Part shown: piece by piece, positions 1-64,000 of the stretch
How positions within the stretch are numbered: the stretch's first letter is position 1
How the letters are laid out: the number at the start of each line of letters is the position of its first letter
From: Thermodesulfobacteriota bacterium
GTDB lineage: Bacteria > Desulfobacterota_D > UBA1144 > Nemesobacterales > UBA2774
DNA length: 64,000 nt
Reading direction: 5' to 3'
Assembly (NCBI GenBank): GCA_965216785.1
Contig: OZ244197.1
Location: 374,828 to 438,827, forward strand
Position numbers and translations under genes: made by a program
The notes under the pieces: generated by a model
What the model was told of the DNA's origin: nothing
Databases searched by the model: none
What the model saw: only the letters and a program-made list of their open reading frames with translations

Positions 1-3000
1 ATATGAGACTATTTCGTTCTCATCAAGTGGAGGGTCGCTCGAGAGCTGAATTTTGGGCTTTTCCGCAGTGCCCGTTATGTTTATATACACTTCGATGTTA
101 GATATCTCATAAAGCGCCCGGACATCGATAAACGGATTTATTATTTCCTTACCCCTGAAGCTCACCGTACCACCCTGGATGACAAAGAGTTTGCCCATGA
201 ACTGATATTCACCCCTTACTACATCTATGTTTCCGGTCACGATGTAAGGCTCTTTTAATTTCTTATTGATCTCGAGCCTACCCTCAACTTCGATATTAGC
301 ACCGCTTCCCTTAACCCACGAGTCTTTGGGAATATCGACATTAAGCTTCATTTCCACATACTCTATGAAATAATCTATTTCACCTTTTCCGGTATATATA
401 AACTCCTCGCGCTCAGCTTCTCTCTGGTTTACGAATTTGATATTCTCTACGACCTTAATGGGCTTTTCGGGAACGATCACCTCTATGTCCCGTGCTGTTA
501 TGTCTCCTGTGATGAGAGCGTTTAACATTTCTCCCTTAACGTCGATCTGCCCGTCCATCCTGGCCGTAACCTCAGCCGGAGTAGCCTTTACCATGAGTCC
601 GTTCAAGGCGCCCTTACCCGAGTACTTGAGAGTACGGAAATCCACACTGCCCTCAAACGTTCCTTCCCCTTCCTCAGTCAGTATTTTAAGCGGGTGGAGT
701 TTTCCCTTCTTACCGCTCATTTCAAAAACGGCCTCTGGTATTCGGAGCTTATTCGCAAGAGAGTACATTTGAAAATTTACGTCTTTTACTTCTATCTTTC
801 CGTTTATATTAGGGTCCATTCCGCTGCCCGACGCACTCAGATCGACAATTAATCTCCCGTCAATAGTTTTAAGCTCCTCGTTAAATGCTATGAGCGGGCT
901 AAGATCAATACCGTCCGATTTTATATTCGCGTTGAACGTAGTGTTCTGAAAGCTTTTTTCGAAGTCCTTTTGAGTAAGATCGACCTTGGCCTTTGCCGTA
1001 GCCGAAAGGATGGACTTTGAGTTCTCAAATACGTGAAAGCCAAGATCAATATCGCCTTTTGAGAATAGTACATCTAGGGTGATCTGATCGCTATTAAAAT
1101 TCATGTACTGCAAGTTACTCGCCTGAATACTGGCGTTTACATCAGGGAAATTGAGAGACGGCCCGAAATTGAGTACGCCAGAGACCTGACCTTTTAGGGG
1201 AAATTGAAAATTGAGGAGCTCGGAAACATCTAGAAGATCGATCTTTTTGAGCTCGATTTTTGCTTGAAGAGTGTTGTCGAATCCGACTTCGGCATCGCCT
1301 ATTATGTAATTATCCTTATGATGTAAATTAAAAGAGCGAAGTGTCAATCTATCCTTGAATATCTTTACATCCACAGGCTCCTTATTTGTAAGTACCGACT
1401 TTTCGATGTTGAGGTTGATATTATCGACTTCAAGAGCGGTCTCATCCCCCATCAGATCCCTGAGCTTAAAGTCCATTGAATATTTCCTCGTCTTAGTTTC
1501 GAGAATCTTCAAGTTACCGTCCACACCGCCTGCCGCGCTCTTTGCGTTGAACTTTACGGTCTCGATGTCTCTTCCATTAAAAAAAGTGTCCCTGAGTGTT
1601 CCGCCTGCGCGTAGACTCAGGTCTGAAAAATCAAAATTAGTGGCGCCCGACAAATCGAACCTTCTAATTTTCAATGCATCGCTGTCATAAGAGAAATCTA
1701 AACCTGTTGTTGTAAATGTGAGCTTAGGCGCATCAATGTCACCGCTCAATTTTCCTTTGGCGTTCAGAGAGCCTTGTAGCAGAGCATCCTGGGTAAATGT
1801 AGAGACGACGCTTAGGTCTTTAATATCGATATCGTAATTAATCCCGCGGGTGCCGGGACCTCCGAATGTCCCGCTCGCATTGGCGTTTATCTTATCGGAA
1901 TTAAGGACAAGCGATTTTAAAGTGAGGACGTTGTTACTAAACGAGGCATCGATTCTCCCACGCTCCAAACTCATATCAAATATACTCGAGGGCTCAAACT
2001 CGGCCTTAACCGAGCCTTCGAAATTCTGTGGAAACTCACCCTCTAAACCTAAAACACCCTTAAGCTTGAAGCTCGAGTTCAGATCGCTCTTGTATAGATC
2101 GTCCTCCAAGAGTGGGGCCAGATTGGCGTTTAAAAATTTTACATCGAAATCATAGTCCAGTGTGGAGTCGGCCAGTTTAAGCGGCCCGGTCAGATTTATT
2201 TCACCTGCGGTTCCGCTTACAATTTTAAGGTCTTTAAAATCAAAAAGCGCACTGAAAGACTCTGAGTCGCTCCAGCTACCCTTAAAGTTGATATCAGAAT
2301 TTACGTCCGCACTGTATTTTTGCGCTATTTCTTCATCACTAAGCTCCTCTGATTGCTGAAAGAGCTTTAGCACCTCCGCAGTCTGAAGCGCCTCGAGAGA
2401 TATATTTATATCAACAGTGTTATTCCCGCTTCCCTCCATCATCTCTTCCAAATAAAGACTCCCTTCAAGAGATGCCTGACCGAAATCGGTATTTAGCGTA
2501 CCCTCGGTAAAATCCAAATCATTACCCTTAATGATGATCCTATCTACCCCACCCCCGATTTTTGTATCCATAAGCAGCGAATCCACAAGCTTAAGCTCGG
2601 CTGTGGCGTCAATCTCTTCATAGTCCTTATATAGACCCCTGGTTTTTATCTCAAGATTAACACTTCCCGCATCTCCAAGATCAATACCCAGAGCTGAGGC
2701 TTTGAAATTGAAGCTCGGATTTTCAAACTTTCTGATCGTGCCCTCTAGAGAGACGTCCGCACGACCGAGAAGAAAGCTCAGGTGCTTTATACTGAGCTTG
2801 TCCATTTTTTCGTTTATTGAGTAAGTAGCTTTTCCTGAAGCTTCATTAAGGTGTACCTCGAAGTTCTCCTGATCGTGATATCTGGCAATCAGATCACCGT
2901 TATCGAGTTCCACCTCAATATTCTCTATCAATTTCAGCACCTTGAGGCTCAAATCCAGGTTGTTGAGCTCGTACTCTATGAGCTCGTTCTTGATACGGTC

Positions 3001-3489
3001 GTTTACGAATATTCTGACATCTGACCCCTTGGCGTTTTGAATAAAGACGTTCCAATCTGTGGGATCACGCCACTCGCGGGGCTTGAAAGGCTCGAGCACC
3101 TCGTAGTTCCATGATTTGTCAGGGTAATAAATCAGGTTTAGGCGCAGCCCCTTTGTAGTCAATTTTTCTATCGGGATCAGCTTACTGAATAGAGTGGAGC
3201 TATCGAGCATCAATGGAAGGGAATAGTCTATAAAAATTTCATCTATATCGAGAAAGTCCTCGTTGTCGATTTTAAAGCTGACGTCCTTGAGCACAACTCC
3301 GCGTAAAAAATTCCCTTCTATGCTGCCGATGTAGAATTCCTGATCGGTGAGTGCATTAATTACGGAGTTTGCGGATACTCTGACGAATTCCCTAAAATAG
3401 CGGGTCTGTACCAAAAAAAACAGGATTGCCGCTAATAAAGCAAGTATCAATAGGAATATTCCGATAGGCTTGAGTACGGTTGAGCGCAT
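1..3489 (-). CDS. AsmA/TamB-like large envelope protein, N-terminal ~1160 codons (3' end runs off the window edge)
   Basis: Not in the ORF track because no stop lies inside the window. Manual reverse-complement translation from ATG at 3489 gives MRSTVLKPIGIFLLILALLAAILFFLVQTRYFREFVRVSANSVINALTDQEFYIGSIEGNFLRG...; the first ~60 codons were checked base by base, and reading on further by eye I met no stop (rest not re-verified base by base). The ORF track lists no complete minus-strand ORF and only short plus-strand ORFs in this span. N-terminal TM helix then a long beta-rich region, same architecture as CDS 29021..32722. Confidence 0.7.
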   Translation of the reverse strand, partial: MRSTVLKPIGIFLLILALLAAILFFLVQTRYFREFVRVSANSVINALTDQEFYIGSIEGNFLRGVVLKDVSFKIDNEDFLDIDEIFIDYSLPLMLDSSTLFSKLIPIEKLTTKGLRLNLIYYPDKSWNYEVLEPFKPREWRDPTDWNVFIQNAKGSDVRIFVNDRIKNELIEYELNNLDLSLKVLKLIENIEVELDNGDLIARYHDQENFEVHLNEASGKATYSINEKMDKLSIKHLSFLLGRADVSLEGTIRKFENPSFNFKASALGIDLGDAGSVNLEIKTRGLYKDYEEIDATAELKLVDSLLMDTKIGGGVDRIIIKGNDLDFTEGTLNTDFGQASLEGSLYLEEMMEGSGNNTVDINISLEALQTAEVLKLFQQSEELSDEEIAQKYSADVNSDINFKGSWSDSESFSALFDFKDLKIVSGTAGEINLTGPLKLADSTLDYDFDVKFLNANLAPLLEDDLYKSDLNSSFKLKGVLGLEGEFPQNFEGSVKAEFEPSSIFDMSLERGRIDASFSNNVLTLKSLVLNSDKINANASGTFGGPGTRGINYDIDIKDLSVVSTFTQDALLQGSLNAKGKLSGDIDAPKLTFTTTGLDFSYDSDALKIRRFDLSGATNFDFSDLSLRAGGTLRDTFFNGRDIETVKFNAKSAAGGVDGNLKILETKTRKYSMDFKLRDLMGDETALEVDNINLNIEKSVLTNKEPVDVKIFKDRLTLRSFNLHHKDNYIIGDAEVGFDNTLQAKIELKKIDLLDVSELLNFQFPLKGQVSGVLNFGPSLNFPDVNASIQASNLQYMNFNSDQITLDVLFSKGDIDLGFHVFENSKSILSATAKAKVDLTQKDFEKSFQNTTFNANIKSDGIDLSPLIAFNEELKTIDGRLIVDLSASGSGMDPNINGKIEVKDVNFQMYSLANKLRIPEAVFEMSGKKGKLHPLKILTEEGEGTFEGSVDFRTLKYSGKGALNGLMVKATPAEVTARMDGQIDVKGEMLNALITGDITARDIEVIVPEKPIKVVENIKFVNQREAEREEFIYTGKGEIDYFIEYVEMKLNVDIPKDSWVKGSGANIEVEGRLEINKKLKEPYIVTGNIDVVRGEYQFMGKLFVIQGGTVSFRGKEIINPFIDVRALYEISNIEVYINITGTAEKPKIQLSSDPPLDENEIVSY

Positions 3490-3694
3490 GTCTCTAACTC
3501 TGAATTATAACATAAGGGCCTAAAAAAAGAATTAAAATCGGGCTTTTACAGCTAAAACGAAAACCGAAACTTAATATTCATAGCTACAAAGACTTAAGCC
3601 CTGAACTCTACAATTAAATATACCCAACACCTGGGGGAAAAGAGCTGTATTGAGGGCTTATGTGCTTATCTTAACCCTGTCTTAATATTAGAAC

Positions 3695-3723
3695 TTGCTA
3701 AGCCAATAATGCTCAGATAATAT
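3695..3723 (+). promoter_or_regulatory. candidate sigma-70 promoter for nuoG-nuoH
   Basis: TTGCTA, 17-bp spacer, TAATAT, about 35 bp upstream of the nuoG ATG. Confidence 0.3.
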
Positions 3724-3756
3724 TCTCAGGACTCTAGATTTACCATAAATTCCCCT

Positions 3757-5361
3757 ATGCCTAAACTAACTATAGACGGAAAGGAATTAGAGGTTGAAGA
3801 CGGCCTGAATCTGATTGAGGCCGCCTCGCGAATCGGGGTGGAAATACCCCATTTTTGCTATCATCCCGCGCTTAGCGTAGTGGCGCAGTGCAGACAATGC
3901 TTGGTAGAGGTGGAAGGTGTGCCTAAGGTAATGCCCGCCTGTAATACTTACGTGAGAGAAGGGCTTATAGTTAAGACAAATTCAGAGCGTGCCGTAGAGG
4001 CCAGAAAGGCAACAGTTGAATTTACACTTATCAACCACCCGCTCGACTGTCCGATCTGCGATAAAGGCGGTGAATGCCCGCTTCAGATGACCACAGTCTC
4101 ACACGGACCCGGTTACAGCCGCTTTGAAGGCCCTGAGGAAAAGAAGGTAAGACAGAAATATTACCTGAGCGATAAAATTATATATGACCCCAACCGCTGC
4201 ATTATGTGTACAAGGTGCGTAAGGTTTACGGATGAGGTGACACAAACGGGCGAGCTTGGATATGAGGGAAGAGGATTCAGGAAGAAAATCGTGGTTTTCC
4301 CCGGAAAGAATCTGGATAACGAGCTTTCCGGAAACGTTACCGACCTTTGCCCCGTGGGCGCGCTGCTTAATAAAGATACGCTTCATAAGGAGCGAGTCTG
4401 GTATTGGAAATTCACGGATACTGTGTGCTCGCTTTGTAGTAACGGCTGCAACATAACAGTCGGAGTAGACCCGAGAAAGGGAAAAGTCGCCAGAGTGAGA
4501 CCTAGAACGAATACGGATGTTAACGACTACTGGATATGCGATAGGGGCCGCTATGAGTGGACAGATATACAGGACGCGGATAAACGCCTTAAGGACCCTA
4601 TTATAAGAAGGGGCGAGGGGTATGAGATAACGGATTGGGAAGAGGCGTTAAGCTTCACGGCTGAAAGGCTTGTTGAGGAAAGTCGTAAGCCTCTGCAATC
4701 AATCGCATTTTTAACCTCGGCAGCATTAACCAACGAAGAGCTTTATCTGTTTAAAAAAATTGGAGAAACGCTGGGAAGCAATAATATCGCTTCTAGCATA
4801 GGCCTTATTAACGATAAAAAGACTTTTGGCCTGCTCAGCTCGGATCCCTACCCTAACAGCACGGGAGTGAAGGACCTGGGGTATCCATACGGTTCGAACA
4901 TGGTTTTTGAGGTCATAGAGTCAATTATGGAAGGCAAGATTAAATCCCTCTATACGGCCGGAATAGATATTTTTGATTTTGTGAAGCAAGAGGATAAGCC
5001 AAGGCTAAGTGACGCGCTATCCAGGCTCTCTTTATTCGTAGCTCAGGATGTAATGCTTACCGAGACGCTCAGACTTTCGCACGTGATACTCCCCGGAGCA
5101 AGCGCATATGAAAAAGACGGCACATTTACAAACGACAGGGGAAGGGTGCAGAGAGTAAGAAAGGCGATAACGCCTCCCGGCACCGCGAAAGCGGACTGGG
5201 AGATACTATCACTAATAGGAAAAGAGATCGACGAAACGCTATTTGGCTACAAAGACCCGGGAGACGTCATGGACTCTATTGCCAGCGAGTTTCCGGCATA
5301 CGGTGGTATATCCTACGATAATATCGGAATGCTCGGTATAATGAGATCGGGCCCGGCTTGA
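3757..5361 (+). CDS. nuoG: NADH-quinone oxidoreductase subunit G (75 kDa Fe-S subunit), short form (534 aa)
   Basis: N-terminal 2Fe-2S ferredoxin-like region (HFCYHP...CRQC), then Cys clusters HPLDCPICDKGGECPLQ, CIMCTRCVRF, CPVGAL typical of NuoG/Nqo3. Confidence 0.85.
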   Translation: MPKLTIDGKELEVEDGLNLIEAASRIGVEIPHFCYHPALSVVAQCRQCLVEVEGVPKVMPACNTYVREGLIVKTNSERAVEARKATVEFTLINHPLDCPICDKGGECPLQMTTVSHGPGYSRFEGPEEKKVRQKYYLSDKIIYDPNRCIMCTRCVRFTDEVTQTGELGYEGRGFRKKIVVFPGKNLDNELSGNVTDLCPVGALLNKDTLHKERVWYWKFTDTVCSLCSNGCNITVGVDPRKGKVARVRPRTNTDVNDYWICDRGRYEWTDIQDADKRLKDPIIRRGEGYEITDWEEALSFTAERLVEESRKPLQSIAFLTSAALTNEELYLFKKIGETLGSNNIASSIGLINDKKTFGLLSSDPYPNSTGVKDLGYPYGSNMVFEVIESIMEGKIKSLYTAGIDIFDFVKQEDKPRLSDALSRLSLFVAQDVMLTETLRLSHVILPGASAYEKDGTFTNDRGRVQRVRKAITPPGTAKADWEILSLIGKEIDETLFGYKDPGDVMDSIASEFPAYGGISYDNIGMLGIMRSGPA

Positions 5362-5377
5362 GGAATAAAAACTACAC

Positions 5378-6442
5378 ATGATTTATGCAGAACTGGGATT
5401 TACGCTCTTAAAAATTGCCCTTCTTTTATTCGTAGTGCTTACGCTCGTAGCGTACCTGACGCTTGCGGAGAGACGCGTGAGCGCGTTTATACAGGACAGG
5501 CTGGGCCCGAACCGAGTGGGCCCGTTCGGCTTTCTGCAGCCGCTTGCAGACGGTATCAAATTTATATTTAAAGAAGATATAGTCCCGAAAGAGGCAAACA
5601 GACCTCTATTTATAGTGGCGCCCGCCTTTGCATTGGTTACAGCGCTTATAGCCCTTGCAGTAGTGCCGATCGGAAGGGGTTTTGAAACAGACGTATTCGG
5701 CCTGCTACAGGAGCCTCTGTTTGTGAAGCTTCAGATTGCGGACTTAAACGTAGGTGTGCTTTACGTGCTCGCTATCGGGTCTTTGAGTGTATATGGAGTT
5801 GTGCTCGGAGGCTGGGCGTCAAACAGTAAATACTCTTTTCTCGGAGGACTCAGGGGCGCGGCGCAAATGATAAGCTATGAGCTTGCTATGGGTATATCCA
5901 TACTGGGCGTTATTGCGTGGACAGGGTCACTCAGGCTTCAAGATATAATAGAAGCTCAGTCACATTACTGGTTTATATTCCCTCAGATACTTGGCGGCAT
6001 AGTATTCATAATAGCCGCGTTTGCGGAGACAAACAGGCTGCCGTTCGATATGCCCGAAGCAGAGCCCGAGATTGTGGCAGGCTATCACACGGAGTACAGC
6101 AGTATGAAATTTGCCATGTTCTTTATGGCAGAGTACACGCACATGATTGTGGTGTCGTGCCTCGTAGTGGCGCTCTTTTTCGGCGGGTGGTACCCGCTTC
6201 CCTGGGGAGGCTGGTTCGGAATAGATATAGATACGTACTGGTATCTGCCGCCGCTCGTATTCGTAGGAAAGGTGCTCGCGTTCCTGTTCTTTTTCATCTG
6301 GGTAAGGTTCACCCTGCCCCGCTTCCGCTATGATCAGGTGATGAACCTCGGTTGGAAAGTACTCTTCCCCATAGCCATACTGAACATCATCGTGATCAGT
6401 ATAGCCATCCTGGTGCTTCAGCACTATGGGTATCTTAGCTGA
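5378..6442 (+). CDS. nuoH: NADH-quinone oxidoreductase subunit H
   Basis: Polytopic membrane protein, 354 aa, 16 bp after nuoG; overall pattern fits NuoH/ND1 (YLTLAERRVSAFIQDRLGPNRVGPFG). Confidence 0.9.
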   Translation: MIYAELGFTLLKIALLLFVVLTLVAYLTLAERRVSAFIQDRLGPNRVGPFGFLQPLADGIKFIFKEDIVPKEANRPLFIVAPAFALVTALIALAVVPIGRGFETDVFGLLQEPLFVKLQIADLNVGVLYVLAIGSLSVYGVVLGGWASNSKYSFLGGLRGAAQMISYELAMGISILGVIAWTGSLRLQDIIEAQSHYWFIFPQILGGIVFIIAAFAETNRLPFDMPEAEPEIVAGYHTEYSSMKFAMFFMAEYTHMIVVSCLVVALFFGGWYPLPWGGWFGIDIDTYWYLPPLVFVGKVLAFLFFFIWVRFTLPRFRYDQVMNLGWKVLFPIAILNIIVISIAILVLQHYGYLS

Positions 6443-6488
6443 TTCTATCTTTTAAATATTGAATTAGGGTAAAACGAGAGCGGTTAAG

Positions 6489-6851
6489 CTAATCGTCCTT
6501 CTGAACCATCGTGATTTCGTCTTTTTTATTGGGCACGACGCACAGGAACTCAAAAGGCTCGTCGCTGAGCACTTCGTAAAAGTGGGGTACGCCCGCGGGG
6601 ATAAAAACGACGTCGTCTTTCTCGACTTCGAATACCTCATCTCCGATCCCGATTTTAGCTCTGCCGCTTAGCACATACTGTTCGTGCTCAACGGTATTGG
6701 TGTGAGCTGGTATGCCACCACCGGGCTCCATTACAAACCGCCTCATTGCGAAGTTAGGCGACTCGTCAGGGCCGATTAGCACCTGAGTATGGGTTAGCCT
6801 TCCAGCTTCGACTTTTTTCAGGCTTATATCGTTTATGTTTTTTACAGGCAT
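6489..6851 (-). CDS. cupin domain protein
   Basis: 120 aa; cupin-like His/Glu motif region (GGGIPAHTNTVEHEQYVLSG ... FIPAGVPH). Confidence 0.6.
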   Translation of the reverse strand: MPVKNINDISLKKVEAGRLTHTQVLIGPDESPNFAMRRFVMEPGGGIPAHTNTVEHEQYVLSGRAKIGIGDEVFEVEKDDVVFIPAGVPHFYEVLSDEPFEFLCVVPNKKDEITMVQKDD

Positions 6852-6863
6852 TAAAGTTTGAGT

Positions 6864-9338
<2,475 letters not shown>

Positions 9339-9518
9339 CTACCTCCGTGCAAATGCTGGGTGGGGAACTAATGGACTTGTATTATACCATGGCAGAGATA
9401 AAAAGTAAAATAAAATCAGGGGGTTTGATCACATTTCCGTCTCAAAATACTAGGCCGAAAAAGCTCATAAATTATAGGGTGTTACAGCGGGGTCGAAGCG
9501 GACCCGCAGCGCTCTTCT

Positions 9519-10073
9519 CTAAAGCTTGGGAGGCGTGATGCCGACCTGGTTCTGATACTTCCCTTTTTTATCGGCGTAAGAGACTTCACATAGCTCATCA
9601 GATTCGAAAAACAGCACCTGCGCTATACCCTCGTTTGCGTAAATTTTTGCCGGAAGAGGGGTAGTATTTGATATCTCCAAAGTCACAAAACCTTCCCATT
9701 CGGGCTCGAATGGAGTTACGTTTACGATTATACCGCACCTTGCGTAAGTGGACTTGCCTACACAAAGGGTTATGGTGCTTCTGGGAATCCTAAAGTACTC
9801 GACCGTTCTGGCCAGCGCGAAAGAATTAGGAGGAATCATGCATATGTCCGACTTGATCTCCACAAAGGATTTATCGTCAAAATCCTTGGGGTCGACAACC
9901 GAGTTGTGGACATTCGTGAATACCTTAAATTCATCGCTCACCCTGATGTCGTAACCGTATGCGGAAAGCCCGTAAGAAATGGATCCGTCTCTTACCTGCC
10001 CGTCTACAAAAGGCTCGATCATCTTGTGCTCTAATGCCATTTTTCTTATCCAGTGGTCGGGTCTTACTGACAT
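9519..10073 (-). CDS. dcd: dCTP deaminase
   Basis: 184 aa; dUTPase-fold Dcd-like sequence (SAYGYDIRV ... [16 protein letters not shown]). Confidence 0.85.
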
Positions 10074-10146
10074 ATCTCTTAGCTCCTTTAGGTTCTTATG
10101 CTATGAAATTTAGAGGCATAGTACCATAGATCGAAATTTTTCACAA

Positions 10147-11166
10147 TCACATAAACTGCTTTAAAAATCTGATATCGTTCTCAAAAAAGAGCCTGATATC
10201 GTTTATACCGAATTTAAGCATGGTAATCCGCTCAATACCCATTCCGAATGCAAACCCGCTGTATTTATCCGCGTCATAACCTACGCTCTTGTATACCTCC
10301 GGGTCTACCATTCCGCATCCTAGAATCTCAAGCCACCCGGTTTCCTTGCATACCCTGCAGCCCTGCCCTCCGCAAATTACGCACTCTATATCGACCTCCG
10401 CACTCGGCTCGGTAAAAGGGAAAAACGAGGGTCTGAACCGAACGCCCAAGTCTTCACCGAACACAAGCCTCAGAAACTCCGTTATTACCCCTTTAAGGTC
10501 ACCAAAAGTAACATTCTCGTCCACAAGAAGCCCTTCTATCTGATGAAACATGGGAGTGTGGGATACGTCGCTGTCGCAGCGATAGACTCTACCGGGGGCG
10601 ATTATTTTTACGGGCGGCTCCTGAGTCTCCATTACCCGTATCTGAACAGGAGAGGTATGGGTCCTCAGCACTACTTCGTCTGAGACGTAGAAGGTATCCT
10701 GCATATCGCGAGCCGGGTGATTCCGGGGGATATTCAGGGCCTCAAAATTATAGTAGTCACTCTCAACCTCGGGGCCTTCGGCAACCTGAAACCCCATCCG
10801 CTGAAATATATCTATTATTTCTTCCATTACCTGCGTTACAGGGTGAAGCGCCCCCGATGTCACACCCCTTCCGGGAAGTGTGACATCGATTTTCTCTTGC
10901 GACAGGGCTTGTTTCTTCTTTTCATTTCTCAGGCTTTCAAATTTACTATCGAATAAGCCCTCGATGACAACCTTTGTTTCGTTTACGAGCTTACCCATTT
11001 TAGGCCGCTCGCTGTCCGAAAGGTCCTTCATGCCTTTTAGGATTTCAGTAAGGACGCCCTTTCTGCCGACGTACTTAGCTTTAAGGTTTTGGAGCGTAGC
11101 TTCGTCCCCTACGCTTACAAGCGCGGCTTCTACCTCTTCTCGAAGTGCCTGAAGTTTTTCTTCCAT
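10147..11166 (-). CDS. pheS: phenylalanine--tRNA ligase alpha subunit
   Basis: 339 aa; class II aaRS motifs (FHQIEGLLVD, GFAFGMGIERITMLKFGI). Confidence 0.9.
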   Translation of the reverse strand: MEEKLQALREEVEAALVSVGDEATLQNLKAKYVGRKGVLTEILKGMKDLSDSERPKMGKLVNETKVVIEGLFDSKFESLRNEKKKQALSQEKIDVTLPGRGVTSGALHPVTQVMEEIIDIFQRMGFQVAEGPEVESDYYNFEALNIPRNHPARDMQDTFYVSDEVVLRTHTSPVQIRVMETQEPPVKIIAPGRVYRCDSDVSHTPMFHQIEGLLVDENVTFGDLKGVITEFLRLVFGEDLGVRFRPSFFPFTEPSAEVDIECVICGGQGCRVCKETGWLEILGCGMVDPEVYKSVGYDADKYSGFAFGMGIERITMLKFGINDIRLFFENDIRFLKQFM

Positions 11167-11168
11167 TC

Positions 11169-11675
11169 CTAATTCCTTACAACAGAGACTATTGTAATTA
11201 CTATCATTGCCATGCCTAACGCGCCTTTTGAAATGCTGCCTCCCATCCTTCCGAGAAACGCTCCCCAGCCTGATTTCATTGCGCTGTCTAGCTTTTTTTG
11301 TATAAATAAATCAACTAAAAACGCCCCCACGAAAGCCCCTATGAATGCGCCGATGACGGCTCCTATGCCCAAAAAAAACGGTAGACCCATGATGCCGCCG
11401 GCGATTCCGAAAACGATGGAGCCTATGATTGCTTTATTACTGGCTTTATATTTCTTAGCACCGTAAATACCCAGCACAAACTCAATTAGCTCTCCTAGAA
11501 GCGCAAGCGCTGTAAGCACGAATAACACGGTGACCGTAACGTCGTGAAATCCCCCGTACCACGCGAGTAATATTGAAGCGCCAAGGATTATATAATTACC
11601 CGGAAGTCCGAACACATGGGAAATTAAGCCGAAAAATGACACAAGTAAGAATAAGAAAAATATAACATAATCCAT
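11169..11675 (-). CDS. DUF456-like small membrane protein
   Basis: 168 aa, very hydrophobic and Gly-rich with GLPGNYIIL; 2 bp upstream of pheS on the same strand. Confidence 0.6.
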   Translation of the reverse strand: MDYVIFFLFLLVSFFGLISHVFGLPGNYIILGASILLAWYGGFHDVTVTVLFVLTALALLGELIEFVLGIYGAKKYKASNKAIIGSIVFGIAGGIMGLPFFLGIGAVIGAFIGAFVGAFLVDLFIQKKLDSAMKSGWGAFLGRMGGSISKGALGMAMIVITIVSVVRN

Positions 11676-11715
11676 GACTTGATTAAGGGCTTTGACGAGC
11701 CCGCCTAAATACTGC

Positions 11716-12633
11716 TCAAGCGGCCTTGCCCTTTCTATGTCTCCAGAAAATTACAAATGAGCTGGCCACGAATATTGACGAGTAAGTACCCACAATCGCT
11801 CCTACTATGAGTGTGAAGGTGAAATCATGAATGACCGAGCCTCCCAAAATGAATAACGGTATAAGTACTAAGAATACAGTAACACTCGTAAGAATCGTTC
11901 TGGAGAGAGTCTGATTTATACCTTCGTTGACAATTTCTCTGAAGCTTGTTTTTTCGCTCTTTTTGAGATTTTCCCTTATTCGGTCGAATATAACTATCGT
12001 GTCGTTCACAGAAAAACCGATCACTGTCAGAAGCGCCGCAACTATGGCGAGAGAGAACTCTTTATCCGTTATGGATATGGCACCGAGTGTAATAATAGTA
12101 TCGTGTATAAGGGCTATAACGGCTCCCATGGCAAAGCCAAATTCAAAACGGAACATTATATATATGAGTATCCCTACACAGCCAAGCAGAATCGATATTA
12201 TGGCTTTGGATATCAGCTCTGAGCCCACTCTGGGCCCGATGTAGTCGACCCTTAGTATGGAGCCCCCTTTAAACTCGGGATTATCCTTCATTATCCCTTC
12301 GAGTTTTGATTGAAAACCCTGTATCTCATCAAATTTCACAGTGTCGGGTGAGAAGCGGATTAAATACTCGTTATCACCCGTAAGCCCTAGCCTCTGAACA
12401 GCCTCAGGGGCGTAACCTGTGGATTCAAGGACTTTTTCTACCTGATTTAGCTGGAGGTCCTTCTGTAGCTTTATATGTATTTCTGTGCCGCCCGTAAACT
12501 CAACTCCCCAATTTGGGCCTTTATGATAGATAAGAGATAGGATGGATATTATGATTAGGGCGATAGATATAAAAGACGCCTTCTTCATCATACCCACAAA
12601 GTTGACATGGGTGCCGGGTTTAATTAATTCCAA
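11716..12633 (-). CDS. secF: protein translocase subunit SecF
   Basis: 305 aa; NWGVEFTGGT motif and SecDF-type TM bundle; directly downstream of secD. Confidence 0.9.
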   Translation of the reverse strand: MELIKPGTHVNFVGMMKKASFISIALIIISILSLIYHKGPNWGVEFTGGTEIHIKLQKDLQLNQVEKVLESTGYAPEAVQRLGLTGDNEYLIRFSPDTVKFDEIQGFQSKLEGIMKDNPEFKGGSILRVDYIGPRVGSELISKAIISILLGCVGILIYIMFRFEFGFAMGAVIALIHDTIITLGAISITDKEFSLAIVAALLTVIGFSVNDTIVIFDRIRENLKKSEKTSFREIVNEGINQTLSRTILTSVTVFLVLIPLFILGGSVIHDFTFTLIVGAIVGTYSSIFVASSFVIFWRHRKGKAA

Positions 12634-12658
12634 GTTAGTGAAACCTCCTCAAGTTCTC

Positions 12659-14257
12659 CTAAATACTAAGTGCCTGGACCTTTTTCTCCTGATATATCTG
12701 GTTAGTTATTACGCGGGCAACTACAACGTTACTGAAGACGGTCGAGATAATACCAATTGAGAGAGTAGCCGCGAAACCTTTAATCGGGCCCGTGCCGAAC
12801 CAAAATAGAATGAGAGCTGTGATCAGGGTAGTTATATTCGCATCGAGCACTGTCCATAGGGACCTGCCGTAACCGGCGTCAATTGCCGCAAGCGGAGATT
12901 TACCAACCCTGAGCTCCTCTTTTATCCTTTCGAAAATGATAATGTTGCCGTCTACCGCCATACCCAGAGTAAGCACAAGTCCAGCTATACCGGGCAGGGT
13001 CAGCGTTACGCCGAATGCCGAGAGAAAACCCATAATAAAGAGCATATTGAGGGCAAGCGCTACATCGGCCACGACCCCCTGGAGCCTATAGAAAACAACC
13101 ATAAATATAAATACGAGTATGCCGCCCACAATCATGGAAAGCTTTCCTTTGTCTATCGAGTCTTTTCCGAGAGACGGCCCGACGGTCCTTTCCTGCTCAA
13201 TAGTAACTGGTACGGGAAGAGCGCCTGAGCGCAGCACAAGGGCAAGGTCTTTTGCCTCATCTGTAGTGAAATCTCCGGTGATTCTGCCCTGTGAAGTGAT
13301 CCGCTCCTGAATGACCGGGGCGGACTTAATTACTTCATCAAGAACTATCGCAAGCCTCTTGTCTATATTCTCCTCGGTAAGCACTCCGAACTTGCTCGCA
13401 CCCTCGCCTTTAAAGTTAAAGCTGACTGCGGGTCTCCCAAGCTCATCGAAAGTGAGCCTCGCATCGGAAAGTGACTCTCCTGTCACATGAGCTTCCGCAT
13501 CGGTAATAAAGAAGAGCTCGTTTTCAGCCCCGGTATCTCCCGTATGCAATGCAAGACCTTGCTCCTCAAGCTCTTCGGGTGTTGTAACACCGTATTTCGC
13601 AAGAAGAACTTCTTGAGTGGGAGCTGAGTCCGTTACGATTTTGAACTGCAGCACGGCGGAGCGTTTAATGATATCGATTATTCTTTGTCTGTCTTTTTCA
13701 GAGGCTCCGGGAACCTGTATGAGAATCCTATCGGCCCCCGCCTTTTGAATGGACGGCTCTACGAGTCCGAGCTCCCCAACACGGTTTTCTATTACCTGTT
13801 TCACCTGATCGATCGCGTTAGTCTCCGCATCGGATATATAAGACTGATTTAAGTCAAAGCTAAGAGACAAATCCTTTTCCTGAATATCGGATATCTGGCC
13901 GAAGTTGGTCTCGGCAACAGCTTTCGCCTTATCTAGGTCTGCTTTTGAGAAAAACTGAAGTGTAAGGGTATCACCTGTTTTTTCAGAGCCTTTTATGAGG
14001 ACCCTCTCACCCTTAAGCTCCGTGTTCATAAAGTCTTTAATACTTCCAAGCTCGTTCTCAACGGCTTTATCCGTGTCTACACCCAGGAGCAGGAATATGC
14101 CGCCCCTTAAGTCAAGCCCGAGTCTGATCCCTCTATCGGGGAACAGTCTTCCCCACCACCCCGGAAGTGAATCACCCAGAAGCGTCGGGGTGAGCAGTAT
14201 AAGGGACATAATAAACACTGCCATGATTGTAACTATCCAAGCTCGTGAAGCTCTCAT
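12659..14257 (-). CDS. secD: protein translocase subunit SecD
   Basis: 532 aa; large periplasmic domain plus SecD TM region; in a yajC-secD-secF arrangement. Confidence 0.9.
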   Translation of the reverse strand: MRASRAWIVTIMAVFIMSLILLTPTLLGDSLPGWWGRLFPDRGIRLGLDLRGGIFLLLGVDTDKAVENELGSIKDFMNTELKGERVLIKGSEKTGDTLTLQFFSKADLDKAKAVAETNFGQISDIQEKDLSLSFDLNQSYISDAETNAIDQVKQVIENRVGELGLVEPSIQKAGADRILIQVPGASEKDRQRIIDIIKRSAVLQFKIVTDSAPTQEVLLAKYGVTTPEELEEQGLALHTGDTGAENELFFITDAEAHVTGESLSDARLTFDELGRPAVSFNFKGEGASKFGVLTEENIDKRLAIVLDEVIKSAPVIQERITSQGRITGDFTTDEAKDLALVLRSGALPVPVTIEQERTVGPSLGKDSIDKGKLSMIVGGILVFIFMVVFYRLQGVVADVALALNMLFIMGFLSAFGVTLTLPGIAGLVLTLGMAVDGNIIIFERIKEELRVGKSPLAAIDAGYGRSLWTVLDANITTLITALILFWFGTGPIKGFAATLSIGIISTVFSNVVVARVITNQIYQEKKVQALSI

Positions 14258-14277
14258 ATGTTAGGTTATTCCTCCTG

Positions 14278-15812
<1,535 letters not shown>

Positions 15813-16613
15813 TTATAATTCAAGCACGTCCTTCATCGTGTAGAGCCCCGGGGATTTTCCGTAAATCCACCTCACCGCCCTCACTACTCCTTTAGCGAAA
15901 TTGTCGCGGTTCATAGCCCTGTGTGTAAGCTCTAAACGCTCTCCGTCTCCAAAGAACATCACCGTGTGCTCACCAACGGTGTCTCCACCCCTTACTGACT
16001 GAAGCCCAATCTCCTTGTCACCTCTTTTCCCTATCCTGCCGTGGCGCTCGAACCTGGCTGTGCTTTGAAAGTCCCAACCCAGCCCCTTTGCCGCGGCCTC
16101 TCCCAGCCCGAGCGCTGTTCCGCTCGGAGAATCGGCCTTTAAATTATGATGCGCTTCAACTATCTCAATATCGTATTCCTCACCCAGAACCTCGGCAATC
16201 TGCTTTGTGATTTCGAACATTACGTTTACCCCAATGCTCATATTGGGAGCGAATACACAGGGAAAACTCTCTGCGAGCTCAAACAATCTGTCTTTTTCAG
16301 TATCTTCAAAACCGGTAGTGCCGATTACCATTGATTTACTAAGAGTTTTTGCAAGCTCAGCGTTCTTCAAAGTTGCGGAAGGAGAAGTGAAGTCAACTAT
16401 AACGTCGGCGTCGGCAGAGGCTTGGCTCAAGTCTGAAGAGACGGTGACGCCGATTTTCCCCTCCCCCGCCAAAGCGCCCGCATCACTGCCGATGGACCCG
16501 TGGCCCGGGGCCTCTGTTGCGCCCACTATTTCTATGTCCTTGGCCTGATTGAGAAAATGAAGTATGCGGAGCCCCATTCTTCCGGCTGCACCGGTGACTG
16601 CTACCTTAACCAT
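15813..16613 (-). CDS. dapB: 4-hydroxy-tetrahydrodipicolinate reductase
   Basis: 266 aa; N-terminal Rossmann motif VAVTGAAGRMG and DapB C-terminal region. Confidence 0.9.
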   Translation of the reverse strand: MVKVAVTGAAGRMGLRILHFLNQAKDIEIVGATEAPGHGSIGSDAGALAGEGKIGVTVSSDLSQASADADVIVDFTSPSATLKNAELAKTLSKSMVIGTTGFEDTEKDRLFELAESFPCVFAPNMSIGVNVMFEITKQIAEVLGEEYDIEIVEAHHNLKADSPSGTALGLGEAAAKGLGWDFQSTARFERHGRIGKRGDKEIGLQSVRGGDTVGEHTVMFFGDGERLELTHRAMNRDNFAKGVVRAVRWIYGKSPGLYTMKDVLEL

Positions 16614-16615
16614 AA

Positions 16616-17146
16616 CTATTCAATGACCTCAATCACGGGCTCTTGAATCTCTATCACAGGCTCTTGCTCTACCTCTATACAGCCTTCTATGCAGCTATCG
16701 GACGTAATAAGCCACTTGTCCTCAAAAACCCCAAGTGAATATTGGCTCGTTTGATTGAGGTTTATCAGACTTCCTGAAGTCGGTGATTTGCGCTGTGTGC
16801 TAAGCTCGACCACCACAGTAGAAGTCCTGTCATAAATCTGTGTAGCCAGCATGCGGTAGCTAATTAGCGAAAAATTATTGTCTGATAAAGTATTTTTCAT
16901 CTGATTTATATATCCCGCTTTGTCGGTGTAGGGAACACTCACGTATTTGTAAGCCTTATCATAATTTTCGCGCTTAATGGCATTCAAATAATCTTTTACT
17001 ACCTCGGTCGGAGTCGGTTTTATATCCTTACGCTTGACCTCCGGGATGTCCGCTATATATTCAGGCTCTGATTTTTTCCCGCAGGCGATGACCGGAATTA
17101 GAAGAAGCAGTGTAAGCAGCGACAGCTTCCTCAAGTTGTTAATCAT
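16616..17146 (-). CDS. hypothetical lipoprotein with C-terminal QEPVIE tandem repeat
   Basis: ORF track starts at 17194; I prefer ATG at 17146 (MINNLRKLSLLTLLLLIPVIACGK, signal peptide plus lipobox Cys). C-terminus carries the short repeat EQEPVIEIQEPVIEVIE. Confidence 0.55.
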   Translation of the reverse strand: MINNLRKLSLLTLLLLIPVIACGKKSEPEYIADIPEVKRKDIKPTPTEVVKDYLNAIKRENYDKAYKYVSVPYTDKAGYINQMKNTLSDNNFSLISYRMLATQIYDRTSTVVVELSTQRKSPTSGSLINLNQTSQYSLGVFEDKWLITSDSCIEGCIEVEQEPVIEIQEPVIEVIE

Positions 17147-17346
17147 GATTTTCTGATTATACCTGTTCATTTGTGGAATAGAATAAGTCGGCATGTGCCA
17201 TATTTCAAGAAATTTTCCACATTGCCGGGATCCGCACTACTATCAACCCGGGTGATTTATGAAGTATCATTATATAAAGTCTTCACCGGGGACCTCTTCT
17301 AAAGCCTCCGAGATAAGGGAATGCCATCTAATTTAGCGACTTAATT

Positions 17347-17874
17347 ATGAGCATACTAAAAGAACCAAAACCCGTTTATTTATTTACGGCGATTATATAT
17401 AAACCCGATTCAGAGCTTGATGACTGCATAAAAGCCCTGAATAGCAAGTTTGGGGAAGTAGATTTTGAAAGCCCCGCACTCCCCTTTGAGGGGACTTCTT
17501 ATTACGAGAGTGAGATGGGTAAAGAGCTCAAGAGAAAAATAATCACTTTTCAAAGACTCATAGCGCGCGATAAACTCAAGCAAGTAAAAGTGTTTACCCA
17601 GGGCTTGGAAGAAAAATTCTCGGAGAACGGGCATAGGACGATAAACATCGATCCCGGATACATTGCCCAGGAGCATGTGGTTCTGGCCACGGGTAAGGGC
17701 TTTGCACACAGGCCTTATCTGGGAGAAGGCGTATACGCAGACCTTACGCTAATCTATAGGGGAGATGAATACTCTACACTTGAGTGGACTTACCCTGACT
17801 ACGGGAATAGTGAAATGAGAGCTCTGTTTCAAAGACTAAGGAAAAAGTATGAAGGCAAACTGAACCCGGATTGA
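17347..17874 (+). CDS. hypothetical protein (possibly DUF4416-like)
   Basis: 175 aa complete ORF, upstream and co-oriented with yicC; family assignment is from memory and unverified. Confidence 0.5.
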   Translation: MSILKEPKPVYLFTAIIYKPDSELDDCIKALNSKFGEVDFESPALPFEGTSYYESEMGKELKRKIITFQRLIARDKLKQVKVFTQGLEEKFSENGHRTINIDPGYIAQEHVVLATGKGFAHRPYLGEGVYADLTLIYRGDEYSTLEWTYPDYGNSEMRALFQRLRKKYEGKLNPD

Positions 17875-17958
17875 CAAAGACTCAATAAAAAATGTATTGT
17901 ATCTGACACTCTATACGGCCTGATGCCGGGCTCTACTAAGCCTTACGAGGAAAGTCAC

Positions 17959-18828
17959 ATGAAAAGCATGACCGGATTTGGAAAAAGCGAAAGAGAGACT
18001 AAAAACGGCAAGATAACCATCGAAGCTCGCTCTGAAAATCATAGATTCCTTGACATTAAACTCCAGATTCCCGAATCTGTAATGTCCATTGAGCCTGAGC
18101 TTTCGGAATACGTTAAAAAGGTAATCCGGCGAGGTAAAGTAAGGGTAACTGTATCTATAGAGGGGAAAAGACAAAACTCCTCAGCCCTTGACCTGGATAT
18201 TGCCCGTGAATCAAAGAGAACTCTTGAGAAGCTAAAGAAAGAGCTTCAAATAAAAGAGGATATACGTCTTGAGCATTTGCTTGCTATTAAGGAGATATTC
18301 CCCTCTGAGTCAGGCTCGCCTTTGAATCGGAGTCAGATATCGGCCCTAAAGAAAACACTGGCAAGCGCGATCCAAAAGCTTGATGACTCGAGAAAAATTG
18401 AAGGCGGCAAGCTCGAGAAAGACCTTCGTCAGAGAATCGGAAAAATCGAGCGCCTTACAAAGAAAATAACCACAAAAAGAAAAGAGTTTATGAAAACCGC
18501 ATCGGCCAAATTGAAAGAGAGAATTGAGAAAATTCTCGAGGACACTCAAATCGACGAAGGGCGTCTTTACCAGGAAACCGCATTTTTAGCAGAAAGAAGC
18601 GATATTACCGAAGAGCTGGTAAGACTAAACGCTCACATAGGCAAATTCAGGGAGACCCTGAAACAGTCGGGCTCAGTGGGTAAGGAGCTCGATTTCCTCC
18701 TTCAGGAGATGAACCGTGAATCGGGCACTATCTCGGCAAAATCCAAAGACGCTTCAATTTCTCACATATCTATCGAGTTCCGCTCGGAGCTTGAGAAGAT
18801 AAGAGAACAGGTTCAGAATATAGAATAG
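17959..18828 (+). CDS. yicC: YicC family stress-induced protein
   Basis: Start moved to ATG 17959 (MKSMTGFGKSE, GAGG 8 nt upstream); N-terminal YicC-like region and C-terminal conserved region (ELDFLLQEMNRE). Confidence 0.8.
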   Translation: MKSMTGFGKSERETKNGKITIEARSENHRFLDIKLQIPESVMSIEPELSEYVKKVIRRGKVRVTVSIEGKRQNSSALDLDIARESKRTLEKLKKELQIKEDIRLEHLLAIKEIFPSESGSPLNRSQISALKKTLASAIQKLDDSRKIEGGKLEKDLRQRIGKIERLTKKITTKRKEFMKTASAKLKERIEKILEDTQIDEGRLYQETAFLAERSDITEELVRLNAHIGKFRETLKQSGSVGKELDFLLQEMNRESGTISAKSKDASISHISIEFRSELEKIREQVQNIE

Positions 18829-19017
18829 TAACAACCCAATTGTCCGGCCATGCCTTGGCTTTAGGTACCCTGCGTCTTAAGCACAAAACCATACATAGCA
18901 TGAAAGTTGCAAGTTTTAAACACTATGCTATGATTTCTTGGTTTTCAAATAAGGATTATTTGATTTATAGAGATTCCATTTTGTTAGCATCTCGCCATAA
19001 AAAAGGAGTAATTGATA

Positions 19018-19887
19018 ATGAGCATCCTAGTGAATAAAGACAGTAAAGTTATCGTCCAAGGCATTACTGGAAGCGCGGGCCTTTTTCACGCGACCCAGTG
19101 CCGAGAGTACGGCACCCAGGTAGTGGGCGGAGTAACGCCTGGTAAAGGGGGAACGGACGTGGACGGGTTTCCGGTATTCGACACTGTGTCTAAAGCGGTT
19201 GCGAGCACTGGAGCTAATACTTCACTGATATTCGTCCCTGCTCCTTTTTGCCTGGATTCGATGATAGAGGCTATTGACGCCGGAGTGGAGCTCGTTATCT
19301 GCATAACCGAGGGCATACCCACACTCGATATGATTAAGGTAAAGAAGTACATGGAGGGGAAGGACGTAAGACTGATCGGACCCAACTGTCCGGGAGTTAT
19401 GACCCCTGGAGAGGCCAAAGTGGGCATTATGCCGGGTTACATACACACCCCGGGGAGGATAGGGATCATTTCAAGAAGCGGCACACTTACTTATGAGGCC
19501 GTGTGGCAGCTTTCTAACCTGGGGATAGGACAGTCTACCTCTGTGGGCATTGGCGGAGACCCCGTAATCGGCTCTACTTTTATCGACATTTTAGGTCTCT
19601 TTGAAGAAGACGACGACACCGATGCTGTTGTGATGATAGGAGAGATCGGCGGAAGCGCCGAGGAAGAGGCGGCTGAGTTTATAAAGGACAACATGTCAAA
19701 ACCCGTAGTAGCGTTCATTGCGGGAGCTACAGCTCCTAAGGGAAAAAGGATGGGACACGCGGGAGCGATCATATCCGGAAGCTCCGGAAGCGCAAAGGAT
19801 AAAGTGGCCGCGCTCGAGCGGGCAGGTGTTACGGTGTGTCCGAGCCCTGCTGAAATGGGCGAGACGCTACAGGCCAGAATCGCTTAG
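19018..19887 (+). CDS. sucD: succinate--CoA ligase (ADP/GDP-forming) alpha subunit
   Basis: ATG 19018 with AAGGAG 9 nt upstream (track used TTG at 19012); CoA-binding N-terminus, GPNCPG, phosphohistidine loop MGHAGAII. Confidence 0.85.
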
Positions 19888-19898
19888 AATAAGCAGGT

Positions 19899-20858
19899 TC
19901 AGACGGCCTGATTGTACAGCTCTTTATTTTCCACCAGCCAATCGTAGTGCTTTGATATTCCCTCTGCAATACTTATCTTAGGAGAGTAAGAAAGATCCTT
20001 TTCCGCCTTTGATATATCGGCGAACGTGTGCTTGGCGTCCCCTCTTTGAGTATCGGCATATTTTATTTTTGCTGCCCTTCCCACTACTTCCTCGATTATT
20101 TTTATGGCATCGCTAAGAATGATTCTGCTTCCCCCGCCGATGTTGTAAATCCCCCCGGGCCTGCCATTATCAAGAGCTTGCATATTGGCCGTAACTGCGT
20201 CACTTACAAACGTGAAATCTCTTGTTTGCTCACCGGTGCCGTAGATCTCGATCTCCTCACCGTTCATTACAGCGCTTATAAATTTATGAAACGCCATGTC
20301 GGGACGCTGCCTCGGACCGTAAACCGTAAAGTACCTGAGGGACACCGTGGGGATACCGTATCCCGTATGGTAAAGAGAAACCAAATGCTCGCCGGCAAGC
20401 TTCGTCACTCCGTAAGGAGAGACGGGTCTTTGAGGGGAGTTTTCCGTAATAGGGAGGTCCTGGGCGTCACCGTATACCGAGGAGGAGGAAGCGTAAATAA
20501 ATTTCTTAAGGTCTTTGCCCTTAGAAGCTTCGAGCAGGAGTTGAGTTGCCAGGACGTTATTATTAACATAATCCTTGAATTTCTTTCCCCAGCTTGATCT
20601 GACACCGGCAAGGGCCGCCTGATGGAAAACAGCGTCCACCCCGGAGATTAAACTGTTAAGATCTAGCTCCGCGAGGTCTCCTTGGATAAACTCAAACCCA
20701 CTGTGAGCGAGAAGTCCCTTCAGATTATTCTCTTTTATTCTCTTCGGATAGTAATCGAAAAATGAATCTACCCCTAAAACTTCATATCCGCCGGCTATCA
20801 GCCTTTCAGTCAGATGAGAGCCGATAAAGCCTGCAACTCCCGTAACAAGAACTCGCAT
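19899..20858 (-). CDS. NAD-dependent nucleotide-sugar epimerase/dehydratase (extended SDR family)
   Basis: 319 aa; GVAGFIGSHL Rossmann motif, catalytic YxxxK (SPYGVTKLAGE). Confidence 0.85.
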   Translation of the reverse strand: MRVLVTGVAGFIGSHLTERLIAGGYEVLGVDSFFDYYPKRIKENNLKGLLAHSGFEFIQGDLAELDLNSLISGVDAVFHQAALAGVRSSWGKKFKDYVNNNVLATQLLLEASKGKDLKKFIYASSSSVYGDAQDLPITENSPQRPVSPYGVTKLAGEHLVSLYHTGYGIPTVSLRYFTVYGPRQRPDMAFHKFISAVMNGEEIEIYGTGEQTRDFTFVSDAVTANMQALDNGRPGGIYNIGGGSRIILSDAIKIIEEVVGRAAKIKYADTQRGDAKHTFADISKAEKDLSYSPKISIAEGISKHYDWLVENKELYNQAV

Positions 20859-20952
20859 ATAGGATTCATCTCCCGCTTGATTGATCTATTAAAATTGCGT
20901 CGTTATACAATTTGACAAAGCACAAAACACCAATAACAATTGTACTAATCTC

Positions 20953-21414
20953 ATGAAACGCAAGATTAAAGCAACACTTAGTTTACTCGTATTATCACTG
21001 AGTTTAAATACCGCGGGCGCACTTCCACCCCCATGTACCCAGGATGAGCTACTAGACACATCGGAATACGCGGTAGAGGGCACAGTGATGAAAGTAGTGT
21101 GCTCAGAGCCCTACGATTCTAACGAGTGCAAGCCCGGGGCGGATGAAAAAGTTGTATTTGTGCCAGAGCTCTTTTCAAACTGCGCAGCCACGATACTGGT
21201 CTCTAAAAACCTAAAAGGCAGCCACGAAGCGGGAGAAAAAGTTGTGATTCCTTACGTGCGGGTCGCTAGGGCGTGCAGCGGAGGCACTCATATAATTCCG
21301 GGCAGTCCGACCAGCGAGCTTAGTATCGGGACCGTTATCAAATACTATAAATCCGAGCAGTGCAGGTACTGGAATATAGAGAAGATTGAGGAGCCTGCTT
21401 CTACACAGGAGTAA
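20953..21414 (+). CDS. hypothetical secreted Cys-containing protein
   Basis: 153 aa; N-terminal signal peptide (MKRKIKATLSLLVLSLSLNTAGA), 7 Cys; no recognisable family. Confidence 0.5.
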   Translation: MKRKIKATLSLLVLSLSLNTAGALPPPCTQDELLDTSEYAVEGTVMKVVCSEPYDSNECKPGADEKVVFVPELFSNCAATILVSKNLKGSHEAGEKVVIPYVRVARACSGGTHIIPGSPTSELSIGTVIKYYKSEQCRYWNIEKIEEPASTQE

Positions 21415-21488
21415 CTGCCGGGACCTCATACTATCAGCAGTCCGATCAATATTACCGATTTCATTTTTACTAAAATTTTAGAGAAATT

Positions 21489-23075
21489 ATGGCACTCACT
21501 CCGTTTGAACTTGAAATTTTCCAGAATATCCTAAGCTCTATCGCTGAAGAAATGGGGATGCTATTAATAAGAGCAGGGTTCTCCCCTAACATAAAAGAGC
21601 GGAGAGACCTGTCGTGCGCGATCTTTAATGCCAAGGGAGACATGATAGCGCAGGCCGCACATATACCCATACACCTGGGCTCAATGGGGTTTGCCGTAAA
21701 GGCTGTACTCGATGAGCCGGATATGCAGCCGGGGGACGTTTATATACTAAACGACCCGTTCAGAGGCGGTACACACCTGCCTGACGTAACCTGTATTAAG
21801 CCGGTATATTCGAAAGGGAAAATAGTATTTTTCGTAGCAAGCAGGGCACACCACGCCGACATCGGCGGCATCACACCGGGTTCGATGCCCGTATCTACCA
21901 CAGTTGAGGAAGAAGGAATCCTTATCCCACCTTCAAAGCTCTATACAAAAAACAGATTGAACAAAAAGCTGTTTAATAAGATCCTTAACAGCACGCGCGA
22001 CCCTGAGGAAAGAGAAGGTGATTTCAACGCGCAAGTAGGCGCTCTTGATCTGGGCGAGAAGAGGCTCACTGAGACTATAGGTAAATACTCGCTGAACCAC
22101 CTGCTTGAGGCAGGAGAGGAGCTTCTTAACTATAGCGAGAAGATAATGAAAGAAGTAATAAGGGCCATCCCGGACGGCGTTTACAGTTTTCAGGATGTCA
22201 TGGATGACGACGGCGCAGGGACCCGGAAAATTCCTTTAAAAGTAAAAATAACTATTAAGGGGAGCCGCGCAGAGGTGGATTTCAGAGAAAGCTCTCCGCC
22301 TGTGAAAGGTAACCTGAACGCCCCTTACAGCGTAACGACCGCAGCGACTATATATGTGTTTCAATGCCTTGCTCCAAAGGAGCTTCCTCTTAATTCGGGG
22401 CCTCTCAGGGTGGTGAAGATTATCGTTGACGATCAATCGATTTTAAACGCCAAGTTTCCAAGAGCGGTCGTGGGAGGAAACGTCGAAACCTCACAGCGAG
22501 TTGTAGATGTAGTGTTCGGCGCGCTTTCAAAAGCCGTGCCCGAGAAGGTGCCCGCGGCAAGCGCTGGATCTATGAGTAATATCGCATTTGGGGGAATTAA
22601 CCCAAGAACCGGACGGATATACGCTTATTATGAAACCATAGCTGGGGGAATGGGGGCGCGTCCAGGGATAGACGGGGTGAGCGCTGTTCAGACCCATATG
22701 ACAAACACACTTAACACGCCGGTTGAAGCGCTGGAGCGGGAGCTTCCGGTGATGATCCGCTCCTATACGATCAGGAGACGGAGCGGGGGCGCAGGAACGT
22801 ACAAAGGCGGAGACGCCATTGTGCGCGAGTTTAAATTCCTCAAAAAAGCTACCGTATCTCTTATAACCGAGAGAAGAAGATTCTCTCCCTACGGCTTAAC
22901 GGACGGAAAGCACGGGAAAAGAGGAAAGAACAGCTTAATTGTAAGAAATAAAGTAACGAAGCTGCCCCCAAAGTGCACATTTGAGGTGAAAAAAGGGGAT
23001 ATTATTAGTATTGAAACTCCCGGCGGCGGAGGCTGGGGCGGCAAACCCTGTAAAAACCCAGGACAAAGTGGATGA
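21489..23075 (+). CDS. hydantoinase B / 5-oxoprolinase family protein (no HyuA partner in window)
   Basis: 528 aa; N-terminal Hydantoinase_B-like pattern (ELEIFQNILSSIAEEMGMLLIRAGFSPNIKERRDLSCAIFNAKGDMIAQAAHIPIHLGSM). Confidence 0.8.
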   Translation: MALTPFELEIFQNILSSIAEEMGMLLIRAGFSPNIKERRDLSCAIFNAKGDMIAQAAHIPIHLGSMGFAVKAVLDEPDMQPGDVYILNDPFRGGTHLPDVTCIKPVYSKGKIVFFVASRAHHADIGGITPGSMPVSTTVEEEGILIPPSKLYTKNRLNKKLFNKILNSTRDPEEREGDFNAQVGALDLGEKRLTETIGKYSLNHLLEAGEELLNYSEKIMKEVIRAIPDGVYSFQDVMDDDGAGTRKIPLKVKITIKGSRAEVDFRESSPPVKGNLNAPYSVTTAATIYVFQCLAPKELPLNSGPLRVVKIIVDDQSILNAKFPRAVVGGNVETSQRVVDVVFGALSKAVPEKVPAASAGSMSNIAFGGINPRTGRIYAYYETIAGGMGARPGIDGVSAVQTHMTNTLNTPVEALERELPVMIRSYTIRRRSGGAGTYKGGDAIVREFKFLKKATVSLITERRRFSPYGLTDGKHGKRGKNSLIVRNKVTKLPPKCTFEVKKGDIISIETPGGGGWGGKPCKNPGQSG

Positions 23076-23084
23076 GCTCTACAT

Positions 23085-24311
23085 ATGAAACTGCCTAAAC
23101 TAAACCCGATAGAAGCATTTCCCGTTGAGTACGAGGGTCAGGAGCTGATATGCCTGAGAGACCCTTATAACGTAAGCGATAGGATACTTTACGTCTCCCC
23201 CGAGACATTATATATTCTGGGGATGTTTGACGGTGAGCATTCGGTAAGTGACGTGCAAAAAGAGATTCAGGACAAGTTCGGTCAGCACGTAAACTCAGAG
23301 GATATTGAAAGCTTAATAGATCAGATGGACGAAGCTCTATTTCTCGACAGTGAGAAGTTCGCTGATTTTAAGGCTAATCTCGAATCTAGTTTCAATGACT
23401 CGCCGATGCGCGCTCCGAACCATGCCGGGCTCTCCTACCCTGAAGATCCGGGTGAGCTAAGGGAATGGATTGCGGGTTTCTTAAATAGCGCGGAGGAATC
23501 AAAACCCTACGAAGGCGCTCAAAGAAATGTTAAAGGGATTATCTCACCCCATATCGATTTCTCAAGAGGCGGTAAATCCTATGCGCTGGCGTATAGAGAG
23601 CTTTTGCAGGACTCAGGCGCGGACACCTATATAATATTCGGCACGTCCCATTACGCAGAGGTTGATAACCCCTATATCTTGACCAGAAAATACTTTGATA
23701 CTCCCCTTGGGCGCGCGCAAACGGATACGGAGATAGTGGACAGAATTAGCGATAGCTGCCCCTGGGATGTATTTCAGGGAGAGATATCTCACAGAACCGA
23801 GCATTCGATCGAATTCCAGGTGGCGTTTCTGCAGTATTTTTTAAATAAAGAGACAGAATTTAAGATTGTCCCGATATTATGTAATTCATTCCATAGACTA
23901 ATTGAGCAAGGCAAGTCCCCGAATGAGGATGAAAGGATAGAGTTATTCCTTAGCCGCGTAAAAGATATCATAGCTGAGCTGGGAGACAGGTCGTTTATCA
24001 TCGCCGGGGCGGACATGGCGCATGTCGGGCCTAAGTTCGGAGACCCTGAAGAGGTAAATGACGGCACATTAAACATTATTAAGGAAAGAGATTTGCTTAG
24101 CCTAGAGCACTGTGAGAACCTGGACGCGGAAGGGTTTTACCGCTCTGTTGAACAAGAAAAAGACTGGAGGAAAATCTGCGGGCTCTCGCCTATCTATTCA
24201 CTCTTAAGCACAGCAGGCGTTAGCAGTGGAAAGATTCTTGACTATGATCAGGCGCTTGAGCCAGATACGGGGTCTGTGGTGAGCTTTGCGAGCGCAGCCT
24301 TTTATAAATAA
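23085..24311 (+). CDS. MEMO1-family protein (AmmeMemoRadiSam system protein B-like) with ~110-aa N-terminal extension
   Basis: 408 aa; MEMO-like core (GLSYPEDP, GIISPHIDFSRGG, HSIEFQVAFLQY, ADMAHVGPKFGD); starts 9 bp after the preceding gene. Confidence 0.7.
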   Translation: MKLPKLNPIEAFPVEYEGQELICLRDPYNVSDRILYVSPETLYILGMFDGEHSVSDVQKEIQDKFGQHVNSEDIESLIDQMDEALFLDSEKFADFKANLESSFNDSPMRAPNHAGLSYPEDPGELREWIAGFLNSAEESKPYEGAQRNVKGIISPHIDFSRGGKSYALAYRELLQDSGADTYIIFGTSHYAEVDNPYILTRKYFDTPLGRAQTDTEIVDRISDSCPWDVFQGEISHRTEHSIEFQVAFLQYFLNKETEFKIVPILCNSFHRLIEQGKSPNEDERIELFLSRVKDIIAELGDRSFIIAGADMAHVGPKFGDPEEVNDGTLNIIKERDLLSLEHCENLDAEGFYRSVEQEKDWRKICGLSPIYSLLSTAGVSSGKILDYDQALEPDTGSVVSFASAAFYK

Positions 24312-24315
24312 CACT

Positions 24316-25269
24316 ATGTCTAAAAAATTCACAATCCTGGACGCGCACGAAGATATAGCCTTTCACCTAAACTACTTTAAGAGAAGCTTTGTAAATCCCG
24401 AAGTGCCTAGCATGATTACACTCCCTGCTCTCAAAGAGGGAAACGTCAAGCTCGTATTCAACACGATTTTTGTCCCGCCCAAACAAAAGCCTGACAATAC
24501 GGTGAAATCCGCCATGGACCAGCTGGCTACTTACGAAAAACTATATAGTGATTACGAACAGGATGTATACCAAGTTTTGAGACCTGGTGATATTGAGAAT
24601 CTGGACGAAAATCCGAGGATAGGGTTTCTGACTCTCATGGAAGGTGCCGACCCGATTGAGGAGCCGGACAAGCTGGGGATGTTCTATGATAGGGGAGTCA
24701 GAGTCATCGGGCTTGCCTGGAATGATAAGAACAGCTACGCCTCCGGTAACGACACGGAGGACGGGCTTTCAGAAATGGGCAGCGAACTGATTATGCGAAT
24801 GAACGAGCTTGGAGTTACGCTCGATCTGTCGCACCTTAACCAAAGATGCTTCTGGGACTCGATAGAGCTTACAGAGCTAATACCGATAGCCACTCATTCC
24901 AATTCAAGAGCATTGACCGATCATCCGAGAAACTTAAATGACGATCAGCTAAGAGCTATATCAGAGCGCGGAGGTGTGGTAGGTATAGTTCTGTACAACC
25001 TTTTCCTTAAGACTACCGAAAAAGCACCGACACTGGAGGATGTTTACGCCCATGCCGACTACATGATAGGGGTTATGGGAGAGGACCATGTGGGGATAGG
25101 AAGCGATATGGACGGGGCGAGGATCGAGGATTTCCCCGAAGGGCTGAAATCCATAGACAAGCTTCAGAGTATCGCAGAGTTTTTTATAGCTAAGGGTTAT
25201 AGCGAGAGCCGAGTAAGAAAAATCATGAGCGAGAACTTTATGAGGGTAATGGAAAAAAACCTCAGATAA
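24316..25269 (+). CDS. membrane dipeptidase (peptidase family M19)
   Basis: Start moved to ATG 24316 (MSKKFTILDAHEDIAFHL), 4 bp after the MEMO-like stop; renal-dipeptidase-like motifs (DAHED, GLAWNDKNSYASG, LDLSHLN, IGSDMDG). Confidence 0.8.
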   Translation: MSKKFTILDAHEDIAFHLNYFKRSFVNPEVPSMITLPALKEGNVKLVFNTIFVPPKQKPDNTVKSAMDQLATYEKLYSDYEQDVYQVLRPGDIENLDENPRIGFLTLMEGADPIEEPDKLGMFYDRGVRVIGLAWNDKNSYASGNDTEDGLSEMGSELIMRMNELGVTLDLSHLNQRCFWDSIELTELIPIATHSNSRALTDHPRNLNDDQLRAISERGGVVGIVLYNLFLKTTEKAPTLEDVYAHADYMIGVMGEDHVGIGSDMDGARIEDFPEGLKSIDKLQSIAEFFIAKGYSESRVRKIMSENFMRVMEKNLR

Positions 25270-25286
25270 CAGAATGCATATACCTT

Positions 25287-25322
25287 TATGTGATCCTCAA
25301 CTCTTATGTGATCCTCAACTCT
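25287..25322. repeat. perfect 18-bp tandem duplication (TATGTGATCCTCAACTCT x2)
   Basis: Two identical adjacent copies in the convergent spacer between the M19 dipeptidase and dehydrogenase stops. Confidence 0.9.
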
Positions 25323-25338
25323 TTATTCAACAACATAG

Positions 25339-26367
25339 CTATGAGTCATCCATGTTTTCAACGATAACGTCGGCAAACTCCTGAGTGCCAAGATTTCCGC
25401 CCAGGTCGCGCGTAGTCATACCTTGCTCAAGGGCCTTATTATAAGCCTGCTTAATCTTCTGCGCTGAGGCTCTGAAGTCCTCCCTGCCCTCTGTATCCGA
25501 AAGGTGGTTAAGCATCATTACCGCCGACATCAGAAGCGCAAGCGGGTTTGCGATATTCTTACCCGCTATATCGGGGGCTGAGCCATGAACCGCTTCAAAC
25601 ACAGCTTCCCGCTCGCCGATGTTTGCCCCCGGCACTACGCCCAGGCCGCCGACGAGCCCGGCAGTGAGGTCGCTGATGAGATCGCCGTATAGGTTCTCAA
25701 GCAAGAGCACATCGAAACGGCCAGGGTCCTGAACAAGCTTCATGCACCCCGCGTCGATGATGACCTCTTCGTATTCGATATCTTTGTAGTCCTGGCTGAC
25801 TTCACGGGACTTTCTTATAAAGAGCCCGTCCGTGAGCTTCATAATATTGGCTTTGTGAAATACGCTCACTTTCCTGCGCCCCCTGTGCCTGGCATATTCA
25901 AAAGCCCACTTTGAAATCCTGTAACATGCCTTTTCGGTCGCAACTTTCATGCTCATTACAACACCTGGAGTAATGGTATTCTCGACTCCGCTGTAAAGAC
26001 CCTCGGTGTTCTCTCGTATTACAGCGAGGTCCACCCCTGAAAAACGTGTATTAACGCCGCTGAGATTCCTGACCGGTCTGACCGCGGCGTAAAGGTCCAG
26101 CACTTTACGGAGCTGAACGTTTACAGAGGTAAAGCCTTCTCCAATGGGGGTCGTGCACGGGCCTTTTAACGCGACCTTGTGCTCTTTAATGGCATCAATT
26201 GTTTTCTCGGGGAGGACATCCTCATCTTCTTCAAGCGCCCCCAAACCAGCGTTTCTCTCTACCCACTCAATCTTCGCGCCTGACGCTACTATGACTTTTT
26301 TTACCGCGGCTGTGATGTTAGGTCCGATGCCGTCGCCCGGAATAAGCACAATTTTACGTTTTTCCAT
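25339..26367 (-). CDS. isocitrate/isopropylmalate dehydrogenase family protein (likely NAD-dependent isocitrate dehydrogenase)
   Basis: Start taken at MEKRKIVLIPGDGIGPN (26367); motifs GDGIGP and NLYGDLISDLTAGLVGGLG. Confidence 0.8.
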   Translation of the reverse strand: MEKRKIVLIPGDGIGPNITAAVKKVIVASGAKIEWVERNAGLGALEEDEDVLPEKTIDAIKEHKVALKGPCTTPIGEGFTSVNVQLRKVLDLYAAVRPVRNLSGVNTRFSGVDLAVIRENTEGLYSGVENTITPGVVMSMKVATEKACYRISKWAFEYARHRGRRKVSVFHKANIMKLTDGLFIRKSREVSQDYKDIEYEEVIIDAGCMKLVQDPGRFDVLLLENLYGDLISDLTAGLVGGLGVVPGANIGEREAVFEAVHGSAPDIAGKNIANPLALLMSAVMMLNHLSDTEGREDFRASAQKIKQAYNKALEQGMTTRDLGGNLGTQEFADVIVENMDDS

Positions 26368-26464
26368 AAGGAATATTGAACCCAGTGTAATAATAATTGG
26401 CAAATGGCGAGCATCGCCGGAATACAGAGTCTCTCATAACTACATAAAGAGAACCCCTAGGGGT

Positions 26465-27148
26465 CTATCCCTTCTGTATTGCTTTTGCGGTATATAAACT
26501 GACCAGCCGCGCTATCAGAACGGCTATGAACAGCTGTCCCGCCAGGGCTTCGAGGACCGATAGAATCCTTCCAAGAGGGGTTATGGATGTAATATCACCG
26601 TATCCCAGGGTGCTTAAGGTGGTGTAGCTGTAATATACGAGCTCATTCGTATTTATATCACCCGTAAGGCCGAGCCTTTCGGAAACGAATACAGCGCCCG
26701 GAGACAGATATTCGATACTTCCGTAGATTGTGACCCAAAGGAGCCCCAAAATTAAATACAAACACACAGCGCCGTAAAGAGTATCCTGGGTAATATCCTT
26801 GGCTTTTAGGATATGGTTAAGGAGGATAGTCGTGACAAAGAAGAAATAAAGGATGCTCGCGAATATACTTTGTGTGGAGCTTGCGAAAATCCAGTCGGTA
26901 AAAACCCAGGGCATTCCCAATATGAGAAGTATTATGATGGTTTTCTTGTTTCTGCCTATTGCATATACCCCAAGCAAGAATACAACGTTGCTCGCGATAT
27001 TTATTACATAATAACCGTATTTGACCCCTTCCAGCACCGCAGAGAGTATCAAGAGCAAGATGATCGATACCATAAAGTTAAACATTTTATATTTAGTAGA
27101 GCTTAGAATTATGTGTACGGAGCCTGAAGACTGCTTGTCCCTATTCAT
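26465..27148 (-). CDS. potassium channel family protein (TxGYGD selectivity filter)
   Basis: 227 aa polytopic membrane protein with K+ filter TLSTLGYGDI before the last TM helix. Confidence 0.7.
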   Translation of the reverse strand: MNRDKQSSGSVHIILSSTKYKMFNFMVSIILLLILSAVLEGVKYGYYVINIASNVVFLLGVYAIGRNKKTIIILLILGMPWVFTDWIFASSTQSIFASILYFFFVTTILLNHILKAKDITQDTLYGAVCLYLILGLLWVTIYGSIEYLSPGAVFVSERLGLTGDINTNELVYYSYTTLSTLGYGDITSITPLGRILSVLEALAGQLFIAVLIARLVSLYTAKAIQKG

Positions 27149-27298
27149 TTGTTCCCTCCAAGGTTCATTTGCTTAAGAAGTAATATGAGATTATAGCATT
27201 TAGAGAGGAAATGTTCATACCGACGGAGTTTGAACTCCGGTATAAGAATCATGGATATTTATAAAGGAATGCTTTGAAGAAGCTTACATAGCTGTTGA

Positions 27299-28144
27299 CT
27301 ATCCGTCAGATAGCGTGCATCCTGCCGTATCCACGGTTGCCGTCCCGCTTATGTTTACCGCGCTCCTGCCGCCGCTTATCGTGCAGTTGTTATTCTGCGG
27401 GTCTATGATTACCGTTGAGTTCCCCGCGGCATTAATCCCGAACTGATTTACCGATTCGATCAGCACGCTGTTATTTACTGGGTTTGAAGACTCACCTATT
27501 TCAACGAAGGACTCATTTAAAGTTATAACTGCGTCTCTATTGGCTCTTAGAATAATCCCCTCGTCGGCTTCAATAACGACTGATCCCGAATCCTGGGTGC
27601 GCACACCCTCGCGGCAGTCGGTAATGTCGACACTCTTGACTCGTATAGCTGCCGAGCTCGACCCCGTGGAAATGATGCAGTCCCCGCCGTTACCATCCAT
27701 GATGAAATCTATAAGTGATTCATTGAGTGTAAACTGGCTGTCGTTTCGAACAAAAAACGGGTCTTGAAAGACCTGCCAGCTATCTATTATGATAAGCGTC
27801 GGGTTTTGCTGGAGGGTAAATTCCATTACTATAGTGCTGTTGTCGGTGACTCTGATGTTAGCCCTCTCCGCGTCAAACGTGCTGGATTCGAACCTGAGCG
27901 TTACGTTTCCTGTAAAAGAGCGGAACCTGAGAGTAAAATCACCGCTGCTGTCTGTAGTAGTTCTATCGAGCCTCGAGCTGTCTTCTGTGACTGTGACGGT
28001 AAAAGTGCCGAATAGACCGAAATTGGTAATAGACCCGTTAAGTACTATATTCCCGCTTCCGTCTCCTGTGTTACAACCAGAAATGATAAAAAAGGAAAGA
28101 ATCGTGACGAATACACAAAGAGCTGTACTTTTATACATCACCAT
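27299..28144 (-). CDS. hypothetical lipoprotein, Ser/Thr/Asn-rich
   Basis: 281 aa; signal peptide with lipobox (FFIISGCN); many N-x-S/T tripeptides; no recognisable catalytic motif. Confidence 0.55.
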   Translation of the reverse strand: MVMYKSTALCVFVTILSFFIISGCNTGDGSGNIVLNGSITNFGLFGTFTVTVTEDSSRLDRTTTDSSGDFTLRFRSFTGNVTLRFESSTFDAERANIRVTDNSTIVMEFTLQQNPTLIIIDSWQVFQDPFFVRNDSQFTLNESLIDFIMDGNGGDCIISTGSSSAAIRVKSVDITDCREGVRTQDSGSVVIEADEGIILRANRDAVITLNESFVEIGESSNPVNNSVLIESVNQFGINAAGNSTVIIDPQNNNCTISGGRSAVNISGTATVDTAGCTLSDG

Positions 28145-28270
28145 ATCCTCCTGCTCGATTTGTATAACACCCTCTTATCTAACCAGCATAAGTAATAATT
28201 TATGGAAAGTAAAGCCGGAAATTACTACAGGAAAATCAGTCTGAAAAGATGAGTTTTGAGACAGGAGGCA

Positions 28271-28315
28271 AAAAAACCTCCGGGCATCCTCTCTAAATTA
28301 TGAGAATGCCCGGGG
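28271..28315 (-). terminator. putative intrinsic terminator closing the AsmA-like operon
   Basis: On the minus strand: stem CCCCGGGCAT / ATGCCCGGAG (about 10 bp, one G-U) with an 18-nt loop, followed by a T-run (plus-strand AAAAAA 28271-28276); starts 24 nt after the lipoprotein stop. Confidence 0.45.
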
Positions 28316-28338
28316 ATTTTATAAGTTTTAAGTAAATG

Positions 28339-29007
28339 CTATCTCTCGCTTTTTCTAACACTCGCGAACTGCCTTCCGGCCTCCGGGAGCACTTTATCTA
28401 TATTCTCTTGCGTGGGCTCAAGGTTATTGATCTCGACTATGGCCCTCGCCATTCCTCTGATAATTACCCTGCGGTCGGCGTTCTCCGCGCTAAAAGCCTG
28501 CTGCTGTGAGGACGTGAGGTTGCCAGCTTTTACCAACAGCCCCAGGTTGCCCTCTCTGACCAGCCCGTCATTGAGCATCGCGTTAATAACATTCTTACGT
28601 TTGGCTCTGCTTTTATAGGCGTTAATGACCTCGGGCATGCTTCGAATTTTCTCAGTGATTTGTCCCGAGATATTCCCCTGAGCCCAGGCATAGTCGCCAA
28701 AATCGAGCGTTACTTTATTTCTAAGTACAATTACTTTTGTCTCCGATTTGAGCGTAGGTTCTTCCTGGTATTTGATGCTGCTCTCAGGGGCTGGAGTGGG
28801 TTTTACAGCTTCTCCGTCCGAAGGCTCGGTGTCTTCAGCAGCATTTGCTTCGTCTTCTAGCAGGAACTCTTCCTCAAGGCTTGAGTAGGCGTCCCTTACT
28901 TCTTCTGCGGGGAAGTACACGTTTACTGTAATAGTCGCGCACGATACGAGGTAAAAACATAACGTGAGAGGTAAAAAATAAAGCGCTCTAAATATTGAAT
29001 TTCCCAT
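28339..29007 (-). CDS. lipoprotein, candidate YnbE-like/YdbL-like partner of the AsmA-family protein
   Basis: 222 aa; lipobox (YLVSCAT); begins 13 bp after the AsmA-like gene on the same strand. YnbE/YdbL (DUF1318) resemblance is inference from gene position and is not verified. Confidence 0.55.
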   Translation of the reverse strand: MGNSIFRALYFLPLTLCFYLVSCATITVNVYFPAEEVRDAYSSLEEEFLLEDEANAAEDTEPSDGEAVKPTPAPESSIKYQEEPTLKSETKVIVLRNKVTLDFGDYAWAQGNISGQITEKIRSMPEVINAYKSRAKRKNVINAMLNDGLVREGNLGLLVKAGNLTSSQQQAFSAENADRRVIIRGMARAIVEINNLEPTQENIDKVLPEAGRQFASVRKSER

Positions 29008-29020
29008 TGATTTGCCTCCT

Positions 29021-32000
29021 TTAATTCGTTTCTATTGTGGGCCCTCCTGTGAGCGCCCTTTTGGCCAGCTCCCTGATTACAGAGATTAAATGACTTATCG
29101 ATATAGAGTTCTGTCTGGGATCGGCCTGTATATTCAGGTTTTTGAAACCCAATATTGAGTTTGAAATATTAAACTCTTTAAACGTTATAACACCGTCATT
29201 AATATAACCAGAAATATCCCCTTTATCATAACCCCTGGATGAGCCGAGTATAAGCCTCTCTCTGGCGCCCAGCTTATCCAGTAGAGCCTCGCCTACCTTT
29301 CTCTGCTCTTTCGGTGAATTGGTTGCCCAGAATTTAAAGGGGCCGTCTATAGTATTTAAATCGCCGCCTTCCCCAGTGATCCAGGCAAGGCCGTTCACCC
29401 TTCCCGTTATGTAGTCTTTTTCGGATGAAATGCTTTTTGATATCGCCTCTAGACTGATCTCGTCGAATAAAAAAGAAATATTGTAGTTACCGTTTCCCTG
29501 AAAATAGTAGATACCGGCTCCGTATAAACCACCTCTATAAATCTTGGATGTGAGTTTTTTCAGGTTTATTTCACCTCTGTCCACTTCGAGCTGGCAGTCG
29601 ATGTCCTCGATTTTAATTATGCCGTAGTTAAGCTCGCCGATTTTCAGATAATCTGAGTCTTGAGATGTGTCAAAATCCTTTACGGAGCGGAGGAATTTTT
29701 TATATATGGATTTATTGAGTTTGAGTTGATCCCCCATGAAAGAGCTAAGAGGGTTTTCGGAATCGGCATCGTCCTTTATTGTGATAGTACCGTAAACCTC
29801 TTTTATTCTAAGCTCGGTACCCGAGAGCTTCCCTGTATATGCCCCGCGGAGAACCCTGAGCCTGCCGCCCCATGTTTGGTTAGGATAGAAGAGGTTGTAT
29901 AACACCAGCTCAAGATCGGCTTGCCCCTGTGTCTTGGCATTTGCCGCAGACTCAGGCAAAAAGGGCCGCAAGACATTCATTGCAACCGGTATTTGAATAC
30001 CCGGTATACTGAGCTCCAGCTGCCTTTCTTCATTAAGTGAATTTGTCATTTTCCCGGTAAATCCTAGCTCCATTGAGTCCTTACCCACTATAAACCCCTT
30101 TTCTATAAATAAGGTTTCACCCACTGTCTTTGCGTATAGCTCACCTCTATAGGTATAGCTTGTACCGTTATTAGTAAGACTTATGCCGTTTGCCGTAAGT
30201 TTGCCGCTACCCTCGGGCAGAGAGTTTTGAGGCAAAAGTCCCGTAAAATTAAAATTAGTCTTTGCTATATTCGCGCTCATACCGCCTGTAGAGAGAGAGG
30301 CTCCGCTGAGCTCGATGTCGGTGTCGATCTTAACACGGGGCCCTGTGGTATCGACGTCAATCTTGCCGGCAAGCGCTCCGTTTGAAAACTCGCCTGTAAT
30401 ATTGTCCAGGACAAGACCGGTTTCATTTGGCGTTACCAAGACCTTAAGATCTTGGATTGGCTGAGATAGCACCTCGAGCTTTGCGGCTTCGACGCGGCCT
30501 TCCCAGTCAATTGCACCCGAGTTGGGATCGTTTATTGTGAAGTCGCCCGAGATAGTATTTGAGGTAACTTTTCCATCAAGACCCGTGAAGATACTTTCCT
30601 TAAATTTAGACAGGAACGGGTAGCCGCCCTGATCTCCCATACGGAGCGTCAGGTCGTCCGTCTCGAACCGCCCGATCGCGCCTACATCGGCTTTAACTTT
30701 GCTTAGCTCGATGAAGTTGCCTAGATATTTATAATCCCACTCGACACTCGGGAACTCTATTGCTTTAAATCTGCCGCCCTGCCCCTTAACGTGGCCTGAA
30801 AACCCGTCTCTCCCGCTGTTTTCTATACTGAAGCTTTCGTTAAACTCAGACAGCGAAATGTCTTTGCCGAGAACCTCAAAGTTACTTCCTGTAGATGCCA
30901 TATTGATAGACCAGTCACTTCCAAGGGTAAGTGAAAACGAGAGCTTTTTTACCCTGCCGTTTTTAACTAGATAATCTCCGAATGTAAGACTCTCATAACG
31001 TAGCCCCTCGTTTTCAATCGTTATAGTGTCTCTATACACTCCTGCGGAAGCCTCGGTCTTATCTTCAGATAGAAATTTAAATGCGAGATTTTCTACAGAC
31101 TCTACCTTCGATAGCTTAAACGCTCTGCCTTTACTCAGGCTCAGGATAACGTCCCCAGCTGTAAAGGATATATCCGCATCGTAGTCACCTGAGCCGCCGC
31201 CGAAATTTGCAGTCGCCGTCAGAGCAGTGCCCTCGATGTCGAATGGAATGACGCTTTTGGGGGTTTCTTTCAAATTTAAATTCTGCCCGGTGAGAAGACC
31301 TTTGAGCTTAAAGCCGCCGCCGCTTAAGTCAAAACCCATTGATCCCGAGAGCACACCGTCCATAAAGCTCCCTTTAAGAGATGAAAGAGAGATATCGGTT
31401 TTACTCCAGTTTTCGGTTGCGGAAATTTTTACATCCGATGAAATATCTGCTATTGCTCCTGTCTTTACCCAGTTGAATGTATCCGCCGCGCACTTTCCGG
31501 TTGAAATTATAGGGAAGCTATCACCTATTGTGAGAGTCTGGTTAATTCTTAAATTACAGTTGAGCCCGGATAGTTCAAGATCTTCTTCAGTCTTTTTATA
31601 GTTAAGATCACTGGTGAGAACTTCACCTTTTATAGAGAATTTTCCTTTTTTGCCGGAACCGCTGATTGTTACATTCTGGGCTGTCGCACTCCCTGAGATC
31701 TCATCCTGCTCTAAACTCGGCAGTAAATTCTTGAGCGCGCTCAGGTCTTTAGCTTCGGCGGATCCGTTGATATTGATTATCACATCCTCTTCTTTGACAT
31801 CGGCGCTTCCTGTGAAGCTGCCCTCCATGAGTCCGTTTATGCTCAGATCGAGTTTTTCAAGAGCGGCGGTTTGTAGAGACGGGTTATATTGCAGATCATA
31901 GTCGATCATAAGCGCGGATTCTGCCGAGTCCGCCCTTTTATCCAGGGGGTTTACGCTCATCAGTCCGTATGCATGTAATACATCCGTCAATTCAAAATTT

Positions 32001-32722
32001 ATTCGCGCGTTTGCCTCCAGAGTTGAATCTTGGTTATTCAAAAGACTCTTATTCCCTAGTGCTAAGTCTCTCGTATTTATATCCAATAGTCCTGTTGTTA
32101 AATCAGTCTTTGATTGTACTTTACCTTCAATATCAAATTTACGACCTAAAGCACTAATATCACCGATAAAGTCAACTTCGCTTGACTGCTTTTCGTTATT
32201 ACTGTCGATGCCGATAGCTAGTGATTTTGAGTAGAGTGTGAGATCGGGGCTTATCTGACAATGAGCGTCCGTGATTGTAACTCCTTGAATTACAACCCGA
32301 GAAGGTCTTTCTTTATCGTCTTTATCGCTTTTAATCAGCTCAAGGAGATTTTGTATATTGTCCCGAGTTGCCTGAAGATTCGGGTCCTCAACAATAACCT
32401 CATTAATAATCAATCTCTGCTCTAAAAGAGAAGAGATGATAGCGGGGTCTACTGTAATTCTTTTTACTTCGGCGATCTTAACATTATTTTGTAAAGGGTC
32501 CGTGATCGTAAGTCCGCTCAATCTGAGGTTGAACAGGGGATCTATACCGATCTCTTTAAATTCAATAGAATAGCCGAGCTCTTTGGATAATTTCTCAATA
32601 TATCCAGGCGCTTCTCCACTGAGCTTTCTGTCTAATATAATGTTAACGGATATTAATGCTGCTAGGATTAAAACGGCAGCAATAACAAGAATTTTCAGGA
32701 ACCCGTGTCTCGAAAGGGTCAT
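29021..32722 (-). CDS. AsmA/TamB/YdbH-like large envelope protein
   Basis: 1233 aa; N-terminal TM anchor (FLKILVIAAVLILAALISVNIIL) then a very long beta-rich, low-hydrophobicity region typical of AsmA-like proteins. Confidence 0.75.
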   Translation of the reverse strand: MTLSRHGFLKILVIAAVLILAALISVNIILDRKLSGEAPGYIEKLSKELGYSIEFKEIGIDPLFNLRLSGLTITDPLQNNVKIAEVKRITVDPAIISSLLEQRLIINEVIVEDPNLQATRDNIQNLLELIKSDKDDKERPSRVVIQGVTITDAHCQISPDLTLYSKSLAIGIDSNNEKQSSEVDFIGDISALGRKFDIEGKVQSKTDLTTGLLDINTRDLALGNKSLLNNQDSTLEANARINFELTDVLHAYGLMSVNPLDKRADSAESALMIDYDLQYNPSLQTAALEKLDLSINGLMEGSFTGSADVKEEDVIININGSAEAKDLSALKNLLPSLEQDEISGSATAQNVTISGSGKKGKFSIKGEVLTSDLNYKKTEEDLELSGLNCNLRINQTLTIGDSFPIISTGKCAADTFNWVKTGAIADISSDVKISATENWSKTDISLSSLKGSFMDGVLSGSMGFDLSGGGFKLKGLLTGQNLNLKETPKSVIPFDIEGTALTATANFGGGSGDYDADISFTAGDVILSLSKGRAFKLSKVESVENLAFKFLSEDKTEASAGVYRDTITIENEGLRYESLTFGDYLVKNGRVKKLSFSLTLGSDWSINMASTGSNFEVLGKDISLSEFNESFSIENSGRDGFSGHVKGQGGRFKAIEFPSVEWDYKYLGNFIELSKVKADVGAIGRFETDDLTLRMGDQGGYPFLSKFKESIFTGLDGKVTSNTISGDFTINDPNSGAIDWEGRVEAAKLEVLSQPIQDLKVLVTPNETGLVLDNITGEFSNGALAGKIDVDTTGPRVKIDTDIELSGASLSTGGMSANIAKTNFNFTGLLPQNSLPEGSGKLTANGISLTNNGTSYTYRGELYAKTVGETLFIEKGFIVGKDSMELGFTGKMTNSLNEERQLELSIPGIQIPVAMNVLRPFLPESAANAKTQGQADLELVLYNLFYPNQTWGGRLRVLRGAYTGKLSGTELRIKEVYGTITIKDDADSENPLSSFMGDQLKLNKSIYKKFLRSVKDFDTSQDSDYLKIGELNYGIIKIEDIDCQLEVDRGEINLKKLTSKIYRGGLYGAGIYYFQGNGNYNISFLFDEISLEAISKSISSEKDYITGRVNGLAWITGEGGDLNTIDGPFKFWATNSPKEQRKVGEALLDKLGARERLILGSSRGYDKGDISGYINDGVITFKEFNISNSILGFKNLNIQADPRQNSISISHLISVIRELAKRALTGGPTIETN

Positions 32723-32810
32723 ACAGAAGATATTATATTTAGTATTGCCTAATTTAAAAGGAGAATTTAAAAGAGGCTAAAAACCGGAGCGCCCGCTGAC
32801 AGGCAATCAA

Positions 32811-33227
32811 CTAGGGATTATCGCTAACGAGCTCGACAGTTCTCGCTTTTATGACATTTTTCACTTTATACAGAAAGTATTTTTTCTCCTTTCTGAACTT
32901 ACCCGTTATACGAACAGTATCGCCCTTTTCGATCGGTAAGTGCTCGTCCTCATAATACACTCCGAGCTTGTTGCCTTGAGAGTCTTTCAATTCGAAAACC
33001 GTAAAATCCTCTCCCTTACTCGATTTCGTGTACTTTACTTTCTTTACTACGCCCTCAAGAGTGACTTTCCTGCCGTCGTATTGCTTGGGCTCTGATACCA
33101 CTTCTGCGATATTCGAGGATATGATTTCTTCGGTGGCATTATTCGGAACTAGGCTGTTTCCCGATTGCCCGAAAACCGCCTGAAAGGGAAATGATAAAAG
33201 TAACAATATAACGAGTGTACGTTTCAT
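32811..33227 (-). CDS. secreted OB-fold-like protein (YgiW/BOF-like)
   Basis: 138 aa; signal peptide, then a YDGRKVTLEGVV...FELKDSQGNKLGVY...GDTVRITG pattern resembling periplasmic OB-fold proteins. Confidence 0.5.
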   Translation of the reverse strand: MKRTLVILLLLSFPFQAVFGQSGNSLVPNNATEEIISSNIAEVVSEPKQYDGRKVTLEGVVKKVKYTKSSKGEDFTVFELKDSQGNKLGVYYEDEHLPIEKGDTVRITGKFRKEKKYFLYKVKNVIKARTVELVSDNP

Positions 33228-33401
33228 TTTAATTCCTCAAATAAAAAATTCTTCTAAATTCTCAGATCTTCAAGACTGACATATAATTATAAGTATGGAA
33301 TGTTAAATTACCACCCGATTTGTTGTTAGGTGTCTCGTCCGGCATTCAACTAATGTTGTTAAACAGTTAAAATATATCTATATACGCTCAAGGAAAAACG
33401 C

Positions 33402-34202
33402 ATGCCCTCATCTATGATAAGAAAGATAAACGGACTGCTCAAGAGTGAGAGCCTGGGGAAAGTCATACATTATTTTGACGAGGTTGATTCAACAAACGAT
33501 ACTCTTTACGAGCTTGCGTCAAAAGGCGCTTCTGAGGGTACCGCGGTTATAGCAGACGCACAAACCCGTGGAAAGGGTAGACTGGGCAGAACCTGGATAT
33601 CGCCCGGCGGGCATAATCTATATTTATCCGTACTCTTAAGGCCCGGGATGGGAGCCACCGAAGCTGCACTCCTGACTCTGGTTGCTTCAATAGCCGTATA
33701 CGAGTGTTTAAAAAAAACCGGCATTCATAACGGGGCTATAAAATGGCCAAACGATATCCTGATCGACAAGAAAAAAATAGCGGGCGTACTAACGGAGATG
33801 CAACCAAAAGGCGATAAAGCGGATTTTGTAGTTGTGGGTATAGGGGTGAATGTGAATATGTCCAGAGCTGTTATTAACAGAGAAATGGACGACTTTGCCA
33901 GACATGTTACCTCGGTTAGCGAGAATTTGGGCAGGGAAGTGGACCGGGCAAAACTTGCTGCCGATTTACTTAAGGAACTTGAAGATTGGTATAGCACAAT
34001 GAGACTGCGGGGAAAACCCGCTATTTTGAAGGAATGGATGGATAGATGGGGCGGCCTAAACCAGAATGTACGTGTAAGAATTGAGGGTCAGGAAGAATTT
34101 CAAGGAACAGCCCAAGGAATAGATGAAAACGGCCATTTATTGGTTCAAAGAGAAAACGGCGAAACAGTAGAAGTAATAACGGGTGATATATCTATTATTT
34201 AG
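33402..34202 (+). CDS. birA: biotin--[acetyl-CoA-carboxylase] ligase (no N-terminal HTH domain)
   Basis: 266 aa; BirA catalytic motifs (QTRGKGRLGRTWISP, KWPNDIL, KIAGVLTE). Confidence 0.85.
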   Translation: MPSSMIRKINGLLKSESLGKVIHYFDEVDSTNDTLYELASKGASEGTAVIADAQTRGKGRLGRTWISPGGHNLYLSVLLRPGMGATEAALLTLVASIAVYECLKKTGIHNGAIKWPNDILIDKKKIAGVLTEMQPKGDKADFVVVGIGVNVNMSRAVINREMDDFARHVTSVSENLGREVDRAKLAADLLKELEDWYSTMRLRGKPAILKEWMDRWGGLNQNVRVRIEGQEEFQGTAQGIDENGHLLVQRENGETVEVITGDISII

Positions 34203-34548
34203 CCCTGAAACCAGACATTTCTTCTCTCATATTCTGCATCAGCTCTGTCCACTGATGAACTAATGAAAAATCATTTTCGGGAAGAAGTTTCCTTATCACT
34301 ATCCCACTTTCTTTAACTTCTACCCTGCAGTCCTTATATCTTTTGGATAGTATTTCGGCGAATTTATATAGCTTACTTACCGCCCCGGGATCGTTACCAA
34401 CAAATTTGGAGACAAGAACAACTTCCTGATCGAAACCTTCAAATATGAGATTCCAAAGGCTTGAGCTTGCCTCCATCGCAAAAGAAAGATCAATCGAATC
34501 AGACTGACTGACATCTTTTTCCATATTCACCTGGAGTGACTGCTCCAC
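34195..34548 (-). CDS. hypothetical protein
   Basis: 117 aa complete ORF immediately downstream of the TPR gene; 3' end overlaps the birA stop convergently by 8 bp. Confidence 0.45.
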   Translation of the reverse strand: MEQSLQVNMEKDVSQSDSIDLSFAMEASSSLWNLIFEGFDQEVVLVSKFVGNDPGAVSKLYKFAEILSKRYKDCRVEVKESGIVIRKLLPENDFSLVHQWTELMQNMREEMSGFRAK

Positions 34549-34576
34549 ACAGTCACCTAATTAGACCATATATAAC

Positions 34577-35584
34577 TTATCCGCCTCCGAGCGCCGCAAT
34601 CCTTTGCTTGGCGGTGTCCCCATATCCTTTATATCTATCCTGTCCGAGTGAGATCTCGAGAAACTTTTTGTAGTTAGCAATTGCTTCAGATCTCTTGTTT
34701 TGCTTCTCGTAACCCTGTGCTAAGAAGAAGTAGGCCTCAGGGGTATTGGGATTTAGTGAAATCGCCTTTTGTTCACTCGAGACAGTATTGGCGAATTGTT
34801 TCATATAGAAGTAAGTAATACCAAGATTCATGTACGCCGGGGCATAGTTAGGGTTAAGCTCAATTGCCTTTTGGAACTGATTTACGGCTTTTTGATAATA
34901 GCCCTGGTAGTTGAGCGCCGTTCCAAGATAGTTGTGAAGCTGGGCGGATGGAGCTATCTCTACAGCCTTTTTATACTGTGCCGCGGCCTGATTGAAAGAG
35001 CGTCTTTTCTGATAGTAGGCATTACCAAGACCTATGTACGCGGGAACGTATTTGGGATTGAGCTCGATTGCCTTTCTGATCTCCGGAGCGTTAGGGTTTC
35101 CGCCGCTTGCGGCCCAGAGTATGTAATAGGCTTCAGCGTTATTGGGGTCCTTAGCTAGAATGCCTCTCGCTGCCGCGATAGCCTCTTTCTCACGGCTCAA
35201 ATGGTAATAGCTATAAGCAAGAGCAACCTGAGTCGCCTCTAGATCGGGACCGAGTTTAAGGGCCTTTTCCATATTTTTATATGAATCGTTATAGTATTTC
35301 TCATAATCGTCTTTTATCAGGTATCTGTAAAAACCCATGAAGGAATAAACTTCGGCAAGCCCGGCGTATGCCGGAGCATAATTCGCGTCTATAGCGATAG
35401 CTTTATTATATGTCGCTATTGCTTGCTCAAACCCCTCAGGCGTAAACTTCATAAATTCGGCTTTTCCCTGCTTATACAACCCGGCTGCACCGGCTGCATC
35501 TTGGGCAATTGCAGTGTTAGCGTCTAACCCCGCAACTGTAAAAGTTATAGAAAGTAAAACCAAGCTTAAAATCAAACGCTTCAT
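34577..35584 (-). CDS. secreted tetratricopeptide-repeat protein
   Basis: Start moved to ATG 35584 (MKRLILSLVLLSITFTVAG, AGGAGGG upstream); repeated TPR-like units (AIELNPNYAPAY..., ...LGNAYY...). Confidence 0.75.
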   Translation of the reverse strand: MKRLILSLVLLSITFTVAGLDANTAIAQDAAGAAGLYKQGKAEFMKFTPEGFEQAIATYNKAIAIDANYAPAYAGLAEVYSFMGFYRYLIKDDYEKYYNDSYKNMEKALKLGPDLEATQVALAYSYYHLSREKEAIAAARGILAKDPNNAEAYYILWAASGGNPNAPEIRKAIELNPKYVPAYIGLGNAYYQKRRSFNQAAAQYKKAVEIAPSAQLHNYLGTALNYQGYYQKAVNQFQKAIELNPNYAPAYMNLGITYFYMKQFANTVSSEQKAISLNPNTPEAYFFLAQGYEKQNKRSEAIANYKKFLEISLGQDRYKGYGDTAKQRIAALGGG

Positions 35585-35631
35585 AACTCCCTCCTTGTAA
35601 AGTATTGTGCCTATAATGATTGTATCCGGTA

Positions 35632-36162
35632 TCAATACCCTTCGAGTATATATTTAACTATCTCTTTAGCCAAACCTTCATAAATATCCTTTGCCAAAAA
35701 GCCCATAGAGCTAAACCCGTTTACTTCTCCAGAGGATATTTCATCGCCGGTAGCCTTATTAACCAAGGCTAACTGGACTGTTACCGAAACCTCTCCGAAT
35801 TTTACTCCGCCGCCTTCATAAGAAATATCTGTGCTCGGTCTGTATTCACTTACCTCGCCTAAAACTACTATAGTATCCTCTGCAGGAATATTTTCAATTG
35901 CCCCAAACTCCACTTCTTTGAATTTATCCTTCGTAGCAAGCAGCGCTGCCGACTCTGCCGGGATTTTCGATAGCGCCTGTTCTGGAAAATCGACTATTTC
36001 AGTTACAAACTTATCGAACTGTACGGCCTGGAAACTGCTGAGCTTTTCTTTAGAAGGCTTAAAGTAAGATGTTGTTTTAATGCTCGCGCAGCCACTAAAC
36101 ATCAGAGCCAAAAAGAACAGCGAACATGCGGCATAGTATGAGCGGTAATTTCTATCTTTCAT
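35632..36162 (-). CDS. hypothetical lipoprotein
   Basis: Start moved to ATG 36162 (MKDRNYRSYYAACSLFFLALMFSGCAS, AAGGAGGA RBS upstream); lipobox Cys. Confidence 0.55.
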   Translation of the reverse strand: MKDRNYRSYYAACSLFFLALMFSGCASIKTTSYFKPSKEKLSSFQAVQFDKFVTEIVDFPEQALSKIPAESAALLATKDKFKEVEFGAIENIPAEDTIVVLGEVSEYRPSTDISYEGGGVKFGEVSVTVQLALVNKATGDEISSGEVNGFSSMGFLAKDIYEGLAKEIVKYILEGY

Positions 36163-36276
36163 AATTTCGTGCTCCTCCTTATAAGACAAGTAGTATAAAA
36201 TAGCATACTTCTTCTACTTGATAAACATCAAATCTTAATATTCTGTTATCACAAATGCGCTACGTGAAAAATTTAC

Positions 36277-36322
36277 TGTACAAAATTTGTCACTATTGTA
36301 CAACTTTTGCGAAAATTGTCAC
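36277..36322 (+). promoter_or_regulatory. direct repeats TGTACAA...TTGTCAC x2, candidate enhancer-binding-protein sites
   Basis: TGTACAAAATTTGTCAC (36277-36293) and TGTACAACTTTTGCGAAAATTGTCAC (36297-36322), 120-170 bp upstream of the sigma-54 promoter. Confidence 0.35.
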
Positions 36323-36444
36323 ATCAAACGTGCCTTTAAGGCTTTTTCAAAGCCACTGTATTTTGCTGAAATTTAGTTCAAATTTTAATATTATCATATT
36401 ATATCAGGGGGTTATAAGCAGGAGGCTCTGAAATACACCGAATT

Positions 36445-36460
36445 TGGCACGTGGCTTGCA
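36445..36460 (+). promoter_or_regulatory. sigma-54 (RpoN) promoter, -24/-12 elements TGGCACG-N4-TTGCA
   Basis: Sequence TGGCACGTGGCTTGCA matches the sigma-54 consensus exactly in the GG-N10-GC core; about 43 bp upstream of pilin ATG 36503. Confidence 0.6.
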
Positions 36461-36502
36461 AAATATCTAGTCAAACTCAAAATCTTTTAGGAGGTAGTAG
36501 AT

Positions 36503-37102
36503 ATGTTAAGGAATATACTGAGAAAGAAAAAAGGCGAGAAAGGGTTTACCCTTATCGAGCTTTTGGTTGTTGCAGCGATCATCGGCATCCTGCTCGCAAT
36601 CGCTATCCCTAACCTTATAAAGGCAAGAATATCCGCAAACGAGGCAAACGCAAGAAAGGCCTTGCAGACCCTTAGAGACGCGGAAGGGGAGTATTTCGAG
36701 CAAGATCTTAACGATGATGGTGAGAGAAACTACACCGGATTTATTGGGGATCTCAGCACTGCTGAATCACTCCGTAATCCGGAAGGAACAAGTGATGAAG
36801 AGGACGCACTCATAGATTCAAGCTTTGAGGGTGCGGACGATGGAGAAGATCCCGCTGCGGCAGGCTGCGCGGACTCAAAAGCCGGGTACTGCATAGGCTG
36901 GGATGCCGCTACCATCGAGGCAGCTGCAGGTAACCTTGATGATTTCGGATGGGAAGCTTCTATGACAAGTTTCCGTAAGACAGGTAGAAAAGACTTCGCG
37001 GTTTACGGAGACGGCGTTATAAGGTGCACAGTTACCGGAGCCACCAACTCAGGCGATCCTGGTGACTTTAATGCCGATCGTACAACCGGCGCTTGCGACT
37101 AA
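36503..37102 (+). CDS. type IV pilin (PilA-like prepilin)
   Basis: 199 aa; basic leader ending KG then FTLIELLVVAAIIGILLAIAIPNL (prepilin peptidase site, Glu at +5); C-terminal Cys residues; GGAGG RBS 8 nt upstream. Confidence 0.85.
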   Translation: MLRNILRKKKGEKGFTLIELLVVAAIIGILLAIAIPNLIKARISANEANARKALQTLRDAEGEYFEQDLNDDGERNYTGFIGDLSTAESLRNPEGTSDEEDALIDSSFEGADDGEDPAAAGCADSKAGYCIGWDAATIEAAAGNLDDFGWEASMTSFRKTGRKDFAVYGDGVIRCTVTGATNSGDPGDFNADRTTGACD

Positions 37103-37156
37103 TAATTTTAAGAAAAAGTTAGTTCAATGTAAAGAGTACAAAATGTTTACTATAAA

Positions 37157-37181
37157 ACAGCGGGGTTAGCCCCGCTGTTTT
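37157..37181 (+). terminator. intrinsic (Rho-independent) terminator after pilin 1
   Basis: Perfect hairpin ACAGCGGGG-TTAG-CCCCGCTGT followed by TTT and preceded by AAAA, 55 nt after the pilin 1 stop. Confidence 0.7.
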
Positions 37182-37302
37182 ATCATCGCCCAATTGGTAC
37201 ACAAAGTAGAAATTACTACTTTGATCACTTGCTTTATCAAATAGAATTTCCTGTACGCATACTGCACAATTAAATTGTAATTACGAGTAGGAGCATACTA
37301 AA

Positions 37303-37899
37303 ATGATACAACCGGGCAAAATAAAATTTCAAAACGGATTTACACTGATAGAGTTGCTCGTTGTTGCGGCTATTATAGGCATTCTACTTGCCATTGCTAT
37401 TCCAAATCTCTTAAAAGCCCGAATTTCCTCAAACGAAGTGAATGCGCGAAAAGCGCTGCAAACCTTAAAAGATGCAGAGTATGAGTATTTTGAGCAGGAT
37501 CTGAATGATGACGGTGAGAGAAATTTTACAAATTTCATAGGGACTCTCGGTACACCAGGAACACTCCGCGACCCCTCAGGAACTAATGACGAAGAAGACT
37601 CGCTGATTGACAATACCTTTGAGAAGGCGGTAATAAACGACGGTAGTCCTGCAAGTTCCGCAAACTGCGTAGACTCAAAGGCCGGTTACTGCATCGCATG
37701 GAGCAGCGACGTTGAAACCGACGATTTGACCCTAGTAGCAGACTTCGGATGGGAAGCCTCCATGACGAATGCAAGGGTTAACGGGAGAAAAGACTTTTCC
37801 GCTTTCGCAGATAAAGTTATAAAATGCACCGTAACAACCCAGAGCAAGGGGCAGGCCGGGACGTTTGAATCCGGGCGTAGTGACTCCGCTTGTGAGTGA
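37303..37899 (+). CDS. type IV pilin (PilA-like prepilin), paralog 2
   Basis: 198 aa; leader MIQPGKIKFQNG then FTLIELLVVAAIIGILLAIAIPNL; shares CxDSKAGYCI and DFGWEASMT motifs with pilin 1. Confidence 0.85.
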   Translation: MIQPGKIKFQNGFTLIELLVVAAIIGILLAIAIPNLLKARISSNEVNARKALQTLKDAEYEYFEQDLNDDGERNFTNFIGTLGTPGTLRDPSGTNDEEDSLIDNTFEKAVINDGSPASSANCVDSKAGYCIAWSSDVETDDLTLVADFGWEASMTNARVNGRKDFSAFADKVIKCTVTTQSKGQAGTFESGRSDSACE

Positions 37900-38005
37900 T
37901 AAGCTTATATTCCTCAAATTAGAATTATCAAGCCCACAATCAACCTAATTATCCGAGAGATATTGCCTCTAAACACCGATTAACATATATTTTAGATATC
38001 CGGTT

Positions 38006-38935
38006 ATGTCAGAAACTATTCTCCAAGTAAATGAGCTGGTTAAAAACTTTAAGACAGGGTTCTTTGGAAAAGAAGCCAAGGTTCTAAAAGGGGTTTCATT
38101 CTCTGTCGAAAGCGGGGAGATATATGGCTTTGTCGGGCCGAACGGCGCCGGAAAAACCACTACCTTTAAATGCATCCTGGGGTTTGCGCAGAAATCTGGC
38201 GGTAACATCAGCCTGATGGGCGAAAGTAACGGTAACGTCGACATAAAAGCCCGGATTGGGTACTTGCCCGAGAACCCCTACTTTTACGACTACTTAACGG
38301 GCGAAGAGCTGCTCCACTACATGGGAGAGCTGCACGGTATAAAACAAAAGACGCTTAAGGATAGAGTGGATTTTCTATTATCGAAAGTCAATATGAGCCA
38401 CGCCCGAAGTCTACAGCTCAGAAAGTACTCCAAGGGGATGCTCCAGAGGATTGGAGTCGCTCAGGCGCTCATAAACGACCCGGAATTTATCATCCTGGAC
38501 GAGCCTATGAGCGGACTTGACCCTATAGGTAGAAGAGAGATTAAAGACTTGATACTGGAGAAGAAAGCGAAAGGGAAAACGATACTTCTCAGCTCGCATA
38601 TGCTAGCTGACGTAGAAGCGCTCTGTGACAGAGTAGCGCTGATAATGAACGGCAGGGTTGTTAGGACAGGCACCATCGGTGAGCTACTAAACGAGATACA
38701 CACAGATTACGAGCTCTTTCTCGAAGGATCGAGAGACGATGTCAGAGAGCACGTAAAAGACCTGAATGTTGAGCTAGAGGAAAGAGCCGGCTTCTTGGTG
38801 CTCAAGTTTGATGAGGATATAAAGACTAGGGTTTTTGAAGCTGTAATGAAATCCTCCTCAGAGATTGTCTCACTTCATCCAATGAGAAAATCGCTGGAAG
38901 GACTATTTGTAGAAGAGGCTAACAAAAATGAATAG
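38006..38935 (+). CDS. ABC transporter ATP-binding protein (ABC-2 type)
   Basis: 309 aa; Walker A GPNGAGKTT, signature YSKGMLQRIG, Walker B IILDEP. Confidence 0.9.
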   Translation: MSETILQVNELVKNFKTGFFGKEAKVLKGVSFSVESGEIYGFVGPNGAGKTTTFKCILGFAQKSGGNISLMGESNGNVDIKARIGYLPENPYFYDYLTGEELLHYMGELHGIKQKTLKDRVDFLLSKVNMSHARSLQLRKYSKGMLQRIGVAQALINDPEFIILDEPMSGLDPIGRREIKDLILEKKAKGKTILLSSHMLADVEALCDRVALIMNGRVVRTGTIGELLNEIHTDYELFLEGSRDDVREHVKDLNVELEERAGFLVLKFDEDIKTRVFEAVMKSSSEIVSLHPMRKSLEGLFVEEANKNE

Positions 38936-39731
38936 AGTATTTAGCGTAGCGCGCAACACATTCATTGAAGCCATAAGAGATAGAGTCCTCTACAGCCTGG
39001 TCGTTTTTGCTATACTGATGATTCTAAGCTCACTTATCATAGCCGCCATTTCCGGAGAGCAGTACAATAAAATTGTAAAAGACTTGGGACTCACAGCTAT
39101 TTCAATAATAGGCATCATGCTGTCCGTATTTCTGGGCATGGGTCTTGTTTATAAAGAGATAGAGAAAAAAACAGTCTATAACATCTTCTCAAAACCGATT
39201 AAGCGATACGAATTTATTCTCGGCAAGTATTTAGGCCTGGCTTTTACACTACTTCTAATTACTATTGGGATGGCAATTATACTTTTCCTCTTGGTTCTAT
39301 ATACGGAGCTCAGATATCAGGGGCTTATAGAGTTTTATTACGGGGGTCAGCATTTCAGCGAATTTTTTAACGCCATATATTTTCAGTATCTGGAATTCTT
39401 AATTATTATCGGCATCGCTCTTATATTCTCTAGTTTCACAAGCCCTATACTGAGCGTTTTATTCACATTTTTACTATTCGCGATAGGACGCTTTTCAGGC
39501 GATATAAGACTATTTGCAGAGGAGATAAAAAACCCGGTGAGCGCCGTTTTCGCCGAGGTGATTTATACGGTTATACCCAATCTTGAGAAGTTTAACGCAA
39601 GGAGTGAAGCCGTATACGGCGGCAGTTTAAACTGGGAGCTAATAATTTATACGACCGTCTATGCAATCATTTATACGATTGCGCTCCTATTGCTTTCCAT
39701 GGTCATTTTTGAAAAAAAGGAATTTAAGTAA
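38928..39731 (+). CDS. ABC-2 family transporter permease
   Basis: 267 aa polytopic membrane protein; start overlaps the ATPase stop by 8 bp. Confidence 0.8.
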   Translation: MNRVFSVARNTFIEAIRDRVLYSLVVFAILMILSSLIIAAISGEQYNKIVKDLGLTAISIIGIMLSVFLGMGLVYKEIEKKTVYNIFSKPIKRYEFILGKYLGLAFTLLLITIGMAIILFLLVLYTELRYQGLIEFYYGGQHFSEFFNAIYFQYLEFLIIIGIALIFSSFTSPILSVLFTFLLFAIGRFSGDIRLFAEEIKNPVSAVFAEVIYTVIPNLEKFNARSEAVYGGSLNWELIIYTTVYAIIYTIALLLLSMVIFEKKEFK

Positions 39732-39740
39732 CCAAGCCCC

Positions 39741-40811
39741 ATGTCAATTACAAAAAAACCCATAATCGGCCTAACTGTAATCTTAATATTGATATTAGCG
39801 TCTATACCGTTTCAAAATAAGATAGACGAAGCGCACGGTAAATTTAGCAGTATTGAGGGCAGCATATACCTATCGTCCTCTATGCTCGACAAGATGTCTC
39901 TGGGGTACCAGGAAATTCTAGCCGATGTATATTGGCTTCGGGCGCTTCAGTACTTTGGCGGTAAAGATATTGATGAGCAGGACCCCGAGCTTCTGTATCA
40001 TTATTTTAATATAATTACCGATCTTGACCCGAAATTTGTAAACGCTTACAGGTATGGCGGCGCATTTTTGGCGGAGCCTCCCCCGTATGGACTTGGGAAT
40101 TTTAAATTGGGTGTAAAGGTCTTTGAGAAAGGAAGAGAAAACAACCCCGATAATTTCAGACTGCCCCTTGAACAAGCATTCCTATATTACATATACCCGA
40201 AGAATTACGCTAAAGCCGCTGAGCTTTTCGAAGAGGCCGGAGCTAAACCCGGACTATCGCCATTCAGAAAGGCATCCATTAACGGCATGGCCGCCGCCGC
40301 TCACGCACATGGTGGAGACAGAAAAAATTCCAGGAAAATTTGGGAAACTATCTATGAAACGAGCCCGAGCGAAGGCAGGAGAAATTTCGCACTCAGAAAC
40401 TTAAAAGAGATACAAACAATGGATATTGAGGACAATTTAACACTAGCTTTAAAAGAGTACAAGAAGCGTTTCAAGAAACTCCCGGAAGGGGTGGAGGAAA
40501 TTGTCGATACCGGGATTATTGAATCGGTACCCGCCTCCCCTCTTGATGGACAGTTTATAATCGCGGCCCAAATCGAAGCTGTGAAAGACAGTGCTTTGGC
40601 AGAGAGCAACCTGAATCAAAGTCTTAGGTTCCTGAACGCAAAATCGAGAAGGCATATGAAGACTTTCGGCGAATACCCAAAAGATATAAATGAGCTCAGG
40701 GTGTATATTCAAGACTATACTACCAGCGATTTCCCAGCACACCCGCTTGGCGAGCCATATGACTACGATCCGGAAACAGGAAAAGTAACTTCTGGGGAAA
40801 TTACAAAGTAA
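39741..40811 (+). CDS. membrane-anchored hypothetical protein, helical repeat-like (possible ABC transporter accessory)
   Basis: 356 aa; N-terminal TM anchor (IIGLTVILILILASI); starts 9 bp after the permease. Confidence 0.55.
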   Translation: MSITKKPIIGLTVILILILASIPFQNKIDEAHGKFSSIEGSIYLSSSMLDKMSLGYQEILADVYWLRALQYFGGKDIDEQDPELLYHYFNIITDLDPKFVNAYRYGGAFLAEPPPYGLGNFKLGVKVFEKGRENNPDNFRLPLEQAFLYYIYPKNYAKAAELFEEAGAKPGLSPFRKASINGMAAAAHAHGGDRKNSRKIWETIYETSPSEGRRNFALRNLKEIQTMDIEDNLTLALKEYKKRFKKLPEGVEEIVDTGIIESVPASPLDGQFIIAAQIEAVKDSALAESNLNQSLRFLNAKSRRHMKTFGEYPKDINELRVYIQDYTTSDFPAHPLGEPYDYDPETGKVTSGEITK

Positions 40812-40814
40812 CCA

Positions 40815-41291
40815 TCAATTAATCTCTAGTACTACAAACTCCCTGGTACCTCCGGGGGCTTGTACAACAACGTCGTCGTCAACCTCTTTTCCGATCAGAG
40901 CGCGGCCGATTGGGGATGTAATGGATATAAGGCCGTTCTCGGGCTCTGATTCATCCGCACCTACGAGCTGATAACTAACAGTCTCACCGGTGTCCAAGTC
41001 CTCAAGCGTAACCTTTATTCCGAACGTAACTCTGTCTTTATTGGTAAGCTCCGCGGGGTCAATAACCTCTGCCCTGCTGATCTTGCTCTCAAGCTCCTGG
41101 ATCCTGCCTTCAACAAAAGATTGACGGTCTTTTGCCGTCTCATACTCCGCGTTTTCTGACAGGTCCCCGAGTGAGCGTGCATATTCTATGAGTTTTATTA
41201 CTTCTGGTCTCTCAACTGTTTTAAGGCGGTGAAGCTCTTTTTGAAGTTTTACCAGTCCATTTGGTGTTATGGGTACTCTTTCAGTTGACAT
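40815..41291 (-). CDS. greA: transcription elongation factor GreA
   Basis: Start moved to ATG 41291 (MSTERVPITPNG, AAGGAGGA RBS); GreA coiled-coil and FKBP-like C-terminus. Confidence 0.9.
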   Translation of the reverse strand: MSTERVPITPNGLVKLQKELHRLKTVERPEVIKLIEYARSLGDLSENAEYETAKDRQSFVEGRIQELESKISRAEVIDPAELTNKDRVTFGIKVTLEDLDTGETVSYQLVGADESEPENGLISITSPIGRALIGKEVDDDVVVQAPGGTREFVVLEIN

Positions 41292-41385
41292 AAAGTTTTC
41301 CTCCTTCAATATCCTGGGGGAAATAGATTAGGATTTACTTTCAACATATTAAAGACATGCCCTGTGAATAGATAATTATACAGTA

Positions 41386-44300
41386 TTAATAGTATTCCTG
41401 TAATGCTTTTACGGAAAGCCCCTCTTTTATCAGGACTTCTATTGCTCCTGCCGCGGCTTGTGCTCCTGCAATTGTGGTGAAGTACGGTACTCCCTGAGTA
41501 ACCGATGTTCTCCTTATAGGGTAGGACTGCGCTATCTCTTCTTCTCCAAACGTAGTATTAATTACAAGCTGTACCTGACCGTTCTTCATATAATCGACGA
41601 CGTTCGGCCTTCCCTGCGCCACCTTTTTTACCAACATGCAGTTAACGCCCAGGTTTCCAAGGTATGATGCCGTGCCGTCTGTTGCCAAAATGTTGAATCC
41701 AAGCTCCGAGAGCTTTCGGGCTACCAGAGAGGCCTTTTCTTTATCTTCGTCCTTTACACTTATAAATGCGGTGCCGGTAAGGGGAAGCTCGTTTCCAGAA
41801 GCCATTTGAGCTTTGGCAAAAGAGCGTCCAAGCTCAGTGTCTATGCCCATTACCTCTCCCGTGGATTTCATCTCAGGACCCAGGATCGTATCCACTCCGG
41901 CAAATTTAATAAACGGGAAGACAGACTCTTTAATACACATATAATTCGGTACTATCTCCTCAGTGAAACCAAGCTCAGTTAATTTTTTCCCAACCATTAT
42001 TTTAGTCCCGAGCTTTGCAAGAGGGACTCCTATCGCCTTACTGACAAAGGGTATCGTCCGGCTTGCCCTGGGGTTTACTTCTATTATATATACTTCACCG
42101 TCTTTTATCGCAAATTGGATATTCATGAGCCCCTTAACCCTAAGTGCGAGAGCTAGCTCCTTGGTCTGACGCTTTATTTCCTGAAGAGTTCCGGCGTCTA
42201 TAGAGTAAGGCGGCATAACCATGGCACTGTCGCCAGAGTGAACCCCGGCTTCCTCAATGTGCTCTAGCACTCCTCCTATCACTACGGTCTCGCCGTCTGA
42301 TATAGCGTCCACATCCACCTCTTTTGCGTCCTTGAGAAACTTGTCTATAAGCACCGGATGATTCGGGGACACGTTTACCGCCTCTTTCATATAGCGCTTA
42401 AGCGCCTTCTGCGTATATACGATTTCCATTGCTCTGCCGCCAAGCACGTAAGAGGGTCTCACGACCACCGGATATCCTATATCTCCAGCGATCTGCTTTG
42501 CCTCGCTCTCACTGCGCGCAATCCCGCTTTCAGGCTGCTTAAGGCCGAGCTGAAGGATCAAGTCGCGGAATCTCTCTCTGTCCTCAGCCAGATCAATGCT
42601 CTCTGGGGATGTGCCGATTATCTTTACTCCCCTTTCCTCAAGAGGAAGCGCGAGCTTTAACGGAGTTTGGCCACCTAACTGCACAATTACCCCTTCAGGC
42701 TTCTCCCGCTCGACTATCGACAAAGTATCCTCAAGCGTCAGAGGCTCGAAGTAGAGCCTGTCGGATGTATCGTAATCAGTGCTTACTGTCTCGGGGTTGC
42801 AGTTGACCATTATTGCCTCATACCCTTCTTCCCTAAGCGAAAAGGAAGCGTGGACACAGCAGTAATCAAATTCGATCCCTTGCCCGATTCTATTGGGGCC
42901 TCCGCCCAAGATCATAACTTTCTTTTTATCAGTGGGCAGGGCCTCGTCCTCCCTTTCATAAGTGGAATAGAAGTACGGGGTATGCGCTTCAAACTCTGAG
43001 GCGCAGGTATCGACCATCTTATACACGGATTCTATGTGGCTGTTAAGCCTCAGGCTTCTTGAGTCGTCCTCTGAGTTGCCTATTAGCTCTGACATCCTCG
43101 TATCCGAGAATCCGTACTCTTTCGCCGTTTTTATTCTCTCACTGTCAGGCTTGCCCTTTGAGAGCCTCAGCTCGTTTTCCATATCAACAATCTGTTTGAT
43201 ATTATTGAGGAACCAAGGGTCAATGCGTGTCAGATCATATATTTCTTCAGTATCCATCCCGCTCCTGTAGGCGTCGGCCAAATACCAGAGCCTTTCGGAG
43301 TTGGGGACCTTAAGCTTTTCTGTAATGACTTTCTTGTCACTTGTTTGCGGCTCAAACCCCGAAGAATCTACTTCAAGCGAGCGCATGGCTTTCTGTAAAG
43401 ACTCTTTAAAAGTCCTGCCTATGGCCATTGCCTCCCCAACAGATTTCATTTGAGTAGTCAGAGAGGGATCTGTCACAGGGAATTTCTCAAAGGTAAACCT
43501 GGGTACTTTTACAACAACATAATCTATTGTAGGCTCAAAACAGGCGGGTGTAGTGCGCGTAATATCGTTTGGAATCTCATCCAGCGTATAGCCAACGGCA
43601 AGCTTGGCCGCGATCTTCGCAATCGGGAATCCTGTCGCTTTAGATGCCAACGCCGAGCTACGGGAAACCCTGGGGTTCATTTCTATTACGACCATACGGC
43701 CGTCTTCAGGATTAATACCGAACTGTATATTAGAGCCGCCGGTGTCTACTCCGATCTCTCTTATAATGGTGATCGAGGCGTCGCGCATCTTTTGGTATTC
43801 TTTGTCGGTAAGTGTCTGAGAGGGCGCGACCGTGATGCTGTCCCCTGTATGAACACCCATAGGGTCAAAGTTCTCAATTGAGCATATTATGACTACGTTA
43901 TCCGCAACGTCCCTCATAACTTCGAGCTCATACTCCTTCCACCCGAGCACTGACTCTTCGATCAATATTTCAGAGACCGGACTCGAATCGAGCCCTGATT
44001 TTGCAAATTCCTCAAATTCCTCACGGTTATAAGCGACGCTTCCTCCCGAGCCTCCCAGAGTGAACGAGGGTCTGATAATAATAGGAAAACCTATTTCCTC
44101 CACTATCTGCCAGGCTTCACTCATGTCATGGGCAACTCCGCTCTTTGGGACCTCAAGACCAATTTTTATCATGGCCTTTTTAAATTGCTCACGGTTTTCC
44201 GCCTTTTGTATAGCCGGCATTTTAGCGCCTATTAGCTCTACGCCGTATTTTTCGAGTACACCGCTCTCGGACAGCTCCACCGCAATATTAAGCGCGGTCT

Positions 44301-44577
44301 GACCACCGAGCGTAGGCAGCAATGCGTCGGGCCGCTCGCGCTCTATTATCTTTTCCACAATCTGAGGAACAAGAGGCTCTATGTAGGTACGGTCAGCGAA
44401 CGTGGGGTCAGTCATAATAGTGGCAGGGTTGCTGTTCACTAGTACAATCCTGTAGCCCTCTTCCTTGAGCGCTTTACATGCCTGTGTGCCCGAGTAGTCA
44501 AACTCACAAGCCTGCCCGATCACAATTGGACCCGAGCCTACAAGTAGTATTGTTTTTATGTCTGTTCTTTTAGGCAT
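41386..44577 (-). CDS. carB: carbamoyl-phosphate synthase large subunit
   Basis: 1063 aa; duplicated ATP-grasp halves and C-terminal MGS-like domain. Confidence 0.95.
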
Positions 44578-44762
44578 ATTCTAAAACCTTATGGGCAAGA
44601 TTCTCTTTGCCCTGGTGAAATTAAATCCGTCAATTTATACCCAAGAATTTATGATCTGGCAAACAAGATTATGATACATTTAGTTTACAGAAAATAAGAT
44701 GACCCGGTAGAAATATCTTAATAATATACTAGTAAACCTCAATTAAGACCAATAAGTTATAA

Positions 44763-45512
44763 TCAGCCCGCATCTTCTGATATAACGTTCTCCTCACCTG
44801 AATCAGCCGCGGGTTCATTGGTTTTTTCTCTACTCTTAAGATCGCTCATTACATGAAACATCCTTTGCACGGCGGTGTATGAAGAAAAAACGAGCATTAT
44901 TAAAAGAGCCAGCTTGAGTAGGTAGTTATCGGGTTGATACCCAAGAGCGCTCGTCACAAGGTTGCCAGGATAATTAAATATAGACAGTACACCCAGATAT
45001 ACCACCCTCTCTGTCCTCTGCATGATTCCAACTTCGCACTTTACCCCAAGGCCCTCTGCCCTGGCCCGAGTATAACTGACCATTGTGGTAGAAACGAGTA
45101 TTAGAAACACTACGTAGATATAAACCGTGCCCTGGAAAAAGCTCAGAAGACCGAGGTAAATAAAAGCCTCGGAAAACCTGTCCAGGCATGAATCGAAGAA
45201 CGCTCCGGACTCGCTGCTGATCCCCTGCGCCCTGGCAACTCGGCCGTCGAATATATCAAAAGTTGAGCCTGCCAAAACGAGCACGCCTCCAATAAATATT
45301 AAGCCGTAATGATAGAAAAGACCCGTGATACCGGAGACTACAAGAGTTGAAATCGTAAGTACGTTGGGATGAATTTTAATACCGACCAGATAGTCCTCTA
45401 TCGGCAGCATGAGAAGTAGCCACCATTTTTTTAATCCACTCCCTAAGAGTTTAGAGGACTCGGGGCCTTTTTTGTTTTTCGACCTTTCAGCAATTTCCTG
45501 TGGCTGGCTCAT
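44763..45512 (-). CDS. CDP-alcohol phosphatidyltransferase family protein
   Basis: 249 aa membrane protein with the DG(x)2AR...G(x)3D(x)3D motif (DIFDGRVARAQGISSESGAFFDSCLDRFSE). Confidence 0.75.
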   Translation of the reverse strand: MSQPQEIAERSKNKKGPESSKLLGSGLKKWWLLLMLPIEDYLVGIKIHPNVLTISTLVVSGITGLFYHYGLIFIGGVLVLAGSTFDIFDGRVARAQGISSESGAFFDSCLDRFSEAFIYLGLLSFFQGTVYIYVVFLILVSTTMVSYTRARAEGLGVKCEVGIMQRTERVVYLGVLSIFNYPGNLVTSALGYQPDNYLLKLALLIMLVFSSYTAVQRMFHVMSDLKSREKTNEPAADSGEENVISEDAG

Positions 45513-45618
45513 AATGAATGTTTCCCGAAACTGTTATTTCTGTGAATTGAGGTTACTAAAATATACGCTTTAATCTTTATCAAGCAAGCGGGATATCTTA
45601 TGGGCACTTGCAGATGGT

Positions 45619-47229
45619 CTAGTTAATCCGAGTAATATATACCGACTTAACGCCCGGCTCTCGTCTCTTGAGCCAATTCCCGTATTCCGTTGCCTGACCC
45701 TTTGTAGGAAATGCTCCCACGCTTACACGGCTCCATCTTCCCTTACCGGGCACATCGGCCGTGGTTACTCTTACTTTATAACCCTTACGCTCTAGCTTCT
45801 GTGCAAAACTTCCGGCTGCGGCAGGGTCCTTGAACGAGGCGACCTGGACTGTGTATTTCCCGCTCTCGCTCTGAGATGAATCGCCAGGCGTGATTTTAGT
45901 TATCCGCTTTTCCCTAGCAGGTTCCTCGTATTTCTTAGTGTCGGTAACTGTCTTAGCTGAAACCGCAGGTGGAGGCTTATCCCAATCCCCCTCTTGTGTA
46001 GACTCATAAATACGCTCGATGAGCTCTTTACTCGAATAAGACGCATCGTCGGTGTCAGAGATGCGGGGCGCTGCCGGAACTTGTTTTTCCCGGGTTATGA
46101 GCGCATCTTTTTCCTCGGTTACTAAAATATCTTCTTCAATTATTTCTGTTCCGTCAGATTTCTCCGTCAATTGCTCAGAGCTTTGGGTTTCTTCGATTTC
46201 TTTGCTAGTTTCTACTTCCCTCAGAACTACTGTATCTATCTTTTCAGCCTTAATTAATTTTGCCCCGCCCTGAAGCGGCGCGTTTAACTGTGTATCTAAT
46301 AATAAGGCTATTGCGGTATTAACCGAGCCGCTGCCCGGCTGAGTATAAGTTTCTATCTGAACTTCTTCTTGCAGTTTTTCTTCCTGAATCCCGGCGCTGT
46401 CAATTGAAAGCTCCTGCTCAACAATTCCGGACTCGGCAATCAAAGTTTCTTGTGTGTTTTGGGGCGGGCTCTGGGTTTGAACCGGAGATACGGTATCCGG
46501 CTTTTGGGCCATGTATCCCTTTGGTACTACACCGCCAGCCGTGCTGGTTGATTCTTCTCCGATCTTTACTACGCGGAGGCTTGTAAAAGGTCTCTTTACA
46601 ACTACGCCGTTTTCAACGAGCATAATCTCAACCGAACCCGATAAATTGTTTGGGGCTTCAAAAACGAGCTTTCTGGGTGATTCCGATATTACATGCGCGG
46701 GCCTGCCTCCGATCGTAAGCTTGGTCGTTGCAAAGTCACCGTCAAACGGGCCTTGGATCTCGATCAGTCTTCCTGCCTGCCCGATAAGCGGGGTTTCAAA
46801 ATCAAAAGCTGTTGGAGTCTCAGGTCTGTCGGCAAAAGAATCCGGCAGTTTTACCGCGGCTGAGGAATAGCTGACCTCTCTGTTACTCTCGTCTCTTAGT
46901 GTGACCCTTAAGCTGCTGCCTGACATGTTACTCGGGATAGTTATGGTAATTTGCCCGGCTTGAACAGATGCGCTCTGTACATCCGTATTTATCTTGTAAC
47001 TGTTTAAAACACTCGTGTTATTAACTCCCTCAGGGTAAGCAAATATAGACGCTGAGACAGTATCCCCTCCTGACATATCGTCGGGGAGGAACACTTTCAC
47101 ATCCCCATACTGGGTATTAAAACTTACTACATACGTGCCGCTTAATCTATCGGTCATCCCGAGCTTCGCGGCATGTGCGGTCCAGGCGGCAATAAATATT
47201 ATCAATACTATGAAGACTTTGGCTTTCAT
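45619..47229 (-). CDS. secreted SPOR domain protein
   Basis: 536 aa; signal peptide, long low-complexity middle, C-terminal SPOR-like domain (YTVQVASFKDPAAAGSFAQKLERKGYKVRV...RVSVGAF). Confidence 0.75.
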   Translation of the reverse strand: MKAKVFIVLIIFIAAWTAHAAKLGMTDRLSGTYVVSFNTQYGDVKVFLPDDMSGGDTVSASIFAYPEGVNNTSVLNSYKINTDVQSASVQAGQITITIPSNMSGSSLRVTLRDESNREVSYSSAAVKLPDSFADRPETPTAFDFETPLIGQAGRLIEIQGPFDGDFATTKLTIGGRPAHVISESPRKLVFEAPNNLSGSVEIMLVENGVVVKRPFTSLRVVKIGEESTSTAGGVVPKGYMAQKPDTVSPVQTQSPPQNTQETLIAESGIVEQELSIDSAGIQEEKLQEEVQIETYTQPGSGSVNTAIALLLDTQLNAPLQGGAKLIKAEKIDTVVLREVETSKEIEETQSSEQLTEKSDGTEIIEEDILVTEEKDALITREKQVPAAPRISDTDDASYSSKELIERIYESTQEGDWDKPPPAVSAKTVTDTKKYEEPAREKRITKITPGDSSQSESGKYTVQVASFKDPAAAGSFAQKLERKGYKVRVTTADVPGKGRWSRVSVGAFPTKGQATEYGNWLKRREPGVKSVYITRIN

Positions 47230-47265
47230 TTGTAAATACCTGCATATATGACCATATTAATCATA

Positions 47266-48054
47266 TCATTTGTTTTGTGTTATAAAAACAATCTTAACCT
47301 CGGGTTCTAGAATCTTAAGGTTCTCACCGTAGTCACTCGCGGTCTGAGAGCTTTCAAAAGTACCGATTCTTACCCTATACCATTTCTTGTTATCAGAATC
47401 CGTCATGGTGTTTATGTATGCGGGGTAACCCCTGTTCTTCATAGATTTTAGCACTGAATCCGCAGCTTTTTTATCCGTAAACGAACCGATCTGTACCGTG
47501 TAGCTGCCGTCTGGATCTATAGGGGGTAATTTAACTCTATCTCTTTTTTTATTTTTATCGGTTTTTGCAATTTCTTCAATTGCTTTTTCCCGGGTTACCT
47601 TTTCTGGTTTTGGGGTAGCTGCCGGCTTTTCGGAGGCAGGATCGGGCTTGACAGTGTTTTGTGTTTTTGTAACTATCTCGTTTTGGCCACTTTCAGCTAT
47701 TGGGTCCTGTGGTGTTTGGATAGGTTCAGCAATTTCAATCGTAGAATCAACTTCAATATCCTCCTCTACCTGAAGTCCCTCTGGCGCTTCAGTCTTGACA
47801 TCGGTCTCGCCGATTCTCTCCTCAAGCGCTATGGATTGTTCGAACTCGGTGTCTATTGGCTTTTCGGGAACACGGGCTCGGGGCGGAGTAGTCTCTATGT
47901 TTTCGGGAAAAGTAATACTACGCTCGGATAACCCCTTACCCACTATTATCCCTAGACTGAACGTGACGACGAATAGTACGAAAAACCCGATAACAAGCGA
48001 TACTATCCGGTTTTTGCCAGGATTTTTGTTGCTAGTGCTGTTTTTATTACTCAT
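47266..48054 (-). CDS. membrane-anchored SPOR domain protein (DedD/FtsN-like)
   Basis: 262 aa; N-terminal TM, Pro/Glu-rich linker, C-terminal SPOR-like domain (YTVQIGSFTDKKAADSVLKSMKNRGYPAYI...YRVRIGTF). Confidence 0.75.
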   Translation of the reverse strand: MSNKNSTSNKNPGKNRIVSLVIGFFVLFVVTFSLGIIVGKGLSERSITFPENIETTPPRARVPEKPIDTEFEQSIALEERIGETDVKTEAPEGLQVEEDIEVDSTIEIAEPIQTPQDPIAESGQNEIVTKTQNTVKPDPASEKPAATPKPEKVTREKAIEEIAKTDKNKKRDRVKLPPIDPDGSYTVQIGSFTDKKAADSVLKSMKNRGYPAYINTMTDSDNKKWYRVRIGTFESSQTASDYGENLKILEPEVKIVFITQNK

Positions 48055-48057
48055 ATC

Positions 48058-49740
48058 TCACATCCTTTCAGGAGTGGAAATACCGAGCAATCTAAGACCG
48101 TTACTAAGAACTATACGCACACAGCTTACTAAGTAAAGCCTTGCCTGACTGAGATCCGAGTTTTCGTCTACGATCCTGCATTTATTATAGTAAACATGAA
48201 AATCCGAAGCCAGCTCCTGAAGGAAATAGGCTATTTTGTGAGGGGCGAGGGAAGCTGCCGATTCCTGTACTACCTCAGGGTATAGTAGCAGTTTTTTTAT
48301 AAGGTCGATCTCCACTTGCTCCTTAAGCCCGTCGAGAGATTCGCCTGCGGCGGACAATCCCGTCTCTTCAGCCTTTCGAAACAAACTGTTTATTCTGGCA
48401 TAGGCGTATTGAATATAATAGACCGGGTTTTCACTGGACTCTTTCTTTGCAAGATCGAGGTCAAAGTCAAGATGACTCTCGGAGCTCCTTGCGAGTAGGA
48501 AGAACCGCATCACGTCCGGGCCGACGTCTTTTACTACGTCGCGCATGGTTACATAGCTTCCGGAGCGCTTTGACATAGCAACCTCCTCACCGCGGCGCAT
48601 CAGTCTTACGAACTGAATCAGCACCACATGCAGGCGGGATTCATCGAGCCCGAGCGCATTCAGAGCCGCTTTGAGCCTGGCAATGTGACCGTGGTGGTCA
48701 GCGCCCCAGACGTTGATCAAACTATCAAATTCTCTTTCTAGCTTATGGTAATGGTACGCGATGTCGGCAAGGAAATACGTGGGAGATCCGTCCGATTTAA
48801 CGAGCACCCAGTCCTGGGTATCTCCAAACTCAGTCGCCTTAAACCATAGGGCGCCCTCTTCTTCTTTGAGAGCGTCTTTTTCTTTCATGAGTGTAAGCGC
48901 GGCCTGCAGTCTGCTCAGTCCCTTAGTGCTTTCAAGAGAGGCGTGGATATTCTCACTCTCGCTGTACCACTCGTCAAATTTAATCCCTACGCTCTCTAAG
49001 TCACTTACCAGATGATCAAGAAGCCACTTTTTAGCAAACTCTCTACAGTACAAAATAGATTCCGTCTCCTTACCCTCTTCTGTAAGCGAATCGCCTTCGT
49101 CTGTTTTAATCAACGCTGCAATTTCCTGTATATAGTCTCCTTTGTAACCGTCCTCGGGAAGCTCTCTCTCTATCCCCGAAGCTTGTAGATATCTTGCGTA
49201 AACAGATTCGCCCAGCATCTCCATCTGGTGTCCTCGGTCATTTATGTAGAATTCCCTTGTCACATCGAGACCCGAAGCCCGGAGAATATTCGACAGCGCG
49301 TCTCCGACAACGGCGTTTCTGGCGTGGCCCATGTGGAGAAACCCTGTGGGGTTTGCGCTTACGAACTCGACAAGCACCTTTTCACCCTTGTCTGTGGCGG
49401 CGTTCCCGAAATCAACCCCCGCCTCATCGATCTCTCTGAGCTTATTTACTATGGCCTGCTCTTTAACGAAGAAATTGATAAAGCCCGCGCCCGCAATCTC
49501 AACTTTTTTAAATAACTCTTCCTGCTCTTCGGGCAGGTTTTCTATGATTAGCTCGGCAAGCTTACGCGGATTTTGACCGGTCTTTTTTGCAAGCACCATT
49601 GCGGTGTTGATGGAAAAATCACCGAACTCCTTTCTCTTTGGAATCCCTACTTCAATCTCGTGGGGGAAATCGGCCGCGTTCAAAGTTTTAGCAATGCTTT
49701 CTACGGATTTGAGAACTACTTTTTGAATGTCTTCTTTCAT
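48058..49740 (-). CDS. argS: arginine--tRNA ligase
   Basis: Class I aaRS with HMGH (FLHMGHARN) and C-terminal anticodon-binding region; start taken at MKEDIQ (49740), ORF track begins 19 codons upstream at 49797. Confidence 0.9.
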   Translation of the reverse strand: MKEDIQKVVLKSVESIAKTLNAADFPHEIEVGIPKRKEFGDFSINTAMVLAKKTGQNPRKLAELIIENLPEEQEELFKKVEIAGAGFINFFVKEQAIVNKLREIDEAGVDFGNAATDKGEKVLVEFVSANPTGFLHMGHARNAVVGDALSNILRASGLDVTREFYINDRGHQMEMLGESVYARYLQASGIERELPEDGYKGDYIQEIAALIKTDEGDSLTEEGKETESILYCREFAKKWLLDHLVSDLESVGIKFDEWYSESENIHASLESTKGLSRLQAALTLMKEKDALKEEEGALWFKATEFGDTQDWVLVKSDGSPTYFLADIAYHYHKLEREFDSLINVWGADHHGHIARLKAALNALGLDESRLHVVLIQFVRLMRRGEEVAMSKRSGSYVTMRDVVKDVGPDVMRFFLLARSSESHLDFDLDLAKKESSENPVYYIQYAYARINSLFRKAEETGLSAAGESLDGLKEQVEIDLIKKLLLYPEVVQESAASLAPHKIAYFLQELASDFHVYYNKCRIVDENSDLSQARLYLVSCVRIVLSNGLRLLGISTPERM

Positions 49741-49813
49741 AATATTAGTGGAAAAGTAGACCACATATTCAGACACCTTACAAGAAACCGGTGTCATATT
49801 TTAGATAAACAGC

Positions 49814-50440
49814 TTAGAAATCCGGAAGGGATTCTATCGGAGAGAGATGAGACACGTCGTTCAGCACCTCTATTTCGATTCCGTCTTCCCTGCAGACTAT
49901 TAGGTTTTTACAGGCGGCCTGGAGGTTGAAATTACGAAAACCTTTTAGACCAACTCCTGAGAATTTACATAGGAGGGTAGTGATAGTGAGGTTATGGCTC
50001 ACTGTTACAACCGTCTCACCCTGGTGACGCTCTAGAATCTTGTTAAACACCCTTAGCGCCCTCTCCTGAAGCCCCGTAAGTGACTCTCCCATTGGAAGCT
50101 TTAAGGTCTCGGGACTCTCCCGCCATTGCTTTAACACGTGGTCATACTTTGCCCTTATCTCCTCAAACTTAAGCCCTTCGAGCTCTCCCTGATCCATTTC
50201 TCTTAGGTCTTTTTCTATATTAACCGTGAGTTTATGGTGAGACGCTATTCCGCGCGCCGTCTCAAGCGCTCTTTTCAGATCGCTCGAATAAACGGCAGAA
50301 ATTCTTTCATTTTTAAGAGAGCTTGCAAGCTCTCTGACCTGCTTTTTGCCGTTATGGTTGAGATCGATATCCGCCACTCCCTGACATCTGCCTGTGCGGT
50401 TCCAATCTGTCTCTCCGTGTCTTACAAGTATTAGATTCAT
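49814..50440 (-). CDS. histidine phosphatase family protein (phosphoglycerate mutase-like)
   Basis: 208 aa; catalytic RHG motif (LVRHGETDWN). Confidence 0.8.
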   Translation of the reverse strand: MNLILVRHGETDWNRTGRCQGVADIDLNHNGKKQVRELASSLKNERISAVYSSDLKRALETARGIASHHKLTVNIEKDLREMDQGELEGLKFEEIRAKYDHVLKQWRESPETLKLPMGESLTGLQERALRVFNKILERHQGETVVTVSHNLTITTLLCKFSGVGLKGFRNFNLQAACKNLIVCREDGIEIEVLNDVSHLSPIESLPDF

Positions 50441-50567
50441 TTAGCCCTTTCCATTAGTCTAAAAATGCCTCTGTCTTCTAATTATATACCTGCAGGAATC
50501 GCAGACTTTTAATTAATTCCCCCGGATCGTGCTTCGCACTCCCGTCCATCCTCACTGCCTCTGTCCC

Positions 50568-51689
50568 CTAGGATTCGTTTCTAAACGTGAGTATTACGCC
50601 TTTATCCTTAGCCTCTTTGGCAAGCTCAGAGGGAGGGGGAGGAAGCGGAGCTGATTTATAGACCGCGGTTACGCAGTATTCATCAAACACCGGGTTCCCC
50701 GATGAGTTGCTTACCCTAACGTCGTAGATTTTACCGTCTTTGCCTACTTTGAACAGCACATCGGTCTCAAGCCCGCCGTCCGTAGGTACGCTGGGGGGGA
50801 TTCTCCAGTTTCGGCTGATTTTTCTATGTACCTGCTGACTGTAGAGGTTAATAATAACGGGGCTTACAGACGAGCCGCCGCCTCCGCCGCCGGTACTGCT
50901 CTTTTCGGTACTCGCTTCGAGTCCCGCATCTTCGGCATCGGCCATGGCAAGCTTCTGCTCCTCGCCCATGGGCTCCTCAGGCTCCTGCGGCTCTTCACTG
51001 CTTCCAAGCTGATCGAGTACCTTTTGCCTTTGAATGTCCTTAAGTACCTGGCTTCTCTTTTTATCTAAAGTTTTCTTTTCTGTTTTTTTCTTCTCTTCTT
51101 TTTTAGGTTTGGGTTTTTCCGTAGGTTTTGGTTTCTCGGCTACTTTTTTCTCTTCCTTCTTTTCTACTTTTTTAGGTTCTTCTTTCTTTTTTTCTTCCTT
51201 CTTTTCAGGCTCGAGGGGAATTACCTCTTTCTTCTCAGGCTCTTTCTTTACAACTTCTTTTGGCTTTTCCTCTTTTTTAGGCTCCTCTTTGGGCTTCTCA
51301 GGCTCTTTTTTAACCTCTTGTTTCTTGGGCTCCTCTTTTTTTGGTTCTTCCTTCTTTACCTCTTTTATTTCGGGCTCTTTTTTAGGCTCTTCTTTTTTTG
51401 GAGGCTCGGGAGGGGCTTTTACCTCTTTTTCCGGTGGCTTGGGAGGGGCGGGCTTCTTCTCTACCTTTTTAGGCTGAGTTTTCTTAACAGGCGGGCGACC
51501 ATCACCACCTCCGCCTGTATCCAGAGATGATATCGATACCTGTATAGGCCCGCTCGGGCCGCTGAACTGCGAAGCTCCCCGGAATCCCCAAAATAGTATC
51601 AATGCAATAATTGTAGCGTGGAGCGCGATTGAGAAAACTCCGCCCCAAAACGATGTTCCCTTTGAAGGGTCATTACCTTTTTCTTTCAT
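50568..51689 (-). CDS. TonB/TolA family energy-transducer protein with long Lys/Glu/Pro-rich linker
   Basis: 373 aa; N-terminal TM, about 150 aa of (E/K)(E/K)PKK-type repeats, C-terminal TonB-like domain; directly downstream of the ExbB/ExbD-like pair. Confidence 0.8.
   Translation of the reverse strand: MKEKGNDPSKGTSFWGGVFSIALHATIIALILFWGFRGASQFSGPSGPIQVSISSLDTGGGGDGRPPVKKTQPKKVEKKPAPPKPPEKEVKAPPEPPKKEEPKKEPEIKEVKKEEPKKEEPKKQEVKKEPEKPKEEPKKEEKPKEVVKKEPEKKEVIPLEPEKKEEKKKEEPKKVEKKEEKKVAEKPKPTEKPKPKKEEKKKTEKKTLDKKRSQVLKDIQRQKVLDQLGSSEEPQEPEEPMGEEQKLAMADAEDAGLEASTEKSSTGGGGGGSSVSPVIINLYSQQVHRKISRNWRIPPSVPTDGGLETDVLFKVGKDGKIYDVRVSNSSGNPVFDEYCVTAVYKSAPLPPPPSELAKEAKDKGVILTFRNES
51040..51480 (-). 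repeat. in-frame low-complexity coding repeats (Lys/Glu/Pro-rich linker of the TonB/TolA-like protein)
   Basis: Reiterated aaggaagaaccaaaaaaa-type units encoding (E/K)(E/K)PKK repeats; also produces a spurious antisense ORF (51034..51477). Confidence 0.8.
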
Positions 51690-51709
51690 AATCCGCCGCT
51701 TACCTCTTA

Positions 51710-52147
51710 CTACTGTTTAGTCACGGGCTCTGTGATTAGACCAAGGTTCGTAACCCCGGCATTTCTAATCTCAGACATCACCTCTACAACTGTGCCGTAA
51801 GGAACAGAGGTGTCAGCCCTTAAAAAAACATTTTCCTTCTCTATGTCTTTTCCCTTTGAGCTCATAAGCACCCTGACTTCAACTCTTAGCTCATCGAGCG
51901 TATACTGCTTTTTCTCTATAAATATCTCACCGTCACCGTTTAAAGTAACAACAACCTTCTTCTCCCGGTCTATGGAGGGCATGGACTTGGACTGGGTTTT
52001 GGGCAGCTTAACATCCACACCCTGATACAGAATGGGGGTCGTTACCATGAATATCACAAGGAGGACGAGCATGACGTCTACAAACGGCGTTACGTTTATT
52101 TCGGCCATCACTGTGCGGCCGCCCTGTTTCGGAGTCTGCATTCCCAT
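51710..52147 (-). CDS. biopolymer transport protein ExbD/TolR
   Basis: 145 aa; single TM (INVTPFVDVMLVLLVIFMV) and ExbD/TolR periplasmic domain. Confidence 0.85.
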   Translation of the reverse strand: MGMQTPKQGGRTVMAEINVTPFVDVMLVLLVIFMVTTPILYQGVDVKLPKTQSKSMPSIDREKKVVVTLNGDGEIFIEKKQYTLDELRVEVRVLMSSKGKDIEKENVFLRADTSVPYGTVVEVMSEIRNAGVTNLGLITEPVTKQ

Positions 52148-52156
52148 ATTGCTCTA

Positions 52157-52915
52157 TTACACCTTCTTTATATATCTATCCACTATATTTAAGAACTCGG
52201 AGGAAAAATGCTCCATTTCAACATCTATGCGCTTTACGCGGCTTACGAAGTAGTTATACGCAATAACGGCGGGTATGGCCGCTGCGAGCCCGATAGCGGT
52301 CGCGATCAGGGCCTCGGCTATACCGGGGGCGACTGCCTGCAGTGTGGGGACGCCTTCACTTCCCGCAAGCCCGATGAAGGAAGTCATGATACCCCAAACC
52401 GTGCCAAATAGCCCTATAAACGGTGCCGCGCTTCCGGTGGTAGCAAGAAAAGTAAGCGAGCTTTCGAGTTTAGAGGTTTCTGAAGACATAGTCCTGTTCA
52501 GAGCCCTCTCTACAAGCTCGATCATACCAAGCTCGCCCGACATCATATCGGCGCTTGTCCCGCCCTCGGGTTTTTGTCCCGAGCTGCTTGCCCTTTTGAT
52601 TTTAAGTATCTCCGTGTAGCCCGCTCTGAACACTTCGGCAATCGGCCCGCCGATGTGCTTAGTCGAGGAATAGAGGTTCCCAAAATTCCCGCTCGCATTA
52701 TAGAGATCGAGAAACTTGTCCGAGCTCCGGGTCGCTTTTCTGAGCACGAAGTACTTTGAGAACATAATGGTCCAGCATACGACCGACATAAATAAGAGAA
52801 TAAGAAGAACCGCTTTAACCACAGGGCCCGCGTGAGAGACGAGGGTCATAATTTCTACCTGCTCCGCTGTGGTCTCTGCCTGCGCCTGCAACACGAAAGA
52901 TATCCAGTTTGTCAT
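52157..52915 (-). CDS. MotA/TolQ/ExbB proton-channel protein
   Basis: 252 aa; conserved TolQ/ExbB C-terminal TM region (GLFGTVWGIM..., PGIAEALIATAIGLAAAIPAVIAYN). Confidence 0.85.
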   Translation of the reverse strand: MTNWISFVLQAQAETTAEQVEIMTLVSHAGPVVKAVLLILLFMSVVCWTIMFSKYFVLRKATRSSDKFLDLYNASGNFGNLYSSTKHIGGPIAEVFRAGYTEILKIKRASSSGQKPEGGTSADMMSGELGMIELVERALNRTMSSETSKLESSLTFLATTGSAAPFIGLFGTVWGIMTSFIGLAGSEGVPTLQAVAPGIAEALIATAIGLAAAIPAVIAYNYFVSRVKRIDVEMEHFSSEFLNIVDRYIKKV

Positions 52916-53167
52916 GCTAGTTTACCTGCTGATAAGTTAGATTTAGGATTGAACATTAATGATATTCAACACTGTGAGATTATTACGAATGAGCTACATC
53001 TTAGCTTTGATCTAAAGTGTTCCATACATAATATGTAAAATCAACAGCGATTATGAAAGCCCGGAGGGGGTTAAATACGCCAGTTAGATTTTGATGGGAG
53101 AATATATTATTATTAATCCCGGTACAAAGAGAAAATATAATCTAGGCTCATCAAAAGGAGGCGCGTG

Positions 53168-53617
53168 ATGGCAAGAATTTTAACCGTGACCGCACTGACT
53201 ATAATTTCACTTTATCTTCTGTTCCCGCAGCTGAGTTTTTCTGAGGAAAACAGATACACTGTTGTAATAGAAGAGAGTTTTTATGTCGTAAAGCCGGAGA
53301 ACACAGAGAAGTTTCTCAAGGTTTACAGGGAGAAATTGTATCCCTTCTGGGAAGAGATGCGGAAAATGGGGATTATCACTGAAGAATATAAGCTCTACTC
53401 GCAGAGAGTGCACACTCTCGATCCGCTATGGACGTATAAGACGGTAGTAAAGTTTCCGAACTACGCTGCGCTCGATAAGTGGCTTGAGATGAGGGATGTG
53501 GTTTACAAGAAACTCTTCCCTAACGAAGAGGGTTACAAAACCCCAAGGAAGGAGATTGACCTCATAACAGTAGAGCACTGGGATGAGTTTATAAGAGAAA
53601 TACCGCTTTCTAAGTAG
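53168..53617 (+). CDS. hypothetical secreted protein
   Basis: ATG 53168 with AAAGGAGG RBS; signal peptide (MARILTVTALTIISLYLLFPQLSFS); no family recognised. Confidence 0.5.
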   Translation: MARILTVTALTIISLYLLFPQLSFSEENRYTVVIEESFYVVKPENTEKFLKVYREKLYPFWEEMRKMGIITEEYKLYSQRVHTLDPLWTYKTVVKFPNYAALDKWLEMRDVVYKKLFPNEEGYKTPRKEIDLITVEHWDEFIREIPLSK

Positions 53618-53619
53618 TC

Positions 53620-54642
53620 TTATTTACTGAAAAGGCCCTTCTGCATATGTGGGGGAGCGATATTCAAGTGGTCGTAGGCAAGCGGGGTGACTTCTCTTCC
53701 TCGCGGGGTTTTAACCAATAGCCCTTCCCGCACGAGATACGGCTCGTAGACGTCTTCGATAGTGTCTCTTTCTTCACTCACAGCCGCAGAGAGGGTATCG
53801 ATGCCCACGGGGCCTCCCCTGAATTTTTCAATTATTGTCTCGAGTATCATCCTGTCTAGACCGTCAAGACCGAGTGAATCTACCTCGAGCATGTCGAGCG
53901 CGCGTATTGCAACCTCTTCAGTGACATTTCCGTCCGCCTTTACCTCCGCGTAGTCCCTTACCCTCTTAAGCAGGCGGTTCGCGACTCTGGGCGTACCTCT
54001 GGCGCGGCATGAAATTTCGCTTACCCCTTTCGGAGAAGTGTCCACTCCGAGTATCTTTGCCGAGCGTTTAAGTATCCCTTCAATCTCGTCCGAATTGTAG
54101 TAGTCAAGTCTGAGATCGACGCCGAACCTGGAGCGCAGAGGTGAAGTAAGTAGCCCCGTCCTGGTGGTCGCGCCTACCAGAGTGAAGCGGTTCACACCCA
54201 CCTTCATCGACTTTGCTGTCGGGCCCTCGCCAATCATTATATCAATCTTGTAATCCTCCATGGCAGAGTAGAGGTACTCTTCCACAATTCTGTTGAGGCG
54301 GTGAATTTCGTCAATAAAGAGAACGTCTCTCTCTTCAAGATTAGTCAGAATTGAGGCAAGATCGCCTACTCTTTCTATGACCGGGCCGGAGGTGGAGTAA
54401 ATCCTCACCCCGAGCTCATTCGCCACTATGTGCGCAAGGGTCGTTTTGCCCAAGCCGGGGGGACCGTAGAGGAGCACGTGATCTAGCGCTTCATTACGCT
54501 TCTTCGCGGCCTCAATGAATATAGCCACCTTCTCCTTTACCTTAACCTGACCAAGGTAGTCTTTAAGGTGTGAGGGCCTTAAGTTAACATCAAATTGTAC
54601 ATCCTCTTCCTGACCGTCCGGGTTTATGATTCTTTCATTCAT
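53620..54642 (-). CDS. ruvB: Holliday junction branch migration DNA helicase RuvB
   Basis: 340 aa; AAA+ Walker [10 protein letters not shown], Walker [10 protein letters not shown], winged-helix C-terminus. Confidence 0.95.
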
Positions 54643-54783
54643 GATTTGTTTTCATTCCTGCGGGCATCGCTGTCTGCTTTATTTTATCATGCTCTCGCTC
54701 GCACACGACGTTCACTCGCTGCCCCCAGCCTCTGTCCCCATATAATATATATATTCTCTTTGGAGATTAATAGCTATGGAGTT

Positions 54784-55374
54784 TCAAGAAATCTGTTTCA
54801 TTAGTTTAAGTGAAGCTCTGAGCGCTTTTTCTATATCGTTTTCTCTTGAGGCGATTTCTTCAAGCTGCTTAATTTGCTCATCTATCTCGTTCTTTTTATA
54901 ACCAAGGTTCAGGAGAGCCGAGATCACATCCCCCGCTATTGTTCCTTCTCTCTTGGTCTCCTCAGATATGCTCAGCTTGGGCACTTTGTCCTTCAGCTCG
55001 TTCTGAAGCCTGGAGGCGAGCTTGGGACCGATGCCCGGAATCTTCTTTTTCTGGAGCTCCCCTGACGCTACGGCAGAGGCGAATTCCCCGGGATCGACAT
55101 TGGACAGTATGCTGATTGCAAGCTTGGGACCTACTCCGGATACTCCGATAAGGAGGTTAAAAATAGTTTTCTCGTCCTCGTTCAGAAACCCGAACAGCTC
55201 GATCCCGCTGTCCTTCATGTGCGTGTGGATAATTAATTCAGCATCTCTGCCAATCTCCGGAAGACGGTAAAAAGTGGAAAGGGGCACCGTTACTCCATAA
55301 CCAACACCGCCGACGTCAACGATTACGCTTCCAAGCTCTTTTCGGGCAATTCTGCCTCTAAGAAGGGAGATCAT
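54784..55374 (-). CDS. ruvA: Holliday junction branch migration protein RuvA
   Basis: 196 aa; N-terminal MISLLRGRIA and helix-hairpin-helix motifs (GVGPKLA, GIGPKLA). Confidence 0.9.
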   Translation of the reverse strand: MISLLRGRIARKELGSVIVDVGGVGYGVTVPLSTFYRLPEIGRDAELIIHTHMKDSGIELFGFLNEDEKTIFNLLIGVSGVGPKLAISILSNVDPGEFASAVASGELQKKKIPGIGPKLASRLQNELKDKVPKLSISEETKREGTIAGDVISALLNLGYKKNEIDEQIKQLEEIASRENDIEKALRASLKLMKQIS

Positions 55375-55903
55375 CTAGTGTAAAACGCCTCCTTCTTCTC
55401 CTGGGTTTTACGAAATCAGCTCCGAGTCTGCTTTCGATTCTGGAAAGGTGGATGTGGCAGAGCGCTATGGCCACGGCGTCAGAGGCGTCGGGGCTCTCAA
55501 AATCGGAGATTCCAAGTATCGACGTCAGCATCCTCTGCATCTCCATCTTGTTAGCTCTACCCCTTCCAGTGAGCGCGAGCTTTACCTTTGTGGGCGAGTA
55601 TTCGTGTATGGTAATCCCTGAAGTAGAGGCCGCTAGAAGCGCGACACCCCTCGCCTGCCCGAGCTTTATCGCGCTTCGGGCGTTCTTGGCAAAAAATATG
55701 TCTTCTATGGAAATGGCCTCGGGCTTATGCTCGGTTATTACCTCTACGAGGCCGTCGTATATGACCTTTAGCTTCTGACATAATTCCAGGCTGGATTTGG
55801 GCGCAATACTCCCGTGAGCCACGTGTGCTATATCTCCGTTTCGGACTTCGAGTACCCCGTAGCCGCAAATCCTTGAGCCGGGGTCTATTCCGATTACCTT
55901 CAT
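55358..55903 (-). CDS. ruvC: crossover junction endodeoxyribonuclease RuvC
   Basis: 181 aa; MKVIGIDPGSRICGYGV N-terminus; overlaps the ruvA start by 17 bp. Confidence 0.9.
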   Translation of the reverse strand: MKVIGIDPGSRICGYGVLEVRNGDIAHVAHGSIAPKSSLELCQKLKVIYDGLVEVITEHKPEAISIEDIFFAKNARSAIKLGQARGVALLAASTSGITIHEYSPTKVKLALTGRGRANKMEMQRMLTSILGISDFESPDASDAVAIALCHIHLSRIESRLGADFVKPRRRRRRFTLDDLPS

Positions 55904-55980
55904 ATTTTTAGGTTTAGAAACATCCTCCGGGGACGCTTGAATTAGAGTTGATCGAGTTTACGCCGCCGGGACTATACAAA

Positions 55981-56727
55981 TTAAGTAAGACTTTCTATTA
56001 CTTCTTCCGGCACGTCGAAGTTTGAGTAGACATTCTGAACGTCGTCGCTTTCCTCAAGCGCTTCCATGAGACGGATCATATGCTCTGCTTCCTTACCTTC
56101 GATCTTGACGCTGTTCTGCGGAATCATGGTAACTTCCGCGCTCTCATACTTTAAACCCGCTTCATCGAGCACCGCTTTCACAGCTTCAATCTCCTCAGGA
56201 GGCGTTACTACGACAAGCTCGCTGTCTTCGGTGACAACGTCGTCAGCGCCCGCGTCGAGCACGAGATCAAACACCTGCTCTTCGTCCACAGTGTCCTTTT
56301 CAAATGCGATTCTGCCCTTCATGTCGAACATCCAGGCTACGCAGCCGTTCTCCCCGAGGTTCCCGCCGTGCTTTGTGAAAATGCGTCTGATATCAGAAAC
56401 CGTCCTATTTTTGTTGTCGGTAAGCGTGCGAACCAGAACCGCGCTACCGCCCGGGCCGTAGCCCTCGTAAGAAAGCTCGTGGAACTCGTCCCCGCCGATC
56501 TCACCCGTGCCGCGCTTTATCGCCCGGTCTATGGTGTCGTTGGGCATGTTTGCGCCCTTAGCGGTGTTGATCGCAGTTCTAAGACGAGGATTAGAATCTA
56601 AATCCCCGCCGCCGTGCTTTGCAGCCACTGTAAGCTCTCGGATGAGTTTGGTAAACACCTTACCCCTTTTTGCGTCTACTGCGGCTTTTCTATGTTTGAT
56701 ATTAGCCCATTTAGAGTGTCCGGCCAT
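55981..56727 (-). CDS. yebC: YebC/PmpR family DNA-binding transcriptional regulator
   Basis: 248 aa; [24 protein letters not shown]-terminus; upstream of ruvC as in many bacteria. Confidence 0.9.
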
Positions 56728-56950
56728 AACCTATCACCTCACTTCTTAAAATGTCATCCCGGAGCTGATCCGGGATCTCATATTTTAGTATTTAAAGTTT
56801 ATACGGTATGTAAGAATTTTATAACATCGGGAAAGTTTTAGCAAGATATTCTATAGAGCGTTTATCATCCCGGATGCTGAATCGATCCCGTATCAAGTAC
56901 GGGACATGGTTCAGCACGGGCTTGGTCCGAAATCACATTTTTCAACCGTA

Positions 56951-57841
56951 TTACTCAACCTTCTTAACCGTTACAGTCAGGGGCTGCGGGCCGCCTCTAT
57001 TGGTAGTAATGGTAGACACAGGTGCGCCTGAGTTTATTTCCTTCACCGTGAGCACTTTTGTAGAGGGATTTATGACCTGATCGGCAAGAGAGCTGAAATC
57101 AAAGCGTATATTCGCCTCCGGGTCGAGCCCGAACACCTCCGCCGTGATAGGGGCAGGCTTGCCTACGTCCGTTTCGGGAACAAAGATATTGTATCCCCAG
57201 GCCGGTATCTCAGCGTTTATGAAGCTTCCGCCCGGCTCTTTTACGTTAACGCGCAGCATGCCTTCGATGTTCACTATACTCGATGGTAAGTTTTGAAACT
57301 CCGCCGCAAGCTGATCAGATTTCATCACTATTATCTTTCCGGGGATAAACGACTGGTCACTGTTATTGAGAAGCCCGATCTGGTATTTGCTGGGCTCTAA
57401 GATGCTCTGAGACGGGAACACAAAGGTAGTATTAAGAGTTCCGAACTCGATTAAGAGCTTTTCGATGGAATACACCGCGCTTCCGCCAGAATTGGCCGGG
57501 GTTGCCGGAAGAGAAATTTTAAGTATCCCTCTTTCTCCCGAGATGATAACGCCGAAAGCGCCGGAAAGCTCTGATGGAAGGCTGAATTTTCTCCAGTCAT
57601 CTGTCAGTATCCGGACTTCTATCTCGACCCTGTCCCCGAGAAGCCCGCTGCGGTCGATTGTCCTAATAGAGCGCACTTTACCAATATATTCTGGGTTTAC
57701 GTATATATCGCCTTTAAGGGAAGTTACCTCGACCTCGGTGTACATAGGCTGCGCTTGCCCATCCAGTGAGCTTAGCGGTATCAACAGAGCAACGGCCAGA
57801 ACAATCGTTAGAAACGCTTTAATCTTATGAGCTTTAATCAT
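56951..57841 (-). CDS. hypothetical secreted protein
   Basis: 296 aa; signal peptide (MIKAHKIKAFLTIVLAVALLIPLSSLDGQAQP); beta-rich; no family recognised. Confidence 0.5.
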   Translation of the reverse strand: MIKAHKIKAFLTIVLAVALLIPLSSLDGQAQPMYTEVEVTSLKGDIYVNPEYIGKVRSIRTIDRSGLLGDRVEIEVRILTDDWRKFSLPSELSGAFGVIISGERGILKISLPATPANSGGSAVYSIEKLLIEFGTLNTTFVFPSQSILEPSKYQIGLLNNSDQSFIPGKIIVMKSDQLAAEFQNLPSSIVNIEGMLRVNVKEPGGSFINAEIPAWGYNIFVPETDVGKPAPITAEVFGLDPEANIRFDFSSLADQVINPSTKVLTVKEINSGAPVSTITTNRGGPQPLTVTVKKVE

Positions 57842-58025
57842 TTATGGCACCTTTGGGACTTATAATTATATTTAACCACGAATTTACAGTAATTAACACA
57901 AATTAAAGCAAAAATAAAGATTTTTCCGGTTTTAAACCACTTTTAACATTTTCGCGTGCTTTCGTGCTGATTTGTGGTTAAAGCAAGTTTATTTTATAGT
58001 TGTAATTATCCACGAAAAAACTGAC

Positions 58026-58055
58026 TTGACAAAACACATCAATAGCATGCATAAT
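58026..58055 (+). promoter_or_regulatory. candidate sigma-70 promoter for rho
   Basis: TTGACA (58026-58031), 18-bp spacer, CATAAT (58050-58055); would give a leader of about 110 nt. Confidence 0.3.
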
Positions 58056-58171
58056 AATGATGTCTATATACTTTTACTACAACTCAAAGAGAACTGACTC
58101 TCATTTCCACATTTAGTAAGAAGATTTTGCTGTAAAAAATCCAATATATTGAGGTCGAGGACTTAACACAT

Positions 58172-59539
58172 ATGGCTAGAGCTACCAAATTACGGGAAAA
58201 ATCCCCAGTAGAAGAAAAGGTACGGGAAGAAAAAGTGCAGGGGAAAAAAGAACAATCGGAAAAGGAAGTTGTAAAAGAATCCAAACAGTTCCTTAACCTT
58301 AACGAGCTTAGAAACAGAAAGAGCGCAGAGCTTATGAAAATGGCGCGCGATCTTGAAATAGAAGAAGTTTCGCGTATGACCAAGCAGGATATCACGTACG
58401 CGATACTGAAAGCCCAGAGTGAAAAAGAAGGGGTTATTTTCGCTGAAGGTGTGCTCGAAATACTCTCAGAGGGTTACGGTTTCCTGCGCTCGCCAAAATA
58501 TAGCTATCTACCCGGCCCTGACGACATTTACGTCTCAAAATCGCAGATTCGCTCATTTAACCTCAAGACCGGAGACACTGTAGGCGGACAGGTAAGGCTC
58601 CCTAGGGAAGGCGAGAAAAACCTTGCGCTTCTTAAGATCGAGGAAGTAAACTTTGAATCCCCAGAGGTATGCAGAGAGCGGATCGCTTTTGAAAACAGGG
58701 TTCCACTGCACCCTGAGGAGAGAATTAATCTTGAATACGACGCCAATGAATTCTGCAGCCGTGTGCTGGATCTTTTTATTCCGATCGGTAAGGGCCAAAG
58801 AGGGCTTATTGTGGCGCCTCCTAGGACCGGTAAGACAATACTTCTTCAAAGAATAGCAAACGCGATAACCAAGAACAACCCGGATGTAGCGCTCATAGTG
58901 CTGCTGATTGACGAGCGCCCCGAGGAAGTAACCGATATGGACCGCCATGTGGTAGGCGAGGTCGTGAGCTCAACGTTCGATGAGCCAGCGCAGAGGCACA
59001 TTCAGGTCGCGGACATGGTGCTTGAGAAAGCCAAGAGGCTTGTAGAGCACGGAAAGGACGTCGTTATACTGCTGGATAGTTTGACAAGGCTTGCCAGAGC
59101 AAGCAACACAGTCACTCCCGCGAGCGGAAGGGTGCTGTCCGGAGGTATGGAAGCAAACGCTCTACAAAGACCTAAAAGATTTTTCGGCGCGGCCAGAAAC
59201 ACCGAGGAAGGCGGCAGTCTGACTATCATAGCGACTGCTCTTATCGACACCGGCAGCCGTATGGACGAGGTGATCTTCGAGGAGTTTAAAGGTACGGGTA
59301 ATATGGAAGCGTATCTTGACAGACGCCTTGCCGACAAGAGGGTATTCCCGGCAATCGATATACAGCGCTCGGGTACGAGGAAAGAAGAGCTTCTACTCTC
59401 TGAAGAGGTTCTCAATAAAGTCTGGCTATTGCGTAAGGTGCTTAGCCCGATGAATACGATTGAGGCTATGGAGTTTCTGCTCGATAAAATGAGCGGGACC
59501 AAGTCCAATAAAGAATTCATGAATATGATGAACTCATAA
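58172..59539 (+). CDS. rho: transcription termination factor Rho (with ~38-aa K/E-rich N-terminal extension)
   Basis: 455 aa; N-terminal helix bundle and OB fold ([15 protein letters not shown]), RecA-like Walker A PPRTGKT, Walker B LLIDE. Confidence 0.95.
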
Positions 59540-59650
59540 AGATTTCCGGACTGCCTGATCTCCAACCAAAGGTTTTAATTCATAGTACGTAAGAGATTTA
59601 ATTTTGATAAATTGTTTCGCCCTTTTGCAACTATAGGCTATGGTATTTCT

Positions 59651-61366
59651 ATGTCCGCATTAAAGCTACTACCACTGCTATTCTTGTTTTTCACTCTGCC
59701 TGTCTTAGCTCAGGTGGATCCGCCCTATGAGCCTAAGGCCAGATTCCATCCAGCGCTTGGCAAGCTGGGAATGGTGTCCTCACAGGAGAGATACGCAACC
59801 AGGGCAGGGCTCGAGGTGCTCAAAGAGGGCGGGAACGCTGTTGACGCCGCTGTGACTGTAGGCTTTGCGCTTGCCGTTACGCTCCCGAGAGCGGGAAACC
59901 TGGGAGGGGGCGGGTTTATGCTCGTGTATCTGGCGGAAAAAGACGAAGTAGTCGCTATAGACTACAGGGAAAAAGCTCCGCTTGCGGCTACACATGACAT
60001 GTTCCTAGATGAAAACGGGGAAGTAGACAAAGAGAAATCAAGAAATAGCATATTTTCAGCGGGCGTCCCCGGCACAGTAGCCGGTCTTACGCTCGCGCTT
60101 GAGAAGTACGGCACTATAACTCTCGAAAGAGCAATCCGGCCCGCTCTTGAGCTGGCTAGTCAGGGCTTTGCGGTAAACCAGGAGCTAAGAAGCTCGCTCC
60201 TTCAGGTAAAAGAGCGCATGAGAGAGTCCGACGCCGCTATGGGCACCTATTTTAAAAAAGGCGGAGAGCCTTACCAAGTCGGAGAAACTCTTAAGCAAGA
60301 AGAGCTGGCCTGGAGTCTTGAGGACATATCGAAAAACGGCTCAAAAGCATTTTACTCAGGAGATATAGCGGGGAAGATAGAGAGTTTCATGCAGTCAAGG
60401 GGAGGGCTTATTACAAAAGAGGATCTCTCCTCTTATAAGCCTGTAATCAGGACCCCGGTTAAAGGGACTTATAGAGGCTATGAAATCTACTCTATGCCGC
60501 CTCCTAGCTCCGGCGGAGTACACCTCATTCAGATACTCAACATGCTGGAGCTATTCCCCATGTCTCAGATGGGACACAACACAGCTTCCGCTATACATAC
60601 TATGGTTGAGGCAAAGAAGCTTGCCTATGCAGACCGCTCAGAGCACATGGGCGACCCGGACTTTGCTCCGGTTAATACAAACGGACTGATATCTAAAGCA
60701 TATGCGAAGGAGCTAAAGCTTAAAATTAATTCGGATAAAGCGAAACCAAGTAGTGAAATTCTTCCGGGCTTAATTCCAGCTGCGGAAGGGAACAATACAA
60801 CTCACTTCTCCGTTATAGATAAAGACGGAAACGCAGTCTCAAACACATATACGTTAAATTTCAGATACGGATCTAAAATTATGGTGCCCGGCACAGGCAT
60901 ACTGCTCAATAACGAAATGGATGATTTCTCATCCAAGCCCGGCGTGCCCAACGCCTACGGGCTCACGGGCGGAGACCTGAACGCAATAGAGCCTGGGAAA
61001 AGGATGCTGAGCTCAATGACCCCAACAATAGTGATGAAAGAGGGGAAACCATTCCTTATTACGGGAAGCCCGGGCGGGAGCAGAATCATTACCACAGTGC
61101 TTCAAATAATATTAAACGTGATCGATTTCAATATGAATATCGCAGAGGCTACAAACGCTGTAAGGGTCCACCACCAGTGGCTTCCGGACGTCCTCTATGC
61201 CGAGGAAGGGCTTAACGCAGATACCGTGAGACTGCTCGAGGAAATGGGGCATAGCGTGGAGCTTGGGAATACTATAGGGTGCACAGAAAGTATAATGAAA
61301 GAAGGGGATTTCCTTTACGGAGCGTCAGACCCGAGGAGACGGGACGGTTTGACGATGGGGTACTAA
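59651..61366 (+). CDS. ggt: gamma-glutamyltranspeptidase
   Basis: Start taken at ATG 59651 (MSALKLLPLLFLFFTLPVLAQV signal peptide; track used TTG 59612); GGT motifs (GGNAVDAAV, autoprocessing Thr in TTHFSVIDKDGNAVS, GSPGGSRI). Confidence 0.85.
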   Translation: MSALKLLPLLFLFFTLPVLAQVDPPYEPKARFHPALGKLGMVSSQERYATRAGLEVLKEGGNAVDAAVTVGFALAVTLPRAGNLGGGGFMLVYLAEKDEVVAIDYREKAPLAATHDMFLDENGEVDKEKSRNSIFSAGVPGTVAGLTLALEKYGTITLERAIRPALELASQGFAVNQELRSSLLQVKERMRESDAAMGTYFKKGGEPYQVGETLKQEELAWSLEDISKNGSKAFYSGDIAGKIESFMQSRGGLITKEDLSSYKPVIRTPVKGTYRGYEIYSMPPPSSGGVHLIQILNMLELFPMSQMGHNTASAIHTMVEAKKLAYADRSEHMGDPDFAPVNTNGLISKAYAKELKLKINSDKAKPSSEILPGLIPAAEGNNTTHFSVIDKDGNAVSNTYTLNFRYGSKIMVPGTGILLNNEMDDFSSKPGVPNAYGLTGGDLNAIEPGKRMLSSMTPTIVMKEGKPFLITGSPGGSRIITTVLQIILNVIDFNMNIAEATNAVRVHHQWLPDVLYAEEGLNADTVRLLEEMGHSVELGNTIGCTESIMKEGDFLYGASDPRRRDGLTMGY

Positions 61367-62316
61367 ACCGTGATCTCGAGCATACGGTCAATTGACTTTT
61401 TGGCTTTGTGGGCAGTATCTTCAGGCACCTTAACCTCAAATACCTCTTCCTGAAGTGACTTAAGAACCTTTGGCAGCGTAATCATTTTCATATACTTACA
61501 TACCGCGTTTTCCTTTGCCGGATAAAAGACTTTATCTGGGTTGTCCTTTCTCAAGCGGTGGAGCATTCCGGTCTCGGTAGCTACTATGAATTCTTTTGAT
61601 TCCGACTCTTTCGCGTGGTTTATCATGCCCCCTGTTGAAAGAAAGCACATGTCCTTATCTCCGTTTGTAGAATTGTTTACAGAATGATAGAGGAAATTTG
61701 TGGTGCAGCCGCATTCGGGGTGAATCATCATCTCGGCCCCAGGGTGCGTCTCTCTAATCTCCTTGATTTCAGGAATACGAATGCCCGCGTGCACGTGGCA
61801 CTCTCCGTGCCATATATGCATCTTTCGTCCGGTAACCTTGGCAGCGTAAGCGCCCAGAAACATATCGGGTAAAAACAGTATTTCCTTATCTTCGGGCACT
61901 GAGTTTACTACCTGCACCGCGTTTGCTGACGTACAGCAGTAATCTGTCTCAGCCTTTACTTCTGCGCTCGTATTCACATAGGACACCACAACAGCGCCCG
62001 GGTGCTCTTCTTTCCAGTCCCTTAGCTGCTCGGCGTCAATCGTATCCGCAAGCGAACAGCCCGCTCCAAGATCGGGGATAAGCACTTTTTTATCGGGGGA
62101 AATGATTGATGCCGTCTCGGCCATAAAATGGACGCCGCAAAAAACTATTATATCGGCGTCAGTCTCAGCCGCCTTTTGCGACAGACCAAGAGAATCTCCT
62201 GTGTAATCGGCAATGTCCTGTACTTCGGGGATCTGATAATTATGCGCAAGTATGACTGCGTTTTTATCTTTTCTTAGTCTATTTATCTCTTCTGTTAGCT
62301 TTTCTAGCTCTGTCAT
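61363..62316 (-). CDS. nadA: quinolinate synthase
   Basis: 317 aa; NadA-like pattern including Cys ligands (MIHPECGC...). Confidence 0.9.
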   Translation of the reverse strand: MTELEKLTEEINRLRKDKNAVILAHNYQIPEVQDIADYTGDSLGLSQKAAETDADIIVFCGVHFMAETASIISPDKKVLIPDLGAGCSLADTIDAEQLRDWKEEHPGAVVVSYVNTSAEVKAETDYCCTSANAVQVVNSVPEDKEILFLPDMFLGAYAAKVTGRKMHIWHGECHVHAGIRIPEIKEIRETHPGAEMMIHPECGCTTNFLYHSVNNSTNGDKDMCFLSTGGMINHAKESESKEFIVATETGMLHRLRKDNPDKVFYPAKENAVCKYMKMITLPKVLKSLQEEVFEVKVPEDTAHKAKKSIDRMLEITV

Positions 62317-62347
62317 TTCACACTGTCCATTTCATGAGGTAAATAGA

Positions 62348-63196
62348 TTAGTATACCAGGTAGAGTGCTATGTCTAAAGCTTTGGCAGAGTGTGTTACAG
62401 AGCCTACGGAAATGTAATCGACTCCTGTTTCCGCAATCCCCCTAACAGTTTCGAGCGTCACTCCGCCTGAAGCCTCTATGAGTGCTTTCCCATCTATTGC
62501 AGACACCGCTTCCCTCATATCCTGTGTAGACATGTTGTCGAGCATGATAATATCCGCCCCTGAGTTTAGCGCCTCACTTACCTCTGAGAGATTTGAGGTT
62601 TCGACTTCTATTTGGTATTTATCGCCGTACTTCCGCCTGACAACCTGCACAGCTTTTGAGATACCGCCGGCGGAGACTATGTGATTATCCTTAATAAGCA
62701 CGCCGTCGTACAGCCCTATGCGGTGGTTCTGCCCGCCGCCGGTCAAGACCGCGTACTTATCGAGCACCCTGAGGCCGGGCGCAGTCTTTCTGGTATCTAG
62801 AATTTTAGCTTTATACCCCTCACACTCAGCTGCGTACTTTGAGGTCTCAGTAGCAATGCCCGAGAGCCTCTGGAGAATATTAAGAGCAAGCCTTTCGCCC
62901 GTCAGAATTGCTCTGGTGGGGGCCTCTATTTGTAAGATAACGTCCCCGGGCATAACCTTCGCGCCGTCTTCCTTTGAAAGTACAATACGCGCCTCAGGGG
63001 AAAGTCTTTTAAAGACCCTCTCCGCGATGGGGCCGCCCGCGAGTACGCCTTTCTCCTTCACGCGAATCTCAGCAGTCGATACTGCGTCAACAGAGCAGAT
63101 AGTATCGGTCGTTACATCCCCAGGACCTACATCTTCCACAAGGGCGTTTTCTATAATCCGATCCACTTTTTCCCAATCAAGCTCCGGTCTGTTCAT
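62348..63196 (-). CDS. nadC: nicotinate-nucleotide pyrophosphorylase (carboxylating)
   Basis: 282 aa; quinolinate phosphoribosyltransferase pattern (VGPGDVTT, ILDTRKTAPGLR, IMLDNM). Confidence 0.9.
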   Translation of the reverse strand: MNRPELDWEKVDRIIENALVEDVGPGDVTTDTICSVDAVSTAEIRVKEKGVLAGGPIAERVFKRLSPEARIVLSKEDGAKVMPGDVILQIEAPTRAILTGERLALNILQRLSGIATETSKYAAECEGYKAKILDTRKTAPGLRVLDKYAVLTGGGQNHRIGLYDGVLIKDNHIVSAGGISKAVQVVRRKYGDKYQIEVETSNLSEVSEALNSGADIIMLDNMSTQDMREAVSAIDGKALIEASGGVTLETVRGIAETGVDYISVGSVTHSAKALDIALYLVY

Positions 63197-63221
63197 TTCT
63201 CTATTCGTCCTAATCCAGGAA

Positions 63222-64000
63222 TTATTCTTTTATAATTTTAGGTTCTTTTCCCCTTTCGAGCACGATGTGGGATTTCCAAGAAGGGTTTTCTTCCGGGAAA
63301 TCTTCCCTCATGTGCACCCCTCTGGACTCTTCCCTAATCTGAGAGAATCTCGCTATTAGGTGTGATACCTCAAGTATCATGTTCAATTTTATTTTAAAGT
63401 AGCCGGTGAGCTTGTCCAGATATGCCGAGCACCCAGCCAGCTCATCTAAAGCTTCTTTAAGACCGGCGCTGTTTCTGACCATACCTACATCCCGGTTCAT
63501 GATAGAGGATATAATGTTTCTGCATTCAATATATGTTTTTTGATCAGCATCGCTTGAGCCGCCTATATCGTAATCTGTAAAATCGGGTAGTAAATCCCGG
63601 GGCAAATCTGTTATATCGGCTGAATTTTGAAGCGCTCCGTCGACAGCTCTTTTAGCAAACACTATACATTCGAGAAGGGAATTACTTGCAAGCCTATTTG
63701 CTCCGTGTACTCCGGTGCAGGCGACCTCTCCGCACGCGAATAATCCCTTTATATTAGTCTCGCCCTGAAGTCCGGTGCCGACACCGCCTATGGTATAGTG
63801 GGCCGCGGGCGCAACCGGGATCATGTCCTCTGTCATATCCACACCTAACTCTCTACAGGCAAGGTATATATTTGCAAACCGGGATTTTACTGTTTCGGCG
63901 TCCATGTGCTTTAGGTCTAGATACACAAAATCCTTTCCCGACTCATTCATCTCTTTATAAATTGCGCGCGATACCACATCTCTTGGCGCAAGCTCGCCAA
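63222..64000 (-). CDS. nadB: L-aspartate oxidase, C-terminal part (5' end beyond window)
   Basis: Translation matches the C-terminal half of flavoprotein L-aspartate oxidase (RNSAGLKEALDEL...HIVLERGKEP); track starts at an internal Met, real gene continues past 64000. Confidence 0.85.
   Translation of the reverse strand, partial: GELAPRDVVSRAIYKEMNESGKDFVYLDLKHMDAETVKSRFANIYLACRELGVDMTEDMIPVAPAAHYTIGGVGTGLQGETNIKGLFACGEVACTGVHGANRLASNSLLECIVFAKRAVDGALQNSADITDLPRDLLPDFTDYDIGGSSDADQKTYIECRNIISSIMNRDVGMVRNSAGLKEALDELAGCSAYLDKLTGYFKIKLNMILEVSHLIARFSQIREESRGVHMREDFPEENPSWKSHIVLERGKEPKIIKE

Follow-up and report, generated by a model that had tools for sequence, protein, structure and literature searches.

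Within the 64-kb stretch of DNA analysed here (the window), we identified a block of three forward-strand genes (positions 21489-25269) encoding, in order, an orphan HyuB of the Hydantoinase_B/oxoprolinase family, a MEMO1-type protein with an N-terminal RRE/PqqD-like domain (RRE-MEMO) and an M19 (renal-dipeptidase family) metallopeptidase. The trio was found only in one lineage, the uncultured Dadabacteria and close relatives, and was absent from the other phyla sampled. Our preferred reading, a tentative one with a probability of about 0.3, is that the block forms an operon restricted to this lineage and that its three products are cytoplasmic metalloenzymes, which would provide a salvage route for small peptides or cyclic amides.

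Organization of the locus

The three ORFs, at 21489-23075, 23085-24311 and 24316-25269, all lie on the + strand and encode products of 528, 408 and 317 aa, the last counted from its ATG. The ORFs and junction sequences confirmed the co-orientation and the 9-bp and 4-bp gaps reported in a preliminary description of this DNA, and profile searches bore out its assignment of the products to Hydantoinase_B, Memo and Peptidase_M19. In a mechanical ORF list the third gene starts at TTG 24286. Since alignments with homologues begin at residue 1-3 of the version that starts at ATG 24316, we take the ATG, which was also the start originally proposed, to be correct.

Upstream of the block, the sequence most like a sigma-70 promoter lies at 20912..20940 on the + strand (TTGACA-17-AACAAT, 10/12; a match to the consensus only). 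No comparable match was found in the 74-bp gap at 21415-21488, and no terminator-like sites were found between the genes of the block. Upstream of HyuB is a gene (20953..21414, + strand) for a 153-aa protein that has a signal-peptide-like N-terminus, contains several cysteines and matches no family in Pfam or NCBIfam. It is syntenic in 10 clade loci (42-49% identity) and missing from the rest. This gene is possibly co-transcribed with the trio, and its membership of the block is doubtful. The small Cys-containing secreted protein noted earlier is thus present, but its cell compartment differs from that of HyuB, RRE-MEMO and M19, all of which lack signal peptides. We also considered it as a RiPP precursor and rejected it, given its Sec-type signal peptide, its large size and the absence of the gene from half of the clade loci.

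HyuB and the search for a HyuA partner

HyuB (21489..23075) matches PF02538 at 687.8 bits (curated cut-off 26.8) over residues 5-517 of 528 and is thus full-length. Its best solved relatives are the N-methylhydantoinase 7hk5 (2e-83), which is a fused A+B protein, and the hydantoinase chain 6yra_B (3e-61). The His/Asp/His triad is conserved: HyuB has H96, D99 and H121 at the positions of H150, D153 and H175 in acetone carboxylase alpha, which we take to be the Mn ligands in the published structure of that enzyme. The full-length domain and the metal triad liken HyuB to the subunits of ATP-dependent HyuA/HyuB lactamases (N-methylhydantoinase, 5-oxoprolinase, caprolactamase); acetone and acetophenone carboxylases are more distant relatives.

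HyuB is an orphan, with no HyuA nearby. Among window ORFs of at least 150 aa, a profile search detected none with a Hydantoinase_A, AMMECR1 or Radical_SAM domain, and no PF01968-type domain was found in the window ORFs. Two genuine HyuA proteins were also used as tblastn queries against all six frames of the window and of 89 loci; no match fell below E = 0.1 in the 64 kb or at any of the loci, among them the 22 clade loci (fetched DNA of up to 7-8 kb on each side). The earlier statement that the window holds no HyuA was therefore upheld, as was, by the domain search, its statement on AMMECR1 and radical SAM genes. An ordinary pair with HyuA just outside the trio was rejected across the whole window.

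The two outside HyuB relatives that we examined (48.6% and 46.1% identity), the nearest reached through a plasmid collection, are both encoded in overlapping hyuA-hyuB pairs. A second search, begun from the peripheral P0399, recovered this clade again without reaching the nearest outside relatives. Compared with ordinary hyuAB pairs, to which it is 46-49% identical, the clade HyuB differs in its linkage to M19 and in having no HyuA nearby. The literature on HyuA/HyuB that we found concerns ordinary pairs only, and our search returned nothing useful on AmmeMemoRadiSam, on Dadabacteria hydantoinases or on hydantoinase B with membrane dipeptidase.

These relationships bear on an alternative that we consider unlikely, in which HyuB pairs with a HyuA encoded elsewhere and forms an ATP-dependent 5-oxoprolinase or N-methylhydantoinase-type lactamase, acting with M19 and a gamma-glutamyltransferase (GGT) in a salvage resembling the gamma-glutamyl cycle. 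Periplasmic GGT would release Cys-Gly, M19 would cleave it and HyuAB would open 5-oxoproline, with glutathione or gamma-glutamyl peptides as the target compounds. The fused A+B architecture of the best solved relative and the hyuAB pairing of the nearest outside relatives fit this arrangement. So does the presence in the window of a genuine GGT gene (59612-61366), whose product carries a signal peptide. The animal cycle unites GGT with an M19 dipeptidase, DPEP1, and a HyuAB-type 5-oxoprolinase, OPLAH; all three enzyme families occur in the window. Here, however, the oxoprolinase-family protein is without its ATPase half in the window and in the DNA fetched around HyuB at 22 loci, although subunits of obligate heteromers are usually encoded adjacently, as in the outgroups. 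Moreover, GGT lies 34 kb from the trio, and the arrangement leaves MEMO without a role.

Conservation and loss of the block

The HyuB-(MEMO)-M19 linkage is kept in 20 of the 21 informative clade loci, with intergenic gaps of mostly 1-40 bp. Its flanks vary. Upstream we found the 153-aa protein, SucD, an epimerase, a Glyco_transf_9 glycosyltransferase or one further gene, and downstream a member of the isocitrate/isopropylmalate dehydrogenase family, ClpS, a beta-lactamase/PBP4B-like protein, ArgC or others. At two loci (L010 and L015) the block occurs in unrelated genomic contexts. That the adjacency is kept while the flanks change argues for an operon.

MEMO is missing at three distinct loci, corresponding to four records (L084 with its duplicate short contig L085, L086 and L088). 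HyuB and M19 are retained at all three, and at L086 they overlap by 4 bp; L015 has MEMO and M19 without HyuB. In a neighbour-joining HyuB tree, which carries no support values, the MEMO-less loci are sisters of MEMO-containing loci. From this, the trio appears to be ancestral to the Dadabacteria-like clade, with MEMO lost at least twice. Given the loss of MEMO at three loci and of HyuB at one, HyuB and M19 form the persistent core. The shared three-gene unit of the preliminary description thus holds insofar as the adjacency is kept in relatives despite changing flanks, but it is not obligate. Its conservation is likewise confined to the clade, with no such adjacency in the fetched DNA of 67 RRE-MEMO loci from other phyla.

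It is also conceivable, though unlikely, that three unrelated housekeeping-type genes share no pathway, are co-transcribed in a compact genome and owe their adjacency to synteny inherited within the lineage. The clade is a single lineage in which many of the surrounding genes (TGT, DapB, DUF4416, YicC, SucD) also keep their order, and inheritance, not selection, may account for part of the adjacency. The absence of the trio from every other phylum sampled, the loss of single members while others stay and the stand-alone occurrence of RRE-MEMO with varied neighbours outside the clade are also compatible with this explanation. It accounts less readily for flanks that changed several times on both sides of an intact block, and for the two unrelated contexts. 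In addition, on loss of MEMO the HyuB and M19 genes close up to the point of overlap and do not drift apart.

The RRE-MEMO protein

The second gene encodes a 408-aa protein with two domains. The C-terminal MEMO1-type catalytic domain (23403..24311, + strand) matches Memo PF01875 at 152.9 bits (residues 111-404) and has an intact metal site (H156, H189, D310, H313 and C365), all five residues of which line up with the matching MEMO1 motifs. Across 40 sequences the first four are invariant and C365 is nearly so. The preliminary description had called for a structure of the N-terminal extension (residues 1-106; 23085..23402, + strand), which turned out to have an RRE/PqqD-like peptide-recognition fold, a winged helix of three strands and three helices with an (L/F)DG...(D/E)I motif. 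This fold fits a peptide-related role of the protein. The fold and motif are shared with the RREs of PqqD, lasso-peptide B1 proteins and cyanobactin heterocyclase N-domains. The N-domain scores 16 bits against TIGR03859 (PqqD), below the cut-off of 46, and PF05402 matches 8 of 39 RRE-MEMO family members (best E 3e-4). In contrast to those RREs, it occurs without a precursor or RiPP cluster and is highly conserved across phyla, with R25, D26, D49 and G50, among others, invariant or nearly so. A PKLR segment at the N-terminus is conserved as well. An RRE-Memo fusion is mentioned once in the literature, where Memo-like fusions are listed among new RRE contexts with no function given (PMC12710340).

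Relatives of RRE-MEMO are called AmrB in public annotation, and the preliminary description compared the protein with the AmmeMemoRadiSam system (AmrA, AMMECR1; AmrB, Memo; AmrS, radical SAM). The likeness lies in the C-terminal domain, which scores 125.5 bits against TIGR04336, above the permissive cut-off of 26 but far below the 287.9 of canonical AmrB. RRE-MEMO is not the single-domain AmrB form of ~270 aa, as it carries the added RRE domain and its Memo part occupies residues 111-404 only. AmrA and AmrS were found neither in the window nor in the clade gene tables. In other phyla, two of the 106 genes immediately next to RRE-MEMO encode Radical_SAM proteins, and AMMECR1 is not among the 25 neighbour families listed. 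At one locus (L059), RRE-MEMO coexists with a separate canonical AmrB-AmrA pair. The comparison was thus misleading, given that this long subfamily does not travel with AmrA/AmrS, and the public label "AmmeMemoRadiSam system protein B" is probably misleading for it too.

Outside the clade, RRE-MEMO behaves like a stand-alone gene with heterogeneous neighbours. At 67 loci from other phyla, no HyuB or M19 was found around it in up to 7 kb on each side (some contigs being shorter), and a plasmid collection yielded two short AmrB-type matches only. In three separate lineages, RRE-MEMO lies tightly beside a peptidase or deacylase, namely M19, an ArgE/DapE-type M20 or Lon. This recurrence, the well-supported RRE fold fused to a MEMO domain that is catalytically intact by its residues, and the published Memo-like RRE fusions would be expected if RRE-MEMO bound a specific peptide and modified it at the metal site, with HyuB and M19 tailoring or trimming the product. 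We nevertheless regard such RRE-directed modification as very unlikely. No precursor-like small ORF was found in or beside the cluster, where gaps of 4-9 bp leave no internal space, and none of the 106 flanking genes from other phyla is of RiPP type. RREs that serve private leader peptides change in step with them, whereas residues of this N-domain are invariant or nearly so across phyla. Enzymes outside RiPP biosynthesis, PKMT2 and MINA53 among them, have the same winged-helix fold, and MEMO is dispensable while HyuB-M19 persists. Of the modified-peptide module suggested in the preliminary description, the peptide-related role is in keeping with the RRE fold, but neither a precursor gene nor a RiPP-type cluster accompanies it.

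M19 and a possible salvage route

The third gene (24316..25269, + strand) encodes a cytoplasmic M19 peptidase of 317 aa that matches Peptidase_M19 PF01244 at 289.7 bits, with 3neh as its best solved relative (8e-43). Compared with 3neh, the HxD motif (H11/D13), E109, H173, H194 and D264 are conserved; in this family these metal or catalytic motifs supply the ligands.

In the salvage route that we favour, HyuB would act as a metal-bearing lactamase subunit that opens a cyclic amide without ATP activation, for example a dipeptide that is cyclic or has a cyclised N-terminus. The linear, dipeptide-like product would pass to M19, and its hydrolysis to amino acids would pull the HyuB step forward. 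RRE-MEMO may be a peptide-binding metalloenzyme that acts on, or delivers, peptide substrates, and we assign it an accessory part because related genomes keep HyuB-M19 without it. The substrate class is deduced solely from family chemistry; how the steps follow one another, that they need no ATP and that MEMO is linked to them, physically or metabolically, are likewise inferred. We know of no Hydantoinase_B member that works without an ATPase partner, which weighs against ATP-free opening, as would a HyuA gene that may lie elsewhere in the 3.1-Mb genome.

We count as an independent precedent for this route the Paenarthrobacter plasmid pYJN5-3, on which a hydantoinase-superfamily gene and M19 belong to one tightly overlapping operon (thiohydantoin-desulfurase-like DUF917, HyuA-like, NTF2 and M19 genes). 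That operon differs in having an A-type subunit and DUF917 in place of HyuB, has no MEMO, belongs to another phylum and encodes an M19 only ~30% identical.

Implications

A broader proposal, which we consider quite improbable, is that the Dadabacteria HyuB is the first hydantoinase-B-type enzyme to act without an ATPase, as an ATP-independent hydrolase of cyclic dipeptides or cyclic amides coupled to a dipeptidase, and that RRE-MEMO is a widespread peptide-directed metalloenzyme acting with peptidases (M19, M20, Lon). To our knowledge, the hydantoinase-B proteins understood so far are each one half of a two-subunit enzyme driven by ATP. If a conserved HyuB clade has lost the ATPase gene and become tied to a dipeptidase, its chemistry would be expected to differ, and it may lead to the poorly known enzymes that degrade cyclic dipeptides.

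Work on human MEMO1 concerns cell motility and metal biology, and its catalytic activity is, as far as we know, still disputed. The protein described here differs in being bacterial, in carrying a peptide-recognition-type domain at its N-terminus and in being encoded in an operon with two hydrolases. Because MEMO occurs with such a domain across many phyla, a peptide is a likely kind of substrate, and the bacterial protein offers a simple system in which to test this. If this is true, RRE-MEMO would offer a tractable bacterial handle on the catalysis of MEMO1.

Organization of the HyuB-MEMO-M19 cluster

Three genes on the forward strand encode members of known families: a Hydantoinase_B protein, HyuB (21489-23075; 528 aa; Pfam 687.8 bits, residues 5-517), a Memo protein (23085-24311; 408 aa; 152.9 bits, residues 111-404) and a Peptidase_M19 dipeptidase (24316-25269; 317 aa counted from the ATG; 289.7 bits). 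The gaps, read from the sequence, are 9 bp (HyuB/MEMO) and 4 bp (MEMO/M19). The cluster is real and is probably an operon. Its layout and family identities in the preliminary description agree with the ORFs, junction sequences and Pfam profile search, and the absence of a partner noted there also held: no Hydantoinase_A, AMMECR1 or Radical_SAM domain was detected in the window ORFs of ≥150 aa, all of which were scanned against Pfam. HyuB scored far under the NCBIfam equivalog cut-offs for caprolactamase and acetophenone carboxylase. The MEMO protein passed the permissive AmmeMemoRadiSam-B cut-off (125.5 vs 26 bits), and M19 retains the family motifs H11/D13, E109, H173, H194 and D264. Judged by sequence, all three proteins look functional. 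The surroundings are housekeeping genes (TGT, DapB, YicC, SucD, an epimerase and an isocitrate/isopropylmalate dehydrogenase family gene).

None of the three proteins has a signal peptide. One was predicted for the 153-aa Cys-containing protein encoded upstream (20953-21414, +), which had no family matches and is syntenic 5′ of HyuB in 10 clade loci (42-49% identity). The best promoter-like match (10/12; 20912-20940, +) precedes this gene; the signal scan found no comparable match in the 74-bp gap preceding HyuB and no terminator-like site between genes. As weak evidence, these scans allow a four-gene transcript; transcription from this promoter-like site may cover the 153-aa gene together with the trio.

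HyuB without a nearby HyuA gene

Over its whole length HyuB could be aligned to the B portion of the N-methylhydantoinase fusion protein 7hk5 (2e-83), and it also aligned with the hydantoinase chain 6yra_B. Three acetone carboxylase alpha residues that are metal ligands in the published structure, H150, D153 and H175, correspond to H96, D99 and H121 of HyuB. Public homologues form a tight clade of Hydantoinase_B-only proteins (62-100% identity, ~520 aa). The closest relatives in a plasmid collection are from Thermomicrobium roseum (48.6%) and haloarchaea (46-47%). In both relatives examined, T. roseum and Haloferax mediterranei, a HyuA gene encoding 670-680 aa overlaps hyuB by 4 bp. With these two HyuA proteins as tblastn queries, no match under E = 0.1 was found in the window or 89 other loci (1.12 Mb). 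HyuA is therefore absent from the 64-kb window and, for every clade locus, from the fetched DNA (≤7-8 kb each side), and within this DNA HyuB is orphaned.

HyuA could be encoded elsewhere, with HyuB in a gamma-glutamyl-cycle-like role alongside a periplasmic gamma-glutamyltransferase (GGT). A bona fide GGT is encoded at 59612-61366 (+; TIGR00066, 611 bits vs the 358 cut-off) and has a signal-peptide-like N-terminus, and the 64-kb window thus encodes all three enzyme families of that cycle: GGT, an M19 dipeptidase and a member of the oxoprolinase family. We consider this reading unlikely.

Conservation in the Dadabacteria-like clade

We compared the window with 22 loci of the Dadabacteria-like clade (L001-L016 and L084-L089). 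The HyuB-MEMO-M19 order is kept with short gaps in most of them. The unit is incomplete in some loci: MEMO is absent from L084, L086 and L088, and HyuB from L015. M19 directly follows HyuB in L086 (4-bp overlap) and L088. In L084, an AhpD/CMD-family “peroxidase-related” protein (9633-10163) lies between HyuB and M19, at the position of MEMO in the sister locus L087 (9858-11138); MEMO may have been displaced by another redox-type protein. In a neighbour-joining HyuB tree computed with no support values, the MEMO-less loci are sisters to MEMO-containing loci; thus we infer that the trio is ancestral and that MEMO was lost at least twice.

Locus L015 (9289-12015) has MEMO and M19 one base apart in an unrelated context. 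Next on the same strand come ArgC, a gene of the acyl-CoA ligase type and a small, possibly carrier-protein-like ORF. L010 has all three genes in a different unrelated context, with three genes inserted behind HyuB, and in L012 a GxxExxY protein (TIGR04256; 8269-8661) is inserted between MEMO and M19. In L016 (5122-9263), the HyuB coding region is broken into two ORFs and the MEMO and M19 genes are both truncated, reflecting either gene decay or assembly errors.

M19 is the sole gene found in every informative clade locus, and the comparison shows that HyuB and M19 form the stable core. Inherited synteny with no shared function is, in our view, an unlikely explanation. On either side of the block at least five different neighbourhoods occur, and a block kept while its flanks change argues for selected linkage more strongly than synteny would by itself.

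A MEMO protein with an RRE-type domain

The MEMO-domain residues H156, H189, D310, H313 and C365 are invariant or nearly so among 40 diverse sequences and align with matching motifs of human MEMO1. From a 40-sequence alignment, AlphaFold2 predicted the full-length protein with confidence (pLDDT 95.2, pTM 0.92). Residues 1-106, modelled separately (pLDDT 96.2), are predicted to form three strands followed by helices, with the TruD heterocyclase as best Foldseek match. Structure prediction of the N-terminal extension, proposed in the preliminary description, thus gave an RRE-type fold, and weak sequence-level evidence points in the same direction. On the model, the extension is an RRE-type domain. 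One paper (PMC12710340, mSystems 2025) includes Memo-like proteins in its list of newly seen RRE fusions “unprecedented in RiPPs” and proposes no function for them. An RRE-directed peptide-modification pathway, to which this domain might point, seems improbable to us.

Searching a 50%-identity representative library with RRE-MEMO returned 1,050 representatives below 1e-30. The best 150 share 35-46% identity, are almost all ~380-445 aa and in nearly all cases cover the query essentially full length. Species-representative genomes contained at least 80 RRE-MEMO loci in many phyla or lineages, including Dadabacteria/Thermodesulfobacteriota, Syntrophia-like bacteria, Rokubacteria/Methylomirabilota, Planctomycetota, Omnitrophota, Poribacteria, Acidobacteria, Verrucomicrobiota and Nitrospinota. 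Among the scanned loci, tblastn with the window proteins placed HyuB and M19 beside MEMO only in the Dadabacteria-like clade; neither was detected in 67 loci of other phyla (fetched DNA ≤7 kb each side).

When 106 immediate neighbours from other phyla were scanned against Pfam, no common partner emerged; families included Peptidase_M20 (10), Lon (6), UPF0047 (4) and Radical_SAM (2), and AMMECR1 is missing from the 25 families listed. In one Rokubacteria lineage (L027, L036, L047, L049, L056, L064, L068, L072, L074 and L080; 4-bp overlap in some) RRE-MEMO directly follows an ArgE/DapE-type M20 deacylase, and in one Syntrophia-like lineage (L019-L022, L024 and L046) it directly follows Lon protease. 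Tight pairing with three peptidase/deacylase families (M19, M20 and Lon) in three lineages, only three independent events, is suggestive. In locus L059, canonical short AmrB and AmrA (5414-6909; TIGR04336, 287.9 bits, and TIGR04335, 187 bits) are immediately followed by a long RRE-MEMO (7001-8230), indicating that short AmrB and long RRE-MEMO are separate paralogues; the window protein scored 125.5 bits against TIGR04336, compared with 287.9 for this AmrB. Given these paralogues, the lack of a common partner and no listed AMMECR1, RRE-MEMO should not be classified as part of the AmmeMemoRadiSam system.

Separately, loci L017, L019-L022, L025 and L046, seven in all, each carry downstream of MEMO a conserved gene for a 79-aa helical protein, encoded on the other strand. 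Beyond it in most of these, and also in L024, is a conserved protein of ~230-260 aa, which we guess from a Cys-containing motif to be transglutaminase-like.

Possible role of the cluster

We found no description of this gene composition in the searchable literature. As the simplest chemistry joining a cyclic-amide-opening subunit to a dipeptidase, we tentatively propose (probability about 0.3) that HyuB would open a cyclic amide and M19 would then cleave the linear product. That the ATPase partner has been lost points to a substrate that, unlike 5-oxoproline or caprolactam, needs no activation for hydrolysis; cyclic dipeptides or N-terminally cyclised dipeptides would be examples. An independent tie between hydantoinase-superfamily genes and M19 occurs on Paenarthrobacter sp. 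YJN-5 plasmid pYJN5-3 (L092, 557-4567), where genes for a thiohydantoin-desulfurase-like DUF917 protein, a HyuA-like protein, an NTF2-family protein and M19 overlap or abut. Downstream of that operon are a regulator, an ABC transporter and an Asp/Glu-racemase-family gene.

The role of RRE-MEMO is the least explained part of the trio. Two features merit experimental study: the clade of orphan HyuB proteins and the fusion of an RRE-type domain to MEMO.

Follow-up and report, generated by a model that had tools for sequence, protein, structure and literature searches.

A conserved gene pair for an AsmA-like protein and a YdbL-domain lipoprotein in a Thermodesulfobacteriota bacterium: a candidate lipid bridge with fewer parts than YdbH-YnbE-YdbL

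In the 64,000-nucleotide stretch of Thermodesulfobacteriota DNA analyzed here (hereafter, the window), a gene for a 1233-aa protein of the AsmA-like superfamily is directly followed by a gene for a 222-aa lipoprotein whose C-terminal domain is a YdbL domain. This pairing is conserved over several bacterial phyla and was previously undescribed. We consider that the operon is probably an AsmA-like lipid-bridge system with fewer parts than the YdbH-YnbE-YdbL system of Escherichia coli, and that the 222-aa protein alone apparently covers the job that E. coli divides between YnbE and YdbL.

ORF calling in the window identified three co-oriented ORFs on the minus strand, encoding proteins of 138, 1233, and 222 aa in that order of transcription. 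The unit is composed of the following features:

32811–33227, minus strand: OB-fold-like gene, 138 aa, first gene of the unit
32723–32810, minus strand: spacer between the OB-fold-like and AsmA-like genes, 88 nt
29021–32722, minus strand: AsmA-like gene, 1233 aa
29015–29020, minus strand: strong Shine-Dalgarno sequence AGGAGG of the lipoprotein gene, 7 nt 5' of the ATG
28339–29007, minus strand: lipoprotein gene, 222 aa
28270–28315, minus strand: intrinsic terminator, a 10-bp G+C-rich stem (about 28315–28277) followed by T7 (28276–28270)

A Shine-Dalgarno sequence, GAGGA, also precedes the ATG of the 138-aa ORF. The 88-nt spacer folds weakly (z = −1.6), and its inspection for a terminator or promoter yielded no convincing one; we infer from the conservation of synteny that the OB-fold-like and AsmA-like genes are co-transcribed. 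The AGGAGG sequence lies in the 13-nt gap between the AsmA-like and lipoprotein genes. At the end of the unit, the 77-nt terminator region had a folding energy of −27.5 kcal/mol, compared with −13.1 ± 3.1 for shuffled sequences (z = −4.7), and none of the 200 shuffles equaled it. A simple terminator scan overlooked this structure because its loop is longer than 8 nt. The layout proposed in the initial annotation, a co-oriented three-gene unit with gaps of 88 and 13 nt closed by a hairpin and T-run, was therefore borne out by the ORFs and by the fold.

We examined the pairing of the two larger genes in 80 loci, one per species, from species other than that of the window and covering four or more phyla. 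In 72 of these loci, the lipoprotein homolog had a homolog of the 1233-aa protein encoded directly upstream of it, always on the same strand and with a median gap of 18 nt. The paired loci belonged to Dadabacteria/Thermodesulfobacteriota, Nitrospirota, Methylomirabilota, and Geobacteraceae. The lipoprotein lacked a neighboring AsmA-like gene in 7 of the 79 evaluable loci; in Acidobacteriota, of which few loci were examined, the lipoprotein was present and the AsmA-like gene was not adjacent. Because the two genes were paired on the same strand with a short gap in so many loci, the arrangement is more than chance. The OB-fold-like gene was directly upstream of the pair in 10 loci, all of the Dadabacteria type, and its gap to the AsmA-like gene was 36–110 nt in the eight loci with an intact AsmA-like ORF.

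The 1233-aa protein matched the Pfam AsmA model (PF05170) at residues 8–232 with 49.4 bits (cutoff, 29.8; E = 4.3e-13), and a profile of 49 orthologs matched E. coli AsmA with 94% probability (E = 1.2e-7, 417 columns). It also had a weak Pfam match to the N-terminus of YhdP, and its orthologs matched AsmA, DUF748, the YhdP N-terminus, and, weakly, YdbH-like; the close ortholog L007 scored 25.5 bits against YdbH-like, just short of the cutoff of 26.3. The protein thus belongs to the AsmA-like superfamily, the Pfam clan to which AsmA, DUF748, YhdP, TamB, and YdbH-like belong. It had been labeled "AsmA/TamB-like": the AsmA half of that label stands, and a strict TamB identity was rejected, since the protein contains no TamB/DUF490 domain (PF04357) and a true TamB is encoded by a separate ORF elsewhere in the window (1–3504, minus strand; Pfam TamB, 7e-43). 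Identity as a YdbH ortholog was likewise rejected: PF11739 (YdbH-like) matched nothing in the protein at E ≤ 1, and E. coli YdbH was matched at E = 0.1 in BLASTP and, with the family as query, at 0.4% in hhalign; the HMM of the family found no match in YdbH. Two parts of the protein bear on its possible role:

32633–32701, minus strand: N-terminal hydrophobic helix, residues about 8–30, FLKILVIAAVLILAALISVNIIL, read from the translation, where the Pfam AsmA match begins
29024–29482, minus strand: C-terminal ~150 residues (1081–1233), the best-conserved part of the family

The N-terminal helix is presumed to be an inner-membrane anchor, followed by a long periplasmic region. In 49 full-length orthologs spanning several phyla, the C-terminal ~150 residues had a mean column identity of 0.51–0.62 vs. 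0.13–0.43 elsewhere, and this end was almost invariant among the five closest homologs; we presume that it is the outer-membrane-proximal docking end. An AF2 model of residues 34–1233, built with only 5 close homologs, had a mean pLDDT of 34.9 and a pTM of 0.27 and consisted almost entirely of long, low-confidence beta strands. A sequence-based search for a solved structural relative of the protein found none. The family members are 1006–1247 aa long, i.e., of YhdP length and not of YdbH length.

In the 222-aa protein, a strand-helix module behind the lipid anchor is joined by a linker to a YdbL/DUF1318 domain:

28840–28941, minus strand: N-terminal module, residues 23–56, with Cys23 in the lipobox LVSC, the strand ITVNVYFP (26–33), and a predicted acidic amphipathic helix, AEEVRDAYSSLEEEFLLEDE (34–56)
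28681–28839, minus strand: linker, residues 57–109, variable and acidic/Pro-rich, ending in a mildly hydrophobic patch and an A-x-A|Q motif
28342–28674, minus strand: YdbL/DUF1318 domain, residues about 112–222, shortened, without the C-terminal GWWIQ..GxW..K tail

Direct scans gave no sign of the C-terminal domain: Pfam PF07027 had no match in the protein at E ≤ 1 or at E ≤ 10, and NCBIfam likewise had none. PF07027 weakly matched 13 of 33 clade members (best E, 0.0029). Profile and structure methods did support the DUF1318 assignment. In hhalign, A1 aligned over residues 124–221 with a set of 22 stand-alone relatives, all but one of which (21) pass Pfam DUF1318; the probability was 99.9% (E = 5.4e-31), and an HMM built from these relatives scored 104 bits against the window ORF. 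The top PDB match of the lipoprotein family profile was E. coli YdbL (28oj_A, E = 8e-4). The C-terminal domain has the YdbL fold and is a YdbL domain. Its invariant residues E152, N176, and R179 align with E35, N58, and R61 of E. coli YdbL, which are required residues, and the position of YdbL R28 is occupied by Leu. The YdbL tail (the W104 and K107 equivalents) was present in 71 of the 80 related loci and absent from the clade of the window, showing that this Dadabacteria subclade lost it. The E. coli work predicts that the tail touches YdbH; its loss here is not simply reconciled with conservation of the contact between YdbL and the bridge.

With Cys23 in its lipobox, the protein is, as the initial annotation proposed, a lipoprotein. 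In 29 diverse family members, residues N29, F32, and P33 of the N-terminal module were invariant and C23, A40, L44, and E45 were at least 90% conserved, and the lipobox and motif pattern was found in 76 of 80 loci. The helix at 34–56 is predicted with low pLDDT. Both the position of the gene, 13 nt after the AsmA-like gene, and the succession of a strand and an acidic helix after Cys23 follow a YnbE-like order. In E. coli, the YnbE strand I30–I38 augments YdbH, and the C-terminal helix K45–T56 binds YdbL (PMC13464000). We compared the module with YnbE using hhalign in eight set-ups, which gave E-values of 0.0022, 0.07, 0.088, 0.01, 0.05, 0.0013, 0.0043, and 0.017 with probabilities of 0.7–18%; strand was aligned on strand and helix on helix in nearly every set-up, and the similarity was marginal. 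As a positive control, two YnbE types compared with each other gave E = 2.8e-5. The search for YnbE by HMM was negative: Pfam PF13617 (YnbE) had no match in the 222-aa protein and 45 relatives, and an enteric YnbE HMM scored 2.4 bits or less. This silence of PF13617 is weak evidence, since the model, only 34 positions long, also misses the positional YnbEs of canonical three-gene operons (no match in L088 and L087, about 11 bits in L103 and L096). There was no separate YnbE-like gene within the window. Single-ORF fusions of a canonical-looking YnbE N-terminus to DUF1318 were found in L100, L102, L104, and L105, and when combined with three metagenomic proteins of a similar kind, these N-termini matched positional YnbEs with E = 1.8e-4. 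Our best reading of the sequences is that the N-terminal module stands in the place of YnbE, with marginal similarity to it. The lipoprotein had been suggested to be a fused or divergent version of the E. coli partners; the strand-helix module ahead of the YdbL domain makes a fused version the best reading, and the similarity of that module to YnbE is only marginal (E = 0.0013–0.09).

The 138-aa protein is secreted, with the signal peptide MKRTLVILLLLSFPFQAVFG|Q. Residues about 39–125 had sub-threshold Pfam matches to CcmE (2e-4), OB_YrrC, and tRNA_anti-codon, a pattern that recurred in seven of nine orthologs, and NCBIfam stress_OB_fold matched at 3.5e-4 (20.7 bits; cutoff, 35). There was no Pfam BOF match. 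The protein is therefore likely to be a generic OB fold; the earlier OB-fold-like label is supported by the repeated matches, all of which missed their family cutoffs, and a specific BOF/YgiW assignment is not.

These observations suggest the following mechanism. The N-terminal helix would hold the 1233-aa protein in the inner membrane, and the repeating beta-groove of this protein would cross the periplasm. Once exported and lipidated at Cys23, the 222-aa protein would be sent to the outer membrane. There its near-invariant ITVNVYFP strand, separated from the lipid anchor by two residues, may beta-augment the AsmA-like protein at its highly conserved C-terminal end and thereby tether the bridge, in the manner of YnbE with YdbH. 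The lipoprotein's own YdbL-like domain, on the ~55-residue flexible linker, would bind the acidic helix at 34–56, and this contact may block self-association of the strand before docking, the role of the separate YdbL in E. coli. Such a protein probably originated when a small lipoprotein gene was joined to a downstream ydbL gene, and the A-x-A|Q motif behind the hydrophobic patch would be a relic of the YdbL signal-peptide cleavage site. The Dadabacteria subclade has lost the YdbL tail, and a presumably periplasmic OB-fold protein has entered its operon. The subcellular locations, the transport of lipid, the docking of the strand, the intramolecular binding of the helix, and the history of fusion in this scheme are our interpretation of sequence features.

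Another explanation gives the lipoprotein no more than the part of a YdbL-type regulator or chaperone fixed to the membrane, with the module serving as an anchor or sorting element, and lets the bridge reach the outer membrane unaided, as is thought for YhdP. YdbH falls short of spanning the periplasm and depends on YnbE, and a YdbH chimera of YhdP length is functional without YnbE (PMC12447247). The AsmA-like partner here, at 1006–1247 aa, is of YhdP length, so that a 1233-aa bridge might need no outer-membrane adaptor, and the marginal statistics of the module-YnbE comparison point the same way. However, a plain tether would not be expected to keep the module residues listed above invariant or at least 90% conserved from Dadabacteria to Geobacter and Nitrospira. 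Furthermore, the ligand of YdbL shown in E. coli is the YnbE helix (PMC13464000), and a similar helix is conserved here just after the strand; canonical-looking YnbE-DUF1318 fusions also occur. We regard this explanation as somewhat unlikely.

In the window lipoprotein, the A-x-A|Q motif comprises A107-W-A109 and Q110 (nt 28681–28689). A109 was found in all 81 sequences, A107 in 75, and Q110 in 68, within an otherwise highly variable linker, and the mean hydropathy of the 12 residues ahead of A109 was +0.28 vs. −1.78 for the rest of the linker. In alignment, the position of the motif coincides exactly with that of the signal-peptidase site in stand-alone DUF1318 proteins. An AYAQ motif is also present in the linker of the fusion protein L105. 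Such conservation would be expected if the lipoprotein were a polyprotein cleaved at this site after export into a soluble YdbL-like protein (~113 aa) and a YnbE-like lipopeptide (~86 aa), i.e., the two-protein state of E. coli. However, the hydrophobic patch in the window linker is short and broken by charged residues (VIVLRNKVTLDFGDY), which makes its placement in the membrane for signal peptidase I unlikely, and the motif can be read equally well as a fusion scar or as a structural feature with which the domain begins. Cleavage of this kind is thus improbable.

A role in another envelope process, such as moving lipoproteins or other acylated cargo to the cell surface, with the 222-aa protein as cargo or adaptor, was also considered. 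Such transport is reported for the AsmA-like protein GspN (PMC12802150), and GspN/T2SSN models weakly matched the 1233-aa protein (TIGR04411, 0.0056) and its orthologs (Pfam T2SSN, 6e-4 to 0.01). However, these matches were far below threshold and probably reflect the common AsmA-like fold, the operon has no T2SS genes on either side, and the sole family-level partner is the YdbL domain, the known context of which is the YdbH-YnbE lipid bridge, so we consider this role very improbable. Finally, co-orientation and short gaps are frequent in bacteria and the OB-fold-like gene is linked in one lineage only, but it is hardly credible that the three ORFs are unrelated neighbors on one transcript, given that the AsmA-like/lipoprotein pair recurs in four or more phyla and parallels the experimentally validated ydbH-ynbE-ydbL operon.

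Returning to the two-part bridge, we put forward a broader proposal as possible rather than probable: an undescribed, phylum-spanning class of AsmA-like bridges in which ancestral gene fusion united the functions of YnbE and YdbL in one lipoprotein, the A-x-A|Q motif being either a remnant of the former YdbL signal peptide or a processing site still in use, at which the chaperone is set free once delivered. In the loci examined, the span of such a class comprises Nitrospirota, Thermodesulfobacteriota (including Dadabacteria and Geobacteraceae), and Methylomirabilota, with an unlinked lipoprotein in Acidobacteriota. The route of phospholipids to the Gram-negative outer membrane is still under study, and nearly all of the work concerns E. 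coli and Pseudomonas. YnbE self-multimerizes and has defied isolation (PMC13464000); if our reading is correct, a natural YnbE-like strand-helix covalently tethered to a YdbL domain would be a tractable structural object for how the chaperone holds the anchor, and the YdbL module would not be limited to short YdbH-type bridges. Natural variants, namely the tail-less Dadabacteria form and the split-gene forms beside AsmA-like partners of 719–1025 aa, could then dissect which YdbL contacts matter. The gene pair is also a simple genomic marker of a second AsmA-like system, besides TamB, in little-studied phyla, and many "hypothetical" proteins overlooked by current Pfam and NCBIfam models can be annotated as YdbL-domain lipoproteins.

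Among known systems, E. coli YdbH-YnbE-YdbL (ydbH-ynbE-ydbL, b1381–b1383; PMC11126948, PMC13464000) resembles the window operon in that lipoprotein and DUF1318/YdbL coding directly follow an AsmA-like gene. The YdbL fold is common to both, with E35, N58, and R61 kept, and YnbE likewise has a beta-strand and then a helix, the elements that contact YdbH and YdbL, respectively. In contrast, the window operon has two proteins where E. coli has three, since a single polypeptide contains both the lipoprotein segment and the YdbL domain; the proposed bridge is 1233 aa long, without specific similarity to YdbH (879 aa). The strand lies 2 residues after the lipidated Cys, compared with 12 in YnbE, whose second strand is missing here, as is the W104/K107 tail of YdbL in the clade of the window. 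The window operon also adds an OB-fold gene, of which the E. coli operon has no counterpart. Its product, which is small and secreted, has one OB-fold-like barrel, and gives a weak stress_OB_fold match, resembles BOF/YgiW-YdeI and other periplasmic OB-fold proteins, but its matches are scattered over CcmE, tRNA_anti-codon, and OB_YrrC, all below cutoff.

YhdP of E. coli and P. aeruginosa is similar in length (1266 vs. 1233 aa), in its N-terminal membrane anchor, and in the weak Pfam match at the N-terminus, and both proteins are long enough to cross the periplasm unaided. However, there was no significant match past the N-terminus (hhalign, 45%), and YhdP lacks a partner gene of its own for a lipoprotein or for YdbL. 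TamB, which with TamA forms the TAM, shares the AsmA-like superfamily and, in our proposal, a C-terminus that meets an outer-membrane partner to complete the bridge, whereas the window bridge lacks DUF490/TamB and its partner would be a YdbL-domain lipoprotein instead of an Omp85 barrel. The metagenomic three-gene operons of the L088 type and the L100, L102, L104, and L105 fusions share the order AsmA-like gene, lipoprotein, DUF1318. Their N-termini have a canonical YnbE look (C-x-P-T-I..P..I.I..V), in contrast to the CAxITVNVYFP of the window family. The AsmA-like genes of the three-gene operons examined code for 719–1025 aa in the four intact cases and for at least 879 aa in a fifth, which a contig end cuts.

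The three genes lie co-oriented on the minus strand and are closed by a hairpin and a T-run, at the positions proposed in the initial annotation.

Features of the operon and its flanks (window positions)
33402-34202, divergent transcription: birA, upstream of the unit
32811-33227, minus strand: gene 1, ORF of 138 aa with a cleavable signal peptide and a GAGGA ribosome-binding site
29021-32722, minus strand: gene 2, ORF of 1233 aa (AsmA-like)
28339-29007, minus strand: gene 3, ORF of 222 aa (lipoprotein), stop codon at 28339-28341
about 28315-28277, minus strand: hairpin with a 10-bp G+C-rich stem, ~23 nt past the stop codon of gene 3, followed by T7
27299-28144, minus strand: predicted lipoprotein of 281 aa, past the terminator, CarboxypepD_reg-like (30.4 bits vs. 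a cutoff of 32.3)

An AGGAGG sequence occurs inside the 13-nt gap ahead of gene 3, 7 nt upstream of the ATG. The terminator region folded with -27.5 kcal/mol, compared with -13.1 ± 3.1 kcal/mol for dinucleotide shuffles (z = -4.7), and folding of the 88-nt spacer that separates gene 1 from gene 2 revealed no convincing terminator (z = -1.6). No promoter could be pinpointed. The G+C content is ~45%, and the closest relatives belong to uncultured Candidatus Dadabacteria / Thermodesulfobacteriota.

The reference for this unit is the ydbH-ynbE-ydbL operon of Escherichia coli, which encodes an AsmA-like bridge (YdbH), a lipoprotein (YnbE), and a DUF1318 protein (YdbL). The 222-aa lipoprotein carries a YdbL domain in its C-terminal half, as identified by both sequence profile and fold. 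Direct Pfam and NCBIfam scans of this protein matched neither DUF1318 nor YnbE, and BLASTP against E. coli YdbL and YnbE gave no significant result; because profile and structure methods later detected the domain, we consider the silence of the scans to be a problem of sensitivity and not absence. Pfam matched DUF1318 weakly in 13 of 33 close relatives, and the NCBI record of one relative is titled "DUF1318 domain-containing protein." When 1.84 billion representatives were searched exhaustively with a profile, 136 matches were obtained, in three groups: (i) proteins of ~200-250 aa aligned along their whole length, (ii) short proteins aligned at positions ~105-220 only, and (iii) short proteins aligned at positions ~5-80 only, which were mostly truncated- or frameshifted-looking gene calls. 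In the C-terminal-only group, 21 of the 22 proteins were bona fide Pfam DUF1318 proteins (best E = 1.6e-20). When the lipoproteins closest to the 222-aa protein (the window clade) were compared with this group by hhalign, residues 124-221 aligned with a probability of 99.9% (E = 5.4e-31), and an HMM built from the same group scored 104 bits on the window lipoprotein ORF. Furthermore, the top PDB sequence match to a profile of 29 diverse family members was E. coli YdbL (28oj_A, E = 8e-4).

The residues needed for YdbL function include E35, N58, and R61 (PMC13464000); their alignment equivalents, E152, N176, and R179, are invariant in the clade alignment. The lipoproteins of the window clade end in ...FASVRKSER (C-terminus at 28339-28345) and have lost the ~17-residue tail "A..GWWIQ...G.W..K," the site of the equivalents of W104 and K107, through which E. 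coli YdbL is predicted to contact YdbH (PMC13464000). Of 80 related loci, 71 keep the tail (GWWIQ..GxW..K); it is missing only from the eight closest species and from one probable frameshift. Its loss is limited to the closest clade (L002-L009), and it is kept in the more distant Dadabacteria and in all other sampled phyla (L010-L080). HMM searches of the 64-kb window found neither a separate YnbE gene nor a second DUF1318 gene.

The N-terminal half of the lipoprotein consists, in order, of a signal peptide, the lipobox L-V-S-C (Cys23), the motif ITVNVYFP two residues on, and an acidic amphipathic helix (AEEVRDAYSSLEEEFLLEDE), which is followed by a variable Pro/acidic linker. Among members with 30-48% overall identity, N29, F32, and P33 are invariant and C23, A40, L44, and E45 are conserved at ≥ 90%; the lipobox-plus-motif pattern was found in 76 of the 80 loci. 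In E. coli YnbE, too, a strand comes before a helix: the YdbH sheet is augmented by strand I30-I38, and YdbL binds helix K45-T56 (PMC13464000). Pfam PF13617 (YnbE) did not match the window protein or its relatives, and an enteric YnbE HMM did not match the window lipoprotein. In eight hhalign set-ups, the N-terminal module matched YnbE only marginally (E = 0.0013-0.09, probabilities ≤ 18%), although in nearly every alignment strand was paired with strand and helix with helix. For calibration, we scanned metagenomes for stand-alone DUF1318 genes and applied the YnbE tests to the operons recovered (L086-L111). These included canonical three-gene operons whose middle gene encodes a lipoprotein of 60-71 aa (C...KPIHITIDVNVKVDKALDDFF). 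PF13617, a model of 34 positions, recognizes the proteobacterial type of YnbE only; most of these positional YnbEs escape it, and its failure to match the window protein is therefore hardly informative. The E. coli protein has a second strand, whereas the positional YnbEs of other lineages do not, and as a positive control the two YnbE types matched each other by hhalign with E = 2.8e-5. We conclude that the N-terminal module corresponds to YnbE in position and architecture; on the present sequence comparisons, common ancestry of the two is plausible but not proven. The suggestion in the initial annotation that the lipoprotein is a fused or divergent version of its E. coli counterparts is thus borne out for the fused YdbL domain, detected at profile level, and is marginal for YnbE homology. 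The main rival to this reading takes the N-terminal module, despite its invariant residues, as a mere tether and the lipoprotein as a membrane-bound regulator of the YdbL type.

Four metagenomic loci encode single-ORF fusions (168-185 aa), which look like independent cases of YnbE-YdbL fusion.

Single-ORF fusions with a canonical-looking YnbE N-terminus (CAPTINIATPQPLKADIAVRLDV...) and a Pfam-positive DUF1318 domain (locus positions)
L100, 586-1116
L102, 3818-4324
L104, 3770-4276
L105, 3710-4267

Five fusion N-termini (L100, L105, and three similar metagenomic proteins) matched the positional YnbEs by hhalign with E = 1.8e-4. Based on these ORFs and this match, the YnbE-YdbL fusion is a real and recurrent architecture. 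In the window lipoprotein, the otherwise variable linker ends in A107-W-A109|Q110 (A-x-A at 28681-28689, minus strand); across the window protein and the 80 loci (L002-L081), A109 is conserved in 81/81, A107 in 75/81, and Q110 in 68/81. The 12 residues ahead of A109 are mildly hydrophobic (mean hydropathy of +0.28 vs. -1.78 in the remaining linker). Stand-alone DUF1318 proteins have a signal peptide that ends in A-x-A at the same alignment position, ~14-15 residues before MP(D/E)V. Most simply, A-x-A|Q would be what remains of a YdbL signal peptide after gene fusion; given its invariance, it may still serve today, e.g., as a processing site or structural element. A minor rival holds that cleavage at A-x-A|Q splits the product of the single gene into two proteins.

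Using the lipoprotein family alignment as the query against one genome per species (GTDB representatives), we detected 80 loci. By record title, these belonged to Dadabacteria/Thermodesulfobacteriota, Nitrospirota (Nitrospira and Thermodesulfovibrionales), Methylomirabilota, Acidobacteriota, and Geobacteraceae/Desulfuromonadales. The pairing of the AsmA-like gene with the lipoprotein gene is conserved across genomes: 72 of the 80 loci have a homolog of the 1233-aa protein encoded immediately upstream in the same orientation (median gap, 18 nt), and Geobacter species are among the carriers of the pair. One locus was too short for the upstream gene to be judged, and seven (Acidobacteriota and some Geobacter/Desulfuromonadales) had a different upstream gene. 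In the Geobacter loci L059 (3106-3951) and L065 (7208-7942), the fused lipoprotein follows another lipoprotein of 244-281 aa (...LAGCTGYKSQFVSFRPPEAY...); neither locus has an adjacent AsmA-like gene, so any AsmA-like partner must be elsewhere in the genome. Ten loci, all of the Dadabacteria type, have the OB-fold gene ahead of the pair, and the 281-aa gene is kept in a single related locus (L005). From these counts, the AsmA-like gene and the lipoprotein gene form the core unit, to which the OB-fold gene was added in one lineage. The 281-aa lipoprotein, which also lies beyond the terminator, was rejected as a member of the unit. The 138-aa protein gave repeated sub-threshold matches to several OB families in the same region, as did seven of nine orthologs; it is therefore a putative OB-fold protein, and the BOF/YgiW affiliation raised in the initial annotation could not be assigned. 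Among the flanking genes, that at 26465-27148 (minus strand) encodes a 227-aa membrane protein with an Ion_trans_2 match (two-TM potassium-channel type; Pfam, 8.6e-12), and its synteny is kept in several Dadabacteria loci (L005, L007, and L009). A 199-aa protein encoded at 36503-37102 (plus strand) has a type IV pilin / pseudopilin-like N-terminus (KGFTLIELLVVAAIIGILLAIAIP), as judged by eye.

The 1233-aa protein is a member of the AsmA-like superfamily. Its N-terminus (residues 8-232) matched Pfam AsmA with 49.4 bits (cutoff, 29.8; E = 4.3e-13), and its match to the YhdP N-terminal model was weaker. A family profile of 49 full-length orthologs from syntenic loci was compared by hhalign with four E. 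coli paralogs, and the probabilities were 94% for AsmA (E = 1.2e-7, 417 columns), 45% for YhdP, 7.7% for TamB, and 0.4% for YdbH. BLASTP of the 1233-aa protein against E. coli YdbH gave no significant result, nor did the HMM of the family match YdbH; YdbH orthology is thus ruled out at the sequence level. Pfam matches among the orthologs were to AsmA, DUF748, and the YhdP N-terminus, and a close ortholog (L007) scored 25.5 bits for YdbH-like in its C-terminal half (cutoff, 26.3). Of the earlier label "AsmA/TamB-like," the AsmA part holds but the TamB part, in the strict sense, does not, since a genuine TamB is encoded separately in the window: a second AsmA-like gene at 1-3504 (minus strand), which runs off the left edge, matched TamB/DUF490 in Pfam (7e-43; residues 943-1168 of the partial ORF). 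At least two AsmA-like systems are therefore present in the genome, and the 1233-aa protein represents a family of its own. An AF2 model of this protein was unusable (mean pLDDT of 34.9) because the alignment was shallow, with five close homologs supplied; its secondary structure, nearly all long strands, is compatible with a beta-groove without demonstrating it. The last ~150 residues are the best-conserved part among the 49 orthologs (mean column identity of 0.51-0.62 vs. 0.13-0.43 elsewhere).

In the proposed mechanism, the 1233-aa protein would be anchored in the inner membrane and would span the periplasm, and the 222-aa lipoprotein would sit in the outer membrane. Its invariant ITVNVYFP strand may cap the conserved C-terminal end of the bridge via beta-augmentation, and its own YdbL domain may grip the adjacent acidic helix as a built-in chaperone. 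YhdP is the only E. coli paralog thought to be long enough to span the periplasm, and YdbH, which is too short, depends on YnbE (PMC12447247); the 1233-aa protein matches YhdP in length. In the few split-gene operons examined (L088, L090, L091, L094, and L103), the intact AsmA-like partners were 719-1025 aa long (n = 4), and a fifth (L094), cut by the contig end, was at least 879 aa. The partners of the fused lipoprotein (L101, L107, L108, and L002-L081) were 1006-1247 aa long, a range that L103 (split, 1025 aa) overlaps. These lengths, from a small sample, hint that a long bridge needs only one anchoring strand rather than a YnbE stack.

Database entries for these sequences already exist, mostly under the name "hypothetical protein." In the literature searched, neither a YdbL fused to a lipoprotein nor its pairing with a long AsmA-like protein other than YdbH was described. 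The YnbE-YdbL fusion is not mentioned in two key papers (PMC11126948; PMC13464000) or in a paper on Pseudomonas aeruginosa, in which "fusion" refers to engineered YdbH-YhdP chimeras (PMC12447247). The term "DUF1318" was found in a single, unrelated paper. The ydbH-ynbE-ydbL paradigm was already known, and the gene pair is no surprise in kind; its value lies in annotation and in the natural experiment that it offers on YnbE-YdbL function.

Follow-up and report, generated by a model that had tools for sequence, protein, structure and literature searches.

The window analysed here, the whole stretch of DNA of 64,000 nucleotides, carries two tandem type IV prepilin genes on its plus strand, in surroundings that are otherwise devoted to housekeeping. 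The neighbouring genes encode NADH dehydrogenase, GyrB, PheS, SecDF, Tgt and DapB, together with SucD, isocitrate dehydrogenase, an AsmA-like protein, GreA, CarB, ArgS and TonB/ExbB, as well as RuvABC, Rho, GGT and NadABC. Since all other sizeable open reading frames (ORFs) of the window belong to this housekeeping set, the pilin pair stands isolated, with no pilus machinery around it. A tRNA scan of positions 1-64000 yielded no tRNA gene, and an Rfam scan of the 64 kb gave no match to any Rfam family. The immediate gene order, which is kept in close relatives, comprises BirA, a small ORF, a TPR protein and a lipoprotein, followed in the divergent direction by pilin 1, sometimes by pilin 2, and then by an ABC transporter. 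A region of 340 bp separates the divergent lipoprotein gene from pilin 1. The features of this region and of the pilin genes are as follows, with coordinates referring to the window.

36188-36227, minus strand: conserved block AAGTAGTATAAAATAGCATACTTC...TTGATAAACA, unchanged across six loci and still discernible in more distant loci
36278-36292, no strand assigned: dyad 1, GTACAA-AAT-TTGTCA, matching TGACAA-N3-TTGTCA at 10 of 12 positions and aligning with perfect dyads of relatives
36298-36312, no strand assigned: middle dyad, GTACAA-CTT-TTGCGA, weak (8 of 12), with better copies in the closest relatives
36307-36321, no strand assigned: dyad 2, TTGCGA-AAA-TTGTCA (9 of 12), with the conserved right half AAAATGTCAC, starting 29 bp after dyad 1
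36402-36414, plus strand: putative IHF-like site TATCAGGGGGTTA, one mismatch away from WATCAANNNNTTR, in which CA-N5-TTA is invariant in six loci
36445-36460, plus strand: sigma-54 promoter element TGGCACGTGGCTTGCA, TGGCAC-GTGGC-TTGCA, the unique exact consensus match, conserved in relatives
36446-36447 and 36458-36459, plus strand: the -24 GG and the -12 GC of this element
36489-36494, plus strand: ribosome-binding site AGGAGG of pilin 1, part of an AGGAGGT that is invariant in a six-locus alignment
36503-37102, plus strand: pilin 1, a type IV prepilin of 199 amino acids, assigned by Pfam N_methyl, homologues and matches to solved structures
37152-37183, plus strand: intrinsic terminator hairpin after pilin 1, with a 14-bp stem, the loop UUAG and a U-rich tail
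37251-37266, plus strand: decayed sigma-54-like element, CTGTAC-GCATA-CTGCA, aligning with an intact element of locus L086
37303-37899, plus strand: pilin 2, a paralogue of 198 amino acids, 62% identical to pilin 1

The type IV prepilin N-terminal methylation motif is recognised by Pfam in both ORFs. Pilin 1 has a 14-residue leader, the processing site G/FTLIELL, four conserved Cys and a mature protein of 185 residues. It has 3941 homologues, the best 120 of which are 60-100% identical to it over the full length; the organisms named among these 120 are metagenome-assembled genomes of Candidatus Dadabacteria, Thermodesulfobacteriota or 'Deltaproteobacteria'. Comparison with solved structures returned type IV major pilins exclusively, Geobacter PilA-N and Myxococcus PilA (8tj2) being among the best matches (in the N-terminus). 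Pilin 1 is probably the major pilin, and its strong ribosome-binding site, its own terminator and the abundance of the family in sequence databases argue for a major rather than a minor subunit. The terminator hairpin has a folding energy of -23.9 kcal/mol (z = -5.1), none of 200 shuffled sequences folding as well; a consensus terminator scan overlooked it, the stem having taken up part of its T-run.

Two properties of the family deserve mention in their own right. The C-terminal domains of major pilins usually diverge quickly, but this family is conserved along its whole length (60-84% identity in many species), which is unusual for a major pilin. Its four Cys are invariant or nearly so, and a DFGW motif is invariant.

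On the opposite side of the intergenic region, the block at 36188-36227 is probably a sigma-70-type promoter (TTATCA-16 nt-TGcTATTTT) of the lipoprotein/TPR operon; a consensus promoter scan of the region did not flag it. It shares the intergenic region with the pilin promoter but lies outside it. The lipoprotein gene (35632-36189, minus strand) most likely starts at the ATG at 36162, which has the ribosome-binding site AAGGAGG and is followed by a protein with the lipobox FSGC; this ATG lies downstream both of a TTG at 36189 and of the gene-caller start in locus L001 (equivalent to 36230 of the window). The lipoprotein belongs to no Pfam family, and its operon and the pilin are in synteny in every close relative.

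The sigma-54 promoter and its conservation

Within the TGGCAC-N5-TTGCW of the element at 36445-36460, the spacing between the GG and GC doublets is exactly 10 bp, and the ATG of pilin 1 at 36503 follows the element after a gap of 42 nt. On both strands of the 64 kb window, this consensus has a single exact match where 0.03 are expected (three of 100 shuffled sequences gave one), and the window holds no other site with fewer than two mismatches. The initial annotation had placed an RpoN -24/-12 promoter at these coordinates, in front of the pilin genes; the coordinates are exact, and the element is kept in relatives. The placement holds for pilin 1, whose promoter is intact, but not for pilin 2, whose element is decayed and has no dyad (see below). 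From the position of the -12 element, transcription is predicted to start near 36471, which would give a 5′ untranslated region of ~32 nt with a strong ribosome-binding site. Sigma-70-like hexamer pairs are also present in the region (7, compared with 2.9 expected from shuffled sequences; for example at 36366-36394), so a second promoter may exist.

Conservation was analysed in 29 full-length loci of the family, taken from species-representative genomes, plus three closer relatives taken from assemblies. In 22 of these loci, TGGYAY-N5-TTGC precedes the first pilin gene at 52-77 nt from the start codon. Counting all pilin copies, 34 such elements were found before pilin genes in 24 related loci of the Dadabacteria/Thermodesulfobacteriota type, the distance from the start of the element to the start codon being 52-77 nt for first-copy and 34-51 nt for second-copy pilins. 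The 5-nt spacer and the flanks vary freely among the 34 promoters. An alignment of six intergenic regions shows separate conserved islands in otherwise diverged sequence, the pattern expected of a promoter in use. On the pilin side, the islands are dyad 1, the right half of dyad 2, CA-N5-TTA, TTGGCAC-N5-TTGCA and the ribosome-binding site AGGAGGT; on the lipoprotein side, they are the ribosome-binding site and the likely promoter block of the divergent gene. As a separate observation, two loci (L023 and L031) have TGGCAY-N5-TTGTA together with perfect upstream dyads: at L023:2925-2945 and L031:2948-2965, the -12 GC has become GT (TTGTA for TTGCA) while the dyads are kept, which makes these promoters candidates for naturally weakened or variant sigma-54 promoters.

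The second pilin gene presents a different picture. Its sigma-54-like element aligns with TGGCAT-ATATA-TTGCA in L086 (compare L086:3089-3404 and L007-L012), the -24 GG having become TG in the window, and the 200-bp spacer before pilin 2 (37103-37302) contains no dyad. Second-copy pilins of 11 relatives have an intact TGGYAY-N5-TTGCN at 34-51 nt before the ATG, and 10 of these 11 promoters have their own dyad, with at least 10 of 12 matches, about 130-140 nt further upstream. Judged against these orthologues, which have kept both elements, the pilin 2 promoter is decayed here, having lost its sigma-54 element and its dyad. As the gene also lies behind a strong terminator, pilin 2 is probably expressed only by read-through or weakly.

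The upstream dyads and the activator

Upstream of the promoter, the heptamer TGTACAA occupies 36277-36283 and recurs at 36297-36303; TTGTCAC occupies 36287-36293 and recurs at 36316-36322. All four copies lie 123-168 nt before the -24 element. The only two copies of AAWTTGTCAC in the window are the ones found here, 29 bp from each other (0.22 occurrences are expected, and none of 100 shuffled sequences contained two). The initial annotation had described two TGTACAA...TTGTCAC direct repeats 120-170 bp upstream of the promoter. Their presence and position stand, but the two units are unequal in length (TGTACAA-N3-TTGTCAC and TGTACAA-N12-TTGTCAC), and the reading as direct repeats was abandoned for inverted half-sites of a dyad, because relatives have perfect palindromes at the same alignment columns. 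The palindrome at the columns of the first repeat is, for example, TGACAAATTTTGTCA in L085, and dyad 1 aligns column for column with the perfect dyads of L085 and L086. Read in this way, TGTACAA corresponds to a mutated left half-site and TTGTCAC to the conserved right half-site of a dyad whose consensus in relatives is TGACAA-WWW-TTGTCA.

The array at 36278-36321 thus contains five half-sites, 9-11 bp apart, its dyads starting 138-167 nt upstream of the -24 element; the centre of dyad 1 is ~186 nt upstream of the predicted transcription start. The middle dyad starts 20 bp after dyad 1 and overlaps dyad 2 by one half-site. At the corresponding offset (-148), the closest GTDB relatives have TGACAAATATTGGCA in L004, with 11 of 12 matches, and a copy with 9 of 12 in L006. 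Within the window alone, dyads this weak (up to 3 mismatches) are not above chance, with 8 found and 4.55 expected; they gain significance because perfect dyads of related genomes align at these positions.

Across these genomes, a dyad with at least 10 of 12 matches lies within -260 to -40 of 32 of the 34 promoters, and in 19 of these it is perfect (12/12). The expectation that sites of the enhancer type would be found 120-170 bp upstream is therefore supported. Dyad density is 5.5 per kb in the promoter regions and 0.04 per kb elsewhere in the same loci, an enrichment that is partly circular since the consensus was derived from these loci, the metagenome scan described below being the independent test. 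In 11 related promoters a dyad starts ~166-168 nt upstream of the T of TGGCAC, and a second dyad lies 29-33 bp from the first in L003, L004, L005, L007, L010, L012 and L016. The dyads keep within a limited range of distances (-103 to -175) from the -24 element. In relatives, the promoters of second-copy pilins have their own dyad with no lipoprotein gene nearby, which indicates that the dyad belongs to the pilin promoters.

Between the dyads and the promoter lies a possible IHF site (36402-36414), its centre ~63 nt upstream of the predicted start. L083 has a perfect match, TATCAATGGGTTA, and CA-N5-TTA is invariant in the six-locus alignment; among the 34 promoters, CAR-N4-TTR is found at -38 to -40 in 10, the IHF-like site being conserved mainly among the closest relatives. 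Most of the 34 promoters have a GTTAY core (36410-36416 of the window) at the same offset, ~33 nt before the T of the -24 element. It is commoner across promoters than the full IHF consensus, and may represent either an independent element or the 3′ half of an IHF site.

No gene for an activator lies nearby. A Pfam scan of 51 ORFs of the window detected no domain of an activator, RpoN, a histidine kinase or pilus assembly proteins, and six-frame searches of the window and the 29 family loci found no GAFTGA-type, Walker A (GESGTGKE), RpoN-box or HisKA signature. Two candidates were discarded, namely a GAFSGA match in L024, which lies inside no ORF and is attributed to chance, and an activator-sized ORF of 455 amino acids at 58172, which is Rho. 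Likewise, the Dadabacteria-type loci examined show no linkage between the pilin and an activator gene. The earlier statement that the window lacks pilR/pilS, rpoN and pilus assembly genes is thus in line with both the signature and the Pfam searches, and a window with no activator, rpoN or assembly gene implies regulation in trans.

Which regulator uses the dyad was approached through metagenomes, scanned with a DNA pattern alone, namely TGACAANNNTTGTCA, a gap of 125-155 nt and TGGYAY-N5-TTGC, with no protein constraint. At least 120 loci have this combination of dyad and sigma-54 motif, and a type IV pilin ORF follows in 87 among the 120 matches listed. Among these, 82 of the 87 pilins lie outside the Dadabacteria-type family and five inside; the other families represented in the matches listed include gamma/beta-proteobacterial (AYQDYT), Desulfobacterota-like (PNFIAYRNK) and Geobacter-like (PQFSAYR). 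In 21 of the matches listed, a REC/Sigma54_activat/HTH_8 gene encoding 430-470 amino acids is located directly upstream on the same strand, and in 20 of these 21 its end is 0-280 nt from the dyad; considering only the listed pilin loci with at least 1.4 kb of upstream sequence, the proportion with an upstream activator is 14 of 43. One locus (L188) runs from the activator (pilR) through the dyad and the promoter to two pilins, pilB, pilC and pilD, and another (L207) has a Geobacter-like pilin with the same dyad downstream of the activator gene. Among the matches listed, second dyads lie 20-23 or 30-32 bp from the first, 20-23 bp being commonest, and the 20- and 29-bp spacings of the window match these values. 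In the pilB<>pilA locus of Pseudomonas sp. App30, TGACAAAAAATGTCA lies 90 nt upstream of the sigma-54 promoter.

The occurrence of the dyad with many pilin families, together with an activator gene directly upstream in pilR-pilA arrangement, points to TGACAA-WWW-TTGTCA being the common PilR box. For the window, a PilR orthologue acting in trans is the most likely regulator predicted from these patterns. The suggestion of PilS/PilR-type control in trans thereby gains support, the same dyad being found in 21 listed activator-pilin loci, including L188 with its pilBCD genes, and no activator being present in the window. NCBIfam contains no PilR model, and the pilA-adjacent activators score below the cut-offs for AtoC, NtrC, ZraR and others.

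Sites of other activators were also considered. FleQ recognises GTCA...TGAC, NorR GT-N7-AC, GlrR TGTC-N10-GACA and NifA TGT-N10-ACA, and the dyad is unlikely to be a site for any of them because the orientation or spacing of the half-sites differs. Two further observations come from the same material. A GC-rich gammaproteobacterial pilS-pilR-pilin locus (L057:2700-2900) has TGACGC-N3-GCGTCA twice, 21 bp apart, a variant box that keeps only the outer TGAC...GTCA of the dyad. Matches with dyad and sigma-54 motif but no pilin behind them (L103:1112-1269, L113 on the reverse strand, L158, L134, L141, L168 and L180) could be further members of a PilR regulon or chance; in L103 and L113, two contigs with no relation to each other, the promoter is followed after 25 nt by the same conserved ORF of 89 amino acids. 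L158 carries a membrane protein of 599 amino acids.

Interpretation and relation to known systems

Taken together, these data are most convincingly explained by a complete sigma-54 control region, served by a PilR-type activator in trans, that drives pilin 1. The N-terminus of pilin 1 is most similar to the major pilins of Geobacter and Myxococcus, whose genes depend on RpoN and PilR (PMC2725144, PMC11841059), which speaks for PilR/sigma-54 control. By analogy with the established behaviour of NtrC-family activators and sigma-54, a PilR-type response-regulator enhancer-binding protein, with its gene at another place in the genome, would occupy as dimers the array at 36278-36321, ~150-190 bp upstream of the transcription start. 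The half-sites lie roughly one helical turn from each other. The bound dimers would assemble into an AAA+ ring, and looping of the DNA, with a bend in the AT-rich spacer that IHF may produce at 36402-36414, would carry this ring to the polymerase. The sigma-54 RNA polymerase would wait in a closed complex on TGGCAC-N5-TTGCA until ATP hydrolysis by the activator opened the promoter. Initiation near 36471 would then yield a mostly monocistronic pilin 1 mRNA ending at the hairpin at 37152-37183, and read-through or a weak promoter would be the sole source of pilin 2. This scheme implies that pilR and rpoN are present in the source genome, which we infer.

Several features could be read otherwise. 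The activator using the dyad might be another enhancer-binding protein of the NtrC family, not a PilR orthologue, and might respond, for example, to a different signal. Such a reading would fit the lack of an activator gene linked to the pilin in Dadabacteria-type loci and the lack of an NCBIfam model with which PilR orthology could be scored; moreover, pilus expression in Myxococcus also receives input from NmpR, a second regulator of the NtrC-like type (PMC11841059). It is nonetheless improbable, given that 21 independent loci among the matches listed, with pilins of several families and including one complete pilR-pilA-pilBCD cluster, have the identical dyad between pilA and an activator gene, so that a conserved DNA-binding specificity of PilR is the simplest reading.

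Doubt can also be cast on the promoter itself, since the sigma-54-type promoter of Neisseria pilE is reported as not used. The element of the window could similarly be an inactive relic, with the pilin transcribed from a sigma-70 promoter, to which the surplus of sigma-70-like hexamer pairs (7 against 2.9 in shuffled sequences) would lend itself. However, no sigma-70-like site is conserved in the alignment, whereas the -24/-12 element and the dyads form conserved islands in many species-level genomes and at two paralogous promoters. Decay is, moreover, visible where it has happened, at pilin 2 (GG mutated, dyad lost), which indicates that the intact copies are under selection, and a relic is accordingly very unlikely. 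Even less credible is the view that the dyads are operators, for a repressor or an activator, of the divergent lipoprotein/TPR operon and no enhancer for the pilin. Dyad 1 lies upstream of the probable divergent promoter, the conserved block, at a distance of only ~50 bp, and the lipoprotein-TPR-pilin gene order is conserved, but the dyad also occurs at second-copy pilins and at pilin promoters of unrelated bacteria that have no such divergent operon, and its distance to the -24 element (-103 to -175) is constrained as for an enhancer. The dyads may still have a dual role, serving both the pilin and the divergent operon. Control of pilin 1 by sigma-54 and a PilR-type activator thus remains the preferred explanation, and it would extend classic RpoN/PilR pilin control to an uncultivated Candidatus Dadabacteria/Thermodesulfobacteriota lineage in which housekeeping genes surround the pilin gene and regulator and assembly genes are remote. 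In practical terms, TGACAA-WWW-TTGTCA combined with TGGCAC-N5-TTGCA provides a sharply defined operator sequence that can be used to annotate major pilins, to find the PilR regulon and to read pilus expression in metatranscriptomes of these organisms.

A broader proposal can be put forward only tentatively. PilR might recognise TGACAA-WWW-TTGTCA almost universally, using it as its operator at gamma/beta-proteobacterial, Desulfobacterota/Geobacter-like and Dadabacteria-type pilin promoters alike, with the Dadabacteria having an unlinked PilR and two separately enhanced paralogous pilin promoters, the second of which has decayed here and left a read-through gene. If this were true, PilR regulons would be predictable across phyla, and the two separately enhanced promoters of Dadabacteria would constitute a possible pilin-choice system. 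The understanding of how sigma-54 or PilR work is unchanged.

The enhancer and IHF architecture of NtrC-type promoters has its paradigm in glnAp2 and nifH. The pilin locus resembles it in having at least two dyads 100-200 bp upstream, whole helical turns apart (20-23 or 29-32 bp), and in the AT-rich IHF-like element between the dyads and the -24/-12 element, which here is putative and has one mismatch. Pilin genes that depend on RpoN and PilR have long been known from Pseudomonas, Geobacter, Myxococcus and others (PMC6058289, PMC2725144, PMC11841059, PMC3333781). A literature search linking Dadabacteria with sigma-54 or pili found no paper.

The Pseudomonas pilA gene likewise has a -24/-12 promoter before a major pilin gene and an upstream PilR-binding region with TGTC elements; pilSR is not adjacent to pilA, and the activator is likewise unlinked here. 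PilR sites of P. aeruginosa have been described as TGT-N11-ACA plus TGTC/GTCT elements (PMC6058289, PMC8035640), a wording that, compared by description, differs from the TGACAA-N3-TTGTCA found here. The search for the sequence of PilR sites returned verbal descriptions of this kind only (TGT-N11-ACA, TGTC/GTCT), and the explicit operator TGACAA-WWW-TTGTCA is not stated as such in the openly accessible literature searched. The Pseudomonas dyad is at -90, compared with -138 to -167 here, and the present organism belongs to an uncultivated Dadabacteria/Thermodesulfobacteriota lineage.

In Geobacter sulfurreducens, the RpoN promoter of pilA was mapped by 5′-RACE and PilR is its activator (PMC2725144), and ihf mutants of Geobacter lose the pilA transcript and the PilA protein (PMC7962754). 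The N-terminal helix of the pilin studied here is nearest to Geobacter PilA-N among solved structures. Unlike in Geobacter, where pilR is immediately upstream of pilA, the activator gene is unlinked here and the pilin lies among housekeeping genes; in addition, Geobacter PilA is of the truncated type, whereas the present locus has two tandem paralogues and a full-length mature protein of 185 residues. In Myxococcus xanthus, whose PilA (8tj2) is among the best structure matches, PilR is required for pilA expression (PMC11841059) and pilSR is clustered with pilA, in contrast to the unlinked arrangement seen here. NmpR of Myxococcus binds two paired dyads, GCGCA-N5-TGCGC, upstream of sigma-54 promoters and feeds into pilus expression (PMC11841059); the sequence of a Myxococcus PilR dyad is not given in the literature searched. 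Overall, the predicted locus would be ordinary in its mode of control and would differ from the known systems only in its lineage, its unlinked regulator and its tandem paralogues, the explicit and widely shared dyad being a mildly new product, given that the published wording for P. aeruginosa is different (PMC8035640, PMC6058289).

Follow-up and report, generated by a model that had tools for sequence, protein, structure and literature searches.

Genes for the classic type IV pilin PilA, as found in Pseudomonas aeruginosa, Myxococcus xanthus and Geobacter, are monocistronic, with a sigma-54 promoter and a terminator of their own, and transcription of pilA in M. xanthus is sigma-54-dependent. 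Major-pilin alleles are exchanged between strains, as in the allele groups of P. aeruginosa and the pilin variation of Neisseria. In M. xanthus, pilA is adjoined by pilGHI, which has been described as ABC-transporter-like (PMC6060248). Paired pilin genes are also on record: Pseudomonas stutzeri has pilAI and pilAII, the second copy being 55% identical and antagonistic in role, and Stigmatella aurantiaca carries two pilA genes in tandem in a single cluster (PMC6060248). In Streptococcus sanguinis, the tandem major pilins PilE1 and PilE2 form a heteropolymeric pilus (PMC6497953, PMC10628169).

Here we analyse a stretch of bacterial DNA of 64,000 nucleotides (nt), referred to as the window, in which two pilin genes stand directly ahead of an ABC-transporter operon. 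We consider it probable that the two genes, copy 1 (C1 type) and copy 2 (C2 type), are ancient paralogues, of which copy 1 is regulated and exchanges its alleles, whereas copy 2 is conserved and vertically inherited.

Two tandem genes encode prepilins

The pilin genes are the following:

36503..37102, forward strand: copy 1 (C1 type), a prepilin of 199 amino acids (aa) with a 14-residue leader, MLRNILRKKKGEKG, then FTLIELL
37303..37899, forward strand: copy 2 (C2 type), a prepilin of 198 aa with a 12-residue leader, MIQPGKIKFQNG, then FTLIELL

The earlier note on this DNA had proposed tandem prepilin genes, and this is borne out by two same-strand open reading frames (ORFs) and by the Pfam model N_methyl, which gives 36.2 bits for copy 1 and 34.1 bits for copy 2 (gathering score 21.2); TIGR02532 gives 32.5 and 34.5, respectively, at a cut-off of 16.3. 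Both proteins carry the prepilin motif G/FTLIELL and have the N terminus that defines a prepilin; that is, a short, basic leader with Gly as its last residue, then Phe, about 20 hydrophobic residues and Glu at mature position 5 (MLRNILRKKKGEKG/FTLIELLVVAAIIGILLAIAIPN in copy 1 and MIQPGKIKFQNG/FTLIELLVVAAIIGILLAIAIPN in copy 2). AlphaFold models (pLDDT 92.4 and 89.8) confidently predict a pilin fold for both ORFs, with a long N-terminal alpha-helix on an antiparallel beta-sheet globular domain. C122, C130, C175 and C198 are invariant or nearly so in alignments of 24 and 140 sequences, providing the C-terminal cysteine pair of type IV pilins with its predicted disulphide loop. The motifs C-x-D-S-K-A-G-Y-C-I and DFGWEASMT and the terminal Cys, pointed out earlier as kept in both copies, are indeed present in each and conserved family-wide. 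Both ORFs are genuine prepilins.

Among PDB entries, Geobacter PilA-N and M. xanthus PilA match best in sequence. The M. xanthus PilA chain (8tj2) matches positions 14–81 and is also the top, albeit weak, Foldseek match, and a profile of the C-terminal domain found no PDB match even at E <= 10. Likewise, the NCBIfam model typeIV_PilA_Myxo (NF041775) aligns with residues 11–80 only, at 47.9 and 49.9 bits, far from its cut-off of 400. The family to which C1 and C2 belong, type IVa-like pilins of about 195 aa, is small and restricted to one clade; its hosts are uncultured bacteria labelled by depositors as Thermodesulfobacteriota, Deltaproteobacteria or Candidatus Dadabacteria. A literature search on Dadabacteria pilins found nothing relevant.

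The paralogues stem from an apparently old duplication

Relatives of the locus were gathered as 38 loci from metagenome contigs by means of a DNA pattern for D-A-E-x-E-Y-F-E-Q-D-L, supplemented with exact-protein look-ups. A scan of genome contigs with the family alignment, which was keyed on the generic N-terminal motif, returned 80 unrelated pilin loci (L003–L082) and none of this family. The pilins of the relatives form two orthologue sets, each of up to 84–85% identity, whereas the paralogues are 63% identical to one another; each copy has orthologues in other genomes that are closer to it than the paralogue next door. Checking copy number in relatives, as the earlier note had advised, revealed copy 1 followed by copy 2 in at least 17 independent loci of related contigs and a single pilin gene in two others (L127 and L128). 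The core C2 clade is recovered in 98 of 100 bootstrap replicates (neighbour-joining, about 200 columns), with support of only 67% once its most divergent member is added. Early-branching second copies in L094 and L109 do not group cleanly with the C2 clade, and L086 and L100 hold lineage-specific C1–C1 duplications. Residues specific to each type (G62/Y60, S107/T105, G171/K171 and R174/K174) are stable over a wide clade. Moreover, the C1-then-C2 arrangement is also found in lineages deeper than the split between the clade of the window and its sister clade, and the pair probably arose before most of the sampled clade radiated.

Within the window, the two proteins are 62.8% identical overall, the first 73 aligned codons reaching 82% and the remainder 51%, in agreement with the conserved N termini and diverged C termini noted earlier. 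Third codon positions differ at most sites (0.60), also as claimed. Where the residue is identical and its codon degenerate, 73 of 119 codons differ; the 46 that are shared compare with 43.0 ± 5.1 expected by chance from the codon usage of the window, and the synonymous sites of the two copies are fully randomised. NG86 dS is saturated, such that no value can be computed, and dN amounts to 0.32 for the whole gene and 0.14 for the N-terminal part. With the orthologue groups, the conserved C1-then-C2 order and the C2 clade, the saturated dS and low dN make an old duplication under purifying selection, one of the two origins originally suggested, a well-supported reading.

A recent, lineage-specific tandem duplication with N termini kept alike by gene conversion would also leave tandem, same-strand copies with near-identical N-terminal proteins, and the C1–C1 pairs of L086 and L100 are genuine cases of such duplication. 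For C1 and C2, however, we regard it as extremely improbable: dS is saturated, closer orthologues of each copy exist elsewhere, and the first 73 codons share 18 of 59 identical-residue codons against a chance expectation of 21.2. Because codon sharing in this segment is at or below chance, there is no conversion tract, and gene conversion was rejected as the cause of the conserved N termini.

The earlier note had further described different codon preferences, G/C-ending in copy 1 and A/T-ending in copy 2, and had taken them as a possible sign that one copy came from another lineage. Gene-wide, the difference does not hold. GC3 is 0.477 in copy 1 and 0.460 in copy 2, both within the range of the window's genes (0.511 ± 0.046 for 52 ORFs), and at identical residues a G/C-ending codon in copy 1 faces an A/T-ending codon in copy 2 at 30 sites, with the reverse at 26 (sign test, p = 0.69). 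Over the first 73 codons, the same comparison yields 22 versus 11 (p = 0.08) and GC3 is 0.54 versus 0.37 (Fisher p = 0.06). This weak N-terminal trend, which is all that remains, derives mainly from Ile (ATC at 6 of 9 codons in copy 1 and 0 of 9 in copy 2); Leu codons show no direction between the copies and Ala codons lean the opposite way. The test set beforehand as a refutation thus found gene-wide GC3 and codon statistics to be indistinguishable, and the argument for foreign origin from codon preference fails.

Copy 1 has the layout of a separate transcription unit

The regulatory features around the two genes are these:

36215..36455, no strand assigned: hypervariable non-coding stretch between a divergent lipoprotein gene and the copy 1 promoter
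36287..36321, no strand assigned: two TTGTCA(C) half-sites (36287–36292 and 36316–36321), about 125–160 bp upstream of the putative sigma-54 promoter
36445..36460, forward strand: putative sigma-54 type −24/−12 promoter, TGGCACgtggcTTGCA, 43 bp 5′ of the copy 1 ATG
37152..37183, forward strand: intrinsic terminator of copy 1, AUAAAACAGCGGGG-UUAG-CCCCGCUGUUUUAU, a 14-bp hairpin
37251..37266, forward strand: degenerate remnant of a copy 2 sigma-54 promoter, cTGTACgcatacTGCA, its GG reduced to a single G

Ahead of copy 1, GG and GC lie exactly 10 nt apart within TGGCAC-N5-TTGCA, the pattern by which we recognised sigma-54 sites and one with no other exact match in the window. Nearly every copy 1 orthologue has the motif about 51–66 bp ahead of its ATG, and the site is invariant across the window, a second strain represented by contig L001, and L127 and L128; it would probably be used by sigma-54. 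Further upstream, most related loci have a palindrome, TGACAA-N3-TTGTCA, about 190–230 bp 5′ of the copy 1 ATG, and the same palindrome occurs about 155–190 bp 5′ of copy 2 in most of them. GTGACAA is among the commonest shared 7-mers (20 of 28 copy 1 upstream regions), and the TTGTCA/TGACAA sites form conserved islands in an otherwise diverged spacer. The half-sites of the window are likely, putative binding sites for an enhancer-binding activator.

Over 13.7 kb, L001 and the window share 99.3% identity, and 66 of the 106 differences fall within the hypervariable stretch at 36215..36455, where identity is 0.72, equal to that with the more distant L127. A diversity-generating mechanism was considered for this stretch and rejected, given that the substitutions, judged by eye in the alignment, were not confined to one base.

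The strong terminator that had been placed after copy 1 is real. Its region folds at −27.9 kcal/mol (z = −4.7 versus shuffles) and the 3′ arm of the hairpin continues into UUUUAU; a simple scan for the consensus did not pick it up, as the T-run is contained in the extended stem. All copy 1 orthologues examined have a hairpin of −17 to −27 kcal/mol with a T-run downstream, whereas copy 2 orthologues, with one exception, have no such hairpin.

In most relatives, copy 2 is preceded at 31–53 bp from its ATG by TGGTA(C/T)-N5-TTGC(A/T). The remnant in this genome aligns in register with that motif but has TG in place of GG (cTGTAC-N5-cTGCA) and falls outside the sigma-54 pattern. The spacer between copy 1 and copy 2 has no other GG-N10-GC except one within the terminator stem, and no TTGTCA or TGACAA was found upstream of the window's copy 2. 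The surmise of the earlier note that the copies are expressed differently fits this layout, in which copy 1 has a predicted sigma-54 promoter and a terminator and copy 2 a degraded site and no terminator.

The degraded site and the missing upstream repeat could instead mean that copy 2 is being lost in this genome and survives as a relic with little or no expression, no longer a functional second pilin; the gene is deleted in L127 and L128 and absent at the locus in L083, L089 and L107. We hold this to be fairly unlikely, in that the ORF is intact with all family-invariant residues, L001 carries both gene and upstream spacer unchanged, and a ribosome-binding site is present. Expression could be driven by read-through from copy 1 or from a sigma-70-like site that a consensus scan placed at 37275–37304.

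Allele exchange appears confined to copy 1

The two copies appear to differ in their mode of inheritance. Over pairs of metagenome-contig loci, which are phylogenetically non-independent, identity of the C-terminal domain follows that of the flanks closely for C2 (Spearman 0.96, 45 pairs) and loosely for C1 (0.44, 91 pairs). The C1 pairs that involve the window are the top outliers, whereas its C2 pairs depart from the fit by no more than 1.7 sd. In the nearest relatives, L127 and L128, the flanking proteins are 77–98% identical to those of the window (flank dS 0.5–1.3), yet the pilin is only 70% identical to copy 1, and C2 is absent. That this single pilin is a chimera left by a deletion between C1 and C2 was rejected, because its C-terminal part is C1-like (70% versus 55%).

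The DNA of copy 1 is a mosaic with a breakpoint at about codon 40, within this segment:

36560..36650, forward strand: approximate zone of the proposed recombination crossover in copy 1, in the conserved segment encoding alpha-1

DNA identity of the window to L127 and L128 is 0.93–1.00 from 36442 to about 36557 and then 0.83–0.93 to 36647, and over the same stretch identity to L089 and L107 climbs from about 0.6 to 0.87–0.97. Against L127 and L128, codons 1–40 of copy 1 have a flank-like dS of 0.41–0.54, whereas the codons from 41 onwards show saturated dS together with a dN of 0.28. The same mosaic recurs between L089 and L107 and between L110 and L118; in these comparisons, the 3′ part of C1 has a dS of 1.6–2.3 (omega 0.05–0.08) against a flank dS of 0.2–0.4. 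In these close genome pairs, the part of C1 encoding the globular domain seems to have been replaced repeatedly by old, divergent alleles. As dS between the window and the allele type of L089 and L107 is about 2.2–2.4, the shared type could reflect either an old transfer or long-lived allele classes that were sorted differently. A non-vertical history would thus be limited to the globular-domain part of copy 1, and its signal lies in the mosaics and the discordance with the flanks, not in composition.

Copy 2, for its part, behaves as a vertically inherited gene that was probably lost in the nearest relatives. Horizontal insertion of copy 2 from another lineage would also account for the fact that the gene and its preceding spacer (about 37103–37881) have no counterpart in L127 and L128, and copy 2 is 76–81% identical to its sister-clade orthologues, whose flanking proteins are mostly 60–77% identical (GreA 79–82%). 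Such a transfer strikes us as unlikely, however. C2 tracks its flanks, also in the pairs of the window; C1-then-C2 is present in lineages that branch deeper than the split of the window and sister clades; and neither GC3 nor codon usage is deviant. In addition, homology between L128 and the window picks up again within C2, 18 nt short of its 3′ end, as a deletion predicts, and this 18-nt segment is a possible relic of copy 2.

An ABC-2 transporter operon is linked to the pilin genes

A conserved operon lies downstream of the pilin genes:

37963..37991, forward strand: sigma-70-like promoter (TTGCCT, 17-nt spacer, TATATT) directly 5′ of the ABC ATPase gene, a consensus match with presumed function
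38006..40811, forward strand: conserved downstream operon (Pfam ABC_tran and ABC2_membrane_2)
38006..38935, forward strand: ABC ATPase gene (Pfam ABC_tran)
38928..39731, forward strand: ABC-2 permease gene (Pfam ABC2_membrane_2)
39741..40811, forward strand: gene for a clade-restricted protein of 356 aa

The neighbourhood is a conserved, housekeeping one with the order BirA, a small gene, a TPR protein, a lipoprotein, C1, C2, ABC ATPase, ABC-2 permease, a protein of about 358 aa, GreA and CarB, and the three genes of the ABC operon follow the pilin gene or genes at every locus. The best NCBIfam match of the ATPase is GldA, below cut-off. The 356-aa protein has only 333 homologues, named in their sources as hypothetical or TPR proteins, and no source among them uses the name PilG. 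The block containing the sigma-70-like promoter is conserved in L127, L128 and L123; no strong hairpin separates copy 2 from the ABC genes, and no sigma-54 promoter was found before the ABC genes in loci with a single pilin. No Rfam families or tRNAs were found in the window. Among its annotated ORFs we found no pilus assembly genes, rpoN or pilR/pilS, and among the ORFs checked no PilB/PilC/PilM–Q machine or prepilin peptidase.

With pilus machinery not found nearby and an invariant link to an ABC-2 transporter, the two proteins could, instead of being pilus subunits, be pseudopilins that serve a type II secretion-like apparatus or another type IV filament system together with the transporter, and their N-terminal regions also match the GspG, ComGC and GspH models, all below cut-off. 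We judge this very unlikely. The GspG model (TIGR01710), with its cut-off of 88.85, reaches 34.5 and 33.3 bits and aligns only with the N-terminal 49 residues; the best PDB matches are the Geobacter and M. xanthus pilins named above; and copy 1, monocistronic with a putative sigma-54 promoter and its own terminator, is arranged as a classic pilA gene.

A model for the locus

We treat both proteins as pilins and propose the following scheme. Copy 1 would be a self-contained unit of activator repeat, sigma-54 promoter, strong ribosome-binding site, gene and terminator, the layout expected of a regulated, abundant major pilin; its role as the major pilin is suggested by this promoter and terminator layout together with its variability. 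Its alleles would be swapped by homologous recombination, with crossing over in the conserved 5′ (alpha-1) segment. Copy 2 would be the conserved partner, normally with its own sigma-54 promoter and the same upstream repeat, and since it has no terminator its transcript can continue into the ABC operon. In this genome, the copy 2 promoter would have lost its GG and the upstream repeat, and in the two nearest relatives copy 2 itself would have been deleted. Both products would be cleaved by prepilin peptidase and assembled into filaments by a type IV pilus machine presumably encoded elsewhere in the genome, copy 1 forming the bulk and the exchangeable surface, and copy 2 serving as a second subunit that may be co-polymerised or form an alternative filament.

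A bolder version, which we put forward as a speculation with rather poor odds, is that C1 and C2 constitute an obligate two-pilin system of this uncultured clade, with a copy 1 that is exposed at the surface and freely exchanged and an invariant copy 2 that has a functional tie to the ABC-2 transporter, perhaps forming either a heteropolymer or, by means of a single machine, two alternative filaments under a shared sigma-54 activator.

Arrangements of this kind, in which one copy varies and is exchanged among lineages while the other stays stable, are ordinary, and the locus leaves the current understanding of type IV pili unchanged. It does give the pilin locus of a poorly known, uncultured group a clear structure and history, with a readable regulatory layout (putative sigma-54 promoters, a shared upstream repeat and a terminator) and an invariant ABC-2 linkage. 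The locus also illustrates cleanly, in a natural setting, how the conserved 5′ segment of a pilin gene may anchor the exchange of globular-domain alleles, and offers concrete hypotheses for future cultures or metatranscriptomes of these organisms.

Comparison with known systems

Of the described systems, M. xanthus shares both the pilin type, a large type IVa pilin of about 200 aa with matching residues 11–80, and, in gene content and linkage, the succession of a pilin gene, an ABC ATPase, a permease and a third protein seen in pilA–pilGHI. Unlike in M. xanthus, the locus has two pilin genes rather than one and is not within a pilB/T/C/S/R cluster, its ABC genes run in the order ATPase, permease and protein of hypothetical function, and the pilins give 48–50 bits with the whole-protein model (cut-off 400) and have a globular domain without a PDB match.

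Two distinct pili are made from two pilins by one machinery in Thermus thermophilus (PilA4 and PilA5), but these proteins are only 17–18% identical, and the Thermus genes form no conserved tandem pair and have no linked ABC operon. P. stutzeri and S. aurantiaca likewise have paralogous pilA genes; whereas those are species-level duplications, the pair described here has been kept over a wide clade with type-specific residues. PilE1 and PilE2 of S. sanguinis are, like C1 and C2, full-length adjacent paralogues with near-identical N termini, and set a precedent for one mixed filament. S. sanguinis is, however, a monoderm, and the present pair consists of apparently ancient paralogues (63% identity, dS saturated) with separate predicted promoters and a terminator between them.

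The pattern of exchange is that of the P. aeruginosa and Neisseria pilins, in that the 5′ part is conserved, the 3′ globular segment is variable and old alleles appear to have recombined in a collinear locus. It differs in having neither silent cassettes nor accessory glycosylation genes, and in that only copy 1 seems to be exchanged, beside a conserved second pilin.

Two ancient prepilin paralogues at a core-genome site

The locus comprises two pilin genes in tandem and two genes divergent from copy 1, on the minus strand at 34577–36189, that are syntenic with the pilin genes clade-wide.

34577–36189 (within), minus strand: TPR protein, 352 aa, with sub-threshold PilW and Tgl similarity (72 and 46 bits; the cut-offs are 154 and 225)
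34577–36189 (within), minus strand: lipoprotein gene, 185 aa, with a lipobox-like FSGC
36503–37102, same strand as copy 2: copy 1 ORF (C1 type), 199 aa
37303–37899, same strand as copy 1: copy 2 ORF (C2 type), 198 aa

PilW and Tgl are TPR proteins of pilus biogenesis. Both pilins score above the Pfam N_methyl and TIGR02532 cut-offs, and both begin with a short, basic, Gly-terminated leader followed by FTLIELLVVAAIIGILLAIAIPN, a motif absent from all remaining ORFs of the window. The two proteins are 62.8% identical overall (82% over the first 73 aligned codons and 51% over the remainder), and the C-terminal motifs that the earlier note described as common to both are conserved family-wide, together with four cysteines. 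Right after the long helix, both copies carry D-L-N-D-D-G-E-R-N (36704–36730 and 37498–37524; family consensus QDL[DN]x[DN]GxR[DN]), a segment that, judged by its residues, looks like a DxDxDG-type calcium-binding loop.

Gene order is kept in every long relative: BirA, a small gene, the TPR protein, the lipoprotein, the pilin(s), an ABC ATPase, an ABC-2 permease, a protein of about 358 aa, GreA and CarB. The further window ORFs checked are housekeeping genes, among them GyrB, SecD, NuoG/H, Rho and TGT. The pilin locus is a core-genome site rather than an island. Among the window ORFs checked, no pilus assembly genes were found near it.

An old duplication with randomised synonymous sites

The copies use the same codon at 46 of the 119 degenerate codons for identical residues, compared with the 43.0 ± 5.1 that the window's codon usage predicts, so their synonymous sites are randomised, as had been claimed. 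Consistent with this, dS (NG86) is saturated, whereas overall dN is 0.32, with 0.14 for the first 70 codons. Taken together, these values rule out gene conversion between the copies and show that the protein sequence has been under long-term purifying selection.

By contrast, the proposed difference in codon preference does not extend across the genes: GC3 is 0.477 in copy 1 and 0.460 in copy 2, both within the spread of the window's genes (0.511 ± 0.046), and a sign test of G/C- versus A/T-ending codons gives p = 0.69. A local trend is seen in the first 70 codons (GC3 0.54 versus 0.37, p about 0.06), where ATC encodes Ile at six of nine positions in copy 1 and none of nine in copy 2. Across 15 two-copy loci, including the window, mean GC3 in the first 70 codons is 0.11 higher in C1 than in C2 (Wilcoxon p about 0.005, kinship ignored), and in the rest of the gene it is 0.076 lower (p about 0.004, kinship again ignored). 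This regional asymmetry does not mark either copy as foreign.

The two copies each have orthologues of their own, with identities of up to 84–85%, and many contigs apparently carry one gene of each type. A family-specific DNA pattern recovered 38 metagenome loci, in which clade-specific profiles assigned gene type; the order C1 then C2 was found in at least 17. In a neighbour-joining tree, the downstream C2-type copies form a single clade with core bootstrap support of 98/100, falling to 67 once the most divergent member is added. Four differences are fixed by type (C1/C2: G62/Y60, S107/T105, G171/K171 and R174/K174), and the globular domain is more conserved in C2 than in C1. The two orthologue sets, their order and the saturated dS establish that the old-duplication reading of the earlier note is correct.

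Other arrangements also occur. In the loci L086 and L100, from more distant lineages, both tandem genes are C1-type and sisters of each other, indicating that C1 tandem duplication recurred independently in separate lineages. At the conserved locus, the genome of L083 (contig ctg321914_67x_c, 2.67 Mb) carries C1 alone, and its distant C2-like pilin P0210 (58% identity to copy 2) lies elsewhere on that contig. In L084, from a long-read assembly, the C1 orthologue (8912–9570) is broken into overlapping ORF fragments that cover profile positions 4–86 and 83–199, which makes it a frameshift pseudogene or else the product of a sequencing error; the adjoining C2 is intact.

A mosaic copy 1 beside a probably vertical copy 2

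A homologue search with the 356-aa protein encoded downstream identified L127 and L128 as the window's closest relatives (L129 is the L128 locus again, from NCBI assembly GCA_002352485.1). These relatives match the window at 77–98% identity in their flanking proteins (flank dS 0.5–1.3), yet each has one pilin, just 70% identical to copy 1, and lacks copy 2. Homology between L128 and the window picks up again over the last 18 nt of copy 2. A deletion scar is the simplest reading of this remnant; although short and only suggestive, it indicates that copy 2 was probably ancestral at this locus and lost from sister lineages.

Between the promoter and about 36557, DNA identity to L127 and L128 is 0.93–1.00; it is 0.83–0.93 as far as about 36647, and then collapses. 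C1 codons 1–40 have a flank-like dS of 0.41–0.54, whereas the codons from 41 onwards combine a saturated dS with a dN of 0.28. The globular part of copy 1 is instead of the type carried by L089, L107 and L123 (78–83% identity), relatives whose flanks are just 68–69% identical to the window's. The same mosaic is seen in two more close pairs, L089 with L107 and L110 with L118, in which the 5′ part of C1 has a flank-like dS of 0.16–0.28 and the 3′ part a dS of 1.6–2.3 (omega 0.05–0.08). Because the excess divergence extends to synonymous sites, it reflects import or sorting of old alleles, beyond mere fast amino-acid change. Between genomes, C-terminal-domain identity tracks flank identity with rho 0.96 for C2 and 0.44 for C1 (locus pairs are not independent), and pairs that include the window deviate most. 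Other bacteria are known to exchange the variable 3′ segment of their major-pilin genes. Acquisition of one copy from another lineage, the alternative raised earlier, holds only in altered form: it is the globular domain of copy 1 that has recombined between lineages, and copy 2 is vertical.

Predicted regulation differs between the copies

The window's sole exact TGGCAC-N5-TTGCA (36445–36460) lies 43 bp upstream of copy 1, and this motif precedes nearly all C1 orthologues; most C2 orthologues have TGGTA[CT]-N5-TTGC[AT] 31–53 bp upstream of the ATG. Farther upstream, a palindrome, TGACAA-N3-TTGTCA, is usual for both types and has the layout of a putative enhancer-binding-protein site. The terminator reported for copy 1 is real, with a 14-bp stem at 37152–37183; a hairpin folding at −17 to −27 kcal/mol, with a T-run, follows every C1 examined, and a C2 in one exception only. 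These promoter motifs, the upstream repeat and the terminator pattern make copy 1 look like a monocistronic, activator-controlled major-pilin unit, and copy 2 like a gene under separate control, with a transcript that could run on into the ABC operon. The window's own C2 sigma-54 site (37251–37266) reads cTGTAC-N5-cTGCA, without the GG, and no TGACAA/TTGTCA repeat is left before copy 2; on these motifs, copy 2 of this genome appears to be no longer under sigma-54 control of its own.

A strongly conserved block, ATATTGCC..GATTAACATATATTTTAGAT (37963–38005; aligned in L127, L128 and L123), stops about 10 nt upstream of the start codon of the ABC ATPase gene. Its sequence looks like a sigma-70-type −35/−10 pair (37963–37991) immediately upstream of that gene, a candidate promoter that would yield an almost leaderless mRNA without a Shine–Dalgarno sequence.

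The window and L001, a second strain's contig, are 99.3% identical across 13.7 kb, and 66 of their 106 differences fall within 240 bp of non-coding DNA upstream of the copy 1 promoter (36215–36455). Identity there is 0.72, as low as with the more distant L127, and conservation is limited to TTGTCAC-type sites and the promoter. Our guess is that this regulatory region was swapped in by recombination. Within it, on the plus strand, a small hairpin with a T-rich tail (GGCTTT-TTC-AAAGCC, 36340–36354) has no obvious gene to terminate; a hairpin is retained in L001 though its surroundings have changed.

Comparison with known systems

Two major-type pilins have precedents in P. stutzeri pilAI/pilAII (cited in PMC6060248), in S. 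sanguinis, where PilE1 and PilE2 form a heteropolymer (PMC10628169), and in T. thermophilus, where PilA4 and PilA5 make two different pili (PMC7203116). The layout of the locus resembles that of M. xanthus, in which pilA is followed by pilGHI (PMC6060248), but the window's pilins fall short of the M. xanthus PilA model, at 48–50 bits against 400.
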